A DNA stretch of 64,000 bases, from contig JAKLIG010000001.1 of the NCBI GenBank assembly GCA_022709735.1, positions 20,135 through 84,134 on the forward strand. The letters run 5' to 3'. Positions 1-64,000 of the stretch are shown here, one piece after another; position 1 is the stretch's first letter, and the number at the start of each line of letters is the position of its first letter. Origin of the DNA: Patescibacteria group bacterium. GTDB lineage: Bacteria > Patescibacteriota > Minisyncoccia > Moranbacterales > UBA2206. The position numbers and the translations under genes are program-made. The notes beneath the pieces were generated by a model. The model had not been told where the DNA came from. It was given only the letters and a program-made list of their open reading frames with translations, and searched no databases.

Positions 1-113
1 GAATTTGTTTTTGCGTTTCAATTTCTATCTTTTGCAAAATCAAAAACTCCAGCTTTTCTGGCGGGTTTATTTCTGAGGTTTCTTTAAATAATTGATGAAT
101 TTTTTGGCTCATA
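1..113 (-). CDS. Partial CDS (N-terminus only, start at 113) downstream of and co-oriented with the ECF sigma gene; possible anti-sigma factor
   Basis: Minus-strand ATG at 111-113 (revcomp of ggctcat) opens a reading frame MSQKIHQLFKETSEINPPEK... that runs off the window edge. Its position right after the sigma-factor stop is typical of anti-sigma partners. Function is inferred from position only. Confidence 0.3.
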
Positions 114-167
114 TTTTCTATACGATTTAAGAATTAAAAAAGGTGCAAAAAATCCTAACATCGAATG

Positions 168-725
168 TTAGGAAAGGTTTAGTATTTTTTTCAAAGCTAA
201 AAGCGCTCTTTGATGACGGCTTTTTATCGTGTTATAAGAAGTGTCCAAAATTTCTGAAATTTCCTGGAGAGAAAAGTCTTCTTTATAATGAAGAAGTAAA
301 ATTGTTCGATAATCGGCAGAAAGTTCTTCAAGTTTTTTCTCGAAATTTTTTTCTCTTTCCGCTTTTTCTAAAATTTCCAAAGGCAAAATTTCATCCGTTT
401 GCATATTTTCCAAATGATTATTTCCTTCCTCGTTAACAAAATTGGAAAAGGGGATAGTCTTTTTCTTTTTGAAATAATCCAAGGCGGTATTTTTAGCAAT
501 AGTGAAAATCCAAGTTTTGAAATTTTTGTTCGGTTTGAATTTCCGCAAATTCTTCCAAGCTTTGATAAAAGTTTCCTGCGTTAAATCATCCAGAATATCC
601 GGATCTTTTACCATAATTCGCAGGAAATTATAAACTGGCTTCAGATATTTTTTCAAAAGTTCGCCGAAAGCCTCGTCCTTTCCAGTCAAAAAATCCTCGA
701 TTATTTTTTTGTCTTCTTCGCTCAT
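168..725 (-). CDS. RNA polymerase sigma factor, ECF (sigma-70 region 2/region 4) family
   Basis: 185 aa. Region 2 motif ETFIKAWKNLRKF..NFKTWIFTIAKNTALDYFKKKK and region 4 HTH LQEISEILDTSYNTIKSRHQRALLALK. Confidence 0.85.
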   Translation of the reverse strand: MSEEDKKIIEDFLTGKDEAFGELLKKYLKPVYNFLRIMVKDPDILDDLTQETFIKAWKNLRKFKPNKNFKTWIFTIAKNTALDYFKKKKTIPFSNFVNEEGNNHLENMQTDEILPLEILEKAEREKNFEKKLEELSADYRTILLLHYKEDFSLQEISEILDTSYNTIKSRHQRALLALKKILNLS

Positions 726-802
726 ATTTTAACTATACTTTATCATACAAAAGAAAAACAAAAAACCTGCAAATATAATTGAAACAGGCTCTTGGCGACA
801 AA

Positions 803-1639
803 TTATTTTGTTAATAAGAATAATCCTACAAATAGCAAGATAAATATTCCAAATTTTAAAATTATATTTTTTTCCTTAAAATAAATTTTACCAGTAATAA
901 GTGACCAAAAAACCGACAAAGAACGCTCGCCAGTCATAATTATAGAAGCTGGCGCAAAGCCATAAGCGTAGCTGGTAAAAATTCCGCCAAAGCCTATAGA
1001 AGCAGACTGGATGAAAAATATCGGCTTGGTCAAAAACCTCAAAGGATTTTCTTTTGACATTATTTTTGCAAAAATAAAGAAAAAGACTAATAAGATAATC
1101 TTGATGAATAATTGTTCAGCTAATACTGAATTGTAGTGGGTTATATCGTATTTATAAAGAGAGATAGTAAAAACTGCGTTGATGGCAGTAAAAATAATTA
1201 GAAAAATCCCTTCTTTTTTAATATTTTTATTGATAAAAACAATAACTAGGGCAGTGATGATTACAAGCATCCCAATTATAGGATAAAAACCAATTTTGTA
1301 GCTTAAAATTAAATCAAACACTAAAAGCAGAGGTATTGTTCCAATCCTGACGAAACTAAAAGTTGTTCGGTCGGCCTTAATTATTGCCAAGACTGTTATG
1401 TAAGACTGAAGTATTTCTAAAAATGCGCGGAGCAGAAAAGTTGGAAGAGAAGCCAAGCTAAAAACAAAGTCGGTGCTTTTGAAAATGTATATGAGAATAA
1501 AAAAAATTGCTCCCCAGAAATAATTCAAAAAACCCATTGTGTAAGGGCTCTCCTCTTGGCTAATATTTTTGCTTTTACCAATTGAATCGGAAACCTCTTC
1601 AAAAAAAGCTCCGAAGGCTAATAATATTATACCAATCAT
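803..1639 (-). CDS. Polytopic membrane protein, possibly DMT/EamA-like transporter. Start trimmed to the internal ATG at 1639 because the longer ORF runs into tRNA-Ser.
   Basis: About 10 predicted hydrophobic helices. The ORF-track start at 1711 overlaps the tRNA at 1657-1743. Internal start gives MIGIILLAF... Confidence 0.55.
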   Translation of the reverse strand: MIGIILLAFGAFFEEVSDSIGKSKNISQEESPYTMGFLNYFWGAIFFILIYIFKSTDFVFSLASLPTFLLRAFLEILQSYITVLAIIKADRTTFSFVRIGTIPLLLVFDLILSYKIGFYPIIGMLVIITALVIVFINKNIKKEGIFLIIFTAINAVFTISLYKYDITHYNSVLAEQLFIKIILLVFFFIFAKIMSKENPLRFLTKPIFFIQSASIGFGGIFTSYAYGFAPASIIMTGERSLSVFWSLITGKIYFKEKNIILKFGIFILLFVGLFLLTK

Positions 1640-1656
1640 AAAGAGAAAAAAATTTG

Positions 1657-1743
1657 CGGAAAGGGTGGGATTTGAACCCACGGTCCAGTTGCCCAGACAA
1701 CACCTTAGCACGGTGCCGCTTTAGACCACTCAGCCACCTTTCC
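1657..1743 (-). tRNA. tRNA-Ser (anticodon GCU), class II with long variable arm
   Basis: Revcomp reads GGAAAGGTGGCTGAGTGGTCTAAAGCGGCACC-GTGCTAA-GGTGT + long variable arm + GGGTTCAAATCCCACCCTTTCCG. Anticodon loop is GUGCUAA. Confidence 0.8.
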
Positions 1744-1801
1744 AAAAAATATTTTTTTCACCGATAGTTTTTCTCGACCCCGCACCATTTTTTATTTTCT
1801 G

Positions 1802-1888
1802 CGGAAGCGAGAGGATTCGAACCTCTGGTCCCGTTTCCGAGACAACAGTTTTCAAGACTGTCGCCTTAAACCACTCGGCCACGCTTCC
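1802..1888 (-). tRNA. tRNA-Ser (anticodon UGA), class II
   Basis: Revcomp reads GGAAGCGTGGCCGAGTGGTTTAAGGCGACAGTCTTGAAAACTGTTGTCTCGGAAACGGGACCAGAGGTTCGAATCCTCTCGCTTCCG. Anticodon loop is CUUGAAA. Confidence 0.85.
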
Positions 1889-1904
1889 AGATAAATATTT
1901 ATAA

Positions 1905-1977
1905 TAAAAATGGTGTGGGGCAAGCTGTTCCCTTCCTACCTGCCGGCAGGCAGAAAACCGCTCAGGCACTCTTCCAG
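1905..1977 (-). pseudogene. Degenerate tRNA-Ser 5'-half-like fragment (acceptor + D-arm) followed by an imperfect copy of the 20-bp GC palindrome. Sits immediately 5' of tRNA-Ser(UGA) on the same strand.
   Basis: Minus strand reads GGAAGAGTGCCTGAGCGGTTTTCTGCCTGCCGGCAGGTAGGAAGGG..., about 75% identical to the first 30 nt of tRNA-Ser(UGA), then CTGCCTGCCGGCAGGTAG. No T-arm or matching 3' acceptor. Confidence 0.4.
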
Positions 1978-2053
1978 AAAGCCTATTTCAAATTTACCTC
2001 ATCTTGGCTATGAAAGCAAATATTGTTGTGCTATTATATAAGAAGCAAAAAAT

Positions 2054-2653
2054 ATGTATATACAAAAAAATAAAGAACAAATAGAACAAGAAGAAAAAGA
2101 AACGGAAGAAAAGGAAGAACAAAAACTTTTGCCACCAGATGATTTTTCCGAATTGGAATCTCCGCACGATATGCTGATTGAAAAATATTCCAAGGATGTT
2201 TTTTTGCATTGGCGCGCGCCGGAGTTTGAAACATTCGAGCGGGACCGCAAATGGTATCTTTATATTTCCGCCATCCTCATCGCGATTATTGCCTATGCAA
2301 TTTTTACCAACGGGCTTGTGATGGCGATTACTTTTATTTTGATCGGCGTGGTGGGTTATATTTATATTGAAAAAGAACCGCGAACGCTTGATTTTATGAT
2401 CACTAAAGACGGCGTAATTGCCGGCCGGGAAATTTATGACTTTGATAATTTAAAATCTTTTTGGATTTTTTATGAGGAAGACGGTCTTCGCGTCATCAGT
2501 CTTCACACAGAAAGTTATCTGGCGCCGTTTATCCATATCCCGATTCATGATCAGGACCCCTCGGAAATCAGAAAAATTCTTTTGCAATATATCCCAGAGG
2601 AAGAGCACAAACCGGGAATGATGGATACACTGGATCGATTGTTGAGATTATAA
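2054..2653 (+). CDS. Hypothetical protein with acidic N-terminus and two TM helices
   Basis: 199-aa ORF with no recognisable catalytic motif. Confidence 0.55.
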   Translation: MYIQKNKEQIEQEEKETEEKEEQKLLPPDDFSELESPHDMLIEKYSKDVFLHWRAPEFETFERDRKWYLYISAILIAIIAYAIFTNGLVMAITFILIGVVGYIYIEKEPRTLDFMITKDGVIAGREIYDFDNLKSFWIFYEEDGLRVISLHTESYLAPFIHIPIHDQDPSEIRKILLQYIPEEEHKPGMMDTLDRLLRL

Positions 2654-2667
2654 ACAATGAATTTAAT

Positions 2668-2750
2668 CCGGGGTGTAGTATAGCGGTAGTCGCCTCATCG
2701 GCGACCTTGGTCGTAGAGTGGCGACCCGCCGTAGAGGCGGGTACCATACG
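2668..2750 (+). pseudogene. tRNA-Pro 5'-half-like fragment followed by three short GC-rich hairpins. Not a complete tRNA.
   Basis: CCGGGGTGTAGTATAGCGGTAG closely mirrors the intact tRNA-Pro start CCGGGCTGTAGTATACCGGTAG but lacks a D-stem, anticodon arm or T-arm. It is followed by GTCGCC-tcatc-GGCGAC, GGTCG-tagagtgg-CGACC and CGCC-gtaga-GGCG hairpins. Confidence 0.35.
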
Positions 2751-2757
2751 ATTTATC

Positions 2758-2831
2758 CGGGCTGTAGTATACCGGTAGTACGCGTCCATGGGGTGGATGT
2801 AGACCGAGTTCAATTCTCGGCAGCCCGACCA
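2758..2831 (+). tRNA. tRNA-Pro (anticodon GGG), CCA encoded
   Basis: CGGGCTG-TA-GTATACCGGTAGTAC-G-CGTCC-ATGGGGT-GGATG-TAGAC-CGAGTTCAATTCTCG-CAGCCCG-A-CCA. Confidence 0.8.
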
Positions 2832-2852
2832 AATTAAATTTTTCAAAATTCA

Positions 2853-3371
2853 ATGGATATAATTTCACACGGCCTTTGGGGCTCGGCGGCGTTTGGAAGA
2901 AAAAATAAAAAAACTTTTTTGATAGCTTTTCTGATTGGATTGGCGCCGGACATGTTTTCTTTCGGCATCCTTTTTGTTTATAGAATTATTCTTCGTCTTG
3001 GATTTTTGCCAGAGCCTAGCATTTCTTTAGCGCCAGCACACTTCCCGGTGCCGATTTTTGTGTATAGTTTATATAATATAACGCATAGTCTGATTATTTT
3101 TGCTCTATTTTTTGGCGCAATTTGGCTGATATTTAAAAAGCCATTTTGGCCGATTTTAGCTTGGGGACTGCATATTTTAGTGGATATTCCAAGCCATTCT
3201 TTTGATTTTTTCCCGACGCCTTTTCTCTGGCCAATTTCTAATTTTAAATTTGATGGAATAGGATGGGGAAATCCAATCATATTTTTTCCGAATGTGATTT
3301 TGCTACTTGCAGTTTATGGTTTTTTATTTTTGAGAAAAAGAAAAAAGAAAAAAATTATTTCTTCAAACTAA
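2853..3371 (+). CDS. Hypothetical membrane protein (4-5 TM)
   Basis: 172-aa hydrophobic ORF with a Lys-rich C-terminus. Confidence 0.55.
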   Translation: MDIISHGLWGSAAFGRKNKKTFLIAFLIGLAPDMFSFGILFVYRIILRLGFLPEPSISLAPAHFPVPIFVYSLYNITHSLIIFALFFGAIWLIFKKPFWPILAWGLHILVDIPSHSFDFFPTPFLWPISNFKFDGIGWGNPIIFFPNVILLLAVYGFLFLRKRKKKKIISSN

Positions 3372-4167
3372 TTTCTTGTCTCGCAATCACTGCGCCGAAA
3401 ACTTTTTTTGCGCCGGCGGATTTCAGAATGCGTCCGGCTTCAAAAAGAGTGGAGCCAGTGGTCGAAATGTCGTCGATTAATAAAACGGTTTTATCTTGTA
3501 AAGCGACTCGAATTTTCGAATTGTCACTCGAATGATTCGAATGTTGATTTTGAAAATCCTTGTTTAAACCGAAAATATTTTTGACATTCTTTTGTCTTTC
3601 CTGATAATTTTTTATTTTCATCTGCGCGGTGGTATATTTTTTTCGGATAAGAAAATTTGAAATGACTGACAAGGGAAAGCCAGGTGTCAAAATTTCAGAA
3701 AGATTTTTAGCTAAAATTTCCGATTGGTTGAAACCGCGCCAGCGAAGGCGCCGAGAGTGAAGGGGAATGGGAATAATAAAATCAGGCAAGGGAAGATTGT
3801 GAAAAATAATCGCTTCGGAGATAATTTTAGCTAAAGGCGTGCCTAAATCAGGAATAAAATTATACTTAAAGCAATGAACAAGGCGGGAAATCCCGCTTTT
3901 TTCATATTTTGCGCTCACAATCAGGGCATCTAGTGGCCCAATTTCATTTTTTCCTAAAAATTTATCCTTGCACGAGGGGCAAATTCGTCCAGCGGGAGAA
4001 ATGGCTTTTTCGCAGTACGGGCAGACCTGAATGGGTAAAATCGAAATTTTTTTGGCGCATTCTTCGCAAATCCAATCGCCATATTTTTGACAAAAAAGAC
4101 AGTGAATAGGAAAGAGGGTATCGAGAATGAAATTTTGTAATTTTTCTAAATAATTAATTATGAACAT
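3355..4167 (-). CDS. comFC: ComF family protein (ComFC-like: double zinc ribbon + phosphoribosyltransferase domain)
   Basis: N-terminal CxxC...CxxC pairs (CLFCQKYGDWICEEC, CPYCEKAISPAGRICPSC). C-terminal PRTase motif VLLIDDISTTGSTL. Divergently adjacent to pilM. Confidence 0.8.
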   Translation of the reverse strand: MFIINYLEKLQNFILDTLFPIHCLFCQKYGDWICEECAKKISILPIQVCPYCEKAISPAGRICPSCKDKFLGKNEIGPLDALIVSAKYEKSGISRLVHCFKYNFIPDLGTPLAKIISEAIIFHNLPLPDFIIPIPLHSRRLRWRGFNQSEILAKNLSEILTPGFPLSVISNFLIRKKYTTAQMKIKNYQERQKNVKNIFGLNKDFQNQHSNHSSDNSKIRVALQDKTVLLIDDISTTGSTLFEAGRILKSAGAKKVFGAVIARQEISLKK

Positions 4168-4303
4168 ACTAGTATATTCGTAATAAATTAGAAAATAGTA
4201 AAGAGTTCCTGTGGATAACTTTCCTTATTAGTGTAAATTTGTAAATTATGGTATAATTAGTCTAGAAAAACAAGAAAGTAATTTAGATAAAAATAAAACA
4301 AAA

Positions 4304-5371
4304 ATGTTTGATTTTAGTTTTGGAAGAAAAAAAGTTTTAGGAATTGATATCGGCGCTTCCTCACTCAAAATAGTAGAATTGGAGCTTCGATCCGGAAAGC
4401 CTTATCTTTCTAATTATGCTTGGATGAAAATTCCGGATATTTCGGAAAAGAATAGCGACACGGGTTCTAATTTCTTTGAAAAAGCCATTCCGGAATATAT
4501 AAAAAAAGTTATTAAAACAGCTAATTTTAAGGCGAAAAAAGCCTATGTCTCTATCCCGTCCTTTGGTGGGCTTATAACGCTTATCGATTTTCCACAAATG
4601 GCGCCGGAAGATATGGAGCCAGCTATAAAATTTGAAGCGCATAAATATATCCCAACCTCTTTGGACGAAGTAGTTATCAGTTGGGAAATTGTGAAAAATG
4701 AAATAGAAAAGGAAAATTCTAACAAAAAAGTGCAAGTTCTTTTAGTAGCCGCTTCAAAAAATAAGGTATTGGCTTATGAAAAAATTATAAAAGATGCCGG
4801 ACTTAAGCTTTTGGGAATCGAAATGGAAAATTTGGCAATGGTTGACTCTTTAGTTGGTAATGATCCTGGCAATTTTATAATTGTAGATATAGGCTATCGC
4901 GTTTGCAATATAATTTATACGGAAAAAGGAATTATTAGAGCTAATAGGAATATTGATGCTGGAGGAGGCGATATTACGAAAACTATTTCTACGAGTTTGG
5001 AAATAACTTCAGAAAGAGCGGAAATAATGAAAATTTCTCAAAAAAATTTCTTCAATATTGAATCCAATCTTAATTTTCCTTCACTTGACCTGATTATTGG
5101 AGAAATATTGAGAATAACGAATGCTCTGCCAAAAAATGAAAATGGCTTGCAAATTGATGCATTAATTCTTTCTGGTGGCACAGCTGATCTCGTAGGTCTT
5201 GAAGGTTTCATTCAAAAAAAAGTTGGGGTAAAAACTATTATTGGCAATCCATTTGGGCGGGTCGGCTATGACAAAAAAAATAGTCTGGCTATAGAAAAAA
5301 TCAAAAACCAATTTCCTGTGGCTATGGGACTGGCGCTTAAGGGGCTGGAAAATATCCGCGAAAATAAATAA
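4304..5371 (+). CDS. pilM: Type IV pilus assembly protein PilM (actin-like ATPase fold)
   Basis: 355 aa. N-terminus VLGIDIGASSLKIVELE. Size and position (first gene of a pilMNO-like set) match PilM. Confidence 0.85.
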   Translation: MFDFSFGRKKVLGIDIGASSLKIVELELRSGKPYLSNYAWMKIPDISEKNSDTGSNFFEKAIPEYIKKVIKTANFKAKKAYVSIPSFGGLITLIDFPQMAPEDMEPAIKFEAHKYIPTSLDEVVISWEIVKNEIEKENSNKKVQVLLVAASKNKVLAYEKIIKDAGLKLLGIEMENLAMVDSLVGNDPGNFIIVDIGYRVCNIIYTEKGIIRANRNIDAGGGDITKTISTSLEITSERAEIMKISQKNFFNIESNLNFPSLDLIIGEILRITNALPKNENGLQIDALILSGGTADLVGLEGFIQKKVGVKTIIGNPFGRVGYDKKNSLAIEKIKNQFPVAMGLALKGLENIRENK

Positions 5372-5406
5372 ATTAACAAATATAAATAATTAAATAATAA
5401 AAAAAT

Positions 5407-5928
5407 ATGCCAAATATAAATTTAGCGATTGGAGATGTCTCAAAAACTAATTCCGATCCGGCCGGAAAAGGTTTAGTTTTTGCTGTAGCCGTTTTAATAA
5501 TAACGATAGTGCTATACGGAGCCCTGCTTATTGTCAATCGCGTCTTATCTTCAAAAATAGATGCAGTTAAAAATGAATATAGCATTGAATATAGCAAATT
5601 TTTGTCAGGAAAAGGCAATGAGATAGTTGATTTTAAAAATCGAAGCGATGTAGCAGGAAAAATAATTACAGAGAATAAATCAATGGCAGATGTTCTTGGA
5701 AAAGTAGAAAGTTCCATGCTTTCTTCGGTTTATCTGGATTCTTTTAAATACGAAAAAGCCAAAAAAACAGTTTCCTTGCTTTGCGTGGGTGATAGTTTTG
5801 ATACAGTTGCTAAACAAATATTGAGTTTCAAGCAAAATGATTATTTCTCCGCCGTCATTCCTGGCCGGAGTTTTCTGGATTCCAAGAATAATAAATTGAA
5901 TTTTTCTATAGATTTAATAATAAAATAA
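5407..5928 (+). CDS. pilN: PilN-like type IV pilus assembly protein (single N-terminal TM)
   Basis: 173 aa, one TM near the N-terminus, follows pilM. Assignment by position and topology. Confidence 0.5.
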   Translation: MPNINLAIGDVSKTNSDPAGKGLVFAVAVLIITIVLYGALLIVNRVLSSKIDAVKNEYSIEYSKFLSGKGNEIVDFKNRSDVAGKIITENKSMADVLGKVESSMLSSVYLDSFKYEKAKKTVSLLCVGDSFDTVAKQILSFKQNDYFSAVIPGRSFLDSKNNKLNFSIDLIIK

Positions 5929-5940
5929 TAAAATAAAAAT

Positions 5941-6690
5941 ATGAAAGTAAAAATATTACTTTTGCCTCTTGTACTAGTAATTGCAGTTGCAGTTTTCATT
6001 TGGCTAGTTTATCCAGCTTATTCCAATGGAGTTAACGGGGTAAGTGAAAATTATACCAAATTAAAAAGTGAACAGTCCAAACTTTTAGATCTTCAAAAAA
6101 GAAGTGAAAATACAAATAATCTTTCTGCGCAAATTTCTGCCTTAACAGAAAAGGACATTCTTTATGCTTTTATTCCAGAAAGCGCAAAAGAGGAAGAAAT
6201 AATTAAAAGTTTAAGCAGTTTGGCTTCTGCTTCCAGCCTTCTTTTTTTCGACACGACAATAAAACAAGCGACTCAAGAAAAGATTAGCGAGGATGAATCA
6301 GCTATAACCGGCGAAGAACCATCCGCATTGCCAAAGATTAAAAAGCTTGAAACAGAAATGAAACTAGCTGGCAATTACGAAAAGATAAAAGAATTTTTAA
6401 ACAGTCTTGGAAAGTTCGGCCGGAGCAATGAATTTGAGACTTTGGAAATAAACCGGAATAATTCCGGAACTGCACTGGCTTCCGGAGCAGAGGTTCTTTC
6501 GGTTAATGCTAAAGCAAATTTCAATGTCTTGAAAAAAGCGGAACTAAATGATCAAAATGTTATAAATCCAATTTTCTCTAGTTCCAAATTGGAAACTAAA
6601 GTTATTGCGGAAATAAAAAACCAAAAAAATACTAATAATTTCCAGGTGAATGTTGAACAAAAAGGGAAGAGCAATCTTTTTCAGCCGTAA
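5941..6690 (+). CDS. pilO: PilO-like type IV pilus assembly protein (N-terminal TM + coiled coil)
   Basis: 249 aa with TM and coiled-coil segment, third gene of the pilMNO-like set. Confidence 0.45.
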   Translation: MKVKILLLPLVLVIAVAVFIWLVYPAYSNGVNGVSENYTKLKSEQSKLLDLQKRSENTNNLSAQISALTEKDILYAFIPESAKEEEIIKSLSSLASASSLLFFDTTIKQATQEKISEDESAITGEEPSALPKIKKLETEMKLAGNYEKIKEFLNSLGKFGRSNEFETLEINRNNSGTALASGAEVLSVNAKANFNVLKKAELNDQNVINPIFSSSKLETKVIAEIKNQKNTNNFQVNVEQKGKSNLFQP

Positions 6691-6699
6691 TTTTTCTTT

Positions 6700-8415
6700 A
6701 TGCAAAATAGTTCATCTTCGCAAAGCCGAACTGCCGTAAGTTCAGCTATTGCGGATGATAAAAAAATAAATAGTCGCATTTCCGATTCCTTAAAAAAAGA
6801 AAAAGAGGAATATGAAGGTATTATCCGATTAGAAAAAGCTCCAAAGAAAATTGAGGAAAGTGCAATAAACCTGATTCCTAAGGAAGTTTCGGAAAAATAT
6901 AAAATTGTAGCCTTCGAAAAGAAGGGCAATTTGGTGAAGATTGCAATGGTTAATCCGAAAGATATTATGGCCCTTAACGCTTTGCGTTTCGTAGCAGAAA
7001 AAGAAAATGTAGAATTAGATGTTTATCTTGTTAGCCAAGAAATTTTTAGGGAAATTATCGAACAATACAGTAGCCCAGCCGAAGCGCTCAAAGAAGCAGT
7101 CCAATCGTTCAAAAAAGAAGTTATTTTTGACGAAAGTGAAGAGGAAAAATCAGGAAAAATTGAAAAACAAAGTGAAGTCCTAAAAGATGCGCCAGTTACT
7201 AAATTAGTGGAAGTGATAATTGGGCATGCAGTAGAAGGTAGCGCCAGCGATATCCATATTGAACCGATGGACAAAGATTATCGCGTGAGATTTCGAGTGG
7301 ATGGAATTTTGCATGTGAGTCTTATCATGCCCAAAGAAATCGGACCAGCGGTGATTTCTCGGATAAAAATTCTGGCTAATCTCAAAATTGACGAGAAAAG
7401 AAAACCGCAGGATGGAAGATTTCGAACGATAAGCGAAGGCAAGGAAATAGATTTTCGCGTTTCCACTTTGCCGGTAATTTCCGGAGAAAAAATAGTAATG
7501 AGAATTCTCGACAAAGACCAGGGCCTGGCCAGCATTGAAGCGCTTGGACTTTTTGGAACAGCCTTGGAAAATGTTAAAAAAGCGATTCAGGAAACTTACG
7601 GGATGATACTTTTTACAGGTCCGACCGGGTCGGGTAAATCCACCTCTCTTTACGCCCTTTTAAAAATATTAAATAGTGAAGAAAGAAATATTATTACCCT
7701 AGAAGACCCGATTGAATATAATATTGAAGGACTAAATCAAAGCCAGATAAAACCCGAAATAGGCTATACTTTTGCGTCAGGTCTTCGAACGATTCTTCGC
7801 CAAGATCCAAATGTTATAATGGTAGGAGAAATTCGAGACAGTGAAACAGCAGAGCTGGCTGTGCATGCTGCGCTCACCGGGCATTTGATGTTTTCCACTT
7901 TACATACCAACACGGCAACAGGCGCAATTCCACGGCTTATCGATATGGGAATTGAACCGTTTCTTTTGGCTTCATCGATTAGAATTGTAGTGGCTCAGCG
8001 TTTGGTTCGAAAAATTTGTGAAAAATGCAAGGAAGAAAAAAAAGTGCCGGATTCTGTGAGAGAAGCGATAAAAAAAGAAATAACCGGCATTTCTGAAAAT
8101 GAGTTCAAAAAATATGGAATTGATCCCAAAAAAGAAATAAAATTTTTTCATGGCAAAGGCTGTGATGAATGCAACGGCACCGGGCTTCGCGGACGGCTGG
8201 CGATTTATGAAGCGGTTCCAGCTAATGAAAATATCAGGAATATAATTACGGAAAAAAGGGGAAGCGACGAACTTATTCGAAAAGAGCGAGAAGATTTGAA
8301 AATTCTAACGATAAAACAAGATGGAATATTGAAAATAATCAAAGGAATGACTACGATCGAAGAAGTGGATAGAGTAACAGAAGGAAATATGGCGCTAGAA
8401 GAAGAAAATGATTAA
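6700..8415 (+). CDS. pilB: Type IV pilus assembly ATPase PilB (GspE family)
   Basis: N-terminal T2SS_N-like domain, Walker A GPTGSGKST, Asp/His boxes, C-terminal Zn-finger CEKC...CDEC. Confidence 0.9.
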   Translation: MQNSSSSQSRTAVSSAIADDKKINSRISDSLKKEKEEYEGIIRLEKAPKKIEESAINLIPKEVSEKYKIVAFEKKGNLVKIAMVNPKDIMALNALRFVAEKENVELDVYLVSQEIFREIIEQYSSPAEALKEAVQSFKKEVIFDESEEEKSGKIEKQSEVLKDAPVTKLVEVIIGHAVEGSASDIHIEPMDKDYRVRFRVDGILHVSLIMPKEIGPAVISRIKILANLKIDEKRKPQDGRFRTISEGKEIDFRVSTLPVISGEKIVMRILDKDQGLASIEALGLFGTALENVKKAIQETYGMILFTGPTGSGKSTSLYALLKILNSEERNIITLEDPIEYNIEGLNQSQIKPEIGYTFASGLRTILRQDPNVIMVGEIRDSETAELAVHAALTGHLMFSTLHTNTATGAIPRLIDMGIEPFLLASSIRIVVAQRLVRKICEKCKEEKKVPDSVREAIKKEITGISENEFKKYGIDPKKEIKFFHGKGCDECNGTGLRGRLAIYEAVPANENIRNIITEKRGSDELIRKEREDLKILTIKQDGILKIIKGMTTIEEVDRVTEGNMALEEEND

Positions 8416-8445
8416 AAAATAAATAATTTATTAAAGAATAAAAAT

Positions 8446-8826
8446 ATGGCTGATGCAAAAAAAACAATTATGATTGTGGAAGATGATTCTTTTGTGATGG
8501 ACATTTATGAAACCAAAATAGCCAAGGAGGGTTTTGGAGTGATAACAGCGGTCAATGGAGCGGAAGCAGTGAAAAAATTGGAAGAAGGCGCACGACCGGA
8601 CCTTATTCTTTTGGATATAATTATGCCGTATATGGACGGGCTGGAGGTACTTAAAAAAATAAAATCAAACGACAATTTGAAAAATATTCCAGTGGTGCTC
8701 CTTACTAACTTGAGTCAAAAAGAAGAAATTCAAGAAGGTTTTGATTTGGGAGCGGAAGATTATCTTATCAAATCGCATTTTACTCCGTCGGAAGTTATGG
8801 AAAAAATTAATAAATATCTAAAATAA
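8446..8826 (+). CDS. Response regulator receiver domain protein (CheY-like, single domain)
   Basis: MIVEDDSFVMDIY...LLDIIMPYMDGLEVLKKIK...KS: receiver-domain Asp pocket and conserved Lys. Confidence 0.85.
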   Translation: MADAKKTIMIVEDDSFVMDIYETKIAKEGFGVITAVNGAEAVKKLEEGARPDLILLDIIMPYMDGLEVLKKIKSNDNLKNIPVVLLTNLSQKEEIQEGFDLGAEDYLIKSHFTPSEVMEKINKYLK

Positions 8827-8831
8827 TTATT

Positions 8832-9902
8832 ATGGCTCATGCCGAACAAAGAATAAAAAATTTATTGCGTCTTGCGGCGCAACAAGGCGCATCAGATCTT
8901 CATTTGACTGTTGCGAGATATCCAACTTTTCGAATAGACGGGAAATTAATTCCGCTTACAGAGGAGAGTATTTTGACTCCTGGAGACACAAAAGAAATGT
9001 GCGATGTGATTTTGACTGAAGAAAAAAAGAAAATATTCCTAGAAGAAGGACAAGCTGATTTTTCTTATAATTTTGAAGATAAAGTTCGCTTTCGCGTAAA
9101 TGCTTTTTTTCAACAAGGGTATGTGAGTGTAGCTTTCCGTTTGATTGCTCGCGAGATAAAAACCCTTGAAGAATTGAATATGCCAGAGACGCTTTATGAA
9201 TTTATTAATGCTTCGCAAGGACTGGTTCTTTTTGTCGGGCCGACCGGACATGGAAAATCAACTACTCTTGCGGCGCTTATAAATCAAATAAATCGGACGC
9301 AAGAAAAACATATTATTACTGTCGAAGATCCAATTGAATATGTATACGAACAAGATCGATGCATAATTGAACAAAGAGAGGTTTACCAAGATTCAAAATC
9401 TTTCCCTTTGGCGCTTAGGGCGATTTTTCGCGAAGATGCTAATGTGATTCTGCTTGGTGAAATGCGAGATCTGGATACGATTTCAACAGCGCTTACAGCA
9501 GCAGAAACTGGGCATTTGATATTTGCCACACTGCATACCAACGATTGTCCGCAAACTATAGATCGAATCGTCGATGTTTTTCCGGCTCACCAGCAAAATC
9601 AAGTCCGATCGCAATTAGCGAATGTTCTTTTAGCGGTAGTTTCCCAGCGCTTGCTCCCGAGAATTGACGGGGGAAGAATTCCGGCGGTGGAATTGATGAT
9701 AAAAAACCACGCGGTGGAAAATCTTATCCGAGAAAATAAAGCTTATCAAATTGACAATGTGATTGGAACTAGCCTCGAAGAAGGAATGATAACAATGGAT
9801 AAATCCTTGGCAAACTTGGTCAAGCAAGGAATAATTTCAATGGAAACAGCTAAGGAATATGCCAAGGATTCTAAAAATTTTGAAGCGATGCTTAAGTATT
9901 AG
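8832..9902 (+). CDS. pilT: Twitching motility ATPase PilT
   Basis: 356 aa, Walker A GPTGHGKSTT, PilT-type size, ILLGEMRD and ATLHTN motifs. Confidence 0.9.
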   Translation: MAHAEQRIKNLLRLAAQQGASDLHLTVARYPTFRIDGKLIPLTEESILTPGDTKEMCDVILTEEKKKIFLEEGQADFSYNFEDKVRFRVNAFFQQGYVSVAFRLIAREIKTLEELNMPETLYEFINASQGLVLFVGPTGHGKSTTLAALINQINRTQEKHIITVEDPIEYVYEQDRCIIEQREVYQDSKSFPLALRAIFREDANVILLGEMRDLDTISTALTAAETGHLIFATLHTNDCPQTIDRIVDVFPAHQQNQVRSQLANVLLAVVSQRLLPRIDGGRIPAVELMIKNHAVENLIRENKAYQIDNVIGTSLEEGMITMDKSLANLVKQGIISMETAKEYAKDSKNFEAMLKY

Positions 9903-9942
9903 TTAAAATTGATAATTTATGCTAAAATAAAAATACAAAAAT

Positions 9943-11154
9943 ATGAAATTTAATTTTAAAGCCAAAACGCCTTCGGGCGAATATAAAGAGGGAACTATCA
10001 ATGCTTCTACCAAAGAATTAGCAGTGACAATTCTCCAAAAAAATAATTTATTGCCAGTGAGTGTGCAAGTGGAAGAGCAAGAAAACGATTTTTCCAAAAT
10101 ATTTTTCAAATATTATGACCGAGTAACGGAAAAAGAACTGGTAATTTTTTTCCGACAATTAGCTATCCTCATCGAAGCAAGAGTGCCGATTGTGGTTTCT
10201 CTCTCGGCTATTCTTGAGCAGACTGCTAGTAAATATTTTATAAAAATTATCAGAGAAATGGTAAATGATATTGAAGATGGAATGTCATTTTCTGCTTCAA
10301 TGGAAAAACACAAGGATGTTTTTTCCAATCTCTCTATAAATATAGTTCGTGCCGGAGAAGCTTCGGGAAATCTCAAAAAATCAATTGACTATGTAGCAGA
10401 AAACATTGAAAGAAATTATAATTTAACAAAAAGAGTTCAATCGGCTCTCATTTATCCCGGGTTAGTTTTGCTAGTATTTTTTATAATCGGATTTTTAGTG
10501 ATTTCTTTTGTTCTCCCGAATCTAACGGCGATTATAAAAGAATTAAATGCTGATATCCCATGGTATACGAAAAGCGTTATTGTTGTCGGCGATTTTATGA
10601 AAGTTTATTGGTGGGCGGTGGCTACTATCATAATCGCTTTTGTTGGCGCCATTATGTATTATTTGAATACCGAGGATGGCCGAAAAGAATGGGATCAGAT
10701 AAAAATAAAATTGCCCATTGTCGGACCAATTTTCCGCTATGTCTACATCACCCGTTTTGCGGAAAATCTTGGCGTTCTTCTTTCTGGCGGAATCCCGATA
10801 ATTCGAGCGATTACTATTGTGAGCTCGGTGATAAACAATATTGTTTTTGAGAAAATTTTTCTTGAAGCCGCTGAAGAAGTAAAAAGAGGAGGGAATATGA
10901 GCACAGTGCTTGGAAGAAGTTCTGATATTCCGCCAATGGTAACGCATATGGTGAGAATCGGAGAAGAATCCGGGCAGATTGATTCAGTGCTTGGGCACAT
11001 TGCAAAATTTTATGATCAAGAAACAGAGATGATGGCGAAAAATCTTTCCACGCTTCTTGAGCCGGTGCTGATGATTTTCATTGGAATCGCGGTCGGTTTT
11101 ATGGCTTTTGCAATCCTAATGCCGATCTACAATATCGCAGGACAGATAAAATAG
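9943..11154 (+). CDS. pilC: Type IV pilus inner-membrane platform protein PilC (two T2SSF domains)
   Basis: 403 aa, duplicated GspF domains, 3-4 TM, typical position after pilB/pilT. Confidence 0.9.
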   Translation: MKFNFKAKTPSGEYKEGTINASTKELAVTILQKNNLLPVSVQVEEQENDFSKIFFKYYDRVTEKELVIFFRQLAILIEARVPIVVSLSAILEQTASKYFIKIIREMVNDIEDGMSFSASMEKHKDVFSNLSINIVRAGEASGNLKKSIDYVAENIERNYNLTKRVQSALIYPGLVLLVFFIIGFLVISFVLPNLTAIIKELNADIPWYTKSVIVVGDFMKVYWWAVATIIIAFVGAIMYYLNTEDGRKEWDQIKIKLPIVGPIFRYVYITRFAENLGVLLSGGIPIIRAITIVSSVINNIVFEKIFLEAAEEVKRGGNMSTVLGRSSDIPPMVTHMVRIGEESGQIDSVLGHIAKFYDQETEMMAKNLSTLLEPVLMIFIGIAVGFMAFAILMPIYNIAGQIK

Positions 11155-11155
11155 G

Positions 11156-11212
11156 AAATTTTCAATTTTCAATTCTCAATTTACAATAAATTCTCAATGA
11201 TACAATTCTCAA
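11156..11212. repeat. TTCAAT-type heptamer mini-repeat array (left arm flanking the four-helix-bundle gene)
   Basis: aattttcaattttcaattctcaatttacaat...ttctcaat. Same unit family as at 11558-11632 (inverted), 19105-19225, 52341-52456, 38611-38676, 18346-18436 and 50238-50288. Confidence 0.7.
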
Positions 11213-11553
11213 AGCAATACGATTTAGAAAAAAGAACTGGCGATTTTGGGATAGAAATTATAAAATTCTGCAAAACAGCTCAACAAACAGTTATAACAAA
11301 ACCTATCATAAATCAATTAATCAGATCAGGAACTAGTGTTGGAGCTAATTACTGTGAAGCAAATAACGCTAGTTCTAAAAAAGATTTTAAAAATAAAATT
11401 TTTATCTGTAAAAAGGAATGTCAAGAAACTAAACATTGGTTGCAAATGTCATCAGAATGTTTCCCTGAAAGAAAGCAAGACATAAGAATTCTTTGGAAAG
11501 AATGCCAAGAACTTACGATGATTTTTCAAAAGATAATAAATTCAACGAAATAA
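11197..11553 (+). CDS. Four-helix-bundle protein (family typically encoded in 23S rRNA intervening sequences)
   Basis: 118 aa. Motif SGTSVGANYCEA...KKDF..K..ICKKECQET..WLQ is characteristic of the 23S-IVS four-helix-bundle family. Confidence 0.75.
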   Translation: MIQFSKQYDLEKRTGDFGIEIIKFCKTAQQTVITKPIINQLIRSGTSVGANYCEANNASSKKDFKNKIFICKKECQETKHWLQMSSECFPERKQDIRILWKECQELTMIFQKIINSTK

Positions 11554-11557
11554 TCCA

Positions 11558-11632
11558 GAAATTTTTGAAAATTGAAAATTATTTTATTGGAAATTCATTG
11601 AAAATTGTAAATTGGTGATTGGAAATTTGATC
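11558..11632. repeat. ATTGAAA-type mini-repeat array (right arm, inverted relative to 11156-11212)
   Basis: tttttgaaaattgaaaattatttt...cattgaaaattgtaaattggtgattggaaattt. Confidence 0.7.
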
Positions 11633-11744
11633 CGAGTAATTTGTATTAGTGTTTCGTATTTCGTTAATTTCGTAGTTCGTAAATGATAAAAGGCAGATTT
11701 AAATAGTAAATAAAAATAAAAAACTAGAAAGTCGAGGTGAATTT

Positions 11745-12233
11745 ATGACAAAGAAAAAAACAAAAAAAGCAACTAAGAAGAAAAAAGGCTTTACCCTTAT
11801 CGAACTTTTGATCGTTATCGCCATTATTGGAATTTTAGCATCAATCGTGTTGGTGAGTTTGAATGGCGCAAGAAATAAGGCGAATGCAGCTGCATTTAAG
11901 GCAACCATATCTAGTTTGCAACCAGCTGTTACTTTGTGTTGCGATACATCAACAAATACTCTTAATGATGGAGCCGGTGAAGATGTTTGTAGCTCTACTG
12001 TTGGTGCTTATCTCCCAAGCGCATCGGATTTGAAAGCTGCGACTTCAGTTACTTATGCTCAAGAACATAATTGCTCAACATCTTATCCAGCATTAAGTGT
12101 AACCGTCGCAGGCCATCCGCAAACAGCTTGTAATGCAGAAGTTTGGGTGACACAAACCGGAATTTATAGTGGCGCTGATGGTGCAGATGCAGATACAATT
12201 GGAGATACGCTTGGATTTCCTACGGGATGTTAA
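11745..12233 (+). CDS. Type IV (pseudo)pilin with prepilin N-terminal cleavage/methylation domain, Lys-rich leader
   Basis: Leader MTKKKTKKATKKKKG then the class III signal FTLIELLIVIAIIGILASIVL, with Cys pairs in the C-terminal domain. Confidence 0.8.
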   Translation: MTKKKTKKATKKKKGFTLIELLIVIAIIGILASIVLVSLNGARNKANAAAFKATISSLQPAVTLCCDTSTNTLNDGAGEDVCSSTVGAYLPSASDLKAATSVTYAQEHNCSTSYPALSVTVAGHPQTACNAEVWVTQTGIYSGADGADADTIGDTLGFPTGC

Positions 12234-12334
12234 TCTTTTTTAGCTTGCCAATCTGCATATGCGTTGGCAAGCTTCGTGTGAACTTTAAAATTATTTAGAA
12301 TTCACGCGGAGCTAAAATAAAAAATATAAACTTT

Positions 12335-12742
12335 ATGTCAAATAAAAAAGCTTTTACCCTTATTGAACTTTTAATTATGGTTGCCATTATCGGAATTTTA
12401 GCTGGAGCGATTTTAGTTTCTGTGATAACTGCCAGAAATCACGCGAAAGATAATTCATTTAAGACAACAACCAAAAGCATTCAAACTGGACTGGTTTCTT
12501 GTTGTATTAATCAGCCGCTTACGCGTGCACTTCCAAATAACGCAGCAAATAGAAGAATGTGTAATGGAAGTGATCCGAGTTTAATATATCCAGACTTAGA
12601 TTCAGTGGGTTTAAAAACTGGAGGGAATACATGTTCAGATTTTTATAGTAATGGAAAAACTATTGAGCCTGGAACAAAAAATAAAGGAAATTGTACTAAC
12701 GCAATAATTACTCAAGATAGTATTACCTATACGGATTGTTAA
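12335..12742 (+). CDS. Type IV pilin (prepilin N-terminal methylation domain)
   Basis: MSNKKA-FTLIELLIMVAIIGILAGAIL, 135 aa, C-terminal Cys pairs. Confidence 0.8.
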   Translation: MSNKKAFTLIELLIMVAIIGILAGAILVSVITARNHAKDNSFKTTTKSIQTGLVSCCINQPLTRALPNNAANRRMCNGSDPSLIYPDLDSVGLKTGGNTCSDFYSNGKTIEPGTKNKGNCTNAIITQDSITYTDC

Positions 12743-12761
12743 AATTTTTTATAAAAATCTA

Positions 12762-13562
12762 ATGCTCATTATCTTTTTCATCCTTGGCCTTATTATCGGA
12801 AGTTTTTTGAATGTTTTGGCGTATCGGCTTCACACGGCCGAAGAGTTGTTTTTAGATCGCTCGCATTGCCCGCATTGCAAAAAACAAATCCGCTGGTATG
12901 ACAATATTCCGGTCATTAGTTTTATTCTTCTGAAATCCCGCTGTCGAGACTGCAAAGAAAAAATTTCTTGGCAATATCCAATCGTCGAAATTTTTACCGG
13001 CGTGATTTTCGCGCTGATTAGCTGGAAGTTTTTTGTTTTGACTGACAGCGCTTCTTGGATTTCTACCGCCTATTTTCTATTTGCTTCCAGCGCGCTCATC
13101 ACAATTTTAGTCTACGATTTTCTTTATATGGAAATTCCGGGATCAGTTCTTTGGACGGGAATTTTTGTTTCCATCGCGTTTGTATTGTTTTCCCAAGGCT
13201 CAACCTTGGGAAATCCCAAGGTTGAGCCTTGGGCAGGGGATGTTTATTCCAGTGTTCTGGCGGCTTTTTTAGCTTTTGTTTTTTTCTTTCTGCTTTCAGT
13301 TGGTTCAAAAGAAAAATGGATGGGCATGGGGGATGCCTATCTTGTCATTTTCCTCGGGTTAATTTTGGGTTTTCCGGAAATTCTTCTCGCGCTTTTTTTA
13401 GCCTTCTTTTTTGGGGCAGTTTATGGTATAATAATGCTGGCCCTAAAAAAGAAAAAGATGAAAAGTCAAGTGCCTTTTGCGCCGTTTTTAGTGCTTGGAA
13501 CATTCGTGGCTCTGCTTTTTTACACGCCAATAATAGATTGGTATTTCTCTTTATTTTATTAA
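12762..13562 (+). CDS. pilD: Prepilin peptidase PilD (A24 family leader peptidase/N-methyltransferase)
   Basis: CPHCKKQI...CRDCKEKI zinc tetracysteine between TM1 and TM2. 8 TM. Conserved Asp in GMGDAYLV. Confidence 0.85.
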   Translation: MLIIFFILGLIIGSFLNVLAYRLHTAEELFLDRSHCPHCKKQIRWYDNIPVISFILLKSRCRDCKEKISWQYPIVEIFTGVIFALISWKFFVLTDSASWISTAYFLFASSALITILVYDFLYMEIPGSVLWTGIFVSIAFVLFSQGSTLGNPKVEPWAGDVYSSVLAAFLAFVFFFLLSVGSKEKWMGMGDAYLVIFLGLILGFPEILLALFLAFFFGAVYGIIMLALKKKKMKSQVPFAPFLVLGTFVALLFYTPIIDWYFSLFY

Positions 13563-13577
13563 AAATTTTATCTGTTT

Positions 13578-14060
13578 ATGAAAAAAGGTTTCACCCTACT
13601 TGAGCTTATTATAATAATTGCGATTATCGGCATTATGATGGCGGTTTCTTTGGTTTCTATGAGTTCTTCCAAAAAATATTATGCTCTAAAAACCGCTCAA
13701 GAAGAAGTGACATCGGCGATAAAATTGGCGCAAAGCTATGCGCTTCAAGGAAAAACTACTTCTCAGTGTCCTACAACAGTATATGGATATGGGTTTGAAT
13801 TCACGGGTTCTAATCCCACTGCGGATTATCGAATTTTCTGTTGTCCTGCTAATGACAGTTGTCAAACGCAAGCTACAGTCGAATCCAATTCTTTAAAAAA
13901 CGGAGTTAAGATAGATAATGGTGGATTTGCAAAATCTGTGTATTTTGATATTCCAAATGCTAAGACAAGCAGTCAAACATATTTTTTATTTGTATACAAC
14001 AACGCATTGGAAAAAATAATAAGCATTTCTTCTAGTGGATTAGTTACACAGTTAAATTAG
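13578..14060 (+). CDS. Minor pilin/pseudopilin (prepilin N-terminal domain)
   Basis: MKKGFTLLELIIIIAIIGIMMAV. Confidence 0.75.
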   Translation: MKKGFTLLELIIIIAIIGIMMAVSLVSMSSSKKYYALKTAQEEVTSAIKLAQSYALQGKTTSQCPTTVYGYGFEFTGSNPTADYRIFCCPANDSCQTQATVESNSLKNGVKIDNGGFAKSVYFDIPNAKTSSQTYFLFVYNNALEKIISISSSGLVTQLN

Positions 14061-14071
14061 ATGCATAAAAA

Positions 14072-14653
14072 ATGAAATTAAAAAATAAAAAATATTCCGG
14101 ATTTTCTTTTATCGAAGGCATACTCGCGGTTTTTTTGGTGTCTACGGGAATGGTTGTAGTTTTGAGTCTAATATCCTCAAGCCTCAAAGAATCAATGAAT
14201 AGTCGAGATCAAATCATTGCTTCGCTTTTAGCGCAAGAAGGAACAGAGCTGGTTCGAAATCTGCGGGATAATAATTGGGCGCAAGGTTTGCCGGCATTTA
14301 GCGATCTTTGCGATCTTAGTGGCGGTAGCCCTTCATGCAGTCATGGTAATTATATAATTGATAAGGATAGTTCAGTGATAAAATATTCTGCCAATAAAAA
14401 ACTCAATATAGATAGCAACGGTTATTATGTGACGAGTTCAGGAACGGCTACTAAATTTCAAAGAAGAATTGTAGTTTTATATTATTTAGGAGAATCAAAT
14501 ACTGCTGCTATTTCAGCTATAATAAGAAGTGTAGTTGTTTGGGGACCAAATGGTTTCAACCTCATTAATTTGAATACTCTTAGCTCTACCTGCAATTCCA
14601 CAACAAAATGTGCTTTTGCAGAAACAGTTTTAACTCGGTGGGGAGGAAACTAA
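14072..14653 (+). CDS. Minor pilin-like protein (PilV-like N-terminus)
   Basis: SGFSFIEGILAVFLVSTGMVVV prepilin-like hydrophobic N-terminus. 193 aa. Confidence 0.6.
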   Translation: MKLKNKKYSGFSFIEGILAVFLVSTGMVVVLSLISSSLKESMNSRDQIIASLLAQEGTELVRNLRDNNWAQGLPAFSDLCDLSGGSPSCSHGNYIIDKDSSVIKYSANKKLNIDSNGYYVTSSGTATKFQRRIVVLYYLGESNTAAISAIIRSVVVWGPNGFNLINLNTLSSTCNSTTKCAFAETVLTRWGGN

Positions 14654-14697
14654 AATAAGAAGCAGGAATAAAGAAGTAAGAAGAAAGAAAAAAATAA

Positions 14698-15246
14698 ATG
14701 AAAAGGACAAAACTCAAAAAATTAAATAATAAAAAGCATAAAGGATTTTCTTTGCTGGAAATGCTGATTTCTATTTTTATTTTTTCTCTGATAATCATTA
14801 CTTCTGTTTCGATTTTTGCCGCATCAGCTTCGGCGCGCCAAAAAAGTCGGAAAATCCAGAAAAATATGGAAGATGCCCGGACGGCGCTTGATCTTATGGC
14901 AAAAAATATGCGAATGAGCACCGAGCTTAATACTAGCAATGGAACGGATGAGGACACAACAATCTATATGAACAATAGTTCTCAAGGATGCATTAGCTAT
15001 AAATTCGAAAGTAATAAATTACAGATAGGTTATACAGGTGGTTCTTCAGATTGTAGTAATGCATTATTGTATCCCTCCTATAATGACATAATGGAAAGCG
15101 ATGTTTCCGGAAAATTTTATGTAAAAACGACATTAATAACGGAAGGCTCAAAAAGAGTCGGCCGCGCTACTATTTCTTTAACAGTCGATGGGATAAATTT
15201 AGAAACATCAGTTTCGTTCCGAGATTATAATGAAATAATCCAATAG
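14698..15246 (+). CDS. Minor pilin-like protein (PilW/GspJ-like)
   Basis: KHKGFSLLEMLISIFIFSLIIITSVSIF prepilin motif. Confidence 0.7.
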   Translation: MKRTKLKKLNNKKHKGFSLLEMLISIFIFSLIIITSVSIFAASASARQKSRKIQKNMEDARTALDLMAKNMRMSTELNTSNGTDEDTTIYMNNSSQGCISYKFESNKLQIGYTGGSSDCSNALLYPSYNDIMESDVSGKFYVKTTLITEGSKRVGRATISLTVDGINLETSVSFRDYNEIIQ

Positions 15247-15253
15247 AAATTTT

Positions 15254-16507
15254 ATGCAAAAGAAAAATTCACCCTGTAGAATAAATTTTGTTTACAAAAT
15301 TATCCCGACAAGTCGGGATATTCGACAGGGTAAAAACGGTTCCGTTTTGATTGTTGCCCTGCTTATTTTAGCGATGATGTTGATTTCCGCGCTTAGCTTG
15401 GCTTTGGTGGCAGTCAGGGAAAGAAAAGCTTCTATTGGCGATGTTGATTCTAACAAAGCTTTTCAGAATGCCGATACTGGAATTGAAAGGGTGATGCAAC
15501 TTATAACAAGAGGAAATTTTGATTATATAGGTGGTGGTGGAACGAACAGCTTAATAACAAATATACCGACTTTTCCAAATGGTCAACAGCAGTTTAGATG
15601 TTTGCCAAGTGGTTACATAGAAGATAATAGTAGCAGTGAAAATTTTGTAGTAACGCTGGAAAAAACAAATGTCTCTGGAACCGGCTTGGAACAAATTAAT
15701 TGTAATAATTCAGAACTTGTTTCGAATATTGAAAAAATAAAATCAGTCGGTTCGTCTTCCAGCACAAAAAGAGCGGTGGAGGTGCTGGTGTCAAACAAAA
15801 TTACAAAATTATTGATGCATTTCGATAATAATTTTGATGATGTTTCCTATAGCGATCACAACGCGAGTTCTTCTGGGAGTGTAACTTTTAGCGTTGATAC
15901 TCCGACAGGTGATTTCGGCTCTAACAGCGCCTTGTTTAATTCTGCAGCCGGAGGGAGTTATCTAACGGTTGATTCTAGCGATGATTGGGATTTTCAAAAT
16001 CATGATTTTTCAATTGAAACAAGGATAAAATTTATTCCTCCACCAGCTCCAAATAGCAATCCAAATATAATTAATCATTGGAATGAAGATGGAAACAAAA
16101 GAGGGTTTAAATTATATTATGAACAAAGTTCTGGGAGAATAATTTTTAATTATTCAACTGATGGAAACGGTGGCTCTTCATCTCGTAATCTCTCTAGTGA
16201 TGATGCAAGGATTATTGAAAATGGCAATTGGCACCATGTACTTATTAATAGAAAAGGAGGGAAATTGTATTTCTTTATCGACGGAGAATTAAGAGGGAAT
16301 CCAAATTTTTCAACTAGCAGTGATTTAATCTATTATGATTCTGCCACTTCTCTTAAAATAGGAGCTGTTTTAAACGGCGGAACGCTAGAGGCTAATTCAC
16401 AATTTTTTGGTAACATGGACGAACTGCGCATTACTAAAGGTGTGGCCAGATATACTGAAAATTTTAATACTAAATTATGGACCATTCCGTACGAGTGGAA
16501 TAACTAA
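15254..16507 (+). CDS. PilX-like minor pilin N-terminus fused to a concanavalin A/LamG-like lectin domain (candidate pilus-tip adhesin). True start uncertain.
   Basis: GSVLIVALLILAMMLISALSLALVAV resembles the PilX N-terminal domain. The C-terminus (NGNWHHVLINRKGGKLYFFIDGELRG...DELRITKGVARYT) is LamG-like. A perfect hairpin TATCCCGACAAGTCGGGATA lies inside the annotated 5' end, so translation may begin later. Confidence 0.6.
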   Translation: MQKKNSPCRINFVYKIIPTSRDIRQGKNGSVLIVALLILAMMLISALSLALVAVRERKASIGDVDSNKAFQNADTGIERVMQLITRGNFDYIGGGGTNSLITNIPTFPNGQQQFRCLPSGYIEDNSSSENFVVTLEKTNVSGTGLEQINCNNSELVSNIEKIKSVGSSSSTKRAVEVLVSNKITKLLMHFDNNFDDVSYSDHNASSSGSVTFSVDTPTGDFGSNSALFNSAAGGSYLTVDSSDDWDFQNHDFSIETRIKFIPPPAPNSNPNIINHWNEDGNKRGFKLYYEQSSGRIIFNYSTDGNGGSSSRNLSSDDARIIENGNWHHVLINRKGGKLYFFIDGELRGNPNFSTSSDLIYYDSATSLKIGAVLNGGTLEANSQFFGNMDELRITKGVARYTENFNTKLWTIPYEWNN

Positions 16508-16539
16508 TTTTTTAGAAAAATAATTTTTGAAAAAAGGCG

Positions 16540-16568
16540 CTTTCAAGCGCCTTTTATACTATGGAAAT
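16540..16568 (+). terminator. Rho-independent terminator after the pilX-like gene
   Basis: AAGGCGCTTTCAAGCGCCTT hairpin followed by TTTAT. Confidence 0.55.
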
Positions 16569-16693
16569 CGGGCGGTTTTTGAGGTATAATAGAATTAACG
16601 GCATAATTTAAATATGTCATGCTGAATTTATTTCAGCATCTCTAAAATTTTGGCGAGATCCCGAAACAAGTTTGGGATGACAAACGGCAATAA

Positions 16694-19104
<2,411 letters not shown>

Positions 19105-19107
<3 letters not shown>

Positions 19108-19225
19108 TTTTCAATTTTCAATTTACAATTTTCAATCAATTTTCAATGTTTCAATGAAATAATTTTCAATTGAAAATTGACAATTGGGTATTCATTGTAA
19201 ATCGATTATTGATAATTGAAAAATT
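19105..19225. repeat. Inverted TTCAAT / ATTGAAA mini-repeat hairpin element in the gatC-gatA intergenic region
   Basis: (aattttcaatt)n...ttcaatgaaataattttcaattgaaaattgacaattg: both orientations, forming a long AT-rich hairpin. Confidence 0.7.
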
Positions 19226-20689
19226 TTGATTAGAGAATTACACAATAAATTAATTAATAAAGAAATTACTTCTGTTGAATTAACACAACAGTATTTTGAC
19301 GCAATTTCTAAAAAAGACGGAGACGTCCATGCTTATTTGACCCTAACTAAAGAAGAAGCGCTTGAGCAGGCAAAAAAAGTGGATGAAAAAATTTCGCGTG
19401 GCGAAGAAATCGGAATTATTGAAGGAATTCCTTGCGCGATAAAAGATAATATCTGCATAAAAAATATCAGAACAACGGCGTCTTCAAAAATTTTGGATAA
19501 TTATATTGCGCCGTATGATGCAACGGTAGTTGAAAAAATAAGAGAAGCCGGCGCGGTTATTTTAGGAAAAACTAATCTGGACGAATTTGCGATGGGATCG
19601 TCTACGGAAACTAGCGCTTACGGAGCGACAAAAAATCCATATGACAACGAAAGAGTTCCGGGCGGAACTTCTGGCGGTAGCGCAGCGGCCGTGTCAGCTG
19701 ATATGGCGGTTTGGTCTCTTGGTTCAGATACGGGCGGTTCAATTCGCCAGCCAGCTTCCTTTTGCGGAGTAGTTGGACTAAAACCAACTTATGGCCGAGT
19801 GTCCCGTTATGGTCTTATGGCGATGGCATCAAGTTTTGATCAAATTGGTCCTATGACAAAAACAGTGGAAGATACAGCGATAATTCTGTCCATTATTTCC
19901 GGGAAAGATAATATGGACGCAACTTCTGCGCCGGATTTTGGCAAAAAATACGAAGATTATCTGACGGGTGAAATAAAAGGAATGAAAATTGGAATAGTCA
20001 AAGAATATTTGGAAAGTTTAAATAAGGAAATGAAAACAGAGATGGAAAAAGTAATTGAGCGATATAAAAAACTTGGAGCGGAAATTTGTGAAATTGAATT
20101 GCCCAATGCAAAGTATGCTTTGCCGACATATTATATAATTCAGCCAAGCGAGGTGAGTTCAAATCTTGCCAGGTTTGATGGAATAAAATATGGGATGCGG
20201 GCGGATGATAAAGAAAAAACAAATACGGCGGATTTAGGCGGATTGCCGCGGACGCTTCTGGAAACTTATTTGGATACCAGAAAATATAATTTAGGGGCGG
20301 AAGTGAAAAGAAGAATAATGCTGGGAACTTATGCGCTTTCTTCCGGATATTATGACGCCTATTATCTTCGGGCGCAAAAAGTTCGGACGCTAATTCGGAA
20401 AGATTTTGAAAAAGCATTTCAAAAAGTTGATGTGATTTTGACTCCAACTACGCCAACTCCAGCTTTCAAAATTGGAGAAAAAACCCAAGATCCATTGCAA
20501 ATGTATTTGGAAGATATTTTCACAATCACGGCCAACATCGCTGGCATTCCGGCTGTTTCTGTTCCGTGCGGTATGATAGAATGGGAAGGGAAGCAATTGC
20601 CAGCCGGATTCCAGCTGATGGGCAAATGGTTTGATGAAGAAAATTTGCTTTGCGTGGCACACGCGTTTGAAGTTAATTGTACGGAGTAA
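19226..20689 (+). CDS. gatA: Glutamyl-tRNA(Gln)/Asp-tRNA(Asn) amidotransferase subunit A (amidase signature)
   Basis: GGSSGGSAAAV amidase signature with Ser-cisSer-Lys triad context. 487 aa. Confidence 0.95.
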   Translation: MIRELHNKLINKEITSVELTQQYFDAISKKDGDVHAYLTLTKEEALEQAKKVDEKISRGEEIGIIEGIPCAIKDNICIKNIRTTASSKILDNYIAPYDATVVEKIREAGAVILGKTNLDEFAMGSSTETSAYGATKNPYDNERVPGGTSGGSAAAVSADMAVWSLGSDTGGSIRQPASFCGVVGLKPTYGRVSRYGLMAMASSFDQIGPMTKTVEDTAIILSIISGKDNMDATSAPDFGKKYEDYLTGEIKGMKIGIVKEYLESLNKEMKTEMEKVIERYKKLGAEICEIELPNAKYALPTYYIIQPSEVSSNLARFDGIKYGMRADDKEKTNTADLGGLPRTLLETYLDTRKYNLGAEVKRRIMLGTYALSSGYYDAYYLRAQKVRTLIRKDFEKAFQKVDVILTPTTPTPAFKIGEKTQDPLQMYLEDIFTITANIAGIPAVSVPCGMIEWEGKQLPAGFQLMGKWFDEENLLCVAHAFEVNCTE

Positions 20690-20700
20690 AAATAAAAAAT

Positions 20701-21216
20701 ATGGAAAATTTAATAAACAACTTAATTATTTTTTATAATTCCACTTTTTTTTCAGTGGTTAAATTTATTTTAGGAATTTATGCCGTGGTAGTTTTTGCGG
20801 ATATAATTTTAATGCTTGTTCAAAGAGGAGTGAGTGGCAATGTGCGAGAAACTTTGATGGGTATGGATGTTCCACCTGAACTTTTAACTAAAAAAGGAAA
20901 ATTGCGGAAAAAATGGAATAAAGTACGAGAGAAAATGAATAGCGACAGAGAAGCGGATTGGAAGGTTGCAATTATCGAAGCAGATAATGTTATTGATGAT
21001 TTATTAGAAAGAATGAAATACTCCGGAAAAAATATGGGAGAGCGTTTGGCTGGAATTAATCCTGGGCAGATTGAAAATATTGAAGAATTGAAAAAAGCGC
21101 ATGAAATCAGAAATCGGATTATTCATGAAGAAGATTTTAAATTAGAAAAAAAACAAGCCGAAGAAGTGCTGGAATATTTTGAGAATTTTTTGAAATATTT
21201 CGAAGTGCTGAAATAA
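20701..21216 (+). CDS. Hypothetical protein (N-terminal TM, charged helical C-terminus). Start set to the ATG at 20701 to avoid overlapping gatA.
   Basis: ORF-track frame 20677-21216. No recognisable domain. Confidence 0.5.
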   Translation: MENLINNLIIFYNSTFFSVVKFILGIYAVVVFADIILMLVQRGVSGNVRETLMGMDVPPELLTKKGKLRKKWNKVREKMNSDREADWKVAIIEADNVIDDLLERMKYSGKNMGERLAGINPGQIENIEELKKAHEIRNRIIHEEDFKLEKKQAEEVLEYFENFLKYFEVLK

Positions 21217-21219
21217 AAG

Positions 21220-21248
21220 TTGACAGTCGATATTTATATAGTTAGAAT
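21220..21248 (+). promoter_or_regulatory. Consensus sigma-70-type promoter (TTGACA-17 bp-TAGAAT) driving the tRNA cluster
   Basis: ttgaca gtcgatatttatatagt tagaat. Identical hexamers and spacing to the rRNA promoter at 38005. Confidence 0.55.
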
Positions 21249-21288
21249 GTTTAGTAGCGTCTGATTTAGACGATATTTTGAAATTATA

Positions 21289-21373
21289 GCGGGGTAGTCC
21301 CGCTATGGCGGGACGGGTGGCTCACCTGCCTGCCGGCAGGCAGGTAATCCCAGGTCGTGGGTTCAAATCAAAA
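21289..21373 (+). pseudogene. Degenerate tRNA-Met-like copy: D-arm replaced by hairpin GTCCCGC-tatg-GCGGGAC, anticodon loop replaced by the perfect 20-bp palindrome, 3' acceptor missing
   Basis: GCGGGGTAG|tcccgctatggcgggac|GGGTGGCTCA|cctgcctgccggcaggcagg|taaTCCCAGGTCGTGGGTTCAAATCa aligns segment by segment to the intact tRNA-Met at 21626-21697. Confidence 0.45.
21325..21344. repeat. Perfect 20-bp palindrome cctgcctgccggcaggcagg (copy 2 of 3)
   Basis: Self-complementary. Identical copy at 49669-49688, imperfect copy at 1935-1954. Confidence 0.85.
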
Positions 21374-21386
21374 AAACATAAATTTT

Positions 21387-21662
21387 ATGTATGTGATATA
21401 CGCTTTATTTTTTAAAAATATAAAAAGAGTGTATGTTGGGATGACTAGTAAATATAATCAAAGAATGGAAGAACATAAAAAAGGCAAAACACGCTCAACG
21501 AAAAATAGAGGAGAATTTATATCAAAAATAATTGAGAAATGCGAAACAAGAAGAGAGGCGAGATTAAGGGAAAAATATTGGAAATCTGGTTGTGGAAAGG
21601 AAGAATTAAAAAAGAAATATTATAGCGGGGTAGAGCAGTCTGGTAGCTCGGGTGGCTCATAA
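21387..21662 (+). CDS. Small GIY-YIG nuclease-domain protein (YhbQ/UPF0213-like). 3' end of the ORF runs into tRNA-Met.
   Basis: MYVIYALFFKNIKRVYVGMTSKYNQRMEEHKKGK...RREARLREKYWKS matches the GIY-(10-11)-YVG...R..EH..G...E pattern. The frame continues 37 nt into the tRNA before a stop, so the true C-terminus is uncertain. Confidence 0.65.
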   Translation: MYVIYALFFKNIKRVYVGMTSKYNQRMEEHKKGKTRSTKNRGEFISKIIEKCETRREARLREKYWKSGCGKEELKKKYYSGVEQSGSSGGS

Positions 21663-21697
21663 CCACCAGGTCGTGGGTTCAAATCCCACCCCCGCAA
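21626..21697 (+). tRNA. tRNA with CAU anticodon (elongator Met or Ile2/lysidine type)
   Basis: GCGGGGTAGAGCAGTCTGGTAGCTCGGGTGGCTCATAACCACCAGGTCGTGGGTTCAAATCCCACCCCCGCA. Confidence 0.85.
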
Positions 21698-21714
21698 CAA
21701 TTTGTCTTCTTAAG

Positions 21715-21902
21715 GCAGGGTAGCTCAGACTTGTCCCCCACCAAAATGCCGGCGTAGCTCAGTTGGTTAGAGCGTGGGACTCATAAGCCCAAGGTCAGTG
21801 GTTCAACTCCACTCGCCGGTACCAGGCATTTTGGTGGGGGATGAAGTTAGAGCACAGCCTTCATAAGGCTGGGGTCGTGGGTCCGAGTCCCACCCCTGCT
21901 AC
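21715..21902 (+). tRNA. Candidate split/nested tRNA (anticodon CAU). Its D-loop carries a 111-nt insertion that is a complete tRNA flanked by a perfect 17-bp inverted repeat.
   Basis: 5' part GGCAGGG-TA-GCTCAG, 3' part GTTAGAGC-A-CAGCC-TTCATAA-GGCTG-GGGTC-GTGGG-TCCGAGT-CCCAC-CCCTGCT-A. The acceptor halves pair (G1-U72 wobble). The D-stem GCTC/GAGC is separated by tcccccaccaaaatgcc-[inner tRNA]-ggcattttggtggggga. Confidence 0.45.
21749..21825 (+). tRNA. tRNA-fMet-like (anticodon CAU, GGG/CCC in anticodon stem), CCA encoded; nested inside the preceding tRNA
   Basis: GCCGGCG-TA-GCTCAGTTGGTTAGAGC-G-TGGGA-CTCATAA-GCCCA-AGGTC-AGTGGTTCAACTCCACT-CGCCGGT-A-CCA. Three consecutive G:C pairs in the anticodon stem are an initiator hallmark. 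Confidence 0.8.
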
Positions 21903-21917
21903 AAAATTTTTAAAATG

Positions 21918-21991
21918 GGGGCGTAGCTCAGTTGGTTAGAGCGACTGCCTGTCACGCAGTAGGTCACCGGTTCGAGTCCGGCCGTCCCCGC
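21918..21991 (+). tRNA. tRNA-Asp (anticodon GUC)
   Basis: GGGGGCG-TA-GCTCAGTTGGTTAGAGC-G-ACTGC-CTGTCAC-GCAGT-AGGTC-ACCGGTTCGAGTCCGGC-CGTCCCC-G. Confidence 0.85.
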
Positions 21992-22138
21992 AAAATTTGC
22001 CTTGCTAAAGGCATTTTTTTATGGTTTTTGAACTTGCTAAAAACTTGCAAAAGCACTATAATTATAAAGTAAGAAATAAACACGGATAATTGATCTGGAT
22101 GTTTATTTTTTGAAAATAGCCCAATAAATTAATTTAAC

Positions 22139-22510
22139 ATGACACTCAAGGCCTACATTTGGGGAATGCGCGTTATCACGCTTTTTTCGCTTTTGGCGCT
22201 AGGAGCCGTCATTATTTTTGTTGACCCGGAAGGTTCCGGAGCAATAGGAATATTTTTGTTTTATCTGGCCACTTTTTTTGTTTTGAGCGGAATATTTAAT
22301 TTATTTTTGCTTTTTGTTCGAAGAAAACTTTTGGGTTCGGAGCTTGCGGCAAAAAATATTGAATTGAGTTTCCGCCAAGGAATGCTTATTGCCATTATGA
22401 TTTTAGGCATAATGATTCTCCAAAGTTTTCGAGTATTGATTTGGTGGGACGCTTTGCTGGTAGTGGCGGGAGTGTTTTTGATAGAGTTATATTTTTTGTC
22501 TAGAAATTGA
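22139..22510 (+). CDS. Small integral membrane protein (4 TM), hypothetical
   Basis: 123-aa hydrophobic ORF. Confidence 0.55.
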   Translation: MTLKAYIWGMRVITLFSLLALGAVIIFVDPEGSGAIGIFLFYLATFFVLSGIFNLFLLFVRRKLLGSELAAKNIELSFRQGMLIAIMILGIMILQSFRVLIWWDALLVVAGVFLIELYFLSRN

Positions 22511-22657
22511 CCGGATGTGCTTTAAATAGCTAATAATTTCTAATTTTTGAATTTTTAATTTTATAAATAAATCTAAATTCTTAAATTTTTAAACATTAGA
22601 AATTAAAAAATTATTTAGAAATTACAAAATTTAAAAATTATAAAATTTATAAAAACT

Positions 22658-24691
22658 ATGCCTAAAGAAAAAGTTATAAAAACTGAAAGTGATTATACTG
22701 CTAAATCCATCCAAGTTCTGGAAGGGCTTGAGCCGGTGCGAAAGCGACCGGGTATGTATATCGGCGGAACTTCTACAGAAGGACTGCATCATTTAATTTG
22801 GGAAGTTGTGAACAACTCGGTGGACGAAGCCATGGCGGGATATTGCAAAAATATTGAAGTGAAACTTTTGCCAAAAAATATTATTGAAATATCAGACGAT
22901 GGCCGGGGAATTCCAGTGGAAAAACATCCCCAAACAAAAAAATCGACTTTGGAGACAGTGCTTACCGTGCTTCATGCTGGAGGAAAATTCGGCGGAAATG
23001 GATACAAAATTTCCGGCGGTCTTCACGGCGTAGGCGTTTCGGTAGTGAACGCACTTTCTGTCTGGCTCAAAGCAGAAGTTAAAAGAGATGGAAAAATTTA
23101 TGCAATGGAATTTGAAAGAGGAAAATCAAAAAGCAAGGAGCCAAAGGTGGTCGGCAAAGCTAAAAATACCGGGACTAAAATTGTTTTTGAAGCTGATCCG
23201 CAAATTTTTCCGGAAATAAAATATAATTGGGAAAAAATTCTGGCCTATCTGCGCCAGCAATCATATCTTACCAAAGGTTTAAGTGTGAAAATTTATGATG
23301 AAAGGGAGGATGATAGCAAAAAAGCTTATGGATTTCTTTTTGATGGAGGATTAGTTTCTTATATAAAATTCTTGAATCGCGGAAAAGAAGTGAAAAATGA
23401 AATGCCTTTTTATGTGGAAAAATCTGTGGACGATACGTTAGTTGAAATCGCCATGCAATATACGGACGGATATAAAGAGCATGTTTTTTCTTTTGCCAAC
23501 AATATTTTTACGCCGGAAGGTGGAATGCATGAAGTTGGTTTTCGAAGCGCGCTTACTCGGGCGATAAATTCTTATGCAAAAAAGACGGGAATACTCAAAG
23601 AAAAAGACGATAACTTTACTTCGGAAGATTTTCAAGAAGGACTCACGGCGGTAATCAGTGTGAAACTGAAAAATCCGCAATTTGAAGGACAGACAAAAGC
23701 CAAATTAGGAAATAATGAAGTGCGGGGAATTGTCTCAAATGTAACTTCAGAAGCGCTGGCGGAATATCTGGAAGCACATCCTAATAATGCCAAGGAAATG
23801 ATTTCCAAAGTTTTGCTTACGGCCAAAGCTAGAATTGCAGCACGAGCGGCCAAGGATGCGGTGATCAGAAAAGGCGCGCTGGAAGGTATGACGCTTCCCG
23901 GAAAATTAGCGGATTGTTCAGTGCGCGACGCATCTCAATCGGAACTATATATTGTTGAGGGAGACAGCGCCGGAGGCTCGGCCAAACAAGGCAGAGATCG
24001 AAGATTTCAAGCAATTCTTCCTCTTCGTGGAAAGTTGGTTAATGTGGAAAAAACTACACTCGACAAGGTAGTAAAATCCGATACATTAAAGCCAATTATT
24101 ATTGCGCTTGGCGCTGGGATTGGCGATAGTTTGGATATTTCAAAAACTCGCTATCATAAAATTATTATTATGGCCGATGCCGATGTTGATGGATCACATA
24201 TTCGAACATTGCTTTTGACTTTTTTCTATCGCTATTTTGAACCGCTCATTCGCGCCGGATATATTTATATCGCTCAACCACCGCTATATCGAATTCAAAA
24301 AGGCAAAGAAGTGCAATATGCTTATACAGAAGAACAGAAAAACATAGCAGTTAATGAAATTCTGAAAAGATCAGCTGACAAAAAAGAAAAAACAGAAAAA
24401 ATTTCCAAACCGGAAATTGTTATGGAAACAGATTCAGATGAAAATGACAGCGAAGTCGGGGAAAAAGTTTCCGGCATAAATATTCAAAGATACAAAGGTC
24501 TTGGAGAAATGAATCCAACCCAGCTTTGGGAAACTACAATGGATCCGGAAACTCGAATGATGCTCAAAGTGAATATCGAAGATGCGGAGGCAGCCGACAA
24601 AATGTTTGATGTACTTATGGGTTCGGAAGTCGAACCGAGAAGGCGATTTATCCAAACTCATGCCAAGAGCGTTAAGAATTTGGATGTGTAA
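22658..24691 (+). CDS. gyrB: DNA gyrase subunit B
   Basis: GHKL ATPase N-terminus (LHHLIWEVVNNSVDE), Toprim EGDSAGGSAKQGRDRRFQAILPLRGK, C-terminal tail. 677 aa. Confidence 0.95.
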   Translation: MPKEKVIKTESDYTAKSIQVLEGLEPVRKRPGMYIGGTSTEGLHHLIWEVVNNSVDEAMAGYCKNIEVKLLPKNIIEISDDGRGIPVEKHPQTKKSTLETVLTVLHAGGKFGGNGYKISGGLHGVGVSVVNALSVWLKAEVKRDGKIYAMEFERGKSKSKEPKVVGKAKNTGTKIVFEADPQIFPEIKYNWEKILAYLRQQSYLTKGLSVKIYDEREDDSKKAYGFLFDGGLVSYIKFLNRGKEVKNEMPFYVEKSVDDTLVEIAMQYTDGYKEHVFSFANNIFTPEGGMHEVGFRSALTRAINSYAKKTGILKEKDDNFTSEDFQEGLTAVISVKLKNPQFEGQTKAKLGNNEVRGIVSNVTSEALAEYLEAHPNNAKEMISKVLLTAKARIAARAAKDAVIRKGALEGMTLPGKLADCSVRDASQSELYIVEGDSAGGSAKQGRDRRFQAILPLRGKLVNVEKTTLDKVVKSDTLKPIIIALGAGIGDSLDISKTRYHKIIIMADADVDGSHIRTLLLTFFYRYFEPLIRAGYIYIAQPPLYRIQKGKEVQYAYTEEQKNIAVNEILKRSADKKEKTEKISKPEIVMETDSDENDSEVGEKVSGINIQRYKGLGEMNPTQLWETTMDPETRMMLKVNIEDAEAADKMFDVLMGSEVEPRRRFIQTHAKSVKNLDV

Positions 24692-24695
24692 AAAA

Positions 24696-25379
24696 ATGAA
24701 GCAGACAATAAAATTTATTATTATATTTATTTTTATTTTTGCTACTCGCGAGGCTTTTGCTATGAGTAGCGCAAATTATAAAATAAATGCTGATGTGATT
24801 GGCGCTAGTGGAGCGCTGGGGAGTTCAACTAATTATAAGCTAAATGATACTTTGGGCGAATCAGTCGCAGGAATAGGCTCCAGCTCAAATTACAAGATTC
24901 AACAGGGCTTTCAATACATGATCAATACTGGAATTTCGCTTACCGTTGATTCTGATACTAAAAATTTGGGCTCAACAACTCCGGGATCCCTGGTTCAGGG
25001 TCAATCCACTCTTCAGGTGACGACTGATTCTTGGGGTGGTTATGATTTGCTTATCAGTGAAAATCATTCAATGCTTCATACGGATGCTGTGACAGCGATA
25101 GCAGATTATGCTTGCGCAATAAACAGCCCGTGTCTTTGGTCAGGTAGTGGCTTTGGTTTTTCAATTATTTCTGGCAGTGATGTTGAGGAAAAATGGGGAA
25201 CAGATCCAGATTACAAATATGCCGCCGTTCCTCTTTCTGACACTGTTTTTCATTCAAAAACGGGCTACACGAGTAGTGCAGACGAGACGGTGGTAGGTTA
25301 TAATGTCTCTCCGACTGCAACTCAAAAAGCTGGTACTTATTCAAACACTATTTTATATACAGCTTTGGCGAAACTTTAG
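24696..25379 (+). CDS. Secreted protein (signal peptide), Ser/Thr/Asn-rich; paralogous to the next gene (shared WSG-x-G-F/L-G-F motif); WxL-like surface protein candidate
   Basis: Start chosen at ATG 24696 (MKQTIKFIIIFIFIFATREAFA) rather than the upstream ORF start that overlaps gyrB. LWSGSGFGFSI aligns with VWSGTGLGFRV in 25415-26035. Confidence 0.55.
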   Translation: MKQTIKFIIIFIFIFATREAFAMSSANYKINADVIGASGALGSSTNYKLNDTLGESVAGIGSSSNYKIQQGFQYMINTGISLTVDSDTKNLGSTTPGSLVQGQSTLQVTTDSWGGYDLLISENHSMLHTDAVTAIADYACAINSPCLWSGSGFGFSIISGSDVEEKWGTDPDYKYAAVPLSDTVFHSKTGYTSSADETVVGYNVSPTATQKAGTYSNTILYTALAKL

Positions 25380-25414
25380 TTGGCATATTTTAAAAATATG
25401 TTAGAATATATATA

Positions 25415-26035
25415 ATGAAAAAGTTTCTAAAAATAAAAAAAACAAAATCTGCAATTGTTGTGTCAGCTATTGTTGTGGCGATTTTTGGCGTAATGCAAGC
25501 GATGGAAACAAAGAGTGCTACTACTGATCAAATTGATTTGAGTGTGGAAGTAGCTTCGGCTATCGATATTAGTTGTCCAAGTCCATCGGCCTTCGGAACA
25601 TTGACGGCGGGAAATCCTGAAACCGTGACGGCTACTTGCACTGCCACTTCCAATGGAGCTAGCGGGTATGTATTGCAAATTAAAAAAGATAATGCGACAA
25701 CTTTGACTAGCGGAGGAAATTCAATTGCTGATAAAACAGCTTGGAATAGTGGAACTCCCAATTCGGCTGTTTGGTCCGGAACGGGTTTGGGTTTTCGTGT
25801 TATGCAAACAGGGACTGATGAAGGTTATAGCACAACATGGTGGGGAACGGATGATACAGCGCCAAACGCACTGTATGCTGGCTTACCAGCTTCCTATGTT
25901 ACAATTCTTAACGATACGACTTACTCCGCTTCTTCAACAGAAACAGTTATTGAATTCAAAGTCGATGTTCCAGCTTCTCAAGCAACGGGAACTTATACTG
26001 GAACAGCGACATTTCAAGGCACGGTAAATCCATAG
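25415..26035 (+). CDS. Secreted protein paralog (WxL-like surface protein candidate)
   Basis: N-terminal signal/TM, Thr/Ser-rich, Trp-containing motifs. Paralog of the upstream gene. Confidence 0.55.
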   Translation: MKKFLKIKKTKSAIVVSAIVVAIFGVMQAMETKSATTDQIDLSVEVASAIDISCPSPSAFGTLTAGNPETVTATCTATSNGASGYVLQIKKDNATTLTSGGNSIADKTAWNSGTPNSAVWSGTGLGFRVMQTGTDEGYSTTWWGTDDTAPNALYAGLPASYVTILNDTTYSASSTETVIEFKVDVPASQATGTYTGTATFQGTVNP

Positions 26036-26042
26036 AGGGCAT

Positions 26043-27032
26043 ATGTTCAAAAAAAATATCAAAAAAATATCAACCTTTTTTATAATGCTCCTTATTTTGG
26101 GAGCAATTTGTTTAAGTTGGGCTCACGCTCAAAAAAATGAAGAAAAAACATCGGGCTTGCAAGTTTCTCCGGTGCGTTTTGATTGGGATATGAATGCTGG
26201 CGAAGAAAAAACTGGAGTCATCAATCTAAAAAATTATGATGATTCTCCGCGAGCAGTGGCTATAGAAATTGAAGATTTTTATGTGACAGATAATACTACG
26301 GAAGCAAAATTTTTCGTACCGAACTCCAATCATCCGCTTATTGCTTATGATGTGATAAATTGGATTAATGCGCCAAAAAACATTGAACTGGCTCCAAAGG
26401 AGGGGCGAGATATTATGTTTCATGTGAAAGTGCCTGAAAATTCTCCAACCGGGGGATATTATGGCGCAATATTTTTTAACACTAAAATGGATGAAAACCC
26501 GGATAATCAAGGTTCAAAAATTGCAATTAATCAAAGAATAGGTGCTTTGCTTGTGATGGCGGTCAAAGGATCGGAGCCAATAATTCGCTCCGGGGAGATA
26601 AAAAAATTCGGTACGACAAAAAAAATATTTTGGAATAATCCAGCAGAACTTTTTATCGATATGTATAATTCAGGAAATTTGCACTACAAGATGATTGGGA
26701 CGATTGATATTTATAAATTCGGAAGCAAACTAGACAGTATTAATCTTGTTCCGCGCATTATTTATCCTGATAAATCCAGAAAATATGAAGAGAGCTGGAA
26801 ATTTTCATCTTGGGCATATGGATATTATACCGCAAAAGTGGAACTTTTTTCAGAGGATGGTGCTATTAGGCTTTCTTCCCAAACTTCTTTTTGGATAATC
26901 CCGTGGAAAACAACGGTTGCTATAATAATTCTATTGTTTATTATTTGGCTGGTTTTCAAATTGTTTAGTAGCAAGTTTGAAATCAAGCGAAAAGAGGAAA
27001 ACAATAATGACACTAATGAGCAAAAATTATAA
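26043..27032 (+). CDS. Cell-surface protein with DUF916-like N-terminal domain and C-terminal TM anchor
   Basis: Signal peptide. GLQVSPVRFD...PENSPTGGYYGAIFF resembles the DUF916 pattern (PE..fdG.ilGGi.f) seen in Gram-positive WxL loci. Single C-terminal TM followed by KR-rich tail. Confidence 0.55.
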   Translation: MFKKNIKKISTFFIMLLILGAICLSWAHAQKNEEKTSGLQVSPVRFDWDMNAGEEKTGVINLKNYDDSPRAVAIEIEDFYVTDNTTEAKFFVPNSNHPLIAYDVINWINAPKNIELAPKEGRDIMFHVKVPENSPTGGYYGAIFFNTKMDENPDNQGSKIAINQRIGALLVMAVKGSEPIIRSGEIKKFGTTKKIFWNNPAELFIDMYNSGNLHYKMIGTIDIYKFGSKLDSINLVPRIIYPDKSRKYEESWKFSSWAYGYYTAKVELFSEDGAIRLSSQTSFWIIPWKTTVAIIILLFIIWLVFKLFSSKFEIKRKEENNNDTNEQKL

Positions 27033-27906
27033 AAAAATATTATTTATATTACTTTTAACAACCTTCTTTTTTCAAAGGCAGGTTGTTTTGGCAGAGCGAA
27101 TAAGCGTTTCAGTTGATCAAACAATTTTTGCTTTTAGCGCAAATCCAGATTCGACTAATGAGATAAAACTAAATGTAAAAAATATTTCGGAAAAATCACA
27201 AAAAATGTCTATCGTGACCAAGGATTTTGTAGCAGGGGACAACGGCTCGATTATAAGTATGACAAATAAAAATGAGCAGTTTGGTATGAGCGAATGGGTG
27301 TTAGCCAAAGAGCCGGATTGGATTTTGGAACCGCAAAGCAATAAAGAAATTTCTCTTAGTGTAAATATTCCTAAAAATGCTACGGTGGGCGCACACTATG
27401 CGATTGCTAATATTCAAACATTTCCAACGGTGGACGGACAGAATTTTCAAAATACGATTGTTGGCGGGCAAGTGGGCGTATATATATTGGTTAATGTTAA
27501 TGGAGATGTTTCTGGAAGCGGAAATTTAAAAAAACTCAAGGCGCCAATTGTTGTCGGAAATAGCGCTTCTCTCAGAGCAGATTTCGAAAACACGGGGAAT
27601 GTGATGTATATTCCTCATGGCGAAATTCAAATTGAAAATATATTCACGCGAAAAAAAACCGCTTTTGAAGCGGAAAAACATTTTGTTTTTCCTGGAACAA
27701 AATATTCTTTTGAAATTAAATGGAATGAACCATCGATTTTTGGCGCCTATAGCGCTCAAGCTAATTTCGTTGATGCCAATGGGATAAATCACAATCAGCA
27801 AAGATTTTTCTTGGGCAATTTTTTTCTTATTATCCCTTTTTTGTTTTTGGGATTCGTTTTTCTTGTCAGAGCAAAAATTAGAAAAATAAAAAATAGAAAT
27901 TTATAG
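27007..27906 (+). CDS. Paralogous DUF916-like cell-surface protein with C-terminal TM anchor
   Basis: ISVSVDQTIF...PKNATVGAHYAIANIQ, C-terminal TM FFLIIPFLFLGFVFLV + basic tail. Start ambiguous (26977/27007/27016). Confidence 0.55.
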   Translation: MTLMSKNYKKILFILLLTTFFFQRQVVLAERISVSVDQTIFAFSANPDSTNEIKLNVKNISEKSQKMSIVTKDFVAGDNGSIISMTNKNEQFGMSEWVLAKEPDWILEPQSNKEISLSVNIPKNATVGAHYAIANIQTFPTVDGQNFQNTIVGGQVGVYILVNVNGDVSGSGNLKKLKAPIVVGNSASLRADFENTGNVMYIPHGEIQIENIFTRKKTAFEAEKHFVFPGTKYSFEIKWNEPSIFGAYSAQANFVDANGINHNQQRFFLGNFFLIIPFLFLGFVFLVRAKIRKIKNRNL

Positions 27907-28122
27907 AGCAGGCACAATTGTAAGCAGTGTATCAGTTTTTGTTATTGAAACAGCTTCATTGTTATTCGTTTCAACAATGAAATTTTTTCCGTCAAAATAG
28001 GAATGAATATTTGGCGCAACGCTCACCTCGAAATTTATTATATTTTCAGCCCCCTTAACAAATGTAGCAGAAAACAAGACAAACAGGATTATGGCTAGAA
28101 AAACTACTAATTTGGCAGTCAT
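27901..28122 (-). CDS. Small secreted protein (signal peptide), hypothetical
   Basis: 73-aa ORF starting MTAKLVVFLAIILFVLFSATFVKGA. Could be spurious. Confidence 0.3.
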   Translation of the reverse strand: MTAKLVVFLAIILFVLFSATFVKGAENIINFEVSVAPNIHSYFDGKNFIVETNNNEAVSITKTDTLLTIVPAL

Positions 28123-28189
28123 TGGCTTGGTTTAAGTATTTAGATTGACTGGAAAAATTAGCAGGTTTTTTGAAGTTTGTCAATAAAAA

Positions 28190-28221
28190 TAAAAACACCG
28201 GAAGAATAATTTCTTCCGGTG
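28190..28221 (-). terminator. Rho-independent terminator for plsC-like gene
   Basis: Perfect hairpin CACCGGAAGA-ataatt-TCTTCCGGTG followed by a T-run on the minus strand. A second hairpin, GCCGGTTTTTT-at-AAAAAACCGGC, overlaps the stop codon. Confidence 0.6.
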
Positions 28222-28247
28222 CCGGATGTTTCTTTCCCGCCGGTTTT

Positions 28248-28811
28248 TTATAAAAAACCGGCGTAATAATTTTTTATTTCGGCGAGATCTTTTTCATACT
28301 CGCCGGTTGGCGTAAATACGCCCAGAATTCTGGCAACTTTTCTGGAATAATCCAAGTTGCCAAGGAAAATCGGCACGCTGGCTTTCAGGGCGATGTAATA
28401 GAAGCCGGTTTTCCATTTGAGAACTTTTTTTCTTGTTCCCTCCGGTGTTACCATCAACATCAAATCCGCATTCTCCTTATATAAATTCGATGCTTGAGTA
28501 ACGAGTTCGTTGCTTTCGGAACGATCAACTGGAATTCCGCCTAGCCAGCAAAAAAAATGTTTCAGGGGAAAAGTAAACATTTCTTTTTTCCCAAGCCAAT
28601 GGACATCCCACTGGCACAGGGAAAACATTGCCAGCGTAATGGGGAAATCCCAATTGCTGGTGTGAGGGATTGCAATTAGTACACAACTTTGCTGGTTGGG
28701 AATTTTTCCTTCGATTTTCCATCCCGATATCCACATAGAAAATCGACACAAAAATCGCAGGCAAGAACTTAGAACGGGCGTATTAAATATTGTTTTTTTA
28801 CATATCTTCAT
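28248..28811 (-). CDS. 1-acyl-sn-glycerol-3-phosphate acyltransferase family (PlsC/LPLAT)
   Basis: Acyltransferase motifs HTSNWDF (HxxxxD) and TPEGTR. 187 aa. Confidence 0.8.
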   Translation of the reverse strand: MKICKKTIFNTPVLSSCLRFLCRFSMWISGWKIEGKIPNQQSCVLIAIPHTSNWDFPITLAMFSLCQWDVHWLGKKEMFTFPLKHFFCWLGGIPVDRSESNELVTQASNLYKENADLMLMVTPEGTRKKVLKWKTGFYYIALKASVPIFLGNLDYSRKVARILGVFTPTGEYEKDLAEIKNYYAGFL

Positions 28812-28936
28812 AAAATTCTCCTTTGAAAAAAATGTGGTTTGATTAAGCCAAAAATGTTAAGTTGCTTTCAAATACTGAAAAATAAGTATATTATAATATT
28901 GGAAAAATGTCCAATTAAAAAACTAATAATAAAAAT

Positions 28937-29698
28937 ATGTTTTTAGTAGGCTGGATTTTTTTGATATTCTTGGGGCTGTTACTATCTCAAGAAATATTTC
29001 GACGTTTTCCTAAATTCACTTTAGCGTTTTTCATCGTATTGCCTATTATCCTAATCACTTATTTAATAGATAATAAGATAAGAATGGATTGGTTTAGTTT
29101 GACAAAAATTTTTTCAGTAACTTTTGCGATAATTTGGTTTTCAATATTTAGACTGACAAGTTTTGGTGAAACTAAATTTGCTAAAAATGGCATATATTTG
29201 ATTTTAGTGATCAATATTTTCGAAGCCATAGCAAAGGATGTTTTAAGTGGGGGAGTTGCACACTACTTCAACGCTGCTGCCGGAATTCTTTCGATAATTA
29301 CTCTAAATAAGATCAATTCGATAAATACTACAAAAGATAAAAATTTGGATGTTAATTGGGAGGGGATGACACTTTTTTGGATTATTGGCAATACTATTTG
29401 GGATTGGACTTTTATTTATCTTAATTATCCAAGTGTCTCAGCTCATCATATTGCAGTTCTTGGAGCCCCATTAATTATCGCTTTTTTCAATAAAGGCAGA
29501 TGGCTCCAGGCAAGGGTCCTTACTTTAGGCGCGTATTTATTCTTCTTGTTTTTGACATTAAATAGTAAATTTATTCCGCATATTTATAGTATTTCTTGGG
29601 GGAATAAATCTTTTGGTTTTTTTCTTGCATTTTCAAGCTTAGTTTTTATGATTATATATACAATATTTTTTCTTCGTTCAAAACGCATCTGTGGATAA
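28937..29698 (+). CDS. Integral membrane protein, hypothetical (7-8 TM)
   Basis: 253-aa hydrophobic ORF. Its stop codon overlaps a TTATCCACA (DnaA-box-like) 9-mer on the opposite strand. Confidence 0.55.
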   Translation: MFLVGWIFLIFLGLLLSQEIFRRFPKFTLAFFIVLPIILITYLIDNKIRMDWFSLTKIFSVTFAIIWFSIFRLTSFGETKFAKNGIYLILVINIFEAIAKDVLSGGVAHYFNAAAGILSIITLNKINSINTTKDKNLDVNWEGMTLFWIIGNTIWDWTFIYLNYPSVSAHHIAVLGAPLIIAFFNKGRWLQARVLTLGAYLFFLFLTLNSKFIPHIYSISWGNKSFGFFLAFSSLVFMIIYTIFFLRSKRICG

Positions 29699-29786
29699 CT
29701 TTTTTCCTAAAAAGCTTAATTTGTGGCATAATTAAGCAAGCGATATCATCCGATATCATCCGATATTAGCTTTAAAAAAAGGAAAA

Positions 29787-30242
29787 ATGAAAAACAAATA
29801 TCTTTCAATGGCCGAAGCTTCAAAAATTTGTCCATATGAGCAAGAATATTTAAGTTTGCTTGCTCGAAGAGGTGAGCTTCAGGCAGAAAAAAAAGGTCGC
29901 AATTGGTATACGACAATTGAATGGCTAAACGAATATATAGAAAAGAAGAAGCCCAATGTAGATCTTATCGCGGAAAGTTTACCTCAAGAAAAAGAAAAAA
30001 TAAACAAAAAAGAAAAAAGCCTTTTTCGAATTATTTGGATTTGGCTGGCTATTACCACGGCTATTATTGTTGTGGTTTTTTTTGTTTTTCAAAAATTTTC
30101 CAATCGAATAAATGCAATTGAAAAACAATCGAATCAATTTGTTCCGGAAGAAATTGTGAAAGTGCCAGATGAACAAGGGAACTTCGATGTTTATAGCAAG
30201 GGAACGATAAAAATTGGAAAAGAAAACTTGAAACAAGAATAA
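29787..30242 (+). CDS. Membrane-anchored protein with N-terminal excisionase-type helix-turn-helix (HTH_17-like)
   Basis: LSMAEASKICPYEQEYLSLLARRGELQAEKKGRNWYTTIEWLNEY resembles MerR/Xis-type HTH_17. A single TM follows. Confidence 0.5.
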   Translation: MKNKYLSMAEASKICPYEQEYLSLLARRGELQAEKKGRNWYTTIEWLNEYIEKKKPNVDLIAESLPQEKEKINKKEKSLFRIIWIWLAITTAIIVVVFFVFQKFSNRINAIEKQSNQFVPEEIVKVPDEQGNFDVYSKGTIKIGKENLKQE

Positions 30243-30243
30243 A

Positions 30244-32421
30244 ATGAAACAAAAAAATAATCTAATAAAATTATTTATACTCGTCATCTTTCTGGGATTA
30301 TTTTTTAATGTGGCAGTTTCTCGAGCGGCGATAAGCGAAAAAATAAATTATCAAGGAAAACTTACTGATGCTGCTGGCGTTGCCAAGCCGAATGGAGACT
30401 ATGACATGATTATTAGCCTTTATACTGTAGACACGGGAGGAACTTGTGTGTGGACTGCACGCGGAGATTGCAATACTACCCCGACTGCCAGAGCCGTGAC
30501 GGTAACAAATGGAATTTTTTCCATTATGCTTGGCGATACAGGTGCTGGAGATAATGCTTTAACTAGTTTGAATTTTAATGTGCCATATTATCTTGGTGTT
30601 ACTGTTGAATCAGATGCTGAAATGGTAGACAGAAAACCAATTGGTGCAGCTGGCTATGCTTTTAATTCGAGCTTGCTAAATGGTTTAGGCAGCGCAACTT
30701 CCGGAGTAAGCGCGCATATTTTAGCCACTGATTCTTCTGGAAATGCTACGGTAAGTGGAAGTACATATTTCAACGGTACAACTTATTATGTTAATTCTTC
30801 CGGCACTGGAAATTTGAACGGATTAACATTGGCTGGAGATCTAGCAGTTAATGGTAATGACATTACTTCAACGGGAGCGTTAACTGTAACTCCCGGTGCT
30901 GGTACTAATTTTAATGTGACTCTTTCTGGGACAGGAGATTTTGCAGTTAACACCAATCAGTTTTATGTGGATACTTCGGAGGCGAAAATTGGAATTGGCA
31001 ATGCTTCGCCTGGTGTAGCTTTGCACATCGGAACAACAGCACCAACTAATTTAGGTTCTACGGCAAATAGTCTTATGGTTTCTGGTGCTCTGGAAGTTGC
31101 GGGATCAGCTTATCTTGGGCCAATGGAATTTCCAACAGATTCTGGAGCAATAGCTTGGATTGATATGCCAGTTTCTGCTTCGGCTACGCCGAATGCTGCG
31201 GAAAGTTATACCGCAAAACTTGGAGGTACAAACATCCTAACCGTTTATGGTCAGGCCTTGGGTTCGGGCGGTGGCGGTATTATTAACCCACGAGTAGGAA
31301 TTGGAATAACTACTCCTGGATATGTTTTGGATGTGCAACATGCCTCATCAAAGATAAATTCTAAAAATGGATATCTAACTAATGGCGCAGACTACGCCGA
31401 ATATTTTTATACTAAAGATACTGATTTGAAATCGGGAGAAGTTGTTTGCGTGGATACTTCCAAGGATAATTCGGTTAAGCGTTGCAAAAGATCCGCTGAT
31501 ACAGATGTAATGGGAATAGTTTCCACTAATCCTTCAGTAGTAGGTAATGGAGATGGCCCAGAAAGAGACAATGATCCTAATTATAAAATAATAGGAATGA
31601 TTGGGCAGGTTCCGGGGTTAGTTTCCACAGAAAATGGATCAATAAAAATAGGCGATAATCTTACTCCTGGAGATGACGCAGGCTATATGCGAAAAGCCAA
31701 TGCAGGCGAATCAACAGTAGGCGTGGCGATGCAAAATTTCGATGATGACAAAGGAACAATTAGAATTCTAATTGCTAGAAGAAATCAGAGTTTAACGGTG
31801 GAAAAAGTAGAAGAAGCTGTGGAAGAGAATATTGCCAATATGAATATTCAAGATAAGGTGGATGAAATTGTGAGCAGTGCAACAATCGAGTTAAATAGCC
31901 AAATTGAAAATCTTTCCAGTCTTCAGCAAAGTGGAGTAAATTTGATAAATTCAGAAATTTCTTCTATTCAAGAAAAACAAGCCAAATTGCAAGACCAAAT
32001 GTTGCTGATTGAAGAACAGTCTAAAACGGCGCTTGATTTTATTGGAATTCTTAATGCAGAAGACATTATTTATCGCGATGCACTCGGGAATGTAAACTTG
32101 AGTGAAGGAAAAATCTCAGCCAAAAATATCGAGGCAACGGATAAAATGAGCGCGGATAACTTAGATGCAAATAGTCTAAAATTAGGCAAGGCAGTTTCTG
32201 GTACGGAGAAAATAAAGAAAGGAGAACTGAAATCTGATCCGATTTTAACTAAAGAAGCAAAGGCGGGAGTGAAAGTTTATATAACGCCCAAAGATTCGAC
32301 AGAAGGGAAAATGTTATACTATGATGAGAAGGATATTGAAGACGGAAAAAGCTTTGTGGTTAAGATTGATTCTTCGGCGCCAGAAAAGGATGTTGAATTT
32401 AATTGGCTGATTATCAAATAA
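30244..32421 (+). CDS. Large secreted Gly/Thr/Asn-rich beta-helix/tail-fiber-like surface protein with C-terminal coiled coil
   Basis: Signal peptide, GT/GN repeats (SGTGNLNGLTLAGDLAVNGNDITSTGALTVTPGAGTNFNVTLSGTGDF), a central ADYAEYF...GEVVCV...VMGIVSTNPSVVGN...IIGMIGQVPG block like phage tail-fibre/appendage proteins, and a coiled coil near the C-terminus. Confidence 0.6.
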   Translation: MKQKNNLIKLFILVIFLGLFFNVAVSRAAISEKINYQGKLTDAAGVAKPNGDYDMIISLYTVDTGGTCVWTARGDCNTTPTARAVTVTNGIFSIMLGDTGAGDNALTSLNFNVPYYLGVTVESDAEMVDRKPIGAAGYAFNSSLLNGLGSATSGVSAHILATDSSGNATVSGSTYFNGTTYYVNSSGTGNLNGLTLAGDLAVNGNDITSTGALTVTPGAGTNFNVTLSGTGDFAVNTNQFYVDTSEAKIGIGNASPGVALHIGTTAPTNLGSTANSLMVSGALEVAGSAYLGPMEFPTDSGAIAWIDMPVSASATPNAAESYTAKLGGTNILTVYGQALGSGGGGIINPRVGIGITTPGYVLDVQHASSKINSKNGYLTNGADYAEYFYTKDTDLKSGEVVCVDTSKDNSVKRCKRSADTDVMGIVSTNPSVVGNGDGPERDNDPNYKIIGMIGQVPGLVSTENGSIKIGDNLTPGDDAGYMRKANAGESTVGVAMQNFDDDKGTIRILIARRNQSLTVEKVEEAVEENIANMNIQDKVDEIVSSATIELNSQIENLSSLQQSGVNLINSEISSIQEKQAKLQDQMLLIEEQSKTALDFIGILNAEDIIYRDALGNVNLSEGKISAKNIEATDKMSADNLDANSLKLGKAVSGTEKIKKGELKSDPILTKEAKAGVKVYITPKDSTEGKMLYYDEKDIEDGKSFVVKIDSSAPEKDVEFNWLIIK

Positions 32422-32424
32422 GTT

Positions 32425-34689
32425 ATGAAAAAAATATTAATTATTATTTTATTTATTCTGGTCGGATTATTTATTTTTTTTCAAACAAATTTTGGAAAAA
32501 AAATAGTGGCAATCTATCAAATGGAAAGAATAAAAAGAATGGCAGTTAGTCAGATAGATCTTAATTCTTATGCTAATTTTATTTTGACTCACTTTAAGGA
32601 TGCTTCTAGCGCCAGTGGCGTGGAAAAAATCACTCGCGATGATTTGGTCAAAATGAAAATAAGAAAAGCTAACGCGAGCGACCTTCCGGCGATAGTAGCG
32701 CTCTATAATAAGGGATTTAAAAAAGGAGTTTGGTGTGATTCAACATATAAAGCTAGCACCTGGTCAATTATAAAAGAGTATCAAGAGCTGAAAAATAAAT
32801 ATGGCGAAAAAAATATTTATTTTTCTGTGGCGGAATTGGATGGAAAGATTTTGGCTGCGGGTGGCGGATTTGAATATGATGGGAAAGCTAACCACTTGTT
32901 TACTTTTATCAATGTTGATGTGACGGAAAAACTTTGGTCGCAAATAGCAATCAAGATTACTACGAGTTTTTTTGAATTAGCTCGCAGTCTAAATTTGGAA
33001 AAAGTGGAAGCAAAGGTGGAGAAAGATGTTTGGATGGAAGGCTTCATTCGCGATGTTATAAAAGCTAAAAATACTTCCGATATAACTTGGGAAATTGACA
33101 GGGATTTTAATTTGAGCCGAACTTGGACAAGAGAGGATTATGAATATGAAAACGATGCGGTGAAAAAAAGAGAAGAAAAAAACGCGCGAGGAGAAAATTC
33201 AGATTCTGTCAATCAGCAAAGTTTGATGGGCACAGGAAAAATTATCAGTCAAACGGAAAATACAGACACTTTTTCAAAAAAAGACGGAACGAGAGAGATG
33301 CTGATTTATCCTTCAGCGGTGAATATTAAAATTGATGGAAAGTGGACAAAAATCGAGGATTATTTGAAACAGTCGGAAGAAATTTCAGAAGATAAATCGG
33401 AAGCTGGCAAAAAATATCAACTCAAGCCATACGATGCCTATGCTGGTGCCGATGAAGAAAACAGAAATATTATCAATTATCAGAAAGATGACAATCAGAT
33501 AAGTTTTTCGTTGGAGAATATCAGCTATAAAGATCAAAATAAAAATATTATTTTAGCTGAAGCGAAAAATGGAGACATTGCTCATTCATATAAGTCGGTT
33601 AATTTTAAAAATATTTTTGAAGGAATTGATTTGAAATATCATTCAACAATAAATGGCATTAAGGAAGAATTATTTTTTAATAATGTCGATCTTTTAAAAA
33701 AAATTGATGAGCCTGATTATTTCCAAGGGAAAGTAGTTTTGCGAACAAAAATTAATGTTTCGCCGAATATTTCCGTAGAAATGTTAAATAATCAAGTTTA
33801 TTTCAAAAAAGACGGTCAAAATCTTTTTTCCACTTCTCAACCGTTCATTTTTGATCAAGAAAACAGAACCTATCAAGTTGAAAGCGAACTAAAAAAAGAA
33901 CAAGATAATTATTATTTGGAAATCACGCTGGACTATGGCTGGCTGACCAGCGAGGAAAAGGTTTTCCCATTAGTGCTGGATCCGGATTTGAATATCAATC
34001 CAACGGCGGATGTATCTTTATGCTTAGACAGTTCTTGTGCAGTTAATAACGGCACAGGCCGAGCTTTTATTAAATTTGATATTTCTGGTCTTCCAGCTGG
34101 AGCAACATTGCAAAGCGCTAATCTTGTTCTCACTCATATTACGAATTATGCGACCCTAGTAATAAGCGCTAGAAGATTTATTGATCAAACATGGAGCGAG
34201 AGTAGCGCTGTGAGTGTTTTCAATGGAGGAAGTTTTGGCAGTGTTCTCTCTTCAGTCACTGTAGCTTCTGCTACTACGGAAACCTGGAATGTGCTCGGGA
34301 GTTCTAGTGATGGCCTAATAAAAGAATATAATGACGGGAATACTTTTTATTCAGTTAATCTTTATACGAGCGTTGCATTTACACCGGCTTATGTATCAAA
34401 CGGAACGACATTAGTTCTAGGATTTTATAATGATGGCAAAACTGGATATTCTGATACTTATCATAGTCGCGAAGGAACAACAAAACCGGTTCTTAAGATA
34501 AGTTATGTATATTGCGGAGACGGAATGTGCAATGGAAATGAAACGAATGGTTCTTGTCCATCCGACTGTCCGCCCATTTCTACTTCTAACGGTGCCAATT
34601 CTTCAATTTTTGATTATAATAATCATCCTTCAGGAGCGAAAAGTATTTTTAGCGCACCTGGCACGACAAAAACTTATTTTCATCATTAA
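32425..34689 (+). CDS. Membrane-anchored multidomain protein: N-terminal TM, GNAT-like acetyltransferase domain, C-terminal DNRLRE-like domain and Cys-rich tail
   Basis: MKIRKANASDLPAIVALYNKGF is a classic GNAT start. RAFIKFDISGLPAGATLQSANLVLTHI matches the DNRLRE-domain pattern. CGDGMCNGNETNGSCPSDCPP forms the tail. Confidence 0.55.
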   Translation: MKKILIIILFILVGLFIFFQTNFGKKIVAIYQMERIKRMAVSQIDLNSYANFILTHFKDASSASGVEKITRDDLVKMKIRKANASDLPAIVALYNKGFKKGVWCDSTYKASTWSIIKEYQELKNKYGEKNIYFSVAELDGKILAAGGGFEYDGKANHLFTFINVDVTEKLWSQIAIKITTSFFELARSLNLEKVEAKVEKDVWMEGFIRDVIKAKNTSDITWEIDRDFNLSRTWTREDYEYENDAVKKREEKNARGENSDSVNQQSLMGTGKIISQTENTDTFSKKDGTREMLIYPSAVNIKIDGKWTKIEDYLKQSEEISEDKSEAGKKYQLKPYDAYAGADEENRNIINYQKDDNQISFSLENISYKDQNKNIILAEAKNGDIAHSYKSVNFKNIFEGIDLKYHSTINGIKEELFFNNVDLLKKIDEPDYFQGKVVLRTKINVSPNISVEMLNNQVYFKKDGQNLFSTSQPFIFDQENRTYQVESELKKEQDNYYLEITLDYGWLTSEEKVFPLVLDPDLNINPTADVSLCLDSSCAVNNGTGRAFIKFDISGLPAGATLQSANLVLTHITNYATLVISARRFIDQTWSESSAVSVFNGGSFGSVLSSVTVASATTETWNVLGSSSDGLIKEYNDGNTFYSVNLYTSVAFTPAYVSNGTTLVLGFYNDGKTGYSDTYHSREGTTKPVLKISYVYCGDGMCNGNETNGSCPSDCPPISTSNGANSSIFDYNNHPSGAKSIFSAPGTTKTYFHH

Positions 34690-34693
34690 TATT

Positions 34694-37135
34694 ATGGATA
34701 TAATAAAAAGGAAGTCTTTAATTGGCTCAAAAATAGTCAGAAGTCAAATCCAAATAAATACGGATAATTTTAAAAATAATAAATTCAGCTGGGTTGAAAA
34801 AATAACCGAAGGAATAATATCCTTTTCGCTAGCTATGATTTTTTTAGGTTTGCCAACTTTCATTACGCGATATCCGTTGCAAGAAATTGAATTTAGCAAA
34901 CAGATGGGTTTTTATTTTTGGATTATAATCGCATTGCTTGCTTGGTTAGGCAGTTGTGCATTTAGGGGCGAGGTAAAAATTCGGCGTACGCCATTAGATT
35001 TTCCAATTTTATTTCTTTGGCTTTCCTATCTTCTTTCTACAATTTTTTCAGTGGATATCTGGCATAGTTTTTGGGGATTTTTTGGTGATCCAACCCACGG
35101 ACTGCTAAACGCGACAGCGATCATCATTGCTTATTATCTTATACTCAGCACTTTTAATATGAATCGCTTGCGAATTTTTCTCGGGACGATTTTTTTATCA
35201 GGACTGGTAATTTTGTTTTGGGAAACGCTTATAGTGACGGGAGTGATAAATTTACAAACTCAAAATTTTCTTCAAGCCGATCGCTATTTGCAATATATTC
35301 CTGCTAGTCGTGTAGGATCGGTTTCTGGTACAACTATTTTTCTAAGTATTTTCATTATTCTTTTAGTTACTATTTTTCTTAAGATAAATTCAAGCGACAG
35401 TGGAAAAATAAAAAAAATTATTTTTGGGAGTATTATTTTAGCGATAATTTTTAGCTGTCTTTATCTGCTTCTGGCATTCTATTTTTTTGTTCCATGGAGT
35501 GGATTTTTTCTCGGAGTGGGATTTTTTCTTGTCTATATTTTTATGGGGATGACTCGGGCATCCAAAGGTTCAAAATGGCTTCCAAGTTTTATATTCAGCT
35601 ATATTGTGCTGGCAATGTTTTTGGGAAATATTTTTTTATCTAATAATAAAATCACAGCCGTTAATTTTCCGATGGAAGTAAATTTAGAGCGCAATCTTTC
35701 TTGGCAAATTGCTAAAGAGACTCTCGCTAAACATAGTTTTCTTCTAGGAAGCGGTCCCGCCACATATGGTTATGATTTTTCACTGTACCGCCCGCAAGAT
35801 TTTAATTTGAATAATTTTTATAACCTGAGATTCTACAAGGGTTCGGGAATTTTTTGGGAAACGCTACCGACGGTGGGAATTTTAGGAACACTTGCCTTAA
35901 TTTTTCTTATTTTTTCTTTTTTAAGCGTAACGCTATATCTTCTAAACAGAGGAAAGGAAAAAAATCAAATATATTCCTTGGGTTTTATGTCGGCGACAAT
36001 TGTAATTTTAGTTGATGCTTTTTTTGCGCGACTGGATGGATCAATGATAATTTTTGGTGCGCTTCTGGCAACATTGACTCTCGGAATAATTCTTAAGGAA
36101 AATGAAACGCAAGAAGAATATTGGAAATTTATTCTAAAGACTCGTCCTGGACGCGCTCCCGCGGGAGCTTTTATATTTTTAGCAGTTATTATGGGAACAA
36201 TTTTTTTGCTTTTTTCTTTGTTAAAATTTTTTATCGCAGATGTGTATGCTTCGCGAGCTAATAAAAATATTTTCGGAGAAAATTCAATAGGAATGATGGA
36301 AAAAGCCATCACCCTAAACGGAAAAGAGGGGAGGTATTATACTCTTTTTGGACAACAATATATGGAATTAGCCAACAGTGAATTTCTCAAAAAAGACAAA
36401 GCGGATAAAAATTTATTTGAAAAATATTTGGATAACGCTCTTAATTTTACTTTCAAAGGAAAACAACTGATGCCAAAAGATGTAGTGGCGCTGGAAGCTT
36501 TTGCCCAAGCCCTGGAAAATAAAGCGTTATATTTTCCGCAATTTTCACAAACTGCCGTAGATGCTTTCAATGATGCGCTTGCTCTGGAACCGCATAATGC
36601 TTTATATTTTTTAGAGATTGGAAAAGTTCGCGTTCGGGAAGCATCTTTGGAAAAAGACGAAGCTAAGAAAAAAACTTTAATTTTAGAGGCAAAGGATTGG
36701 TTTCAAAAATCTATTGATAAAAAAGATAATTTAGCGGAAGGCTATTTTCAATTGGGAGTGGCACAGCAATTATTAGGAGAAAAAAATGAAGCTATTTTGT
36801 CTTTGCAAAAAGCAATAATTTTAGATAATACTAAATCTGATTATTTTTTAGTGCTGGCCAATATATATCAGTCGCGCGGTGCGGAGAATGATTATAAAAT
36901 AGCGGAAGATATTTATAAAAAGATAATTTCAGCACAAGGCAACGAACCGAATATTTATCTTAATCTCGGACTGCTTTATGAAAAAATGAAACGCTTTGAC
37001 GATGCCTTGGAGCAATATAAAAAAGTTTTGAATTTATTGCCCGAAAAAAATTTAGATGCGAAAAACAAAATTCAAAAGATGATTGATAATGCGGGGCAAG
37101 GAATTGAAAATACTGTCGAAAATACTAAGGAGTAG
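34694..37135 (+). CDS. O-antigen ligase/polymerase (Wzy_C-like) family membrane protein with C-terminal TPR repeats
   Basis: Start set at ATG 34694 (MDIIKRK...). The upstream ORF-track extension overlaps the previous gene. More than 10 TM, large periplasmic loop, C-terminal TPRs (YFQLGVAQQLLGEKNEAILSLQKAIILD, NIYLNLGLLYEKMKRFDDALEQYKKVL). Confidence 0.7.
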   Translation: MDIIKRKSLIGSKIVRSQIQINTDNFKNNKFSWVEKITEGIISFSLAMIFLGLPTFITRYPLQEIEFSKQMGFYFWIIIALLAWLGSCAFRGEVKIRRTPLDFPILFLWLSYLLSTIFSVDIWHSFWGFFGDPTHGLLNATAIIIAYYLILSTFNMNRLRIFLGTIFLSGLVILFWETLIVTGVINLQTQNFLQADRYLQYIPASRVGSVSGTTIFLSIFIILLVTIFLKINSSDSGKIKKIIFGSIILAIIFSCLYLLLAFYFFVPWSGFFLGVGFFLVYIFMGMTRASKGSKWLPSFIFSYIVLAMFLGNIFLSNNKITAVNFPMEVNLERNLSWQIAKETLAKHSFLLGSGPATYGYDFSLYRPQDFNLNNFYNLRFYKGSGIFWETLPTVGILGTLALIFLIFSFLSVTLYLLNRGKEKNQIYSLGFMSATIVILVDAFFARLDGSMIIFGALLATLTLGIILKENETQEEYWKFILKTRPGRAPAGAFIFLAVIMGTIFLLFSLLKFFIADVYASRANKNIFGENSIGMMEKAITLNGKEGRYYTLFGQQYMELANSEFLKKDKADKNLFEKYLDNALNFTFKGKQLMPKDVVALEAFAQALENKALYFPQFSQTAVDAFNDALALEPHNALYFLEIGKVRVREASLEKDEAKKKTLILEAKDWFQKSIDKKDNLAEGYFQLGVAQQLLGEKNEAILSLQKAIILDNTKSDYFLVLANIYQSRGAENDYKIAEDIYKKIISAQGNEPNIYLNLGLLYEKMKRFDDALEQYKKVLNLLPEKNLDAKNKIQKMIDNAGQGIENTVENTKE

Positions 37136-37201
37136 GATAATTTGTTAAATTGGTATATAATAGAAATAGATATAAATAAAAAACTGGAAGGAGGTGGACT
37201 T

Positions 37202-37900
37202 ATGAACGGAGTACAAACTTGGGGGGAAGCCATAACGGTATCACTTATCGGGCTTGGAGAAAGACTGATTAATTTTCTTCCAATTTTAATTGGAGCACTT
37301 TTGGTGCTTTTAGCTGGCTGGATTATCGCAGTAGCAGTCGGCAAATTAGCAGAAAAATTTATGAAAGCTCTTCGCGTTGACAAGGCAGCTGAAAAAATCG
37401 GAATCAGCGAAAAAATTTATGGAAGCGAAATTCATCTGACTATTTCAGCTTTTTTCGGTAATCTAATTAAGTGGTTTTTAGTTTTGGTTTTTCTTATGGC
37501 CGCAGCTGATATTTTGAAGCTCAATCAAGTAACAGATTTTCTAAATAGCATACTGCTCTACATCCCGAATGTGATAGTAGCGGTAGTAATTTTAGGTGCA
37601 GTATTTCTTCTTGGAAATTTTGTTTACGGTGTTGTCAAAGGAAGCACGCGAGCTGCTGGCATTATGTCAGCTACGCTTCTCGCTGCAATTTCTAAATGGT
37701 CAATCGTGATTTTCGGTCTTTTTGCTGCATTGATTCAACTGGGAATAGCACCGTCATTAGTTAGCACAATTTTCATCGGAATAGTGGCGATGCTTGCTTT
37801 GGCTGGAGGATTGGCATTCGGGCTTGGCGGAAAAGAAGAGGCAGCAGCGATTCTTAGGAAACTAAGAGAAGAAATCACAGAGAATGGCCAAAATCGTTAA
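37202..37900 (+). CDS. Integral membrane protein (5-6 TM), hypothetical
   Basis: Start at ATG 37202, preceded by GGAGGTGG RBS. The upstream ORF extension is unlikely. Confidence 0.55.
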   Translation: MNGVQTWGEAITVSLIGLGERLINFLPILIGALLVLLAGWIIAVAVGKLAEKFMKALRVDKAAEKIGISEKIYGSEIHLTISAFFGNLIKWFLVLVFLMAAADILKLNQVTDFLNSILLYIPNVIVAVVILGAVFLLGNFVYGVVKGSTRAAGIMSATLLAAISKWSIVIFGLFAALIQLGIAPSLVSTIFIGIVAMLALAGGLAFGLGGKEEAAAILRKLREEITENGQNR

Positions 37901-38004
37901 TAAATTTAGTCTCGATTTTTTCGAAAAACAGCTTCATTTTATTGGGGCTGTTTTTGTTATTTTAATCTTATCCACAGGTCCTGTTTTTTTCGTCATATAA
38001 CCAC

Positions 38005-38033
38005 TTGACAAGTTTTCAGGCAATTGCTAGAAT
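38005..38033 (+). promoter_or_regulatory. Consensus promoter TTGACA-17-TAGAAT for the 23S-5S rRNA operon
   Basis: ttgaca agttttcaggcaattgc tagaat, about 450 nt upstream of the mature 23S 5' end. Confidence 0.55.
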
Positions 38034-38457
38034 AATTTCACGTGCTAAATTCATAATTTGTTAAGTCAAATAATGATAATTTCAATACAATTTATAAAAA
38101 AGAAAAGCGGGTGATTCTTTAGTTTTAATTTTGTTTTGAAACCCCGCTCTCAAGCGGTTTTTTGTTTCTTAAAATGGTAAAAAATATTGGCGCTGAAATA
38201 ATTTCTGCAAATAAAATTGTGAAAAATATTTTCCGCGTCAAAGCTGAACTTTGACAACTGAATAGGTCTTAATCGCAAGTTTAATTTTATAATGTTGGCG
38301 GAAATAGAAATTAAATTTGACGATTAGTCACTCAATATTTTAAGCAATAAATATTGAGTTTTGTAGGTAAAATCCCGCCAAGGCGGGATAAAATGCAATA
38401 AGAGAAAATTAAAATAGTTAGCAATATTTATTTAGTAATTGCTAACTGCTAACAACA

Positions 38458-41668
<3,211 letters not shown>

Positions 41669-41817
41669 TTATCTCTCTTGATTCAACTGACAACTCATAA
41701 CTGACAACTTGCAACTTAATTGTTGTTTGTTGAAAGTTGAGAGTTGAAAGTTGATATAGTTAGCAGTTAGAAATTACTAAATTAGCATTTTTTAAAGTTA
41801 GTTAAGAGAGCATTATT

Positions 41818-41926
41818 TTGGTGGCTCTAGCGAAGTGGCTACACCTGATCCCATTCCGAACTCAGTAGTTAAGCACTTCAGCGCTGATGGTAGCTCTTCA
41901 TTGAGCAAGAGTAAGCCGCCGCCAGA
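41818..41926 (+). rRNA. rrf: 5S ribosomal RNA
   Basis: TTGGTGGCTCTAGCGAAGTGGCTACACCTGATCCCATTCCGAACTCAGTAGTTAAGC... Enclosed by the inverted repeat gagcattatt/aataatgctc and followed by a T-run. Confidence 0.85.
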
Positions 41927-41970
41927 ATAATGCTCTTTTTTATTTTTCCAAAATATGCTAAAATGTTTTT

Positions 41971-42780
41971 ATGGAATACACCGATCGCAAAAAAATTATC
42001 ATAATCCTTATATACTTATTCATATTTGCCTTGATTATTTTAGGGCTTTATTCAATCTTCAAATCAAAAGCCAATTGTTTTGATGGTATTCAAAATCAAA
42101 ATGAGAGAGGCGTGGATTGCGGGGGAGTTTGTCAGAAAGAATGCAATGAAATAAAAGCCCAGGATTTAATTATCAAAAAAACGGGCATAGTTCCTTCTGG
42201 AATTTCCGGAAAATATGATTTTTATGCAAAAATTTCCAATCCAAACGCGGCTTTTGGGAATAAAAATTTTGATTACGAAATAACTTTCAAGGATTCTATT
42301 GGAAATGTCGTTGCTTCAAAAAAAGGTTCAAGTTTTGTTTTGCCGGGAGAAGAAAAATATGTGGTGGAAAATAATATCGATTCTCCTAGTGAACCATTTT
42401 CTGGAGAATTAAAAATTGCCACTTCCGATTGGGTGAAATTTGAGGACTATTATGAAAGGCCGGACATTCAAATTATCAATAAAAATTATAGCGAAATTTC
42501 CGGAGGAACAGGTTTTGCTAATGCCCAAGGCTTGCTTCGAAACCGAAGCCCGTTTGATTTTGAAAGTATAAAAATTCAGGTAATCCTCAAGGATTTGAAT
42601 GGGGAAGTTTTGGCGCTTAATTCAACGGAAATGAAAACAGTCAAATCCGGAGAGGACAGGGATTTCAAGGTTTTTTGGCCAAGCAGTTTCCCTGGCGCGG
42701 TGAGCGTTATGGAAGCTCAAGCGGAAGTAAATATTTTCAATTCTGAAACTTTTCTAAAAAGATTTTACCATAATGAATAA
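41971..42780 (+). CDS. Hypothetical secreted/membrane-anchored protein with Cys-rich N-terminal segment
   Basis: N-terminal TM then CFDGIQNQNERGVDCGGVCQKEC. 269 aa. Confidence 0.55.
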   Translation: MEYTDRKKIIIILIYLFIFALIILGLYSIFKSKANCFDGIQNQNERGVDCGGVCQKECNEIKAQDLIIKKTGIVPSGISGKYDFYAKISNPNAAFGNKNFDYEITFKDSIGNVVASKKGSSFVLPGEEKYVVENNIDSPSEPFSGELKIATSDWVKFEDYYERPDIQIINKNYSEISGGTGFANAQGLLRNRSPFDFESIKIQVILKDLNGEVLALNSTEMKTVKSGEDRDFKVFWPSSFPGAVSVMEAQAEVNIFNSETFLKRFYHNE

Positions 42781-43858
42781 GCTTTCAAAGTTAGATTGGG
42801 TTTTAACAATTTCCGTAAGCCTGCTTCTGATTATCAGCCTGCTTATTATTTATAGCGTTTCTTTCAAAGGCGCAGTTCTCAATGCTTCCAATTTAGAAAG
42901 ACAAATAATTTCCATTGCTATCGGTCTTGGGGCGATGTTTTTTTTGTCTTTTTTTGATTACAGGTTGCTGAATTATCACAGTACAAAATTATATTTTTTG
43001 ATGCTTTTTATTTTGACGATTGTTATTTTTTTAGGAAAAACAGTGAAGGGGCACACCGGCTGGCTGGAATTTTTTTCTTTCAATATTCAGCCGGTGGAAA
43101 TTGCCAAAATTATTATGGTTATTTTCTTGGCAAGTTTTCTTTCAAAGAAAAAAAATCAACTTAGCATCATTGTTCGAATAATCGCTTCTATCGTGCTGGT
43201 TTTTATTCCGATTTTTCTTATTTTGAAACAACCTGACCTAGGCTCGACGCTAATAATTTTAGCTAGCTGGATAGTTTTGCTCTTGGCTTCCGGACTTAAT
43301 AAAAAGAATTTAGCTTTGCTTGTGATAATTGGAATTTTGAGTGTTTCATCGAGCTGGTTTTTTCTTCGAGACTACCAAAAAGATCGGATAGTGAATTTTA
43401 TAAAGCCACAAAATGATCCAATGGGTAGCGGATATAATGTGATTCAAGCGATAGTGGCAGTGGGTTCAGGCGGAATGTTTGGCAAAGGTTTGGGACACGG
43501 TTCGCAATCGCAATTGAATTTTTTGCCGGAAAAGCATACAGACTTTATTTTTTCTGTAATCACGGAAGAGCTGGGACTTTTGGGATCAATCGCAGTGTTT
43601 GTGCTTTTTGGCATTATTTTTTGGCGGATAAAGGAAACGGCTCGGCTTGCGCGGGATAATTTTGGCTATCTTGTCGCGTTGGGAATTCTATCGATATTAT
43701 TTTTTCAATTTTTTGTCAATGTTGGAATGAATATCGGAGTGGTGCCAGTGGCCGGTGTGCCACTGCCATTTCTAAGCTACGGCGGAAGTTCAATGGTAAT
43801 TATGCTTTCGGCGATTGGACTAATTCAAAGCGTGTATTTGAGAAGGATTAGAGCTTAA
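42773..43858 (+). CDS. SEDS family peptidoglycan glycosyltransferase (FtsW/RodA)
   Basis: 361 aa, 9-10 TM, SEDS-like conserved blocks (QPDLGSTLII, GSGYNVIQA..AVGSGG..GKGLG.G.Q, PVAGVPLPFLSYGGSS). Confidence 0.85.
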   Translation: MNKLSKLDWVLTISVSLLLIISLLIIYSVSFKGAVLNASNLERQIISIAIGLGAMFFLSFFDYRLLNYHSTKLYFLMLFILTIVIFLGKTVKGHTGWLEFFSFNIQPVEIAKIIMVIFLASFLSKKKNQLSIIVRIIASIVLVFIPIFLILKQPDLGSTLIILASWIVLLLASGLNKKNLALLVIIGILSVSSSWFFLRDYQKDRIVNFIKPQNDPMGSGYNVIQAIVAVGSGGMFGKGLGHGSQSQLNFLPEKHTDFIFSVITEELGLLGSIAVFVLFGIIFWRIKETARLARDNFGYLVALGILSILFFQFFVNVGMNIGVVPVAGVPLPFLSYGGSSMVIMLSAIGLIQSVYLRRIRA

Positions 43859-43860
43859 TA

Positions 43861-43888
43861 TTGACTAATTTAGGATTTATGCTAGAAT
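43861..43888 (+). promoter_or_regulatory. Promoter-like TTGACT-16-TAGAAT upstream of rplY, followed by a structured leader with long-range GC stem
   Basis: ttgact aatttaggatttatgc tagaat. The leader has gcctgcctgattt ... aaatcaggcaaatctggcagg complementary segments around 43930-44050. Confidence 0.4.
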
Positions 43889-44059
43889 CTTATGGACAAA
43901 GCAACATATGCTTTTTAATTTTTTATTCGCTTGAGAGGCCTGCCTGATTTGCTTATTTTATAAAATAGTCTCAACTAAGAATTGAATTTGTTTAACTTAA
44001 AAAGTTGGGGATAAATAATAAATCAGGCAAATCTGGCAGGTAGGTAGAGCGGCAAAATA

Positions 44060-44740
44060 ATGGATAAAGTAAAATTATCGGCCAAAGTCAGAGATGTTTT
44101 TGGACGAAGAACTAAAAAAGGGAAAAAAGAAGGATTGGTTCCGGCGGTTGTTTATGGCAAAAAAATAACTCCAAAAAGCCTTTGGATCAATGCGCTTGAT
44201 TTTTCTAGACTCCTTAAGAAATCTGGAGAAAGCACAATGATTGAACTTGAAATAGACGAAAAAGACAAGAGGAATGTGATTATATATGAAATTCAAAGAG
44301 ATCCAGTGACAAGCAAATATATCCATGCTGATTTTTTCCAAGTAAGAATGGATGAAGAAATTGAAAAAGCTGTTGAGCTTTCTTATATTGGAGAAGCGCC
44401 AGCGGTCAAAGAAATGGGCGGTGTGTTGGTTAAGAGCTTAGATGAAATCACAGTAAAATGTTTGCCGGCTGATTTGCCTTCAGAAATTGAAGTTGATATA
44501 TCAGTTCTCAAAACTTTTGAAGATCATATAACCGTGAAAGATTTGAAAATTTCTCCAAAGGTCAAGGTTGATATTGATCCGGAAACAGTAGTGGCTTTGG
44601 TTGAAGAGCCAAGAAGCGAAGAAGAACTCAAGAGTTTGGAAGAAAAAGTTGAAGAAGATGTGACGAAAGTCGAAGGAGTAATCAAAGAGGAAAAGCCAGC
44701 TGAAGGAGAAGCAGAAGGAAAAGAAGCTGAAAAAAAATAG
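44060..44740 (+). CDS. rplY: 50S ribosomal protein L25 / general stress protein Ctc
   Basis: L25 N-terminal beta-barrel pattern (KLSAKVRDVFGRR...LVPAVVYGKK) with acidic C-terminal extension. Confidence 0.85.
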   Translation: MDKVKLSAKVRDVFGRRTKKGKKEGLVPAVVYGKKITPKSLWINALDFSRLLKKSGESTMIELEIDEKDKRNVIIYEIQRDPVTSKYIHADFFQVRMDEEIEKAVELSYIGEAPAVKEMGGVLVKSLDEITVKCLPADLPSEIEVDISVLKTFEDHITVKDLKISPKVKVDIDPETVVALVEEPRSEEELKSLEEKVEEDVTKVEGVIKEEKPAEGEAEGKEAEKK

Positions 44741-44761
44741 CAAAACATCAATGAAATTCTC

Positions 44762-44798
44762 AAAACTGTCTGCCTCATTGGCAGGCAGTTTTGTTTTT
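44762..44798 (+). terminator. Rho-independent terminator after rplY
   Basis: AAAACTGTCTGCC-tcattg-GGCAGGCAGTTTT followed by GTTTTTGG. Confidence 0.6.
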
Positions 44799-44831
44799 GG
44801 CAGAATTTGCTATAATATAATCATAAAGCAG

Positions 44832-46088
44832 ATGAAAAATATTATTAAGAAAATAATAATACTTATTTTTATAGTTGCCTTTGTTGCAGTTGATTTTAAG
44901 GGTGCTTTTTATGTAACTTTTGCTGCTGATGATGCTTCGGATATCAAGAAAGATATGGATAAAATTCAAAATCAAATAGATGCAAAACAAAAAGAATTGG
45001 AAGCAAAAGAATTGGAAAACAAGCAAGTTGGGGCGACAATTAGCACGACTTCCGGCTTGATTAAAAAAACCCAGGAAGAAATTAATAGAAAGGAAACGGA
45101 AATAGAAAACTTGAATAGAGCTATCGAGTTGGATAAAAAAATATTAAAAAATTATATCCAAGAAATGTCTTTTGGCGATCAAATGGATGAGCTTTTAAAT
45201 TTCATTGCAATTGGTAATTTATTAAATGAATTTTCAGGAAATTTTGATCGAATGGTAAGCATAAAAGAAAAAACACTGGGTCTTATCGCAGATATTAATG
45301 AAAAAAAAGAAGATCTCGGCGAAGTCAAAGAACAGCTTGATGAAAAAAAAGAAGATCATGAAAAACTTTTGGCCGTAAAGCAAATGGAGCAAGAAGAAAT
45401 AAAAGAAGACATACAAGATGCTAAGACAACCTTGTCTCAACTTAATGGTAAGTTGGATAAGTTGCGCTCAAGATACAGCGAGATTTTGGGGATTTCTGTG
45501 GATACGAAGGATGTATTAGAAGCAGCTAAATTTGCTGCTAAGGCAACTGGAATAGATAGGTCATTTCTTTTAGGAGTATTGATTCAGGAATCCAATAAGG
45601 GTCAAAGCACCGGATCTTGTGATTATAAACAAAGCCGGATGACTGACAAACAACTTGTTGCTTTCAAGGATATTTGTAGCGATCTTAAGTATGATTATAA
45701 AAAGAAAAAAGTTTCTTGTCCGCCCAAAAGCTATAAAGGAACAGGTGGAGCAATGGGCGTGCCACAATTTATGCCGACAACTTGGCAGGGTTGGAAAAGT
45801 CGAATAGCTTCCGCTACGGGTCATAGTACTCCCAATCCCTGGAGTCTAGTAGATGGAGTGACTGCAATGGCACTCAAACTTTCGACTGATGGCGCTTCCA
45901 AAAAAACTAGATTTGCCGAAGCGAAATCATACTGCGTTTATTTGGCCGGAGGAAATTGGGGAGGTTATTGTTTCGGATCGGACAAATACAAAAAAAGCTA
46001 TGAAGATGTAAATTGCTGGGGATCTTCCATCAAAAATTATGGAGAAAAAGTTTTGTGCCTCAAGGATAATTATGAGAAATATTATTAG
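44832..46088 (+). CDS. Lytic transglycosylase-like protein (MltB-type) with N-terminal signal/TM and long coiled coil
   Basis: Start moved to ATG 44832 (MKNIIKKIIILIF) past the terminator. C-terminal block GTGGAMGVPQFMPTTW matches the MltB signature (GAMGQxQFMPSS-type). Several Cys. Confidence 0.65.
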   Translation: MKNIIKKIIILIFIVAFVAVDFKGAFYVTFAADDASDIKKDMDKIQNQIDAKQKELEAKELENKQVGATISTTSGLIKKTQEEINRKETEIENLNRAIELDKKILKNYIQEMSFGDQMDELLNFIAIGNLLNEFSGNFDRMVSIKEKTLGLIADINEKKEDLGEVKEQLDEKKEDHEKLLAVKQMEQEEIKEDIQDAKTTLSQLNGKLDKLRSRYSEILGISVDTKDVLEAAKFAAKATGIDRSFLLGVLIQESNKGQSTGSCDYKQSRMTDKQLVAFKDICSDLKYDYKKKKVSCPPKSYKGTGGAMGVPQFMPTTWQGWKSRIASATGHSTPNPWSLVDGVTAMALKLSTDGASKKTRFAEAKSYCVYLAGGNWGGYCFGSDKYKKSYEDVNCWGSSIKNYGEKVLCLKDNYEKYY

Positions 46089-46120
46089 CATCTAAGTTTT
46101 TGGTGGTTGATAAGCTTGTG

Positions 46121-46219
46121 TCCCTACAAAATTACAAATAAATACAAAAATACAAAAGTACGGGAAAATAAAATTATCGCGATTTTGTAGTTTTGTAAAA
46201 TTTTGTATTTTTGTAGGGA
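46121..46219. repeat. Approx. 40-bp-arm imperfect inverted repeat built from TACAAAA units in the murA upstream region
   Basis: tccctacaaaattacaaataaatacaaaaatacaaaagtac ... gattttgtagttttgtaaaattttgtatttttgtaggga. Confidence 0.6.
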
Positions 46220-46287
46220 TATTTGATTTTATCGCCAATTTCATATATAGTGAAATAAACTTAACTAAGTAAAATAAGGCTTAAAAT

Positions 46288-47550
46288 ATGGACTATTTTG
46301 AAATAATCGGAGGGAAAAAACTTTCTGGAGTAATTGATGTCAAGGGTTCAAAAAATGCTACCACGCCGATTTTAGCGGCTACAATTCTCACTAAAAAAGA
46401 ATGCATCTTGGACAATCTTCCGCTCATTGAAGATGTTTTTCGAATGATTGAAATTTTGGAAAGCATGGGCGCCAAAATTAAGTGGATTTCCAAAAGAAAA
46501 ATTTCGATCAGAAATGAAAAAATAAATCCAGAGAAAATGGATTTGGAAAAAATAAAAGAACTAAGATCATCCATTTTGCTTTTGGGTTCTTTGTCCGCGA
46601 GATTTGATAACTTCAAACTTTATCATCCGGGAGGATGCGTGATTGGAAAGCGGCCGCTCGGCACTCATTTTGAAGCGATGAGGAATTTGGGAATCGATAT
46701 AAAACATAATAATAAATTTTATAATATCAACGCGAAAAAGAGAAAGGCCGGCAAAGTTGTGCTTCGGGAACTTTCAGTGACCGCCACAGAGAATGCGATG
46801 ATGCTGGCGACCGGAATGCAAGGAAAAACAACAATAAAAATTGCCGCCTGCGAACCTCACGTTTCCGATCTTGGAAATTTTCTAGTTTCTCTTGGTGCTA
46901 AAATAAAGGGAATTGGAACGCATACATTGGAAATAACCGGTTCAAAAAATTTACATGGCGCGCGTCATAAAATTATTCCTGATGCCAACGAAGCGGCGAC
47001 ATTTCTTATCATGGCCGTGGCAACTGGAAGTCCAATTATAATAAATAATGTTTGCGAAGATCATTTGGATTTAGTTTTGGAAAAACTTCGAGAATTCGGA
47101 GCAGATTTTAAAATTTCAAAAAATTCCATCGAAGTTATTCCGGCGAAAAAATTAGTTGCAGTTTCCAAGATTGACACGCGAACTTATCCTGGAGTGCCGT
47201 CAGATGTGCAGGCGCCATTTGGAGTTTTGGCCACGCAAGCGCAAGGCGAAACATTAATTTTTGATACTATTTTTGAAGGCCGGTTTAATTATATCGGCGA
47301 GCTTCAAAAAATGGGAGCCAAGGCGGAAATATTAGATCCGCATAGAGTGCTTATTAAAGGGCCGGCAAAATTAAAAGGCAAAACCATAACAAGTTTTGAC
47401 CTTCGCGCCGGCGCCACGCTGATTATCGCCGCGCTTTTAGCTTCTGGAAAAACTAGTATAGATAATATTTATCAAGTTGACAGGGGATATGAAAAAATCG
47501 AAGAAAGACTTGAGAAGTTAGGAGCGGATATAAAAAGAATTAAGAAGTAG
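46288..47550 (+). CDS. murA: UDP-N-acetylglucosamine 1-carboxyvinyltransferase MurA
   Basis: 420 aa, EPT family. Active-site Cys context LYHPGGCVIGKRPL and KLSGVIDVKGSKNA N-terminus. Confidence 0.95.
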   Translation: MDYFEIIGGKKLSGVIDVKGSKNATTPILAATILTKKECILDNLPLIEDVFRMIEILESMGAKIKWISKRKISIRNEKINPEKMDLEKIKELRSSILLLGSLSARFDNFKLYHPGGCVIGKRPLGTHFEAMRNLGIDIKHNNKFYNINAKKRKAGKVVLRELSVTATENAMMLATGMQGKTTIKIAACEPHVSDLGNFLVSLGAKIKGIGTHTLEITGSKNLHGARHKIIPDANEAATFLIMAVATGSPIIINNVCEDHLDLVLEKLREFGADFKISKNSIEVIPAKKLVAVSKIDTRTYPGVPSDVQAPFGVLATQAQGETLIFDTIFEGRFNYIGELQKMGAKAEILDPHRVLIKGPAKLKGKTITSFDLRAGATLIIAALLASGKTSIDNIYQVDRGYEKIEERLEKLGADIKRIKK

Positions 47551-47744
47551 GAATTAAGAATTAAGAAGTAAGAAGTAAGAAAAATGAAAACTATAAAAAT
47601 TTTTGAAACAAATAAGCCGGATTTTTCCATTGCCTGGTATGATATTTGGATTGGTGTTTTTATAGATCAAGAAAAAAGAAGATTATATATTTGCCCATTG
47701 CCATGTTTGCTTTTTACAATTAGTTTAGATAAAAAATAATTTAT

Positions 47745-48158
47745 ATGAGAATAGGAATAATTGGTTCAATGCAATTTACCGATAAGATGGTGGAGATAAA
47801 AAATAAACTTGATAATTTGGGTCATGAAGCTTTTCTGACTGATTTGCATAAAACAATGATTGGCAAAAATGACGAAGAAATTGAAAAAATAAAACTTCAT
47901 CAAAAATATAATATGGATGCTATCCGTGAATTCTGGAGAGAGATGCAAGGCGCAGATGCGGTTTTAGTTCTCAACCTTGATAAAAACGGGATTAAAAATT
48001 ATATTGGCGGAAATACCTTGATGGAGATAGGTTTTGCTCATGTGCTTAATCAAAAAATATTTATGTATAATCCAATTCCTGAAATGCAGTATTGCAAAAC
48101 CGAAATAGAAGCTGTAAAGCCAATTATTATAAATGGTAATTTAGAATTAATAAGATAA
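47745..48158 (+). CDS. Nucleoside 2-deoxyribosyltransferase-like (flavodoxin-like fold) protein, putative
   Basis: MRIGIIGSMQF ... ADAVLVLNLDKNG...YIGGNTLMEIGFAHVLNQKIFMY resembles the NDT/'YtoQ-like' pattern (N-terminal IYLAG-type strand, G.T..E.G.A). Weak, motif-level only. Confidence 0.4.
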   Translation: MRIGIIGSMQFTDKMVEIKNKLDNLGHEAFLTDLHKTMIGKNDEEIEKIKLHQKYNMDAIREFWREMQGADAVLVLNLDKNGIKNYIGGNTLMEIGFAHVLNQKIFMYNPIPEMQYCKTEIEAVKPIIINGNLELIR

Positions 48159-48159
48159 A

Positions 48160-48486
48160 ATGCGAAAATATTACGAAGCGATTGAAAAATTCCATAAGAA
48201 ATACAAGATGAAAGGCACGAATAATGAAGATATGACTTTCCGGTTGAATTTGCTAATTGAAGAATTGGGAGAGCTGGCTGAAGCGGTGACAAAGGGTTAC
48301 GGCAAAAAAGAATTTTTAGAAGAAAATGTTGATTTGCTCAATTTGATAATAGGCAATCTGATTAGCACTGGAATAAGCGCGGAAGAATTTGAAAAGGCTT
48401 TTTGGGAAAAACACAAAAAAATAATGAACCGAAAAAAGAAAAAAACAAAAAGCGGAAAATATCGGGTATCAGAATTTAAGAAATAA
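48160..48486 (+). CDS. MazG-like nucleotide pyrophosphohydrolase (all-alpha NTP-PPase)
   Basis: RLNLLIEELGELAEAV is the EExxE/D MazG metal-binding helix. 108 aa. Confidence 0.7.
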   Translation: MRKYYEAIEKFHKKYKMKGTNNEDMTFRLNLLIEELGELAEAVTKGYGKKEFLEENVDLLNLIIGNLISTGISAEEFEKAFWEKHKKIMNRKKKKTKSGKYRVSEFKK

Positions 48487-48490
48487 TTTT

Positions 48491-49504
48491 ATGTCAATAT
48501 TTGTTCGAAAAATTGGAATAGATTTAGGCACAGCCAACACTTTGGTTTTTGTGCCGGGGAAAGGAATTGTCGCCAATGAACCGTCAGTGGTGGCGGTTTC
48601 GATTTTGGAAAACAAGGTTTTGGCAGTTGGAAATGAAGCCAAGGAAATGCTTGGAAGAACTCCGGACACAATTCAAGCATCTAGGCCGATGAAAGACGGA
48701 GTGATTGCGGATTATAAAATTACGGAAGCAATGCTCAAATATTTTATCAATAAAGTAAGTGGTCGTTTTCGTTTGGTTCGGCCGGAAATAATGATTTCTA
48801 TTCCAGTCGGAGTAACTTCCACTGAAAGGCGGGCGGTGATTGACGCGGCAATTCGGGCGGGCGCCAAAGCGGCTTATGTTGTGAAAGAGCCGATGCTCGC
48901 AGCCATTGGCGCGGGCATTCCAATTTCCAGCGCTTCTGGAAATATGATAATCAATATTGGCGGAGGAACTTCTGAAGTAGCTGTGATCTCTCTGGGCGGA
49001 GTAGTAAGCGCAACCAGCGCGCGAGTGGGGGGAAATAAATTTGATCAGGCTATTTCGGATTATATAAAAAGAAAATATAGTTTGGCAATCGGCGACCGAA
49101 CGGCGGAAGAAGTGAAAATTAAAATCGGATCAGCTATCCCGCAAATGAAAGAAGAATATGCGGATGTCAGGGGGCGTGATTTGACAGGCGGACTTCCAAA
49201 ATCTATAAAAATTTCTTCCAATGAAATAACAGAAGCTATTCAAGATGAACTTCGCGAAGTAATAAACGCGATAAAAAAAGTTCTTCAAGAAACTCCGCCA
49301 GAACTTTCAGCGGATATTATGGACAAGGGTATGGTGCTTTCTGGCGGGGGAGCGCTTATCAAAAATCTTGATCAATTAATCACCAAAACTATTGGCGTGC
49401 CAAGCTACACCGCTGATGATCCGCTATTTTGTGTGATCAAAGGCATCGGAATTGCTTTGGAAAATTTGGAGTTGTATAAAAGAACAATAATGCTTTCGAA
49501 ATAA
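48491..49504 (+). CDS. mreB: Rod shape-determining protein MreB
   Basis: IGIDLGTANTLVF phosphate-1 and MIINIGGGTSEVAVISLGG phosphate-2 motifs. 337 aa. Confidence 0.95.
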   Translation: MSIFVRKIGIDLGTANTLVFVPGKGIVANEPSVVAVSILENKVLAVGNEAKEMLGRTPDTIQASRPMKDGVIADYKITEAMLKYFINKVSGRFRLVRPEIMISIPVGVTSTERRAVIDAAIRAGAKAAYVVKEPMLAAIGAGIPISSASGNMIINIGGGTSEVAVISLGGVVSATSARVGGNKFDQAISDYIKRKYSLAIGDRTAEEVKIKIGSAIPQMKEEYADVRGRDLTGGLPKSIKISSNEITEAIQDELREVINAIKKVLQETPPELSADIMDKGMVLSGGGALIKNLDQLITKTIGVPSYTADDPLFCVIKGIGIALENLELYKRTIMLSK

Positions 49505-50632
49505 ATGAAAATTGGCATTGATGGCTCGCGAGCCTTCCTAAAACAAAGAACGGGCATTGAAGAATATTCCTATCAGGTAATAAAGCACTTGAGAGAAAAA
49601 TTAAAAACATCTCAAGTTGTTTTGTATTTGCGAAAAAATCAGGAAGTTGATTTTGAATTGCCGGAAAACCTGCCTGCCGGCAGGCAGGGTTGGAAAATCA
49701 AAATAATAAAATGGCCGAGATTTTGGACGCAAATCGGACTATCTTTTGAATTATTTTTTCATCCAGTTGATGTGCTATTCATCCCGGCCCATATATTGCC
49801 ACTATATCATCCGAAGAAATCAATAGTTACTATTCATGGCTTGGAATTTGAGGTTACAAAAGAAGCCTATTCTTTTTGGGAGAAAATATATATGCATCTT
49901 TCGATAAAAAAATCCTGTTTTTGGGCGAGCAAAGTTATCGCGGTTTCAAAAAATACAAAAGAAGACCTGATTGAATTTTATAAAGTACCAGAAAAAAAGA
50001 TCGAGGTGATATATGAAGGAGTATCAACTTGTCATGCCGAACTCGTTTCGGCATCTCATAAGATCCTGAAACAAGTTCAGGATGACAATGCCAAATACCT
50101 ATTATTTATTGGTCGATTAGAAAAACGAAAAAATGTTGAAGGCATAATTGAAGCATATAAAATTTTAAAAGAAAAATATAATATACCTCACAGTTTAGTA
50201 TTGGTTGGTTCGCCTGGATATGGATATGAAAGTATAAAATTGAAAATTGAGAATTGTTTGAAAATTGAAAATTGTAAATTGAAAATTATAGAGCTTGGTT
50301 ATATTGAAGAAGCAGTCAAGTGGCAATTATTGCATGATGCTGATGTATTCTTATTCCCATCATTCTATGAAGGTTTTGGTTTGCCGATTTTGGAAGCGCA
50401 AGTGCAAGGTGTTCCGGTTGTCACTTCCAATGTTTCTTCGCTTCCGGAAATCGGCGGAGACAGCGTGGCCTACTGCACACCCGGAGAACCAATAAGTATC
50501 GCTGATTCGACCTATAAGATTTTAAGCGACGAAAATTTTAGAAATGGTATAATAAAAAAGGGTTATGAAAATGTAAAAAAATTCAGTTGGGATAAGTGTG
50601 CGGAAGAAATCGCTAAATTATTAATAAATTGA
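49505..50632 (+). CDS. Glycosyltransferase family 4 (GT1-fold, RfaG-like) with two in-frame repeat-derived insertions
   Basis: C-terminal GT4 block FLFPSFYEGFGLPILEAQVQGVPVVTS. Contains the 20-bp palindrome (49669-49688, encodes LPAGRQG) and a TTGAAAATTG repeat stretch (50238-50288, encodes KLKIENCLKIENCKLKI). Confidence 0.85.
   Translation: MKIGIDGSRAFLKQRTGIEEYSYQVIKHLREKLKTSQVVLYLRKNQEVDFELPENLPAGRQGWKIKIIKWPRFWTQIGLSFELFFHPVDVLFIPAHILPLYHPKKSIVTIHGLEFEVTKEAYSFWEKIYMHLSIKKSCFWASKVIAVSKNTKEDLIEFYKVPEKKIEVIYEGVSTCHAELVSASHKILKQVQDDNAKYLLFIGRLEKRKNVEGIIEAYKILKEKYNIPHSLVLVGSPGYGYESIKLKIENCLKIENCKLKIIELGYIEEAVKWQLLHDADVFLFPSFYEGFGLPILEAQVQGVPVVTSNVSSLPEIGGDSVAYCTPGEPISIADSTYKILSDENFRNGIIKKGYENVKKFSWDKCAEEIAKLLIN
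49669..49688. repeat. Perfect 20-bp palindrome cctgcctgccggcaggcagg (copy 3), in-frame within the GT4 CDS
   Basis: Identical to 21325-21344. Confidence 0.85.
50238..50288. repeat. ATTGAAA mini-repeat stretch in-frame within the GT4 CDS
   Basis: ttgaaaattgagaattgtttgaaaattgaaaattgtaaattgaaaatt. Confidence 0.65.
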
Positions 50633-50657
50633 GGGATAAAGATAATGAAGTAATTTT

Positions 50658-51221
50658 ATGGACAACCGATTCAGTCTGTTAGAAAAAGAAATAATAAAAA
50701 TACTGCCGAAATCTCCTCTTATCTTTGAATTAAAACACGCTCAATTAACACTAAAGTGGCTTTTGAGGTTGAATCCAGATGCTGATGAGGCATTAAGGAT
50801 ATCAGCTTTAGCACATGATATCGAGAGGGCGATTACTGGTATAACAGAAAAAGATTTGAAAGAATATTCTGGAATTAATCAATTTAAAAAAGAACATGCG
50901 AAGAGATCCGCAAAAATTGTTATTAACATGATGAAAAAATATCATTATGGTAAGCATAATTTAGAGAAAGTAAAAAGGTTAATTGAATCTCATGAAGTAG
51001 GGGGAAACAAGGAACAAAATATTTTAATGGAAGCTGATAGTTTGGCGTACTTTGATTATAATGTACCTCATTATTTCAGAAGATATGGCGATAAAAGAAC
51101 AAAAGAGAAAATACAATTTATGTACAAGAGATTGTCTAATAAAGCTCAATGTTTGGTAAGGAAAATAAAATTTAACAAGAAAGTGAAGGCTTTATTTGAA
51201 TGTGCAATTTCTGAATTATAA
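50658..51221 (+). CDS. HD domain protein (putative metal-dependent phosphohydrolase)
   Basis: H...HD motif (HAQLTLKWLL...ALAHDIERA). Confidence 0.65.
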   Translation: MDNRFSLLEKEIIKILPKSPLIFELKHAQLTLKWLLRLNPDADEALRISALAHDIERAITGITEKDLKEYSGINQFKKEHAKRSAKIVINMMKKYHYGKHNLEKVKRLIESHEVGGNKEQNILMEADSLAYFDYNVPHYFRRYGDKRTKEKIQFMYKRLSNKAQCLVRKIKFNKKVKALFECAISEL

Positions 51222-51226
51222 ATAAT

Positions 51227-52351
51227 ATGTTGAAAGATGATATAAAAATAGCTCTTGTGCATGATTTTTTGAACCAATATGGCGGGGCGGAAAAGGTGTT
51301 GGAAGTGCTTGCAGAAATGTTTCCGGAAGCACCTATTTATACGCTTCTTTATGATAGAGAAAAAATGAGGGAGAAGTTTAAAGGGAAAGAAATCAGAACT
51401 TCATTTTTGCAAAGACTGCCAAGATTTTTGAGAAAAAGGTATAAATATTTTTTGCCGTTTTTGCCGACTGCACCGGAATCTTTTGATCTTCGCGATTTTG
51501 ATTTGGTTATTTCTTCTTCCGGCGCTTGGTCAAAAGGAATTGTGACAAGACTTGATACTATCCATATCGCTTATATTCACAGCCCAATGCGATTTGTTTG
51601 GGATTATAATGAAAAATATTTGCGCGATGAGAGGAAAGAAAAATTTGGATTTCTAATTCGGCCAGTGCTTAGTTATTTTCGCCTTTGGGATAAATTGGCT
51701 TCTGATCGGCCGGATTATCTAATTGCGAATTCGAAATATACACAAAGCCGGATTAAAAAATATTATAGAAGAGAGAGCGAAGTTATTTATCCGCCGGTAA
51801 ATCAGGAATCAGGAATCATGAATCATGAATCAGGAAATGATAAAAAATACTTTTTAATTGTCTCAAGACTTTCTGCTTATAAAAAAATAGACAAGGCGAT
51901 TGAAGCGTTCAATAAATTAGAATTGCCGTTGGTAATTGTCGGCACTGGTAAAGAAGAAAAAAGACTCAAAAAAATCGCTGGGAAAACAATTGAATTTTTA
52001 GGCTATCAAAAAGAAGAAGATTTGCCGGAAATTTATAAAAACGCTCGGGCTTTTATTTTCCCCGGCGTAGATGATTTTGGAATTGCGCCAGTTGAAGCGA
52101 TGATGCATGGAATTCCAGTCATTGCGATAAAAGATGGGGGAGCGGTGGAAATTGTTGAAGAAAATAGAACCGGAGAATTTTTTGAGAGCGCAATGCCCGA
52201 AGTTATTGCAGATGCGGTTCGAAGATTTTGCGAGAATGAAAAAAAATATGAAAGGGAATATATAATTAAAAGTGTTGAGCGGTTTGGAAAGGAAAGATTT
52301 ATTAGAGAGTTCGAAGATTATATTAAAAAGGTTATGTATAATTTTCAATAA
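51227..52351 (+). CDS. Glycosyltransferase family 4
   Basis: GT4 C-terminal block FIFPGVDDFGIAPVEAMMHGIPVIA. In-frame tandem gaatca[gt] repeats at 51800-51840 (NQESGIMNHESGN). Confidence 0.85.
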   Translation: MLKDDIKIALVHDFLNQYGGAEKVLEVLAEMFPEAPIYTLLYDREKMREKFKGKEIRTSFLQRLPRFLRKRYKYFLPFLPTAPESFDLRDFDLVISSSGAWSKGIVTRLDTIHIAYIHSPMRFVWDYNEKYLRDERKEKFGFLIRPVLSYFRLWDKLASDRPDYLIANSKYTQSRIKKYYRRESEVIYPPVNQESGIMNHESGNDKKYFLIVSRLSAYKKIDKAIEAFNKLELPLVIVGTGKEEKRLKKIAGKTIEFLGYQKEEDLPEIYKNARAFIFPGVDDFGIAPVEAMMHGIPVIAIKDGGAVEIVEENRTGEFFESAMPEVIADAVRRFCENEKKYEREYIIKSVERFGKERFIREFEDYIKKVMYNFQ

Positions 52352-52456
52352 TCAATGATCAATTTTCAATGAATTTTCAATTATATAATTTTCAAATTAA
52401 AAAATTGAAAATTGTAAATTGATTGTAAATTGAAAATTGTAAATTGAAAATTTAAG
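52341..52456. repeat. Inverted TTCAAT / ATTGAAA mini-repeat hairpin element between GT4 and holB
   Basis: caatgatcaattttcaatgaattttcaatt...aaaaaattgaaaattgtaaattgattgtaaattgaaaattgtaaattgaaaattt. Confidence 0.7.
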
Positions 52457-52457
52457 A

Positions 52458-53336
52458 ATGCAAATTATTGGTCACAATAAAATAATAAAATATTTAGATA
52501 AAGCTATCGCTAAGGATATGATATCCCAGGCTTATCTTTTTTCTGGCCCGGCACATTTAGGGAAATTTACCCTTGCGTTGGAATTTGCCAAAAAAATAAC
52601 TGGCGGGCTGGATCGCAAAATCAACCCAGATATAATAATAATTTCTCCCGAAACGGAAGAAAAAAACGGGAATGTGAAAAAGAAAGATATAAAAATAGAA
52701 AAAATTAGAGAATTAGAACACGAGCTGAGTCTTACCGCTTATTTTGGAAAACATAAAGTCGTGATAATTGATGAGGCACAGCATCTAACGATTTCTTCCC
52801 AAAATGCACTGCTTAAGACCTTGGAAGAACCGCCTCAAAAAGCCGTTATAATCTTGATTGCAGAAAATCCGAATAAAATTATTTCAACAATCAAATCCAG
52901 ATGCGTTATTAAAAAATTCAGTTTAGTCAAGAAATCTGAAATAGATGCAATAATTTCTTCAAAAAATAACGCAGAGGATATAGGATTTTTGTCGCTTAGC
53001 CGTCCGGGATTGGCTATTAATCTTTCTAAAGACAGGGGAGAGTTGGAAAAACGCCAAAAAGCCCGGGAAGATTTGAAAAAAATGTTTGAGATGAATTTGA
53101 GTGAAAAGTTTTCTTTTTGTGAAGAGCTAAGCAAAAATGTTCCGGAAATGATTGAAAAATTGAATTTCTGGCTGGCGCTACTTCGAAAAAATATTTTAGA
53201 AAATTGCAAAATTTTCAATCTTGATCAAAAAAAATCGCTGGCGCTTATTTTGAATATTGAAAAAAGTCTCAAAATATTAAACGAAACTAATTCCAACTCG
53301 AAATTGGTGATGGAAAATTTAGCGTTAGAAATATAA
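52458..53336 (+). CDS. holB: DNA polymerase III delta' subunit-like (HolB, AAA+ clamp-loader)
   Basis: AYLFSGPAHLGKFTLALEFAK Walker A-like P-loop and VVIIDEAQHLT DExx box. 292 aa. Confidence 0.75.
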   Translation: MQIIGHNKIIKYLDKAIAKDMISQAYLFSGPAHLGKFTLALEFAKKITGGLDRKINPDIIIISPETEEKNGNVKKKDIKIEKIRELEHELSLTAYFGKHKVVIIDEAQHLTISSQNALLKTLEEPPQKAVIILIAENPNKIISTIKSRCVIKKFSLVKKSEIDAIISSKNNAEDIGFLSLSRPGLAINLSKDRGELEKRQKAREDLKKMFEMNLSEKFSFCEELSKNVPEMIEKLNFWLALLRKNILENCKIFNLDQKKSLALILNIEKSLKILNETNSNSKLVMENLALEI

Positions 53337-53337
53337 A

Positions 53338-54261
53338 ATGCTTAGTCCAAAAAGACAATCTTTGATCACAAATAGGAAACGAAAGAGCTTTTCCTTTCTT
53401 CGTTTTTTGTTTTTTCTCATCCTCTTGGCTTTTTTGGGAGTATCAATTTATACCTTATTTTTTTCTCCATTTTTGGAAATTACTGCGATAAATATAAGCG
53501 GGAATAAATCCATAAAAGAGGAGTTGATTTTAGAAAAAATAAATCCGCAAATTTCCGGGAAATATTTGAATTATATAAACAAAGATAATTTGCTTCTGAT
53601 AAGAACTGGAAAAATAAAAAAAGATATTCTGGAAAGTTTCAAAATAATAAGAAGCGTTGAAACGAAAAGAAAATTTCCTTCCGGACTGGAAGTTCAAATT
53701 TTTGAACGAGAACCAAAGCTTGTGTTTTGCGGAGCCGGAGAATGCTTTATTTTGGATGAAAATGAGGAGGCTTATGACAGGTATGCTTTAAATGAAGAAG
53801 GGGGAAAGAATAATTTTATTGTGCTCACTGATGAAAGCGCGAAAAAAATAAATTTAGGGGATTTTGTTTTGGAAAAAAATTATATGGAATATATTTTGGA
53901 AATTCGGGATAAGCTGAAAGAGAAAACTGATTTGGAAATTGAAAATAATTTTATGACGCCGAGCCTTATCTCCAAAGATATTCGAGTGAAAACGAAAGAG
54001 GGCTGGGAAATATATTTCAATCAAGATATTTCGCTTGAAAAAGAAGGAGAAATGCTCAAAGCAATTTTGGATAAGAAAGTCGAAAAAGATCAGCGCGCGG
54101 ATTTGGAATATGTGGATCTTCGAATAGACAACAAGGTTTTTTATAAATTCAAAGACGGCACCGCTTCGCAAATTGCGAAAGCTAAAGCCGAAGAAGCCTT
54201 GCAAAACCCAGCGTCAGCTAACGCAGTAGCAGGAAAAGACAAAGAGAAGAAAAAAGATTAA
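53338..54261 (+). CDS. Cell division protein FtsQ/DivIB-like (N-terminal TM + POTRA)
   Basis: N-terminal basic segment, single TM, POTRA-like LEITAINISGNKSIKEELILEKI. Placement after holB and near mreB/murA. Confidence 0.65.
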   Translation: MLSPKRQSLITNRKRKSFSFLRFLFFLILLAFLGVSIYTLFFSPFLEITAINISGNKSIKEELILEKINPQISGKYLNYINKDNLLLIRTGKIKKDILESFKIIRSVETKRKFPSGLEVQIFEREPKLVFCGAGECFILDENEEAYDRYALNEEGGKNNFIVLTDESAKKINLGDFVLEKNYMEYILEIRDKLKEKTDLEIENNFMTPSLISKDIRVKTKEGWEIYFNQDISLEKEGEMLKAILDKKVEKDQRADLEYVDLRIDNKVFYKFKDGTASQIAKAKAEEALQNPASANAVAGKDKEKKKD

Positions 54262-54405
54262 AGTAGTTGTATTTAAACAAATAATTAATACGATTTTTGA
54301 CTTTTAAAGGTGGTTGTGCTACATTGTTTTAAGTATTGAAAGTATAATAGTTAAGGAGAAAAAAAGTTATTTAAAAAATTTTAGAATCGGAAAAGGAGAC
54401 CGACT

Positions 54406-54909
54406 ATGTTAAAGTTAAAGAGCATGTTTGAGAAATTAAAACCGCTTTTTATTGATTATTGCGATGGTTTAGAAACTTTTACGAATTTACGGGCGGAGGA
54501 AGTTTTTGATGGTGGCATGGACATCAATGTCGGCTTTTATTTGGATAAAGATGATGGGTATGCTACAGCCAGAACGTCGGTTAAAGTATATAGGTCGATA
54601 GAAGATATTTCCCTTACTTTTTCACAGCTTTTTGGTTTGTTTTCAAGGGGGGATATCAACGAACTTCGATTCACGCAAGCCCAGGTTATAGGGTTTGCAA
54701 GAAAGTATTATGAATGGCTGAAAACTGATTATGGTTCTGTTACTTTCTTTCTTTGTAAGTCCCGAAAACATTTTCTCATCGCTCATACGTTCTTCAATGC
54801 CAGCGCTCTGCTTCGCTTAGGAGGCATCGTCCCTTTCGGAGACGACACCGTCTATAATTTTGCCAAAGGAAAATGCCGGGTTGTCATTCCGCGCCTGGTA
54901 AAAAAATAA
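54406..54909 (+). CDS. Hypothetical protein (no recognisable domain)
   Basis: 167-aa ORF with RBS-like GGAGA upstream and a strong terminator downstream. Confidence 0.5.
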   Translation: MLKLKSMFEKLKPLFIDYCDGLETFTNLRAEEVFDGGMDINVGFYLDKDDGYATARTSVKVYRSIEDISLTFSQLFGLFSRGDINELRFTQAQVIGFARKYYEWLKTDYGSVTFFLCKSRKHFLIAHTFFNASALLRLGGIVPFGDDTVYNFAKGKCRVVIPRLVKK

Positions 54910-54927
54910 AACTCTATAACTTGACCC

Positions 54928-54969
54928 CCCTCGGATTCTTTGAAACTTCGAATCCGAGGGATTTTTTTT
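54928..54969. terminator. Bidirectional rho-independent terminator between convergent genes
   Basis: CCCTCGGATTC-tttgaaacttc-GAATCCGAGGG followed by a T8 run. Confidence 0.7.
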
Positions 54970-56872
54970 ATTGTAAATTTATTTTAGTAGCTTCTTCTGG
55001 CGTTACATAATAAAGAAAAATTGATGTTCCGACTTGACTGAAGGGCTGCATATTTTTTAACCAACGATAACTTTCATTGTCAGGTACATTTTTATTATAA
55101 ATTCCTTCTTGTAGAAAAAGAGCGGAAATAGCATACCAACCAGGTTCGACTGGTCTTTTTGCTTTCCACCAAGGCAGGTAGCTATTTCTTAGATAATATC
55201 CTGCATCAGCCATTCCAAAATAATCAACACGAATTTTTTCTATCGGCGGAAGACTTGGATCATAAATTTTGCAGAAAGAATCCAAAGAATTTTCCGGGCA
55301 CCAATTATAGCGGTCAGTGAAATTTTTCAGTCTTTTCAAATCCTGCCCCCAATCGGCGTTGGAATCAGTTGCATATTGGTAGCCGTTTTTTGGTCCGCCG
55401 ACCAATTGATTGAAATACGACATATAATAAGGATAAGAACCAACCGTTTCCAATGTTAAGGATAAGAGCATAAGGCCGATGACAATTTTCCAAATTAATT
55501 TTGTGTGGCTGTTAGCTCGCTTTAAAAAGTCAAAAATAACTTTAGCGGTGAGAATATAGATGAAAGGCAAAATAGGGAAAAGATGGCGAAACCCGATATT
55601 CAGCCGGCCGGTGATACTGGTGATTGAATAAGTGATTATGAATATCAAAAGAGAAAAGCCAACAATATTAGTTCGCAGATAATAAGCAAAAATTGAAATC
55701 AGATTTTTGAAAAAATCTTTTGAGGAGCTGAAAATATTTTTCAGCGTGCCAAAAAAAGATATTCCCAAGGCCAGGAAAATGAAAAATAAAATTGCCAAAG
55801 GTTCCTTGATCAAAAAGACAATTGGGAAATAGGAGAAGAAGCCTTGCGTATTGATTTCTCCCATAAAATAGGTGACATTTCCGCCGGCTACTCTTTGAAA
55901 TACGCGTGCTATGCCGAAAAAATATTCTGCCAATGGTCGCAGAATAAAATGATCATTCATATAAAACAAAACTTGGCGGGAATAAACAGCTTTGAGATTT
56001 GTATCTTCAGAATGAAAATAATAATTTATAGTTTCCGGAAGCTTGCTTTCCGGCATGGCGTAAGTGTTGAAATAATAAGCTATCCAAACTAGGATCAAGG
56101 AAAAAGCGAACATTACAATGCCTCGACCCAAATATTTTCCCAAGGTTTTAATTTTAAATTTAATCTCGCCTTTTTCGTGATGACTTTTATTTCTTATTAA
56201 AGGATAAATTATTATGACTAGGCCAAAAACCGGAAAGGCAATCACGGAAGAAAATTTTGCTAGTTGCATGAGCGCTAAAAAAAATCCGGATACGAAAACA
56301 TTTTTCCAGGTTGGTTCTTTTATGAAACGCAAAAAATAATAAAAGGAAAAAGTTATAAAAGCGGCAATGCCAAGATCGGTGGTGACAAAATGATTGTGGC
56401 CCAAGACATTCGGGTCGAGTCCATAAAGCAAAAGAGCAAAAAGTCCAGCGCCCAGCCCGGCTAATTCCCGAGTCCACTTGAAAATAAGAAGGCCTAAAAG
56501 CAAAGAAATTATAATGATTGGCAGGCGCGACCAAAAAACTATCCGGTTGGGATCATTTCCTGCATTAAAAAGAAAATATTTTCCGGCATTCCATTGGGCA
56601 TCATTTGGATTTTCATCCCAAAAGGATTGGTTGGTGTCGAAATTTAAATCCATAAAAAGCAAAGGAACGGCTGATAAATCCTTGATGAGTGGCGGATGTT
56701 CCGGATTAAGCCGGAAATCATGCTCTGTAAGATAACTATAGGAGGCTGGGATATGCGCGGCTTCATCATATATCAGACTGTCGTTTTTGGCGTTTAAAAC
56801 TGAAACAATCGCGACGAATCCCAAAATCGCAATAATTATTTTTTTATAATTTTTTTCGATAAATATTTTCAT
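54968..56872 (-). CDS. Glycosyltransferase family 39/83-like (ArnT/PMT-type, lipid-carrier-dependent) membrane protein
   Basis: YDEAAHIPASYSYL...PEHPPLIK matches the GT39/ArnT N-terminal motif (DE..H...A..Y....HPPL). More than 10 TM. Confidence 0.8.
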   Translation of the reverse strand: MKIFIEKNYKKIIIAILGFVAIVSVLNAKNDSLIYDEAAHIPASYSYLTEHDFRLNPEHPPLIKDLSAVPLLFMDLNFDTNQSFWDENPNDAQWNAGKYFLFNAGNDPNRIVFWSRLPIIIISLLLGLLIFKWTRELAGLGAGLFALLLYGLDPNVLGHNHFVTTDLGIAAFITFSFYYFLRFIKEPTWKNVFVSGFFLALMQLAKFSSVIAFPVFGLVIIIYPLIRNKSHHEKGEIKFKIKTLGKYLGRGIVMFAFSLILVWIAYYFNTYAMPESKLPETINYYFHSEDTNLKAVYSRQVLFYMNDHFILRPLAEYFFGIARVFQRVAGGNVTYFMGEINTQGFFSYFPIVFLIKEPLAILFFIFLALGISFFGTLKNIFSSSKDFFKNLISIFAYYLRTNIVGFSLLIFIITYSITSITGRLNIGFRHLFPILPFIYILTAKVIFDFLKRANSHTKLIWKIVIGLMLLSLTLETVGSYPYYMSYFNQLVGGPKNGYQYATDSNADWGQDLKRLKNFTDRYNWCPENSLDSFCKIYDPSLPPIEKIRVDYFGMADAGYYLRNSYLPWWKAKRPVEPGWYAISALFLQEGIYNKNVPDNESYRWLKNMQPFSQVGTSIFLYYVTPEEATKINLQ

Positions 56873-57041
56873 AATTATTTTTTGATTATTTTGAATATTC
56901 CAAAAATAAAAAATCCATAAGCGATATAATCAAATGAACGGGGGACAAGCGGACTGCTACTTATGAGATGCCAATAATTAGCCAAGATCAGAAGGATTGT
57001 TGAAACCGCAAATATTTGATATTTTTCCATATTTTTTATAA

Positions 57042-58547
57042 TTAAAATTTATAAATCAAAACATTTTTATAGCGATCGACTAAATTCAAGCTGTCCTTTT
57101 TGAAATCAAAAGTTTTGTCGCTTCGATATTCTCTTTTGGCTTGAACATTATAAATAATCAGAGCGTTCGGATCATTTTTTATATCATCATAATTTTCTGT
57201 TCTCTTGAGATCTGATCCAATGGCCGCCCAAAAATAAGGATTATACTGTGGCCAGTCGATATTGTATAACGTGAGTCTTTCTCCGCCCAAATAATATTTG
57301 GCAATGACATAGTCAAAAGAATTCAGGGAATAGAAATTTTTCCCGTTGTATTTTTGAAGATTATTAGTCATAGCGTGCCAACCTTCAGAAGCTTGCACCG
57401 GGACCATTGCAAAATATAGGAGGAAAAGATAAAAAAGTATGATTGAAAAAGAATAACGAAAGCGGATGCCGGAAAGCCAACGAGCAACAAGAATAAAAAT
57501 AAAATAATTAGCCGGCATGAGATATCTTGGAACAAAATATTGGCTTCCGGCCAGAGAAACAAAATAAACTATCAGCATAAAGCCCAAAGAAAGAGAGGAT
57601 ACGATCAATGTTTTTCGAATTTCTTTTTTGAAAAATAGCAAATAAATTAGAAGGCTGGTAAAAAAAATGGCGACAAGGACAAGCACAGTGGACGGGTATG
57701 TATTTTTGAGCACATTGGGGCTGGGCATTCCGGCAGACATTTCTCCCGGCGGAATGCCGAAAATGAACATTTGAATATTATAAAAAACATCGCTGAAAGC
57801 CACCGGTTTTATCCAGTCAAGATCGGCCGCCGAAAGACTTTTCAAAAAATTCAATATCCAGGGAGAAAAAGTTAAAAGAGCCAAAAAATAACCCGAAATA
57901 AGTTTGACGCCAGGAAGTAAGAGCTTGAAATAATGCAAGATTTTATTTTTTAATTTTTTGGATTTTGGAAAATTGAAATTCCAAGCTAAAAAGACAAGAT
58001 AAAAAACTATGATAAATACAAAACTCATAAAATGCGTCAGGGCGGAAACTCCCAAGAAAAATCCCCAAAGAAGATAAAATTTATATTCTTTAGTTTTTAG
58101 CGCTCTTAGAAAAAAATAGGAAGAGAGAATTATAAAAAAACAATACATCGTATACATTCTGGCTTCCTGGGAATATTGAATAGCAAACGGTCCGATGGCC
58201 GAAAGAAAACTAGTCCAAAGCGCAGTTTTTTTGTCAAAAAGTTCAAGCGCAAAGAAATAAATAGCAACCAGGCAGAGAACGCCAAAAATAGCAGAAAAGA
58301 GGCGAATTCCAAAAGCATTATAATTCCAAAGAGCAGAAAAATATTTGACTAAAATATAATAAAGCGGAGGATGAACATCATTGGTGATAATTTTCATCAT
58401 TCCGGAAAAATTGTCGCGAATAGTTATGCCGGTAAAAGCCTCATCATACCAAAAATCTCTTTTGGAAATATTAACAATTCGCAAGAGTGAGCCAAGTGCG
58501 ATTATTGAAAATAGAATAATTTGATTTTTGTATTTGGACATATTCAT
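57042..58547 (-). CDS. Glycosyltransferase family 39/83-like (ArnT/PMT-type) membrane protein, paralog
   Basis: FWYDEAFTGITIRD...VHPPLYY. Start set to the ATG at 58547 (MNMSKYKN); the ORF-track start at 58583 is a GTG. Confidence 0.8.
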   Translation of the reverse strand: MNMSKYKNQIILFSIIALGSLLRIVNISKRDFWYDEAFTGITIRDNFSGMMKIITNDVHPPLYYILVKYFSALWNYNAFGIRLFSAIFGVLCLVAIYFFALELFDKKTALWTSFLSAIGPFAIQYSQEARMYTMYCFFIILSSYFFLRALKTKEYKFYLLWGFFLGVSALTHFMSFVFIIVFYLVFLAWNFNFPKSKKLKNKILHYFKLLLPGVKLISGYFLALLTFSPWILNFLKSLSAADLDWIKPVAFSDVFYNIQMFIFGIPPGEMSAGMPSPNVLKNTYPSTVLVLVAIFFTSLLIYLLFFKKEIRKTLIVSSLSLGFMLIVYFVSLAGSQYFVPRYLMPANYFIFILVARWLSGIRFRYSFSIILFYLFLLYFAMVPVQASEGWHAMTNNLQKYNGKNFYSLNSFDYVIAKYYLGGERLTLYNIDWPQYNPYFWAAIGSDLKRTENYDDIKNDPNALIIYNVQAKREYRSDKTFDFKKDSLNLVDRYKNVLIYKF

Positions 58548-58666
58548 GATACAAATTATACCACAAAATCTTGTTATCCACACGGCTATGTTTAAAAGGT
58601 AATTTTTGGTGTATAATAATATAAAGAGGAGGAGTTTAATTTTATTAAATACAAAATTATAATCAT

Positions 58667-59116
58667 ATGGCTGATGAAATAATTTCTAATCTCGAACCGA
58701 TTGAGGAAAGCGATCTTAGTCTCAAGGAAAAATTTACTGGCGGAGGCAAGGCAGAAAAATTTCCGCAGGAAAATGTAGAAACTGTTTCTCCTGCTTCGGA
58801 ACAAGCAGAAAAAAAAGAAGGCGCAGTTGAAAAAGAAACGGCTTATTCTAAGATTCTTTCCAAAATTCCGACTCAAAGCCAGAAAGTGCAAACCGATGAA
58901 GTGGCCGAAGATGCAACTTCGGCGAATGTTGGGATTGACGCAGAAAGCAAAATAAATAATTTAGTAAAAATTGCCGAGACGAAGGGAATAGCGCATGCCG
59001 TGAGCGTTGCCCGTCATATGGAAGATAATTATACGCTGGACGAATTCCATGATCGCTTGCTTTCTGAAGAACTCCACAGTGCGCTGATTGCCAAGGGAAT
59101 GATAAAAGAGATATAG
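58667..59116 (+). CDS. Hypothetical acidic protein
   Basis: 149 aa, Glu/Lys-rich, no recognisable motif. Confidence 0.5.
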   Translation: MADEIISNLEPIEESDLSLKEKFTGGGKAEKFPQENVETVSPASEQAEKKEGAVEKETAYSKILSKIPTQSQKVQTDEVAEDATSANVGIDAESKINNLVKIAETKGIAHAVSVARHMEDNYTLDEFHDRLLSEELHSALIAKGMIKEI

Positions 59117-59148
59117 TCGCTGATTTAAAATAAAAATTAATATAAAAA

Positions 59149-61629
59149 ATGGAATTAAATACAATTTTAATTTATCTGGTTTATTTTTCTGCGCTAGCGT
59201 CAATCATAAGCGGAGCGCTTTTGGTGGTTCAAAGTTTTTTTGGATTTCGCGCTCAAATTAATCAATCGATGAATTTGGATTTGGAAATAATCAGAGTCTC
59301 AAAAAATGAACAGCCCAAAGAAACAGAAAATCGGAAAACCCAGGAAATGTGGAAAGAAGAAATCGGTGCGATGGAACAGCTTTTGATGTCGCTTTCAGCG
59401 GTTAACGACCGGCGAAATTTTTTCAAGCGCTTGATTTTTGGTTCGCCTTCAATCAGTTTTGAAATTGCCAATAGCGCGAAAAGCGAAGAAATAATTTTTT
59501 ATGTTGCCATCCCGAAAAAATTTCGCGAATCAATTGAAAAACAAATTCATAGTTTTTTTCCCAATGCAATGATGGAAAAATCTCAAGATTATAACATTTT
59601 CTTTCCAGGAAGCGTGACTTCTGCTTCAATAATAAAACTTAAAAATAAATTTACTTTGCCGATTCGAACTTATGAAAATATGGAAGTTGATCCGCTGAAC
59701 GAAATAACAAACGCACTAAGTAGATTAGAAACGGAAAACGAGGGGGCGGCGATCCAAATAGTTATGCGACCGGCTGGAATTAAATGGCGCACCAAGGGAA
59801 GATATATTGCTCAGCAAATGCAACAAGGAAAAAGATATCGAGAAGCCAGTCAATCAGCTCTTTATAAAGCTTCTACTGGACTCGGAAAGAGTATGGCCGA
59901 AACGTTTATTTCCACCAAAAAAGAAAATAATTCGATTAATAATGAGCCAAAGCCAGTCCAGCTCACACCGGAAGAGCAAGAACTAGTGAAAAGTATTGAA
60001 AATAAAGCTAGTAAAACCGGATATAAAGTCAATATCCGGCTGGTTGCTTCCAGCGCCAGCGAAGAAAGATCGCAAGATATTTTAGCACATATGGAAAATG
60101 CTTTTTCTCAATATGAAAATGGCGATAGAAATTGTTTTCAAGTGAAGAGGATAAACAAGAAAGATATCGCTTATAATTTTATTTTCCGAAATTTTATTCC
60201 AGAAGAATCAATGATACTAAACAATGAAGAAATTGCCAGTATTTTTCATTTGCCAATTTCCACCACCGAGACGCCAAAAATAAAATGGTTGAAAGCCAAT
60301 TCTGCTCCGCCGCCGATTGATATTCCGATGAAAAACGAAAAAACTATAACGCTTGGATTTAATGATTATCGTGGAGCAAACACGGAAATACGAATGCTGG
60401 AATCTGATCGCTGGCGCCATCTGTATACAATCGGACAAACTGGCGCGGGAAAATCTAATTTTCTTCAAGAACTGGCCAAGCAAGACGCCAGAGAGGGAAG
60501 AGGTTTTTGTTTTATCGATCCGCATGGCGATGCAGTTGAAGATATTCTGACTGCCATTCCAAAAGAGCGAGCAGAGGATGTGATTATTTTTGATCCTTCT
60601 GATACAGAACGGCCGTTCGGACTCAATATGATGGAATATGATGAAACGCATCCGGAACAAAAAACTTTTGTGATCAATGAAATGATTGGAATTTTTGATC
60701 AATTGTATGATCTTAAGGCGACAGGCGGGCCGATGTTTGAACAATATATGCGAAATGCAATGCTTCTGGTTATGGAAAGCCCGGAAACCGGTTCGACGCT
60801 TATGGAAATCCCAAAAGTTTTAGCGGATGAAGAATTTCGTGCGATGAAAATTTCCAAATGCCAAAATCCGATTGTAGTTGATTTTTGGACCAAGGAAGCT
60901 GAGAAGGCTGGCGGAGAAGCGGCACTGGCCAATATGGTGCCTTACATCACTTCCAAGCTCACTACTTTCATTGCTAACGATATGATGCGTCCGATTATCG
61001 CTCAGCAGAAATCAACGATAAATTTCAGAGAAGTAATGGATAACAAAAAAATTCTGCTGATAAATCTTTCCAAGGGGAAAATCGGAGAAATAAATGCTCG
61101 GCTTCTTGGCATGGTGATAGTGGGGAAAATTTTAATGGCCGCGCTTTCTCGAGTGGATACGCCGGAAGACGAGCGAAAAGACTTTTATCTATATTTAGAC
61201 GAATTCCAAAATGTCACCACCAATTCTATTGCGCAAATACTTAGCGAAGCTAGAAAATATCATTTGTGCTTGGTTTTAGCTCATCAATTTATCGGACAAC
61301 TCAAGGAAGAAATTTCCAAGGCGGTGTTTGGAAATGTCGGATCGATGGTAATTTTTAGAGTCGGTCCGGAAGACGCTGAATTTTTGGAAAAACAATTAGC
61401 GCCGACTTTTTCCAAAAAAGATTTAGTAAATGTTGATAACTATAATGCGTTTGCGAGAATTTTGGTTAATAATATTTTAACAAAACCTTTTAATATCAAA
61501 ACTTATCCGCCGACTCGGGGCGATCAGGAAGTTGCCAATGCGCTCAAGGAACTTTCACGCTTGAAATACGGTCGGGACAAAAATATCGTCAATCGGGAAA
61601 TCATGGAAAGGACGAAAATGAAATTATAA
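59149..61629 (+). CDS. Membrane-anchored P-loop ATPase of the VirD4/TraG/TraD-like (type IV secretion DNA-translocation 'coupling protein') family, putative
   Basis: N-terminal TM. Walker A GQTGAGKSNF, Walker B YLYLDEFQNV, followed by LAHQ. Architecture and length (826 aa) match T4SS-DNA_transf-type proteins. Family call from motifs only. Confidence 0.55.
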   Translation: MELNTILIYLVYFSALASIISGALLVVQSFFGFRAQINQSMNLDLEIIRVSKNEQPKETENRKTQEMWKEEIGAMEQLLMSLSAVNDRRNFFKRLIFGSPSISFEIANSAKSEEIIFYVAIPKKFRESIEKQIHSFFPNAMMEKSQDYNIFFPGSVTSASIIKLKNKFTLPIRTYENMEVDPLNEITNALSRLETENEGAAIQIVMRPAGIKWRTKGRYIAQQMQQGKRYREASQSALYKASTGLGKSMAETFISTKKENNSINNEPKPVQLTPEEQELVKSIENKASKTGYKVNIRLVASSASEERSQDILAHMENAFSQYENGDRNCFQVKRINKKDIAYNFIFRNFIPEESMILNNEEIASIFHLPISTTETPKIKWLKANSAPPPIDIPMKNEKTITLGFNDYRGANTEIRMLESDRWRHLYTIGQTGAGKSNFLQELAKQDAREGRGFCFIDPHGDAVEDILTAIPKERAEDVIIFDPSDTERPFGLNMMEYDETHPEQKTFVINEMIGIFDQLYDLKATGGPMFEQYMRNAMLLVMESPETGSTLMEIPKVLADEEFRAMKISKCQNPIVVDFWTKEAEKAGGEAALANMVPYITSKLTTFIANDMMRPIIAQQKSTINFREVMDNKKILLINLSKGKIGEINARLLGMVIVGKILMAALSRVDTPEDERKDFYLYLDEFQNVTTNSIAQILSEARKYHLCLVLAHQFIGQLKEEISKAVFGNVGSMVIFRVGPEDAEFLEKQLAPTFSKKDLVNVDNYNAFARILVNNILTKPFNIKTYPPTRGDQEVANALKELSRLKYGRDKNIVNREIMERTKMKL

Positions 61630-61791
61630 ACTTCAAAAAGTTATCCACAGGGGAGGGGTTGCAGTGTTTTCATATCACTGGTATAATATCACTGTGAGAT
61701 TTTTAATTACTGCAGAATTAAAATCTCCTATTAATTATTAAGATATAACCACTTTATATTTTAAACTTAATAATAAGGTGGTAAAAAAACA

Positions 61792-62019
61792 ATGCAAAGC
61801 ACAAGTGAAAAGGAGAAAGTATTCTCCAAAATGCTTCGGGCGGGGAAGAAAAATTATTTCTTCGATGTCAAAAAAGCATCAAATGGAAGCAATTATTTGA
61901 CCATTGCCGAATCGTATCTTGGGAAAGACGGACAAAAAGTAATCAACCGGATTATGATTTTCAAAGATCATTTCTCGGAATTCGGCAATAATCTTTTGGA
62001 ACTCAAACAGTATTTCTAG
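61792..62019 (+). CDS. Small Pur-alpha-like (DUF3276-type) nucleic-acid-binding protein, putative
   Basis: KMLRAGKKNYFFDVKKASNGSNYLTIAES resembles the bacterial Pur-alpha repeat (..R.YFFDVK....G..YLTI.ES). Confidence 0.5.
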   Translation: MQSTSEKEKVFSKMLRAGKKNYFFDVKKASNGSNYLTIAESYLGKDGQKVINRIMIFKDHFSEFGNNLLELKQYF

Positions 62020-62030
62020 ATAAAAGAAAA

Positions 62031-62066
62031 AGCGGGCTGCCTGATTTATGGGCAGTCCGCTTTTAT
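62031..62066. terminator. Bidirectional terminator hairpin between convergent genes
   Basis: AGCGGGCTGCC-tgatttatg-GGCAGTCCGCTTTT. Confidence 0.55.
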
Positions 62067-62076
62067 AATATTTATT

Positions 62077-63984
62077 TTATTTCATCTCAAAACTTTTCAC
62101 CTCATTTTCGTTTGAGAAATAAACCATATTTGAATCTTCATTAATTTCAAAATCAGTTGCTTCGGAGATTTCTGAATTATAAAACTCGGAAATAATATTT
62201 CCGCTTAAATCTAATTTTATGATGCGGGAATTTTTTTTGTCTAAAACATAAAGATTCGGGCTGTTTCTTTTGGTATAAAGCTTATCGGCGAAAATCGGAG
62301 TGGCTGTTTCTTCTATTCTAAATTCTTGCTTTTTGCCCTTTAGAAGGCTTATGACGCCACTATTTTGAACTAAATATATATTCTCGCCAACAGCTATGTC
62401 AGAAATTTCGTTCAAATTTAAATTATCTTTCAGCCAGTTTGTTTTTTCACCAAATCCGCTTCCGGAGCGCGGGTAGCGGTAAATTTGATTGGCATTTTTG
62501 TCCAGAAGATAAAGATAGGTAAGATATGTTTTGGCAAGAGCAAGATTTGTTCCTTCTGGAATTTCTATAGTATTGTCTTGGAATTTTTTGGAAATCGGAC
62601 TCCAGGAAATAATTTTGTTATTTTTATTTATGAAAAAAATCAAATTCAAATCATCCATATTGGAAACTATTTTTAGCGGAGCAAAATCCGCCGGGAAAGA
62701 ATAATCTTTTTGATCTTCCGCGCTAGTCAGGCCATTTTTGTCGACAAAAAACATTTTTCCATTCAGATTAACAATTTTAAAAAGATCGCTCTTGGAAAAA
62801 ACAGATTCTAAATTATCAATCCGAGAAATATTCTTGTCTTGCTCCAAAGGAAGGGAAGTATTGGAAGCTGAATCTTCGGAAACGATGTTGTCCGCATTTT
62901 TTTTGTTTTGAATTTTGACTACAAAATACGGAATGATAAAGATAAGCGCTATGGCTAAAATGGCATAAAGTTTTTGCGAATATTCTAGTTTTACAAAAGT
63001 TTCTTTTATCTTTCCAAATCTTGGTCGAATTTTTTGGAAAAAACTAACTCGATCAGAAGGCACTGCGATTCTCGCTGCAGAAGACGCTTGTTTTTTAGGG
63101 AGAAAAGTTTTCATTCCAAGGATCGTTTTTTTCCCGAGAAAAATAAGGAAAGAAAAAAATACTAAAAGAATTCTTTTAGAAAAATAATAAAAATCCTTGA
63201 TTGCAATGATTGCTTTTTCTTTGTCGATGAGAGGTTTTTGGGGTTCTTCTGGGGAAACCGGAACATTTTCAGGAATATCCTCTGCAATTTCTTTTGTCTC
63301 TTCATTTTTCTCTGGACGAGGCAGAAGAGACAATGTTTTTTTGAATAAAAAACTGAAAAAATTTGTTATTTTCATCCAGCCGGCTTCCAAAATATTTTCC
63401 AAGATATGATTTTTTTCATCGAGAGAATAATCTTCTTTGATATAAATATGCCCGGTTTTCTTATCAATAAATTCATCGGATTCTTTTTTGAGATCCTCTT
63501 GTATTTCTTTGGCTAAAGATTTTTTTTCTTCTGTTCCCATTATTTCTTTCTCTGATTTTTTCGGCGAAGTTTTGGAAAAAGAAGCTTGACTGAAAGCGTT
63601 AAATTCAGTGTCTTTTGGCGCCTCCCAAGAATTTTCTAGCGGTAATTTTTTTTCTTCCATTCTCGCCACAAGCACTGCCGCTTTTTCAAGCTCGTTTCCT
63701 AGGGCAGTTTTCAAAAATTGGATAAATTCAGACGAAGAAAATTTGATGGCGCTTCGTTTTATTTCTTCAAAAGAAAAAATTTCAAAAATAGCTTCCGTGG
63801 CAATGATCAGTGCGTCGTCTTTTTCTATTCTTCCGCTTAGGACATCCACGAAAGTTTTGAATGGGTTTGGATTTTCCGAAATCGGAGCGCCCTCGCTGAT
63901 ATCGGTGAGGGCTTTCCCGCGAAGAAGGAGCGCCTTGGCCGTTCCCGCTTGAGAAAGGTGGATATTATTTTTTTCTATCACCAA
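62077..63984 (-). CDS. Large membrane-spanning hypothetical protein: cytoplasmic N-domain, central TM, C-terminal repeat (beta-propeller-like) domain
   Basis: 635 aa. Central hydrophobic segment YAILAIALIFIIPYFVV. C-terminal repeated motifs (NLYVLDKKNSRIIKLDLSGNII, NIYLVQNSGVISLL). Confidence 0.55.
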   Translation of the reverse strand: MVIEKNNIHLSQAGTAKALLLRGKALTDISEGAPISENPNPFKTFVDVLSGRIEKDDALIIATEAIFEIFSFEEIKRSAIKFSSSEFIQFLKTALGNELEKAAVLVARMEEKKLPLENSWEAPKDTEFNAFSQASFSKTSPKKSEKEIMGTEEKKSLAKEIQEDLKKESDEFIDKKTGHIYIKEDYSLDEKNHILENILEAGWMKITNFFSFLFKKTLSLLPRPEKNEETKEIAEDIPENVPVSPEEPQKPLIDKEKAIIAIKDFYYFSKRILLVFFSFLIFLGKKTILGMKTFLPKKQASSAARIAVPSDRVSFFQKIRPRFGKIKETFVKLEYSQKLYAILAIALIFIIPYFVVKIQNKKNADNIVSEDSASNTSLPLEQDKNISRIDNLESVFSKSDLFKIVNLNGKMFFVDKNGLTSAEDQKDYSFPADFAPLKIVSNMDDLNLIFFINKNNKIISWSPISKKFQDNTIEIPEGTNLALAKTYLTYLYLLDKNANQIYRYPRSGSGFGEKTNWLKDNLNLNEISDIAVGENIYLVQNSGVISLLKGKKQEFRIEETATPIFADKLYTKRNSPNLYVLDKKNSRIIKLDLSGNIISEFYNSEISEATDFEINEDSNMVYFSNENEVKSFEMK

Positions 63985-64000
63985 AAGAATTGCATTTATT

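Follow-up and report, generated by a model that had tools for sequence, protein, structure and literature searches.

A putative homing-type cassette made of a minimal GIY-YIG nuclease gene, a palindrome and a partial tRNA copy within the initiator tRNA gene of one Moranbacteria genome

The window, which is the whole stretch of DNA analysed here (64,000 nucleotides), belongs to a Moranbacteria (CPR) genome and contains a tRNA operon with the following features:

21220 to 21248, plus strand: sigma-70-type promoter TTGACA-17-TAGAAT, native to the tRNA operon, with 11 of 12 consensus positions and alignable with the promoter of an empty site in a relative (L116)
21258 to 21272, plus strand: native tRNA leader hairpin CGTCTG-att-TAGACG, with a counterpart at the same place in L116 (CGTCTA-gtt-TAGGCG)
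21288 to 21369, plus strand: dead 5′ copy of tRNA-fMet (nt 1-61) at the native position of the gene, from block alignment to 21624-21698
21297 to 21314, no strand assigned: GC hairpin GTCCCGC-tatg-GCGGGAC standing in for the D arm of the dead copy, with related copies elsewhere
21325 to 21344, no strand assigned: 20-bp palindrome CCTGCCTGCCGGCAGGCAGG (hereafter PAL), which splits the anticodon loop of the dead copy cleanly between nt 35 and 36 (CTCA-PAL-TAA)
21370 to 21386, plus strand: 17-nt spacer, the 5′ UTR of the nuclease gene
21387 to 21662, plus strand: minimal GIY-YIG nuclease gene of 91 codons (Pfam GIY-YIG, E = 4e-12)
21624 to 21698, plus strand: intact tRNA-Met(CAT), the restored functional copy (ARAGORN; Rfam, 62 bits)
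21714 to 21903, plus strand: outer CAT tRNA of the same operon, whose D loop bears a 21-22 bp stem capped by an inner tRNA (ARAGORN; Rfam)
21917 to 21991, plus strand: tRNA-Asp, the last gene of the operon (ARAGORN; Rfam)
21998 to 22020, plus strand: intrinsic terminator of the operon

The dead copy reproduces the intact tRNA-Met in blocks of 15/15 nt (ATTATAGCGGGGTAG, 5 nt of the leader included), 11/11 nt (CGGGTGGCTCA) and 17/17 nt (GGTCGTGGGTTCAAATC), and it ends at nt 61, in the T loop, with the 3′ acceptor strand absent. In its D arm, 15 nt have been swapped for the 16-nt core of the GC hairpin, which is a replacement and not a mere interruption. In the case of PAL, mapping onto the intact tRNA reveals an insertion of exactly 20 nt with zero tRNA bases deleted and zero duplicated, which discards a target-site duplication bounding the palindrome. 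The nuclease ORF borrows its last 12 codons and its stop (39 nt) from the tRNA gene, the stop being the UAA of the anticodon loop, as occurs in 12/12 tRNA-fMet loci of the family. A first-pass annotation of this DNA had described the TTGACA-17-TAGAAT promoter, a tRNA-Met copy similar block by block to the intact gene, with that hairpin in place of its D arm, a 20-bp palindrome in its anticodon loop and no 3′ acceptor, and a GIY-YIG ORF running into the tRNA; all these elements are present, with coordinates off by at most 1-2 nt, and the similarity holds by computed alignment. The intact tRNA-Met(CAT) is probably the initiator, as judged from its A1.A72 mismatch. The promoter at 21220-21248, the sole promoter-like site detected upstream of 22034, now drives transcription of the dead copy, the ORF and the tRNAs, and the leader folds stably (z = -3.5). 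RNA family searches in 21100-22150 retrieved only tRNAs at gathering score, together with a few sub-threshold matches at chance level, and a scan of the whole window added rRNAs and tRNAs only.

The conserved core of the nuclease ORF comprises 79 codons (21387-21623). The predicted protein matches Pfam PF01541 with 46.7 bits (cut-off 22.6), and its closest solved relatives are the UPF0213 (YhbQ-like) proteins BH0048 and EF2693 (PDB 1zg2 and 1ywl; E = 1.4e-6 and 6e-5, profile positions 2-74); as far as sequence matches go, these settle its fold. Across 33 homologues, residues Y5, Y16, G18, R26, H30 and E62 show either no variation or a conservation of at least 90%, and we take them, from knowledge of the family, to be the catalytic ones (the GIY/YIG tyrosines, the arginine, the histidine and the metal-binding glutamate). 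The only other Pfam match, T5orf172, is weak, overlapping and below its cut-off, a PHROG 'homing endonuclease' family is weakly matched (E = 1e-4), and TIGR01453 stays sub-threshold. Profile comparisons with Pfam, PHROG, TIGR and PDB revealed no DNA-binding domain outside the catalytic core of ~79 residues, and no further GIY-YIG copies were found in the window. BH0048 and EF2693 are likewise stand-alone GIY-YIG domains of the same size, of unknown function and, to our knowledge, without any report of a tRNA or palindrome in their vicinity. The family of stand-alone GIY-YIG proteins amounts to 927 clusters at 50% identity.

A survey of 81 loci homologous to the window ORF, from CPR bacteria, Flavobacteriia and other phyla, indicates that the locus belongs to a large, cross-phylum family. 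A tRNA gene on the same strand lies within 160 nt of the ORF in 74 of the 81 loci (14 anticodon species), a partial copy of that tRNA, counted at a score of at least 40, appears across the ORF in 65, and PAL occurs within 200 nt of the ORF in 59, where it is ~36 times denser than in the distal flanks. Three parts are invariant in the family: a minimal GIY-YIG gene of ~80 codons, a complete tRNA gene, which begins flush with or overlapping one end of the nuclease gene, and, beyond the opposite end, a partial copy of that tRNA with PAL at a precise loop/stem junction. This design spans several bacterial phyla and adjoins no fewer than 19 tRNA species, and all loci inspected carry ~0.3 kb of inserted DNA with a single GIY-YIG ORF between the partial copy and the tRNA. 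The presence of the same architecture in dozens of independent loci, together with 3 occurrences of PAL in the window against 0 in 100 shuffles, rules out a chance arrangement. The case that would have refuted the first-pass proposal, an ORF conserved at unrelated loci without tRNA fragments, is not met by these figures. The 5′-side duplication that the same annotation had stressed is true for the window (nt 1-61), but it is just one of two configurations, as 23 of the 74 tRNA-flanked loci ('up' type) show the intact tRNA upstream of the ORF and, downstream of it, a 3′ partial copy, again without any integrase. The partial copies are truncated and degenerate to differing extents from locus to locus; their ORF-distal arm is complete and their ORF-proximal arm truncated, and the arms on either side of PAL both come from the tRNA species of that locus, including the anticodon.

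A sample gathered through PAL alone was obtained by searching metagenomes with the junction TA+PAL+GAGC, which yielded at least 120 stretches, 86 instances of which were analysed. An intact tRNA on the same strand was present 1-400 nt downstream in 70/86 (18 identified anticodon species) and a same-strand family ORF within 150 nt in 35/86, whereas ORF-less forms with the partial copy, PAL and the tRNA accounted for 43/86. Tandem arrays were also detected (L014, L042, L173 and L188). The one in L014 reads as host tRNA nt 1-53, three units formed by nt 54-76, terminator 1, the ORF, the partial copy and PAL, and finally host nt 54-76 with terminator 2, an arrangement that lets element-borne and host flanks be distinguished. 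In L168, two partial copies have a common 1-nt deletion that is absent from the intact copy, on the basis of which PAL-bearing copies are copied from each other.

Related genomes with the same upstream gene (protein 66-74% identical) and the same gene order provided the empty sites that the first-pass annotation had proposed to search for (L116/L117, L118/L119 and L120/L121). Each of them consists of a TTGACA...TAGAAT-type promoter followed by a single intact tRNA-fMet, and none contains the partial copy, PAL or the GIY-YIG ORF. The left junction of the window aligns to L116 from the promoter through the T loop, with the promoter and leader of L116 themselves aligning with those of the window, and the right junction from nt -5 through the 3′ flank. 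Since the promoter and leader of the relative run straight into one intact tRNA, the dead copy of the window occupies the native position of the gene and ~335 bp have been inserted.

The first-pass palindrome does exist, but it is no chance second event in a copy already in decay; it is a conserved hallmark of the family, placed at one of three precise tRNA positions (21/22, 35/36 or 53/54). Hairpin insertions of at least 14 nt, mostly PAL or close variants, were mapped 54 times to the D region (nt 8-26, mostly 21/22), 8 times to 35/36 and 15 times to the T region (mostly 53/54), and all mapped sites fall in single-stranded parts of the cloverleaf (after nt 8-9, 15-16, 21/22, 35/36, 53/54 and 58). 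Several PALs may occur within one partial copy (L028, L036, L055, L071, L076 and L052), and PAL is nearly invariant among elements whose proteins are only ~45% identical. A selected, perfect hairpin with a 10-bp stem can be discarded, as 0/26 variants show a compensatory change in that register; compensatory changes keep instead two shifted 6-bp hairpin registers with 4-nt loops, a pattern that, on comparative grounds only, points to a structured single-strand form. PAL is also found alone, far from any tRNA, in coding and high-GC viral sequence, and the direct repeats beside solo copies in viral contigs resemble local low-complexity sequence. One solo copy lies in the window:

49669 to 49688, no strand assigned: solo exact PAL, in frame (LPAGRQG) within a family-4 glycosyltransferase ORF

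As for the D-arm GC hairpin, its exact 18-mer is unique in the window, and, with related copies at 38372-38389 of the window and in L003 and L017, it is a member of a second dispersed hairpin family. The two palindromes are not unique local events, PAL being dispersed and family-wide and the D-arm hairpin belonging to that second family. Other hairpin families likewise litter the partial copies of CPR loci, and unrelated hairpins also occupy the 21/22 site (tRNA-Pro of the window and L033).

The reading that we hold, with confidence only slightly better than even, is that the region represents a homing-type selfish cassette of ~335 bp in the initiator tRNA gene, for which the tRNA sequence is both target and homology and a partial duplication restores the gene; cleavage and the exact role of PAL are inferred. 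The process would start with the nuclease breaking PAL-free tRNA genes at or near the 21/22, 35/36 or 53/54 junctions. The break would be repaired by copying a PAL-bearing template, with homology provided by the tRNA's own sequence, which is conserved between species and, in the D-arm and T-arm boxes, even between tRNA species. The product would be a PAL-interrupted copy, neither target nor tRNA, plus the nuclease gene and a restored complete tRNA, and the partial duplication would take the role that self-splicing has in intron-borne endonucleases. Placed between the promoter and essential tRNAs, the cassette would be transcribed with them and could not be silenced separately. Moreover, the ORF of the tRNA-fMet lineage brings no stop codon and terminates at the UAA of the anticodon loop, so RNase P processing would presumably leave a non-stop mRNA, which would hold the nuclease at a low level. 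The tRNA-targeting mobile cassette suggested in the first-pass annotation finds support in the empty sites and in the tRNA and partial copies beside most family ORFs, with nuclease activity and homing remaining inferences. Regarding Seg-like homing genes, the locus shows the presence/absence polymorphism of the site in related genomes and lacks a separate DNA-binding domain conferring a long recognition site. That the nuclease cleaves the allele without the gene, into which the gene is then copied, is an inference from the architecture and from the precedent of the GIY-YIG endonuclease SegB, presented below.

Two known systems help to place this homing-type cassette. F-CphI in cyanophage psbA is reportedly a case of collaborative or trans homing. 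A free-standing endonuclease beside an ORF-less intron splitting its target has also been described for mobE/I-TevIII (PMC2790892). In both the collaborative systems and the present family, the nuclease gene adjoins an insertion located exactly in the presumed target site and the two are inherited jointly, but in the former the insertion is a self-splicing intron in a single-copy gene, whereas PAL has no detected splicing apparatus and a second complete tRNA acts as rescue. Group I introns interrupt tRNA genes of Patescibacteria at 35/36, some of them with homing endonuclease genes of the HNH type (bioRxiv 10.1101/2025.07.03.662931). The phylum and the position coincide with those of PAL in the tRNA-fMet lineage, but those introns are self-splicing ribozymes with HNH enzymes, GIY-YIG proteins being unmentioned in that work. 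A group I intron was rejected for our locus, with no Intron_gpI match at E <= 1 in 21100-22150 nor at gathering score in the whole window.

Several points weigh against the homing-type cassette. No cleavage data are available for any family member, the protein has no DNA-binding domain beyond its core, and the intact tRNA beside the ORF retains the presumed target, which leaves self-immunity unexplained; Flavobacteriia members, among them the tRNA-Leu-CAA cassette of Flavobacterium, would offer a tractable test of how free-standing endonucleases spare the copy of their own host. A mere disruptor of the target needs no conserved sequence, so the near invariance of PAL counts against this reading, to which the preference of PAL variants for the 6-bp registers over the 10-bp one, the solo PALs in coding or viral DNA distant from tRNAs, and the ORF-less forms, as common as the ORF-bearing ones (43 vs 35 of 86), have to be added. 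Since both arms of the partial copy are local, a switch to a new tRNA species must involve more than the entry of a single piece; insertion in one piece with PAL at the end of the element fits L014 but fails for the tRNA-fMet lineage and for such switches.

A wider proposal, which we consider possible and no more than that, is that PAL and the 79-residue GIY-YIG protein together make up a mobile DNA of a new class. Guided by the cloverleaf or by the universal D-arm and T-arm boxes, a 20-nt hairpin would enter tRNA genes at loop/stem junctions and leave no target duplication; the nuclease, the smallest known of any autonomous element, would catalyse or trigger this insertion, and the partial gene duplication would keep the essential target alive. 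The autonomous unit would then measure ~0.33 kb, and the ORF-less units with the partial copy and PAL would be its non-autonomous derivatives.

A hairpin transposon centred on PAL, in the manner of REP/RAYT or IS200/IS605, seems to us a doubtful though serious candidate. PAL would be the mobile unit, the GIY-YIG protein would recognise the extruded hairpin and cut at its base, and a host ligase would paste the hairpin into single-stranded loop/stem junctions of unwound tRNA genes folded as cloverleaves, with the ORF staying by one landing pad and the tRNA duplications being the survivors of lethal hits. The clean 20-nt insertion without target duplication or deletion fits this proposal, as do the single-stranded sites, the several PALs per partial copy, the maintenance of 6-bp stems with 4-nt loops, the common ORF-less forms and solo PALs in non-tRNA DNA, a conservation of PAL exceeding that of the protein, and solved UPF0213 relatives that are catalytic domains without a DNA-binding module. 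The comparison with those systems may extend to a short, dispersed, GC-rich hairpin tied to one small nuclease gene and occurring in many ORF-less copies; PAL lies on one side of the ORF in the 59 loci mentioned and has solo copies. However, REP/RAYT and IS200/IS605 elements use HUH/Y1 transposases and lack gene restoration by duplication, and REPs are extragenic and not aimed at tRNA loops. GIY-YIG enzymes, on the other hand, hydrolyse DNA without a covalent intermediate, and we know of no strand-transfer chemistry in this superfamily. The hairpin transposon also leaves unexplained why the ORF is always wedged between the partial and intact copies and why the distal arm of the former is complete and the proximal one truncated, and it has to deal with the unrelated hairpins at the same 21/22 site.

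Local amplification alone is an unlikely explanation, according to which a free-standing nuclease gene beside a tRNA provokes breaks and unequal recombination, giving tandem partial duplications, with PAL as an unrelated parasite of dead copies and without any horizontal homing. A precedent, which it shares with the homing-type cassette, is SegB, reportedly a free-standing GIY-YIG homing endonuclease in the T4/T6 tRNA cluster. This phage enzyme cuts within tRNA genes at a T-loop-like motif (RAWTSGAAC), and the breaks result in recombination-dependent tandem tRNA+segB units that join at the 5′ end of the tRNA (PMC13096335). The window protein has the same type of catalytic domain and its gene also lies amid tRNA genes, but SegB is a phage-borne protein of ~220 residues with a DNA-binding domain, without a conserved palindrome or a systematic dead tRNA copy, whereas the family studied here encodes little more than a ~79-residue core in cellular chromosomes. 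The tandem arrays, the local origin of both arms of the partial copies and the other hairpin families found in these copies in CPR loci would agree with local amplification. However, CPR, Flavobacteriia, WOR-3, Stahlbacteria and one viral contig all have the same PAL, at identical nucleotide positions, in linkage with the ORF, which is unexpected for an independent parasite, and the ORF appears within 150 nt in 35/86 of the junctions sampled by PAL alone. In addition, a host range of several phyla with proteins that are 45-70% identical implies horizontal spread.

A host function, in which the dead copy and its hairpins would act as a tRNA-like leader with a regulatory role and the small nuclease would do housekeeping for the tRNA operon, is very improbable: co-transcription from the tRNA promoter and the stable fold of the leader could suggest it, but the cassette is missing in close relatives with identical synteny, neither the tRNA partner nor the side on which the ORF lies is constant, the partial copies are decayed to different extents per locus, and tandem arrays exist.

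Islands and prophages with integrases are said to integrate in tRNA genes, with the anticodon loop and the T loop as preferred sublocations. They resemble the cassette in these sublocations, in the element-supplied segment that restores the gene and in the partial copy at the other end, but they measure tens of kb and not 0.3 kb, whereas the cassette carries no recombinase, may duplicate either the 5′ or the 3′ part and has its dead copy marked by a conserved palindrome. The relic attachment site of a larger, since decayed integrase-borne island can hence be dismissed almost entirely in spite of this classical signature, given an insert of ~335 bp with one ORF in every locus examined across phyla, the lack of a recombinase and the duplication of the 5′ and not the 3′ part in the window.

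No description of an architecture combining nuclease, palindrome and partial tRNA copy was found in the full-text literature, a search that left most subscription journals out of scope and cannot prove absence. If the homing-type reading were true, the cassette would add a third to the two known ways, self-splicing introns and inteins, in which selfish nuclease genes inhabit essential genes; here a duplicate gene segment would be brought along or generated by the element, and one complete copy would survive. A very small, widespread and so far unexplained GIY-YIG family becomes tied in this way to a genomic behaviour and to a candidate DNA partner, PAL, and a nuclease so compact, with a palindrome or a tRNA box as its defined target, could prove useful as a tool.

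PAL-bearing dead copies and nested insertions also confuse tRNA annotation, and they give rise to spurious ORF extensions (LPAGRQ and ...GSSGGS tails); of 59 family proteins over-called at their N-termini, 25 are translated through PAL into LPAGRQ or PACRQA peptides. CPR bacteria are often reported without some tRNAs, and this confusion matters for their tRNA censuses. The window contains two ORF-less relatives of the cassette:

1935 to 1975, minus strand: tRNA-Ser 5′ fragment (1954-1975) abutting PAL (1935-1954, 2 mismatches), ~45 nt upstream of tRNA-Ser(tga)
2668 to 2742, plus strand: 22-nt tRNA-Pro 5′ fragment followed by two other GC hairpins, upstream of the tRNA-Pro at 2758

The tRNA-Pro fragment breaks at the junction between the D loop and the D stem. 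A last observation concerns the outer CAT tRNA at 21714-21903, where one tRNA is nested within the D loop of another: its D-loop stem contains a perfect 17-bp inverted repeat (21734-21750 and 21825-21841) and is capped by a complete inner tRNA-Met (21748-21824), and L001, L116 and L118 have the outer tRNA without this interruption.

The genome that holds the locus is AT-rich, most of the window having 34-40% G+C; the neighbouring proteins carry the source annotation Candidatus Moranbacteria (CPR), and it is organized as a tRNA operon:

21220-21248, single sigma-70-type promoter (TTGACA-17-TAGAAT, 11/12 consensus positions)
21258-21272, leader hairpin, first item after the promoter
21288-21369, tRNA-like segment (dead copy), after the leader hairpin
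17-nt spacer between this segment and the ORF
21387-21662, GIY-YIG ORF
21624-21698, tRNA-Met(CAT)
21714-21903, composite tRNA structure
21917-21991, tRNA-Asp
21998-22013, terminator with U-tract, the only one downstream of the tRNA genes

A promoter scan found the next promoter-like site at 22034, and the short leader hairpin gave the sole other terminator-like match. At the top of the acceptor stem, the tRNA beginning at 21624 shows an A1.A72 mismatch, the usual mark of bacterial initiator tRNAs; going by this mismatch, which is read from the sequence alone, it may be regarded as the initiator.

Alignment of 21285-21385 with tRNA-Met (MAFFT) gave three colinear blocks: ATTATAGCGGGGTAG (15/15 identical, 5 nt of leader included), CGGGTGGCTCA (11/11 identical) and TAATCCCAGGTCGTGGGTTCAAATC (final 17 nt identical). 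In the D arm, 15 nt have given way to a hairpin, GTCCCGC-tatg-GCGGGAC (its 16-nt core). PAL, the perfect palindrome CCTGCCTGCCGGCAGGCAGG, sits as an insertion between nucleotides 35 and 36 of the anticodon loop, with none deleted or duplicated, and the copy stops at nt 61, so that the 3′ acceptor strand is missing. The ORF matches the Pfam GIY-YIG domain (E = 4e-12), its nearest solved relatives being the stand-alone UPF0213 proteins 1zg2 and 1ywl, and the tRNA gene supplies its final 12 codons and its stop, which is the anticodon-loop UAA. The first-pass annotation had already recognized the promoter, a block-by-block tRNA-Met copy (21289-21373) with a swapped D-arm and no 3′ acceptor, and a YhbQ-like GIY-YIG ORF whose frame enters the tRNA; it had also assigned the palindrome to the anticodon loop, but as a replacement of that loop instead of a clean insertion.

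Empty tRNA-Met sites in relatives, a check proposed in that annotation, were sought through homologues of the upstream 179-residue protein and their contigs. A Moranbacteria genome (L116/L117), with an upstream protein 74% identical to that of the window, keeps the gene order (179-aa gene, tRNA cluster, 123-aa gene and gyrB), and its promoter and leader match, base for base, the sequence ahead of the window's dead copy and lead straight into a single intact tRNA-fMet, the dead copy, PAL and the GIY-YIG gene all being absent from its tRNA cluster. The same empty state is observed in L118/L119 and L120/L121 (upstream proteins 71% and 66% identical). Since the promoter and leader of L116/L117 enter the intact gene, it is the dead copy of the window that stands where the gene natively lies, and the inserted DNA amounts to about 335 bp, made up of the spacer, the ORF, a new 5′ portion of the tRNA and the 20-nt PAL in the old copy. 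As a separate observation, L116 encodes a 219-aa LAGLIDADG protein (3276-3935) between the second CAT tRNA and tRNA-Asp, and L118 a 225-aa HTH protein (3229-3906) after tRNA-fMet; this cluster appears to be a selfish-gene hot spot.

The window protein has 77 close relatives in a 90%-clustered collection and belongs to a family that, at 50% identity and E <= 1e-3, comprises 927 clusters, nearly all 77-140 residues long; many members share a tRNA-encoded C-terminal tail (...SGVEQSGSSGGS or ...IAGWSNGSSRGS). With each species represented by one genome, a scan yielded 275 confirmed loci, 80 of which were fetched and, with the window, form a set of 81. In 74/81 loci a same-strand tRNA is no more than 160 nt away from the ORF; it follows the ORF in 51 ('down' type) and precedes it in 23 ('up' type), with 14 anticodon species (Leu-CAA/TAA/GAG, Met, Arg-CCT/CCG/ACG, Asn, Asp, Val, Ile, Glu and Ser-GGA/GCT) and hosts including CPR groups, Flavobacteriia and other Bacteroidota, WOR-3, Stahlbacteria and others. 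In 65/81 loci a partial copy of the same tRNA occupies the opposite side of the ORF, with its ORF-distal end complete and matching the intact tRNA and its ORF-proximal end truncated to varying extent. Both the three-part architecture and the polarity of insertion are observed. Together with the empty sites, these copies support the initial proposal of a tRNA-targeting mobile cassette that duplicated the 5′ part of its target, and the occurrence of the ORF at unrelated loci without tRNA fragments, which would have refuted it, is not what the sample presents. Duplication of the 5′ side is true of the window and the 'down' loci, whereas 'up' loci duplicate the 3′ part. The stop codon falls within the tRNA or up to 5 nt from its first base in 36 of the 51 'down' loci, and is the anticodon-loop UAA in 12/12 tRNA-fMet loci. 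Protein clades follow insertion site and side; in the CPR clade, tRNA-Asp and tRNA-Val elements (D-type PAL) are nested among tRNA-fMet elements (PAL at 35|36).

PAL (up to 4 edits) is found within 200 nt of the ORF in 59/81 loci, either 16-66 nt upstream or 19-75 nt downstream, at a density about 36 times that of distal flanks. It is the hallmark that ties the window locus to a cross-phylum family, which makes the case stronger than at first reading. When every partial copy was mapped onto its intact tRNA, the hairpin was in nearly every locus a clean insertion, mostly of the 20-nt PAL or a 16-20-nt variant. Hairpin insertions of at least 14 nt occupy precise positions at three junctions: 54 are D-region cases (nt 8-26), for the most part at 21|22, where D loop meets D stem (TA|GAGC, GA|CGCG, TA|GAAC); 8 lie in the anticodon loop at 35|36 (CTCA|TAAC), all in tRNA-fMet; and 15 are T-region cases, for the most part at 53|54, where T stem meets T loop (GGG|TTCGA), all of 'up' type. 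Additional PALs follow nt 8-9, nt 15 and nt 58, and none of the sites mapped in this comparison lies inside a helix. For an independent sample that took DNA instead of the protein as its starting point, an exact search of metagenome contigs for the D-type junction TA+PAL+GAGC returned at least 120 stretches, with 86 instances analysed. Among the matches listed, PAL is followed on the same strand, after 1-400 nt, by an intact tRNA in 70/86 (18 identified anticodon species); a same-strand family ORF starts 11-80 nt past PAL in 32/86, with the tRNA at +237 to +357, or lies just upstream of it in 3/86, and 43/86 have no ORF, the tRNA mostly beginning 10-115 nt past PAL. Gene calls reflect the same link: in 25 of the 59 family proteins whose calls are over-extended, the reading frame runs through PAL as LPAGRQ, PACRQA or CLPAGR. 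Compensatory changes in the full 10-bp register are absent from all 26 PAL variants compared, and 8 cells compensate in register 1-6/11-16 and 5 in register 5-10/15-20; this pattern suggests that the conserved feature is short hairpins in single-stranded nucleic acid.

Other PAL copies and related insertions were noticed. On the minus strand of the window (1935-1975), a tRNA-Ser 5′ fragment adjoins a copy of PAL with 2 mismatches, and tRNA-Ser(tga) follows about 45 nt downstream. There is no nuclease ORF, as in the ORF-less units that account for half of the metagenome instances among the matches listed. At 2668-2742, a 22-nt 5′ copy of tRNA-Pro, broken at the D-loop/D-stem junction, is followed by two GC hairpins (TCGCC-tcatc-GGCGA and ACCCGCC-gtaga-GGCGGGT) and, just downstream, by the intact tRNA-Pro; as these hairpins differ from PAL, other hairpin families use the same site. 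An exact PAL (49669-49688) is read in frame (LPAGRQG) within a GT4 glycosyltransferase ORF (49505-50632) that still matches both Pfam domains and contains two further short palindromes at ~50029-50085. In two viral contigs (L105, 2239-2330; L082, near 8616), a full-length tRNA-fMet-like gene carries PAL in its variable loop (GAGG|PAL|TCG) and is still called a 92-nt tRNA-Met by ARAGORN, so PAL might be tolerated there as a long variable arm.

Several loci keep traces of movement, in which PAL-bearing units have been copied and amplified. Locus L014 consists of host tRNA nt 1-53, three units of {nt 54-76, terminator 1, ORF, partial copy 47-53 and PAL}, and a last nt 54-76 with a different terminator; the two terminators distinguish element flank from host flank, and the boundary to the displaced host DNA is marked by PAL. 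In L168, a 1-nt deletion common to two PAL-bearing copies and absent from the intact one indicates that PAL-bearing copies derive from one another, and L188, L173 and L042 carry such units in tandem with one intact tRNA at the array end. Both arms around PAL belong to the local tRNA species, anticodon included, so the switch to a new tRNA species cannot be a one-piece insertion; local arms would be explained if PAL were copied across a break with near-universal D-arm or T-arm boxes as primers. The nuclease, for which there are no cleavage data, would cut PAL-free tRNA sites, repair would copy the element, PAL would act as target disruptor and probable protein partner, and non-stop mRNA may keep nuclease expression low. 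The element is placed as one of the homing-endonuclease kind: a minimal GIY-YIG gene and its cognate palindrome of 20 bp live in tRNA genes, which partial duplication keeps alive, cleavage and homing being inferred. This homing reading leaves unexplained the intact-copy immunity, the strong PAL conservation, the many ORF-less units and the solo PALs found away from tRNA genes.

Collaborative homing with ORF-less introns, reportedly described by Zeng et al. in 2009, is one term of comparison. It shares with the cassette a target-splitting insertion beside a free-standing nuclease (PMC2790892), whereas the cassette has no ribozyme detectable at the locus or across the window and its gene is rescued by duplication. 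As in integrase-borne islands, an element-borne segment restores the tRNA gene, but without a recombinase; as in REP/RAYT, a dispersed hairpin is tied to one small nuclease gene, although the enzyme class differs. The nearest experimental precedent is the phage GIY-YIG enzyme SegB, whose gene lies in a tRNA cluster; it cuts tRNA genes internally, at a motif resembling the T loop, and drives a tandem amplification of tRNA+segB units that depends on UvsX/UvsY (PMC13096335). Group I introns at 35/36 have been described in Patescibacteria tRNAs, with GIY-YIG going unmentioned (bioRxiv 10.1101/2025.07.03.662931). A full-text literature search gave no description of the nuclease-PAL-dead-tRNA triad, its incomplete coverage not excluding a prior one. 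A contig classed as viral (L112, 500-1100) has a D-type dead copy, PAL and a GIY-YIG gene, with the downstream tRNA copy itself interrupted after ~nt 34 and followed by an HNH-like ORF, which resembles those introns.

The composite structure at 21714-21903 is a third CAT tRNA (GGCAGGG...CCCTGCTA) whose D loop is split by a stem of 21-22 bp, including a perfect 17-bp inverted repeat (21734-21750 / 21825-21841), at whose tip sits a complete tRNA-Met with encoded CCA (21748-21824). It folds as cloverleaf on cloverleaf (z = -6.4); the outer tRNA is uninterrupted in comparison locus L001, L116 and L118, and in the window it may be either a pseudogene or a split tRNA that undergoes processing. The D-arm hairpin of the dead copy (21297-21314) belongs to a second dispersed family, (A/G)TCCCGCCAAGGCGGGA(T/C), present also at 38372-38389 and in comparison loci L003 and L017, with one copy just upstream of the 23S rRNA gene and those of L017 between repeated tRNA-Asp 3′ fragments. 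A 42-nt perfect palindrome, CCCAAGGCTCAACCTTGGGAAATCCCAAGGTTGAGCCTTGGG, occupies 13192-13233. Finally, the 23S rRNA gene (38465-41678) spans 3214 nt against the 2925 positions of the Rfam model, which implies ~290 nt of insertions.

Follow-up and report, generated by a model that had tools for sequence, protein, structure and literature searches.

A complete tRNA-CAU gene nested in the D-loop of a resident tRNA-CAU gene in Candidatus Moranbacteria

A complete tRNA-CAU gene, bracketed by a perfectly pairing stalk, is found within the D-loop of a resident tRNA-CAU gene of Candidatus Moranbacteria, in a 64,000-nucleotide stretch of DNA that was analyzed as a whole and is here called the window. 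The interpretation that we favor, with moderate confidence, is that a stalk-flanked elongator tRNA-Met cassette inserted in a resident elongator tRNA-Met gene, and that the inner gene works, the outer gene being redundant and at the start of its decay. Since at least 12 other metagenomic loci share the nested design and the stalk covaries, the arrangement is far beyond chance. The design appears to be undescribed, as the initial annotation had presumed for Bacteria; literature searches returned no published description of it.

The nested locus belongs to a tRNA operon with the order promoter, initiator, Met, Asp, terminator. The features are listed below in window coordinates, with the basis for each assignment in brackets.

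21220–21248, + strand: sigma-70-type promoter TTGACA-17-TAGAAT (scan; 11/12 consensus positions)
21288–21369, + strand: decayed initiator tRNA copy (sequence reading; alignment to the intact initiator)
21387–21662, + strand: GIY-YIG nuclease ORF (ORF listing; Pfam PF01541, E = 4e-12)
21624–21698, + strand: the operon's true initiator tRNA-CAU (ARAGORN; Rfam, 62.1 bits; clusters with the initiators of relatives)
21714–21728, + strand: outer resident elongator-type tRNA-CAU, 5′ part (stems with 0/24 differences from the un-nested orthologues L004 and L231)
21729–21733, + strand: 5′ junction ACTTG, family consensus NCTTG (kept across nested loci)
21734–21750, + strand: stalk 5′ arm TCCCCCACCAAAATGCC (perfect 17-bp inverted repeat; covariation across loci)
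21748–21824, + strand: inner complete elongator-type tRNA-CAU with encoded CCA (ARAGORN; Rfam tRNA, 67.4 bits; invariant positions all kept)
21825–21841, + strand: stalk 3′ arm GGCATTTTGGTGGGGGA (inverted repeat; covariation across loci)
21842–21845, + strand: 3′ junction TGAA, family consensus TGAA/TAAA (kept across nested loci)
21846–21901, + strand: outer tRNA-CAU, 3′ part (sequence reading; ARAGORN on the outer gene with the insert replaced)
21917–21991, + strand: tRNA-Asp(GUC), last gene of the operon (ARAGORN; Rfam)
21998–22013, + strand: intrinsic terminator-like hairpin followed by a T-run (scan)
1778–1975, − strand: second, eroded nest-like example around tRNA-Ser(UGA) (sequence reading)

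The outer gene is thus composed of two segments, 21714–21728 and 21846–21901. The first reads GGCAGGG TA GCTC AG, i.e., the 5′ strand of the acceptor stem, U8 and A9, the 5′ strand of the D-stem, and A14 and G15; the second comprises the D-loop residues GTTA, the 3′ strand of the D-stem, the CAU anticodon arm, the T-arm, the 3′ strand of the acceptor stem and A73. Its T-loop is TCCGAGT, where the invariant U55 is replaced by C (position 21883). The insert of 112 nt, made up of the inner tRNA, its stalk and the TGAA junction, is located between D-loop nucleotides 18 and 19. The arms of the inverted repeat, 17 nt each, are 100% complementary, and the final three nucleotides of the 5′ arm are at the same time nucleotides 1–3 of the inner tRNA. 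The initial annotation had recognized the nesting, the perfect 17-bp repeat with its extension by ACTT/AAGT, and an outer gene whose cloverleaf is intact, and the sequence confirms each of these; the locus of the outer gene was likewise correct, with coordinates (21715–21902) that are one base off from 21714–21901.

The MFE fold of 21710–21905 is predicted, without constraints, to consist of the outer cloverleaf, the long stalk and the inner cloverleaf, with an energy of −97.1 kcal/mol (z = −6.7) that none of 200 shuffles attains. When the insert is swapped for TTG, ARAGORN calls a normal tRNA-CAU for the outer gene. Sequence and fold place the following elements in succession at the junction: the D-stem, a 3 × 3 internal loop (AGA/UUA), the CUU/AAG segment, one bulged G on the 3′ strand, and the stalk. 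Readings of the junction as a kink-turn, a hammerhead-like core, an integron core site or a bulge-helix-bulge junction gave no fit when the sequence was inspected by eye.

Eight related loci from Moranbacteria (L002, L004, L012, L228, L231, L233, L235 and L257) carry an initiator, a single intact CAU tRNA and Asp, which is the un-nested arrangement. The acceptor and T stems of the outer gene have 0/24 differences from those of this single tRNA in L004 and L231, and the stems of the inner gene differ at 8 or more of 24 positions from every other tRNA compared. Because the outer stems match the single CAU tRNA of the relatives, the comparison establishes, at the level of sequence, that the outer gene is the resident one and the inner gene the incomer. 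Encoding of CCA by the inner gene might suggest that it is foreign or arose by retro-copying, an idea that was dropped because the tRNA-Pro of the window likewise encodes CCA. The anticodon arms of the inner and outer genes are identical. This might mark a chimeric insertion, however, the anticodon arms of the CAU class found at the elongator position evolve slowly between relatives; gene conversion between the two copies is a further possible source of the identity.

The initial annotation described the inner tRNA as initiator-like, a description that the sequence does not bear out: the inner gene has a paired G1–U72, C11:G24, G28–G30:C40–C42 and an A31×G39 mismatch, against the 1×72 mismatch, A11:U24 and three G:C pairs (G29–G31 with 39–41) expected for an initiator. 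The true initiator, at 21624–21698, has an A1×A72 mismatch, A11:U24 and an initiator D-arm. Isotype assignment by global identity is ambiguous for both nested genes, and only the Ile2-type and initiator classes are clear; in BLAST comparisons with E. coli, the best-listed matches of the inner and outer genes were tRNA-Thr and tRNA-Val at 74–82%, which gives no discrimination. A CAU tRNA of the Ile2 type (in L205, at 4301) shares 90–92% identity with E. coli genes annotated as tRNA-Ile. Neither nested gene falls into this sequence class, and there is no Ile2-type CAU tRNA at the nested locus. Both nested genes cluster with the single elongator-position gene of the relatives, and they were assigned as elongator Met by elimination and by this similarity, not by an isotype-specific model. 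The argument that the locus provides exactly the three CAU tRNAs that a bacterium needs is thereby lost, as the class to which both nested genes belong is the one found at the only elongator position of the eight relatives, and the Ile2 type is a different sequence.

A scan of metagenomes with a three-motif pattern returned 24 loci, approximately 15 of which are true nests (12 distinct) and 9 of which are degenerate tandem repeats; further nests were found within the retrieved loci beyond those scored in the scan. Val-in-Val, Met-in-Met and Ile-in-Ile nests occur, and the inner and outer anticodons are identical at every nested locus (Val-GAC, Val-CAC, Val-UAC, CAU and Ile-GAU). The shared junctions take the form GCTCAG-NCTTG-YCCCC ... 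GGGGR-TGAA-GTTAGAGC, and nearly all nests agree in both insertion point and junctions, L222 and L223 having a different junction. What had looked like a three-level "Russian doll" in L225 is in fact the 5′ junction duplicated in tandem over 41 nt. In viral contigs, the three-motif pattern had no matches, and the junction motif GGGGRTRAAGTTAGAGC had 20, all of them chance occurrences in coding sequence without a tRNA; there is thus no sign among the viral contigs scanned that phages carry the cassette. A two-motif pattern, GTAGCTCAG N10–40 GTAGCTCAG, was abandoned as too noisy, since it matches coding repeats and returned at least 120 stretches in viral contigs.

Across the nested loci, standard base pairs are present in 95.5% of the stalk cells, compared with 66% in shuffles and about 50% when the partners are slid, and 9 of the 11 pairs have changed on both sides. 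Judged from this covariation, the stalk is under selection. Each arm has an inner portion that matches its own cargo, pairing with nucleotides 1–3 of that tRNA. The fates of the two genes differ: all 16 inner genes are free from violations at U33, G53, U54, U55, C56, R57, A58 and C61 and have clean stems, whereas the outer genes cover a range from intact to dead. They are clean at five loci (L206/L219, L218, L221, L223), and that of L210 has one acceptor mismatch only; three, including the outer gene of the window (U55C), have a single invariant-base change (L205, U33C; L208, R57U). Wrecked outer genes are found in L204/L211, L213, L217, L222, L225 and L226, and stumps in L218 (at 4441), L225 (562–638) and the Ser case of the window. 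L217 is the orthologous locus in a relative, where a hairpin has inserted in the resident-type outer gene at the expense of its anticodon. The outer gene of the window has all of its stems intact, so that the evidence for decay there rests on one substitution.

A stalk of 12–16 bp and the junctions are kept at L217, L225, L226, L213 and L211 despite a dead outer gene. As they outlast the outer genes, stalk and junctions probably serve the inner gene or the cassette, and not an outer split tRNA. Inner and outer types also turn over between genomes, the outer gene of L205 resembling the inner gene of L204, the outer gene of L221 the inner gene of L225b, and the inner gene of L217 the outer gene of the window.

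According to the interpretation that we favor, a compact cassette, consisting of a complete tRNA-Met(CAU) gene with a leader/trailer stalk of 14–17 bp and short junctions (NCTTG ... TGAA), would have entered the resident elongator tRNA-Met gene in its D-loop, between nucleotides 18 and 19. Breaking an essential tRNA gene that is usually present as a single copy would be tolerated only if the cassette supplies the same function, which would account for the anticodon match. A single RNA would be transcribed from the entire operon, and the stalk would set the inner tRNA apart as a separate folding domain; we infer that a 5′ cut by RNase P together with 3′ processing frees it as a working tRNA-Met. 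The inner gene at 21748–21824 is accordingly the presumed working gene on grounds of its intact sequence, and a working inner gene makes the interrupted outer gene redundant. The outer RNA, with a D-loop in which G18 and G19 are no longer contiguous, would then be non-functional and, with U55C, in a first stage of decay. Certain observations do not sit easily with this course of events. Five outer genes are intact and that of L210 nearly so, and between L218 and L221 the outer stems show three compensatory pair changes and no disruptive one, which fits selection on a functional outer tRNA; the same pattern would, however, also arise if related cassettes independently entered orthologues that had already diverged. 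Conservation of the junction nucleotides could equally well reflect a structural role in an interrupted D-loop that still works. Insertion machinery, a target-site duplication and a donor copy of the inner gene were sought at the loci examined, and none was found.

Retention of function by the outer gene was the proposal of the initial annotation, in which the inner tRNA is excised by RNase P and 3′ processing and the outer halves persist as a two-piece tRNA-Met, held together through the acceptor stem and the D-stem and by a stalk of about 20 bp that projects as a helix from the elbow. We regard such a bacterial split tRNA as unlikely. It is in agreement with the intact outer cloverleaf of the window, which is predicted without constraints, with the several intact outer genes elsewhere and with the compensatory acceptor- and T-stem changes between L218 and L221. 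The halves are also predicted to remain firmly annealed after removal of the inner tRNA, as had been suggested, with about 30 kcal/mol gained on cofolding (−66.1 kcal/mol versus −36.5 kcal/mol as separate halves), and the junction CUUG/UGAA-G would keep a G on either side of the helix at the sites of G18 and G19. However, about half of the outer genes, and never the inner ones, are damaged or dead, stalk and junctions persist where the outer gene is dead, and in the window C replaces the invariant U55, which partners G18, all of which argues against a need for the outer gene as a split tRNA. The tRNA elbow is a contact region for the ribosome and RNase P, and a helix of about 20 bp would fall on this site. 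The outer gene is, moreover, dispensable because the inner gene has the same anticodon. A broader variant is quite unlikely in our estimation, namely that Patescibacteria harbor an undescribed class of selfish tRNA-borne cassettes, each entering its cognate tRNA gene at the G18/G19 site with a replacement tRNA on board, and that in some hosts, perhaps including the present one, the outer halves left after excision of the inner tRNA by RNase P and 3′ processing serve as a working, aminoacylated two-piece tRNA. Very improbable is an intron-like maturation, in which stalk and inner tRNA would be removed and the outer exons ligated, e.g., by an RtcB-type or a 5′-P/3′-OH ligase, to give two continuous tRNAs. 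The point of insertion falls precisely between G18 and G19, such that a clean excision would give back a usable D-loop (AGACUUG|GUUA), and ectopic D-loop introns as well as split or permuted tRNAs are processed in archaea and red algae (PMC3218864, PMC3728597). The locus is nevertheless devoid of a bulge-helix-bulge motif, in which two bulges of 3 nt are staggered on opposing strands and separated by 4 bp: opposite the 3-nt bulge on the exon side is unpaired AG(N), and the strand that bears the distal bulge is not the one that the motif requires. In an Rfam E-value scan, the region 21300–22300 returned tRNAs and noise only, and the 112-nt insert contained neither a group I nor a group II intron; the stalk arms would stay on the exons after the RNase P and RNase Z cuts; the outer genes decay; and the host is bacterial, as is evident from the NAD-dependent LigA, GatCAB, GyrB and bacterial 23S rRNA genes visible in the 64 kb.

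The role of the inverted repeat is a separate matter, and a tentative alternative, compatible with the outer gene being a relic, rivals the favored interpretation in this respect only: the repeat may act mainly at the DNA level, as terminal inverted repeats of a MITE-like non-autonomous element with tRNA cargo, and not as an RNA stalk. The perfect 17-bp repeat and the related arms at other loci have the form of such termini. The outer 9–10 bp of the arms (YCCCCCACC/GGTGGGGGR) and the junctions are nearly constant across tRNA species and organisms, the two nests of L218 share identical arms around different Val isoacceptors, and arm-bearing copies number two in the window as in L218, the second copy of the window being 20 kb from the nested Met locus, beside a tRNA-Ser. 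The turnover of inner and outer types, and the invasion of tRNA loops and even an ORF by other palindromic elements in this genome, point in the same direction. On the other hand, the loci have no associated transposase and no consistent target-site duplication; a 2-bp TG duplication was considered and rejected, with YG...TG at most loci and CG...TA and TG...TA at others. In old nests with a dead outer gene, compensatory changes have kept the arms perfectly complementary, which argues for selection at the host (RNA) level and not for a relic of transposition, and their inner part is fitted to nucleotides 1–3 of the individual cargo. An assembly artefact, finally, in which reads from two similar tRNA genes were joined, is exceedingly improbable. 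Short exact D-arm repeats, such as GTAGCTCAG with three copies within 200 bp, may mislead assemblers, but a chimeric join would not account for a perfect 17-bp inverted repeat or for junctions typical of the family, and the architecture recurs in more than 12 unrelated assemblies. Furthermore, two long contigs that were assembled separately, NODE_27 of ENA ERZ795054 (326 kb) and Ga0116154_10000036 of JGI 3300009776 (264 kb), have 100% identity over a 401-bp region; their underlying reads are possibly shared.

Features of the nest have counterparts in known systems. The leader-trailer stalks of rRNA operons, which are RNase III substrates, are likewise long helices that flank a mature stable RNA and show compensatory change; the nest stalk also abuts a mature RNA and is kept by covariation, and by this analogy it is a putative RNase III-type processing stalk. 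To our knowledge, leader-trailer stalks are established for 16S and 23S rRNA and not for single tRNAs. Rickettsia palindromic elements and mitochondrial GC clusters are short hairpin repeats that occur in the loops of RNA genes and in frame in ORFs. The GC palindromes of the present host resemble them in their sites of insertion, however, those elements are without a cargo gene and the nest cassette carries a tRNA. In phage tRNA-dependent lysogeny, a prophage with a tyrosine integrase inserts through an attP/attB core at a tRNA gene (Guerrero-Bustamante and Hatfull 2024, PMC10865867). The nest shares its logic of disruption and complementation, which accounts for the match between cargo and target, the D-loop being interrupted and the anticodons identical at all nested loci. 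In place of a whole prophage, the nest has an insert of 112 nt between D-loop nucleotides 18 and 19, with a covarying stalk and no protein gene; there is no ORF in the insert and no integrase consistently adjacent to the loci, and an att core was not identified either. The disrupted tRNAs of archaea and red algae (PMC3218864, PMC3728597, PMC4033280) are similar in their non-canonical interruptions, including the D-loop, in the complementary flanks that join the halves, and in the occurrence of related interrupting sequences in different tRNAs. Those systems need a bulge-helix-bulge, a splicing endonuclease and a ligase, and their interrupted gene is the functional one; the nest, in contrast, has a bacterial host, lacks the motif, contains a complete tRNA with the same anticodon, and has an interrupted gene that tends to decay. 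Bacterial group I and, rarely, group II introns in tRNA genes, one group II intron being in a D-loop, are missed by standard annotation and occur in Patescibacteria as well (PMC13011429). They have the host phylum and the oversight in annotation in common with the nest, but they are self-splicing ribozymes that mostly occupy the anticodon loop and measure about 250 nt or more; the nest insert is shorter and contains no Rfam intron.

Standard tRNA finders detect the inner gene only, and nested or relic tRNAs of Patescibacteria are therefore invisible to them, such that tRNA censuses can be misread in both directions. The cassette would be the smallest known insertion that offsets its own damage with a spare copy of the gene it breaks, and would subject essential single-copy tRNA genes of reduced genomes to a cycle of invasion, replacement and decay. 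Around single tRNAs, the covarying stalk and junctions provide a signal for processing or mobility that can be tested. If any outer gene is active, the origin and function of split tRNAs outside Archaea become directly testable, and a true two-piece outer tRNA would be the first natural split tRNA of Bacteria, operating without splicing endonuclease or ligase.

The operon as such is, judged from its gene content, a hotspot for invasive DNA, in view of the GIY-YIG gene with its duplicated, decayed initiator, the LAGLIDADG, HTH and serine-recombinase genes in the operons of relatives, and the GC palindromes. The GIY-YIG gene, 90 nt upstream, is part of a separate insertion in the initiator gene; it sits between the decayed and the intact initiator copies and overlaps the latter with its 3′ end. 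The decayed copy has a hairpin in place of the D-arm, ends abruptly in the T-loop, and has its anticodon loop split by a 20-nt GC palindrome (CTCA|...|TAA). At the related locus L228, the same promoter and leader directly precede the initiator tRNA. In the eroded nest-like example on the minus strand, tRNA-Ser(UGA) at 1801–1888 is flanked by the stalk arms CCCCACACCATTTTT (1906–1920) and AAAAATGGTGCGGGG (1778–1792), and is preceded by CAG-CTTG and a 5′ fragment of a Ser tRNA (1958–1975) that bears a GC palindrome (1935–1953). In this genome, the anticodon loop of a pseudo-tRNA, a Ser tRNA fragment and an ORF thus each contain a GC palindrome.

An outer tRNA-CAU gene is interrupted in its D-loop by an insert with a complete inner tRNA-CAU, flanked by two inverted-repeat arms (the stalk) that meet the outer gene at short junction motifs. 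The parts of this nest are:

21714–21728, forward: outer tRNA 5' part, GGCAGGG-TA-GCTC-AG (read from sequence)
21729–21733, forward: 5' junction, ACTTG (read from sequence)
21734–21750 and 21825–21841, forward: stalk arms, a perfect 17-bp inverted repeat
21748–21824, forward: inner tRNA-CAU, complete, CCA encoded (ARAGORN; Rfam, 67.4 bits)
21842–21845, forward: 3' junction, TGAA (read from sequence)
21846–21901, forward: outer tRNA 3' part, with GTTA-GAGC, CAU anticodon arm, T-arm, acceptor 3' strand and A73

The nested tRNA and its perfect 17-bp repeat are present as the initial annotation had them, with coordinates corrected by one base (outer gene 21714–21901). Compared with the canonical D-loop AG-TTG-GTTA, the insertion point lies between G18 and G19, and once TTG is substituted for the insert, ARAGORN reports the outer gene as a normal tRNA-CAU. 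Folded without constraints, 21710–21905 forms two cloverleaves, outer and inner, joined by a long stalk (−97.1 kcal/mol, z = −6.7). Two contigs from separate assemblies, one of 326 kb (ENA) and one of 264 kb (JGI), agree at 100% identity over a 401-bp region spanning the nest, which makes a chimeric assembly very unlikely.

GyrB and neighbouring proteins assign the window to Candidatus Moranbacteria (Patescibacteria, Parcubacteria), and its gene content is bacterial (NAD-dependent ligase, GatCAB, bacterial 23S rRNA). A single operon holds the tRNAs, from a near-consensus promoter (21220–21248) to a terminator (21998–22013), and includes upstream of the nest:

21288–21369, forward: decayed initiator copy, directly behind the promoter, truncated in the T-loop
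21387–21662, forward: GIY-YIG nuclease ORF (Pfam E = 4e-12), after the decayed initiator and running into the intact one
21624–21698, forward: true initiator tRNA, with A1xA72 mismatch, A11:U24 and initiator D-arm

The inner gene, initially described as initiator-like, is instead of elongator type (G1-U72, C11:G24, A31xG39 mismatch), and the A31xG39 mismatch is common to the elongator-position genes of two related loci (L002 and L012). The fetched Patescibacteria loci have CAU tRNAs of three kinds, i.e., initiators, an Ile2 type (GGGACCA...GGCGA-CTCATAA-TCGCT; 90–92% match to E. coli genes annotated tRNA-Ile) and a class, here termed X, that is the sole elongator-position gene, flanked by initiator and Asp. 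Because both nested genes belong to X, the initiator-like label falls, as does the argument that the locus supplies exactly three CAU tRNAs, the Ile2 type being a separate class. Elimination and similarity, rather than an isotype model, point to elongator tRNA-Met for both; BLAST of the two to E. coli was uninformative for isotype.

Ten loci share the order LigA, GatC, GatA, 179-aa protein, tRNAs, 123-aa protein, GyrB; eight of them are un-nested, with initiator, a single intact X and Asp (L002, L004, L012, L228, L231, L233, L235, L257), and L217 is, besides the window, the nested one. The outer acceptor and T stems show 0/24 differences from the X genes of L004 and L231, and the inner stems differ at 8 or more of 24 positions from every other tRNA compared, which identifies the outer gene, by stem comparison, as the resident and the inner gene as the incomer. 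In L217 the outer gene is of the resident X type (one to two differences from un-nested relatives), its anticodon loop wrecked by a 22-nt GC hairpin, and the inner gene is similar to the window's outer gene; the differences between the two stalks are compensatory changes.

A metagenome scan with the pattern GTAGCTCAG-N10-40-TAGCTCAG-N65-95-GTTAGAGC, which does not demand an anticodon match, returned 24 loci, including about 15 true nests (12 distinct); additional nests occur in fetched loci (L218 at 4441, L225 at 562–638) and around the window's tRNA-Ser. All informative contexts are Patescibacteria-like (FtsH, TilS, XerC, LigA and others), except L223, from a 67% G+C organism and with a different junction. 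Insertion is in the D-loop class-wide, with junctions GCTCAG-(N)CTTG-YCCCC... and ...GGGGR-TGAA/TAAA-GTTAGAGC (exceptions L223 and L222). Stalks measure 11–17 bp, often extending 3 bp into inner tRNA positions 1–3, and inner and outer anticodons are identical in every nest (Val-GAC, Val-CAC, Val-UAC, CAU or Ile-GAU). When 14 distinct stalks are aligned from their anchored ends, standard pairs fill 95.5% of cells, versus 66% when shuffled and ~50% with partners slid; two-sided changes occur in 9/11 stalk pairs (covariation score 0.744 versus 0.187). Individual cases include:

Window 1778–1975, reverse: second, eroded nest with a class II tRNA, tRNA-Ser(UGA) at 1801–1888 between arms of the shared stalk motif, CCCCACACCATTTTT / AAAAATGGTGCGGGG (one mismatch); CAG-CTTG and a Ser tRNA 5' fragment lie ahead of the stalk
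L218 4405–4535 and 8575–8760: two nests on one contig, identical stalk arms CCCCGTTACTT / AAGTAACGGGG
L225 ~1670–1745, reverse: 5' junction unit TAGCTCAG-TCYTG-CCCCNCACCACTT-GGGCTCG, duplicated in tandem (41 nt)

The two L218 inner genes are identical in acceptor and T stems but not in anticodon arm (Val-GAC, Val-UAC), and the first nest's outer 5' part equals that of the inner gene in the second nest. The L225 duplication probably arose by slippage between repeated D-arm sequences.

Nested tRNAs were scored at invariant U33, G53, U54, U55, C56, R57, A58 and C61 and for stem pairing. All 16 inner genes are flawless. The outer genes range from clean (L206/L219, L218, L221, L223; L210 with one acceptor mismatch), through a single invariant-base change (L205, U33C; L208, R57U; the window, U55C at 21883, T-loop TCCGAGT), to wrecked (L204/L211, with a palindrome in the T-loop, L213, L217, L222, L225, L226) or reduced to stumps (L218 at 4441, L225 at 562–638, the window's Ser case). 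Nests with a dead outer gene still have an intact stalk (12–16 bp) and the junction motifs, which implies that selection keeps the stalk for the sake of the inner gene or the cassette, and not to join outer halves. The inner type of one genome is the outer type elsewhere (L204 inner and L205 outer are alike, as are L225b inner and L221 outer, and L217 inner and the window's outer), which fits repeated invasion of whichever copy currently works.

These patterns suggest that the resident tRNA-Met gene was invaded, in its D-loop, by a tRNA-Met cassette with flanking stalk arms. On folding of the operon transcript the stalk would set the inner tRNA apart, to be freed, presumably, by RNase P and 3' processing. 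The outer gene would then drift, because G18 and G19 are no longer contiguous and a redundant partner is present, and the window may stand at the first step (U55C). The matching anticodons are best explained by survivorship, i.e., a broken essential tRNA gene would be tolerated only if the insert restores the same function; some mycobacteriophages follow the same break-and-supply logic (PMC10865867). Neither a consistent target-site duplication nor an associated enzyme was found at the nests, nor cassette copies in the viral contigs scanned.

The initial annotation proposed that the outer halves form a working two-piece (split) tRNA, which we consider unlikely. In its favor, the outer gene of the window keeps all its stems, several other loci have intact outer genes, and cofolding predicts that with the inner tRNA cut out the halves would remain paired (−66.1 kcal/mol together versus −36.5 apart). 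Between L218 and L221 the outer stems show three compensatory pair changes and no disruptive one, a further pattern in its favor that may reflect selection acting once nested, or separate entries into orthologues already diverged. Maturation of the outer tRNA by excision and ligation is highly improbable, as the junction is not of bulge-helix-bulge shape and the insert matches no intron family in Rfam.

Full-text literature searches, which covered a survey from 2026 on tRNA introns of Patescibacteria (PMC13011429), turned up no account of one tRNA gene lying within the D-loop of another, in line with the initial impression that no bacterial case was known. Among the closest known systems are rRNA processing stalks and small palindromic invaders of genes. 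Phage disrupt-and-complement integration follows a like logic but differs in scale and machinery, whereas archaeal and algal disrupted tRNAs share the theme with another mechanism, the interrupted gene there being the functional one. The nest would be a new kind if the outer RNA were functional, or if the cassette were an autonomous class of mobile element.

The operon is a hotspot for invasive DNA. The GIY-YIG gene looks like an insertion into the initiator gene with duplication of tRNA positions 1 to ~60; in the decayed copy, a hairpin replaces the D-arm and a 20-nt GC palindrome interrupts the anticodon loop. Free-standing nuclease- or recombinase-like genes lie between the same tRNAs in relatives:

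L228 3276–3935: LAGLIDADG
L231 3229–3906: HTH protein
L004 ~2990–3250: GIY-YIG
L233 3433–5043: serine recombinase

Because different relatives carry different mobile-type genes between the same three tRNAs, the operon appears to be a preferred landing site for such genes. In L233, the closest relative, a broken tRNA-Asp 5' fragment carries two TCCGCC-NNN-GGCGGA hairpins in its D-loop and is followed by an intact Asp copy and the large serine recombinase gene. Two palindrome families recur:

Window 1933–1956, 21319–21350 and 49666–49691: GC-rich palindrome CCTGCCTGCCGGCAGGCAGG, three copies (0.2 expected)
L233 3280–3345 (same in L234), L223 4420–4463, L217 outer anticodon loop and L225 3' end: small hairpin TCCGCC-NNN-GGCGGA, often after GGCGGA

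The window copies of CCTGCCTGCCGGCAGGCAGG lie in the Ser-tRNA fragment, in the pseudo-initiator anticodon loop and in frame within a protein ORF (...ELPENLPAGRQGWKI...), and the dead outer tRNA-Val gene of L204/L211 has the same palindrome in its T-loop; this palindrome resembles Rickettsia-type palindromic elements. The 23S rRNA match (38465–41678, forward) is 3214 nt long where the model has 2925 positions, and within it lies a 28-nt inverted repeat (39773–39800 / 39855–39882). Intervening sequences or introns are common in Patescibacteria 23S rRNA, and the ~290 extra nucleotides may be one of these.
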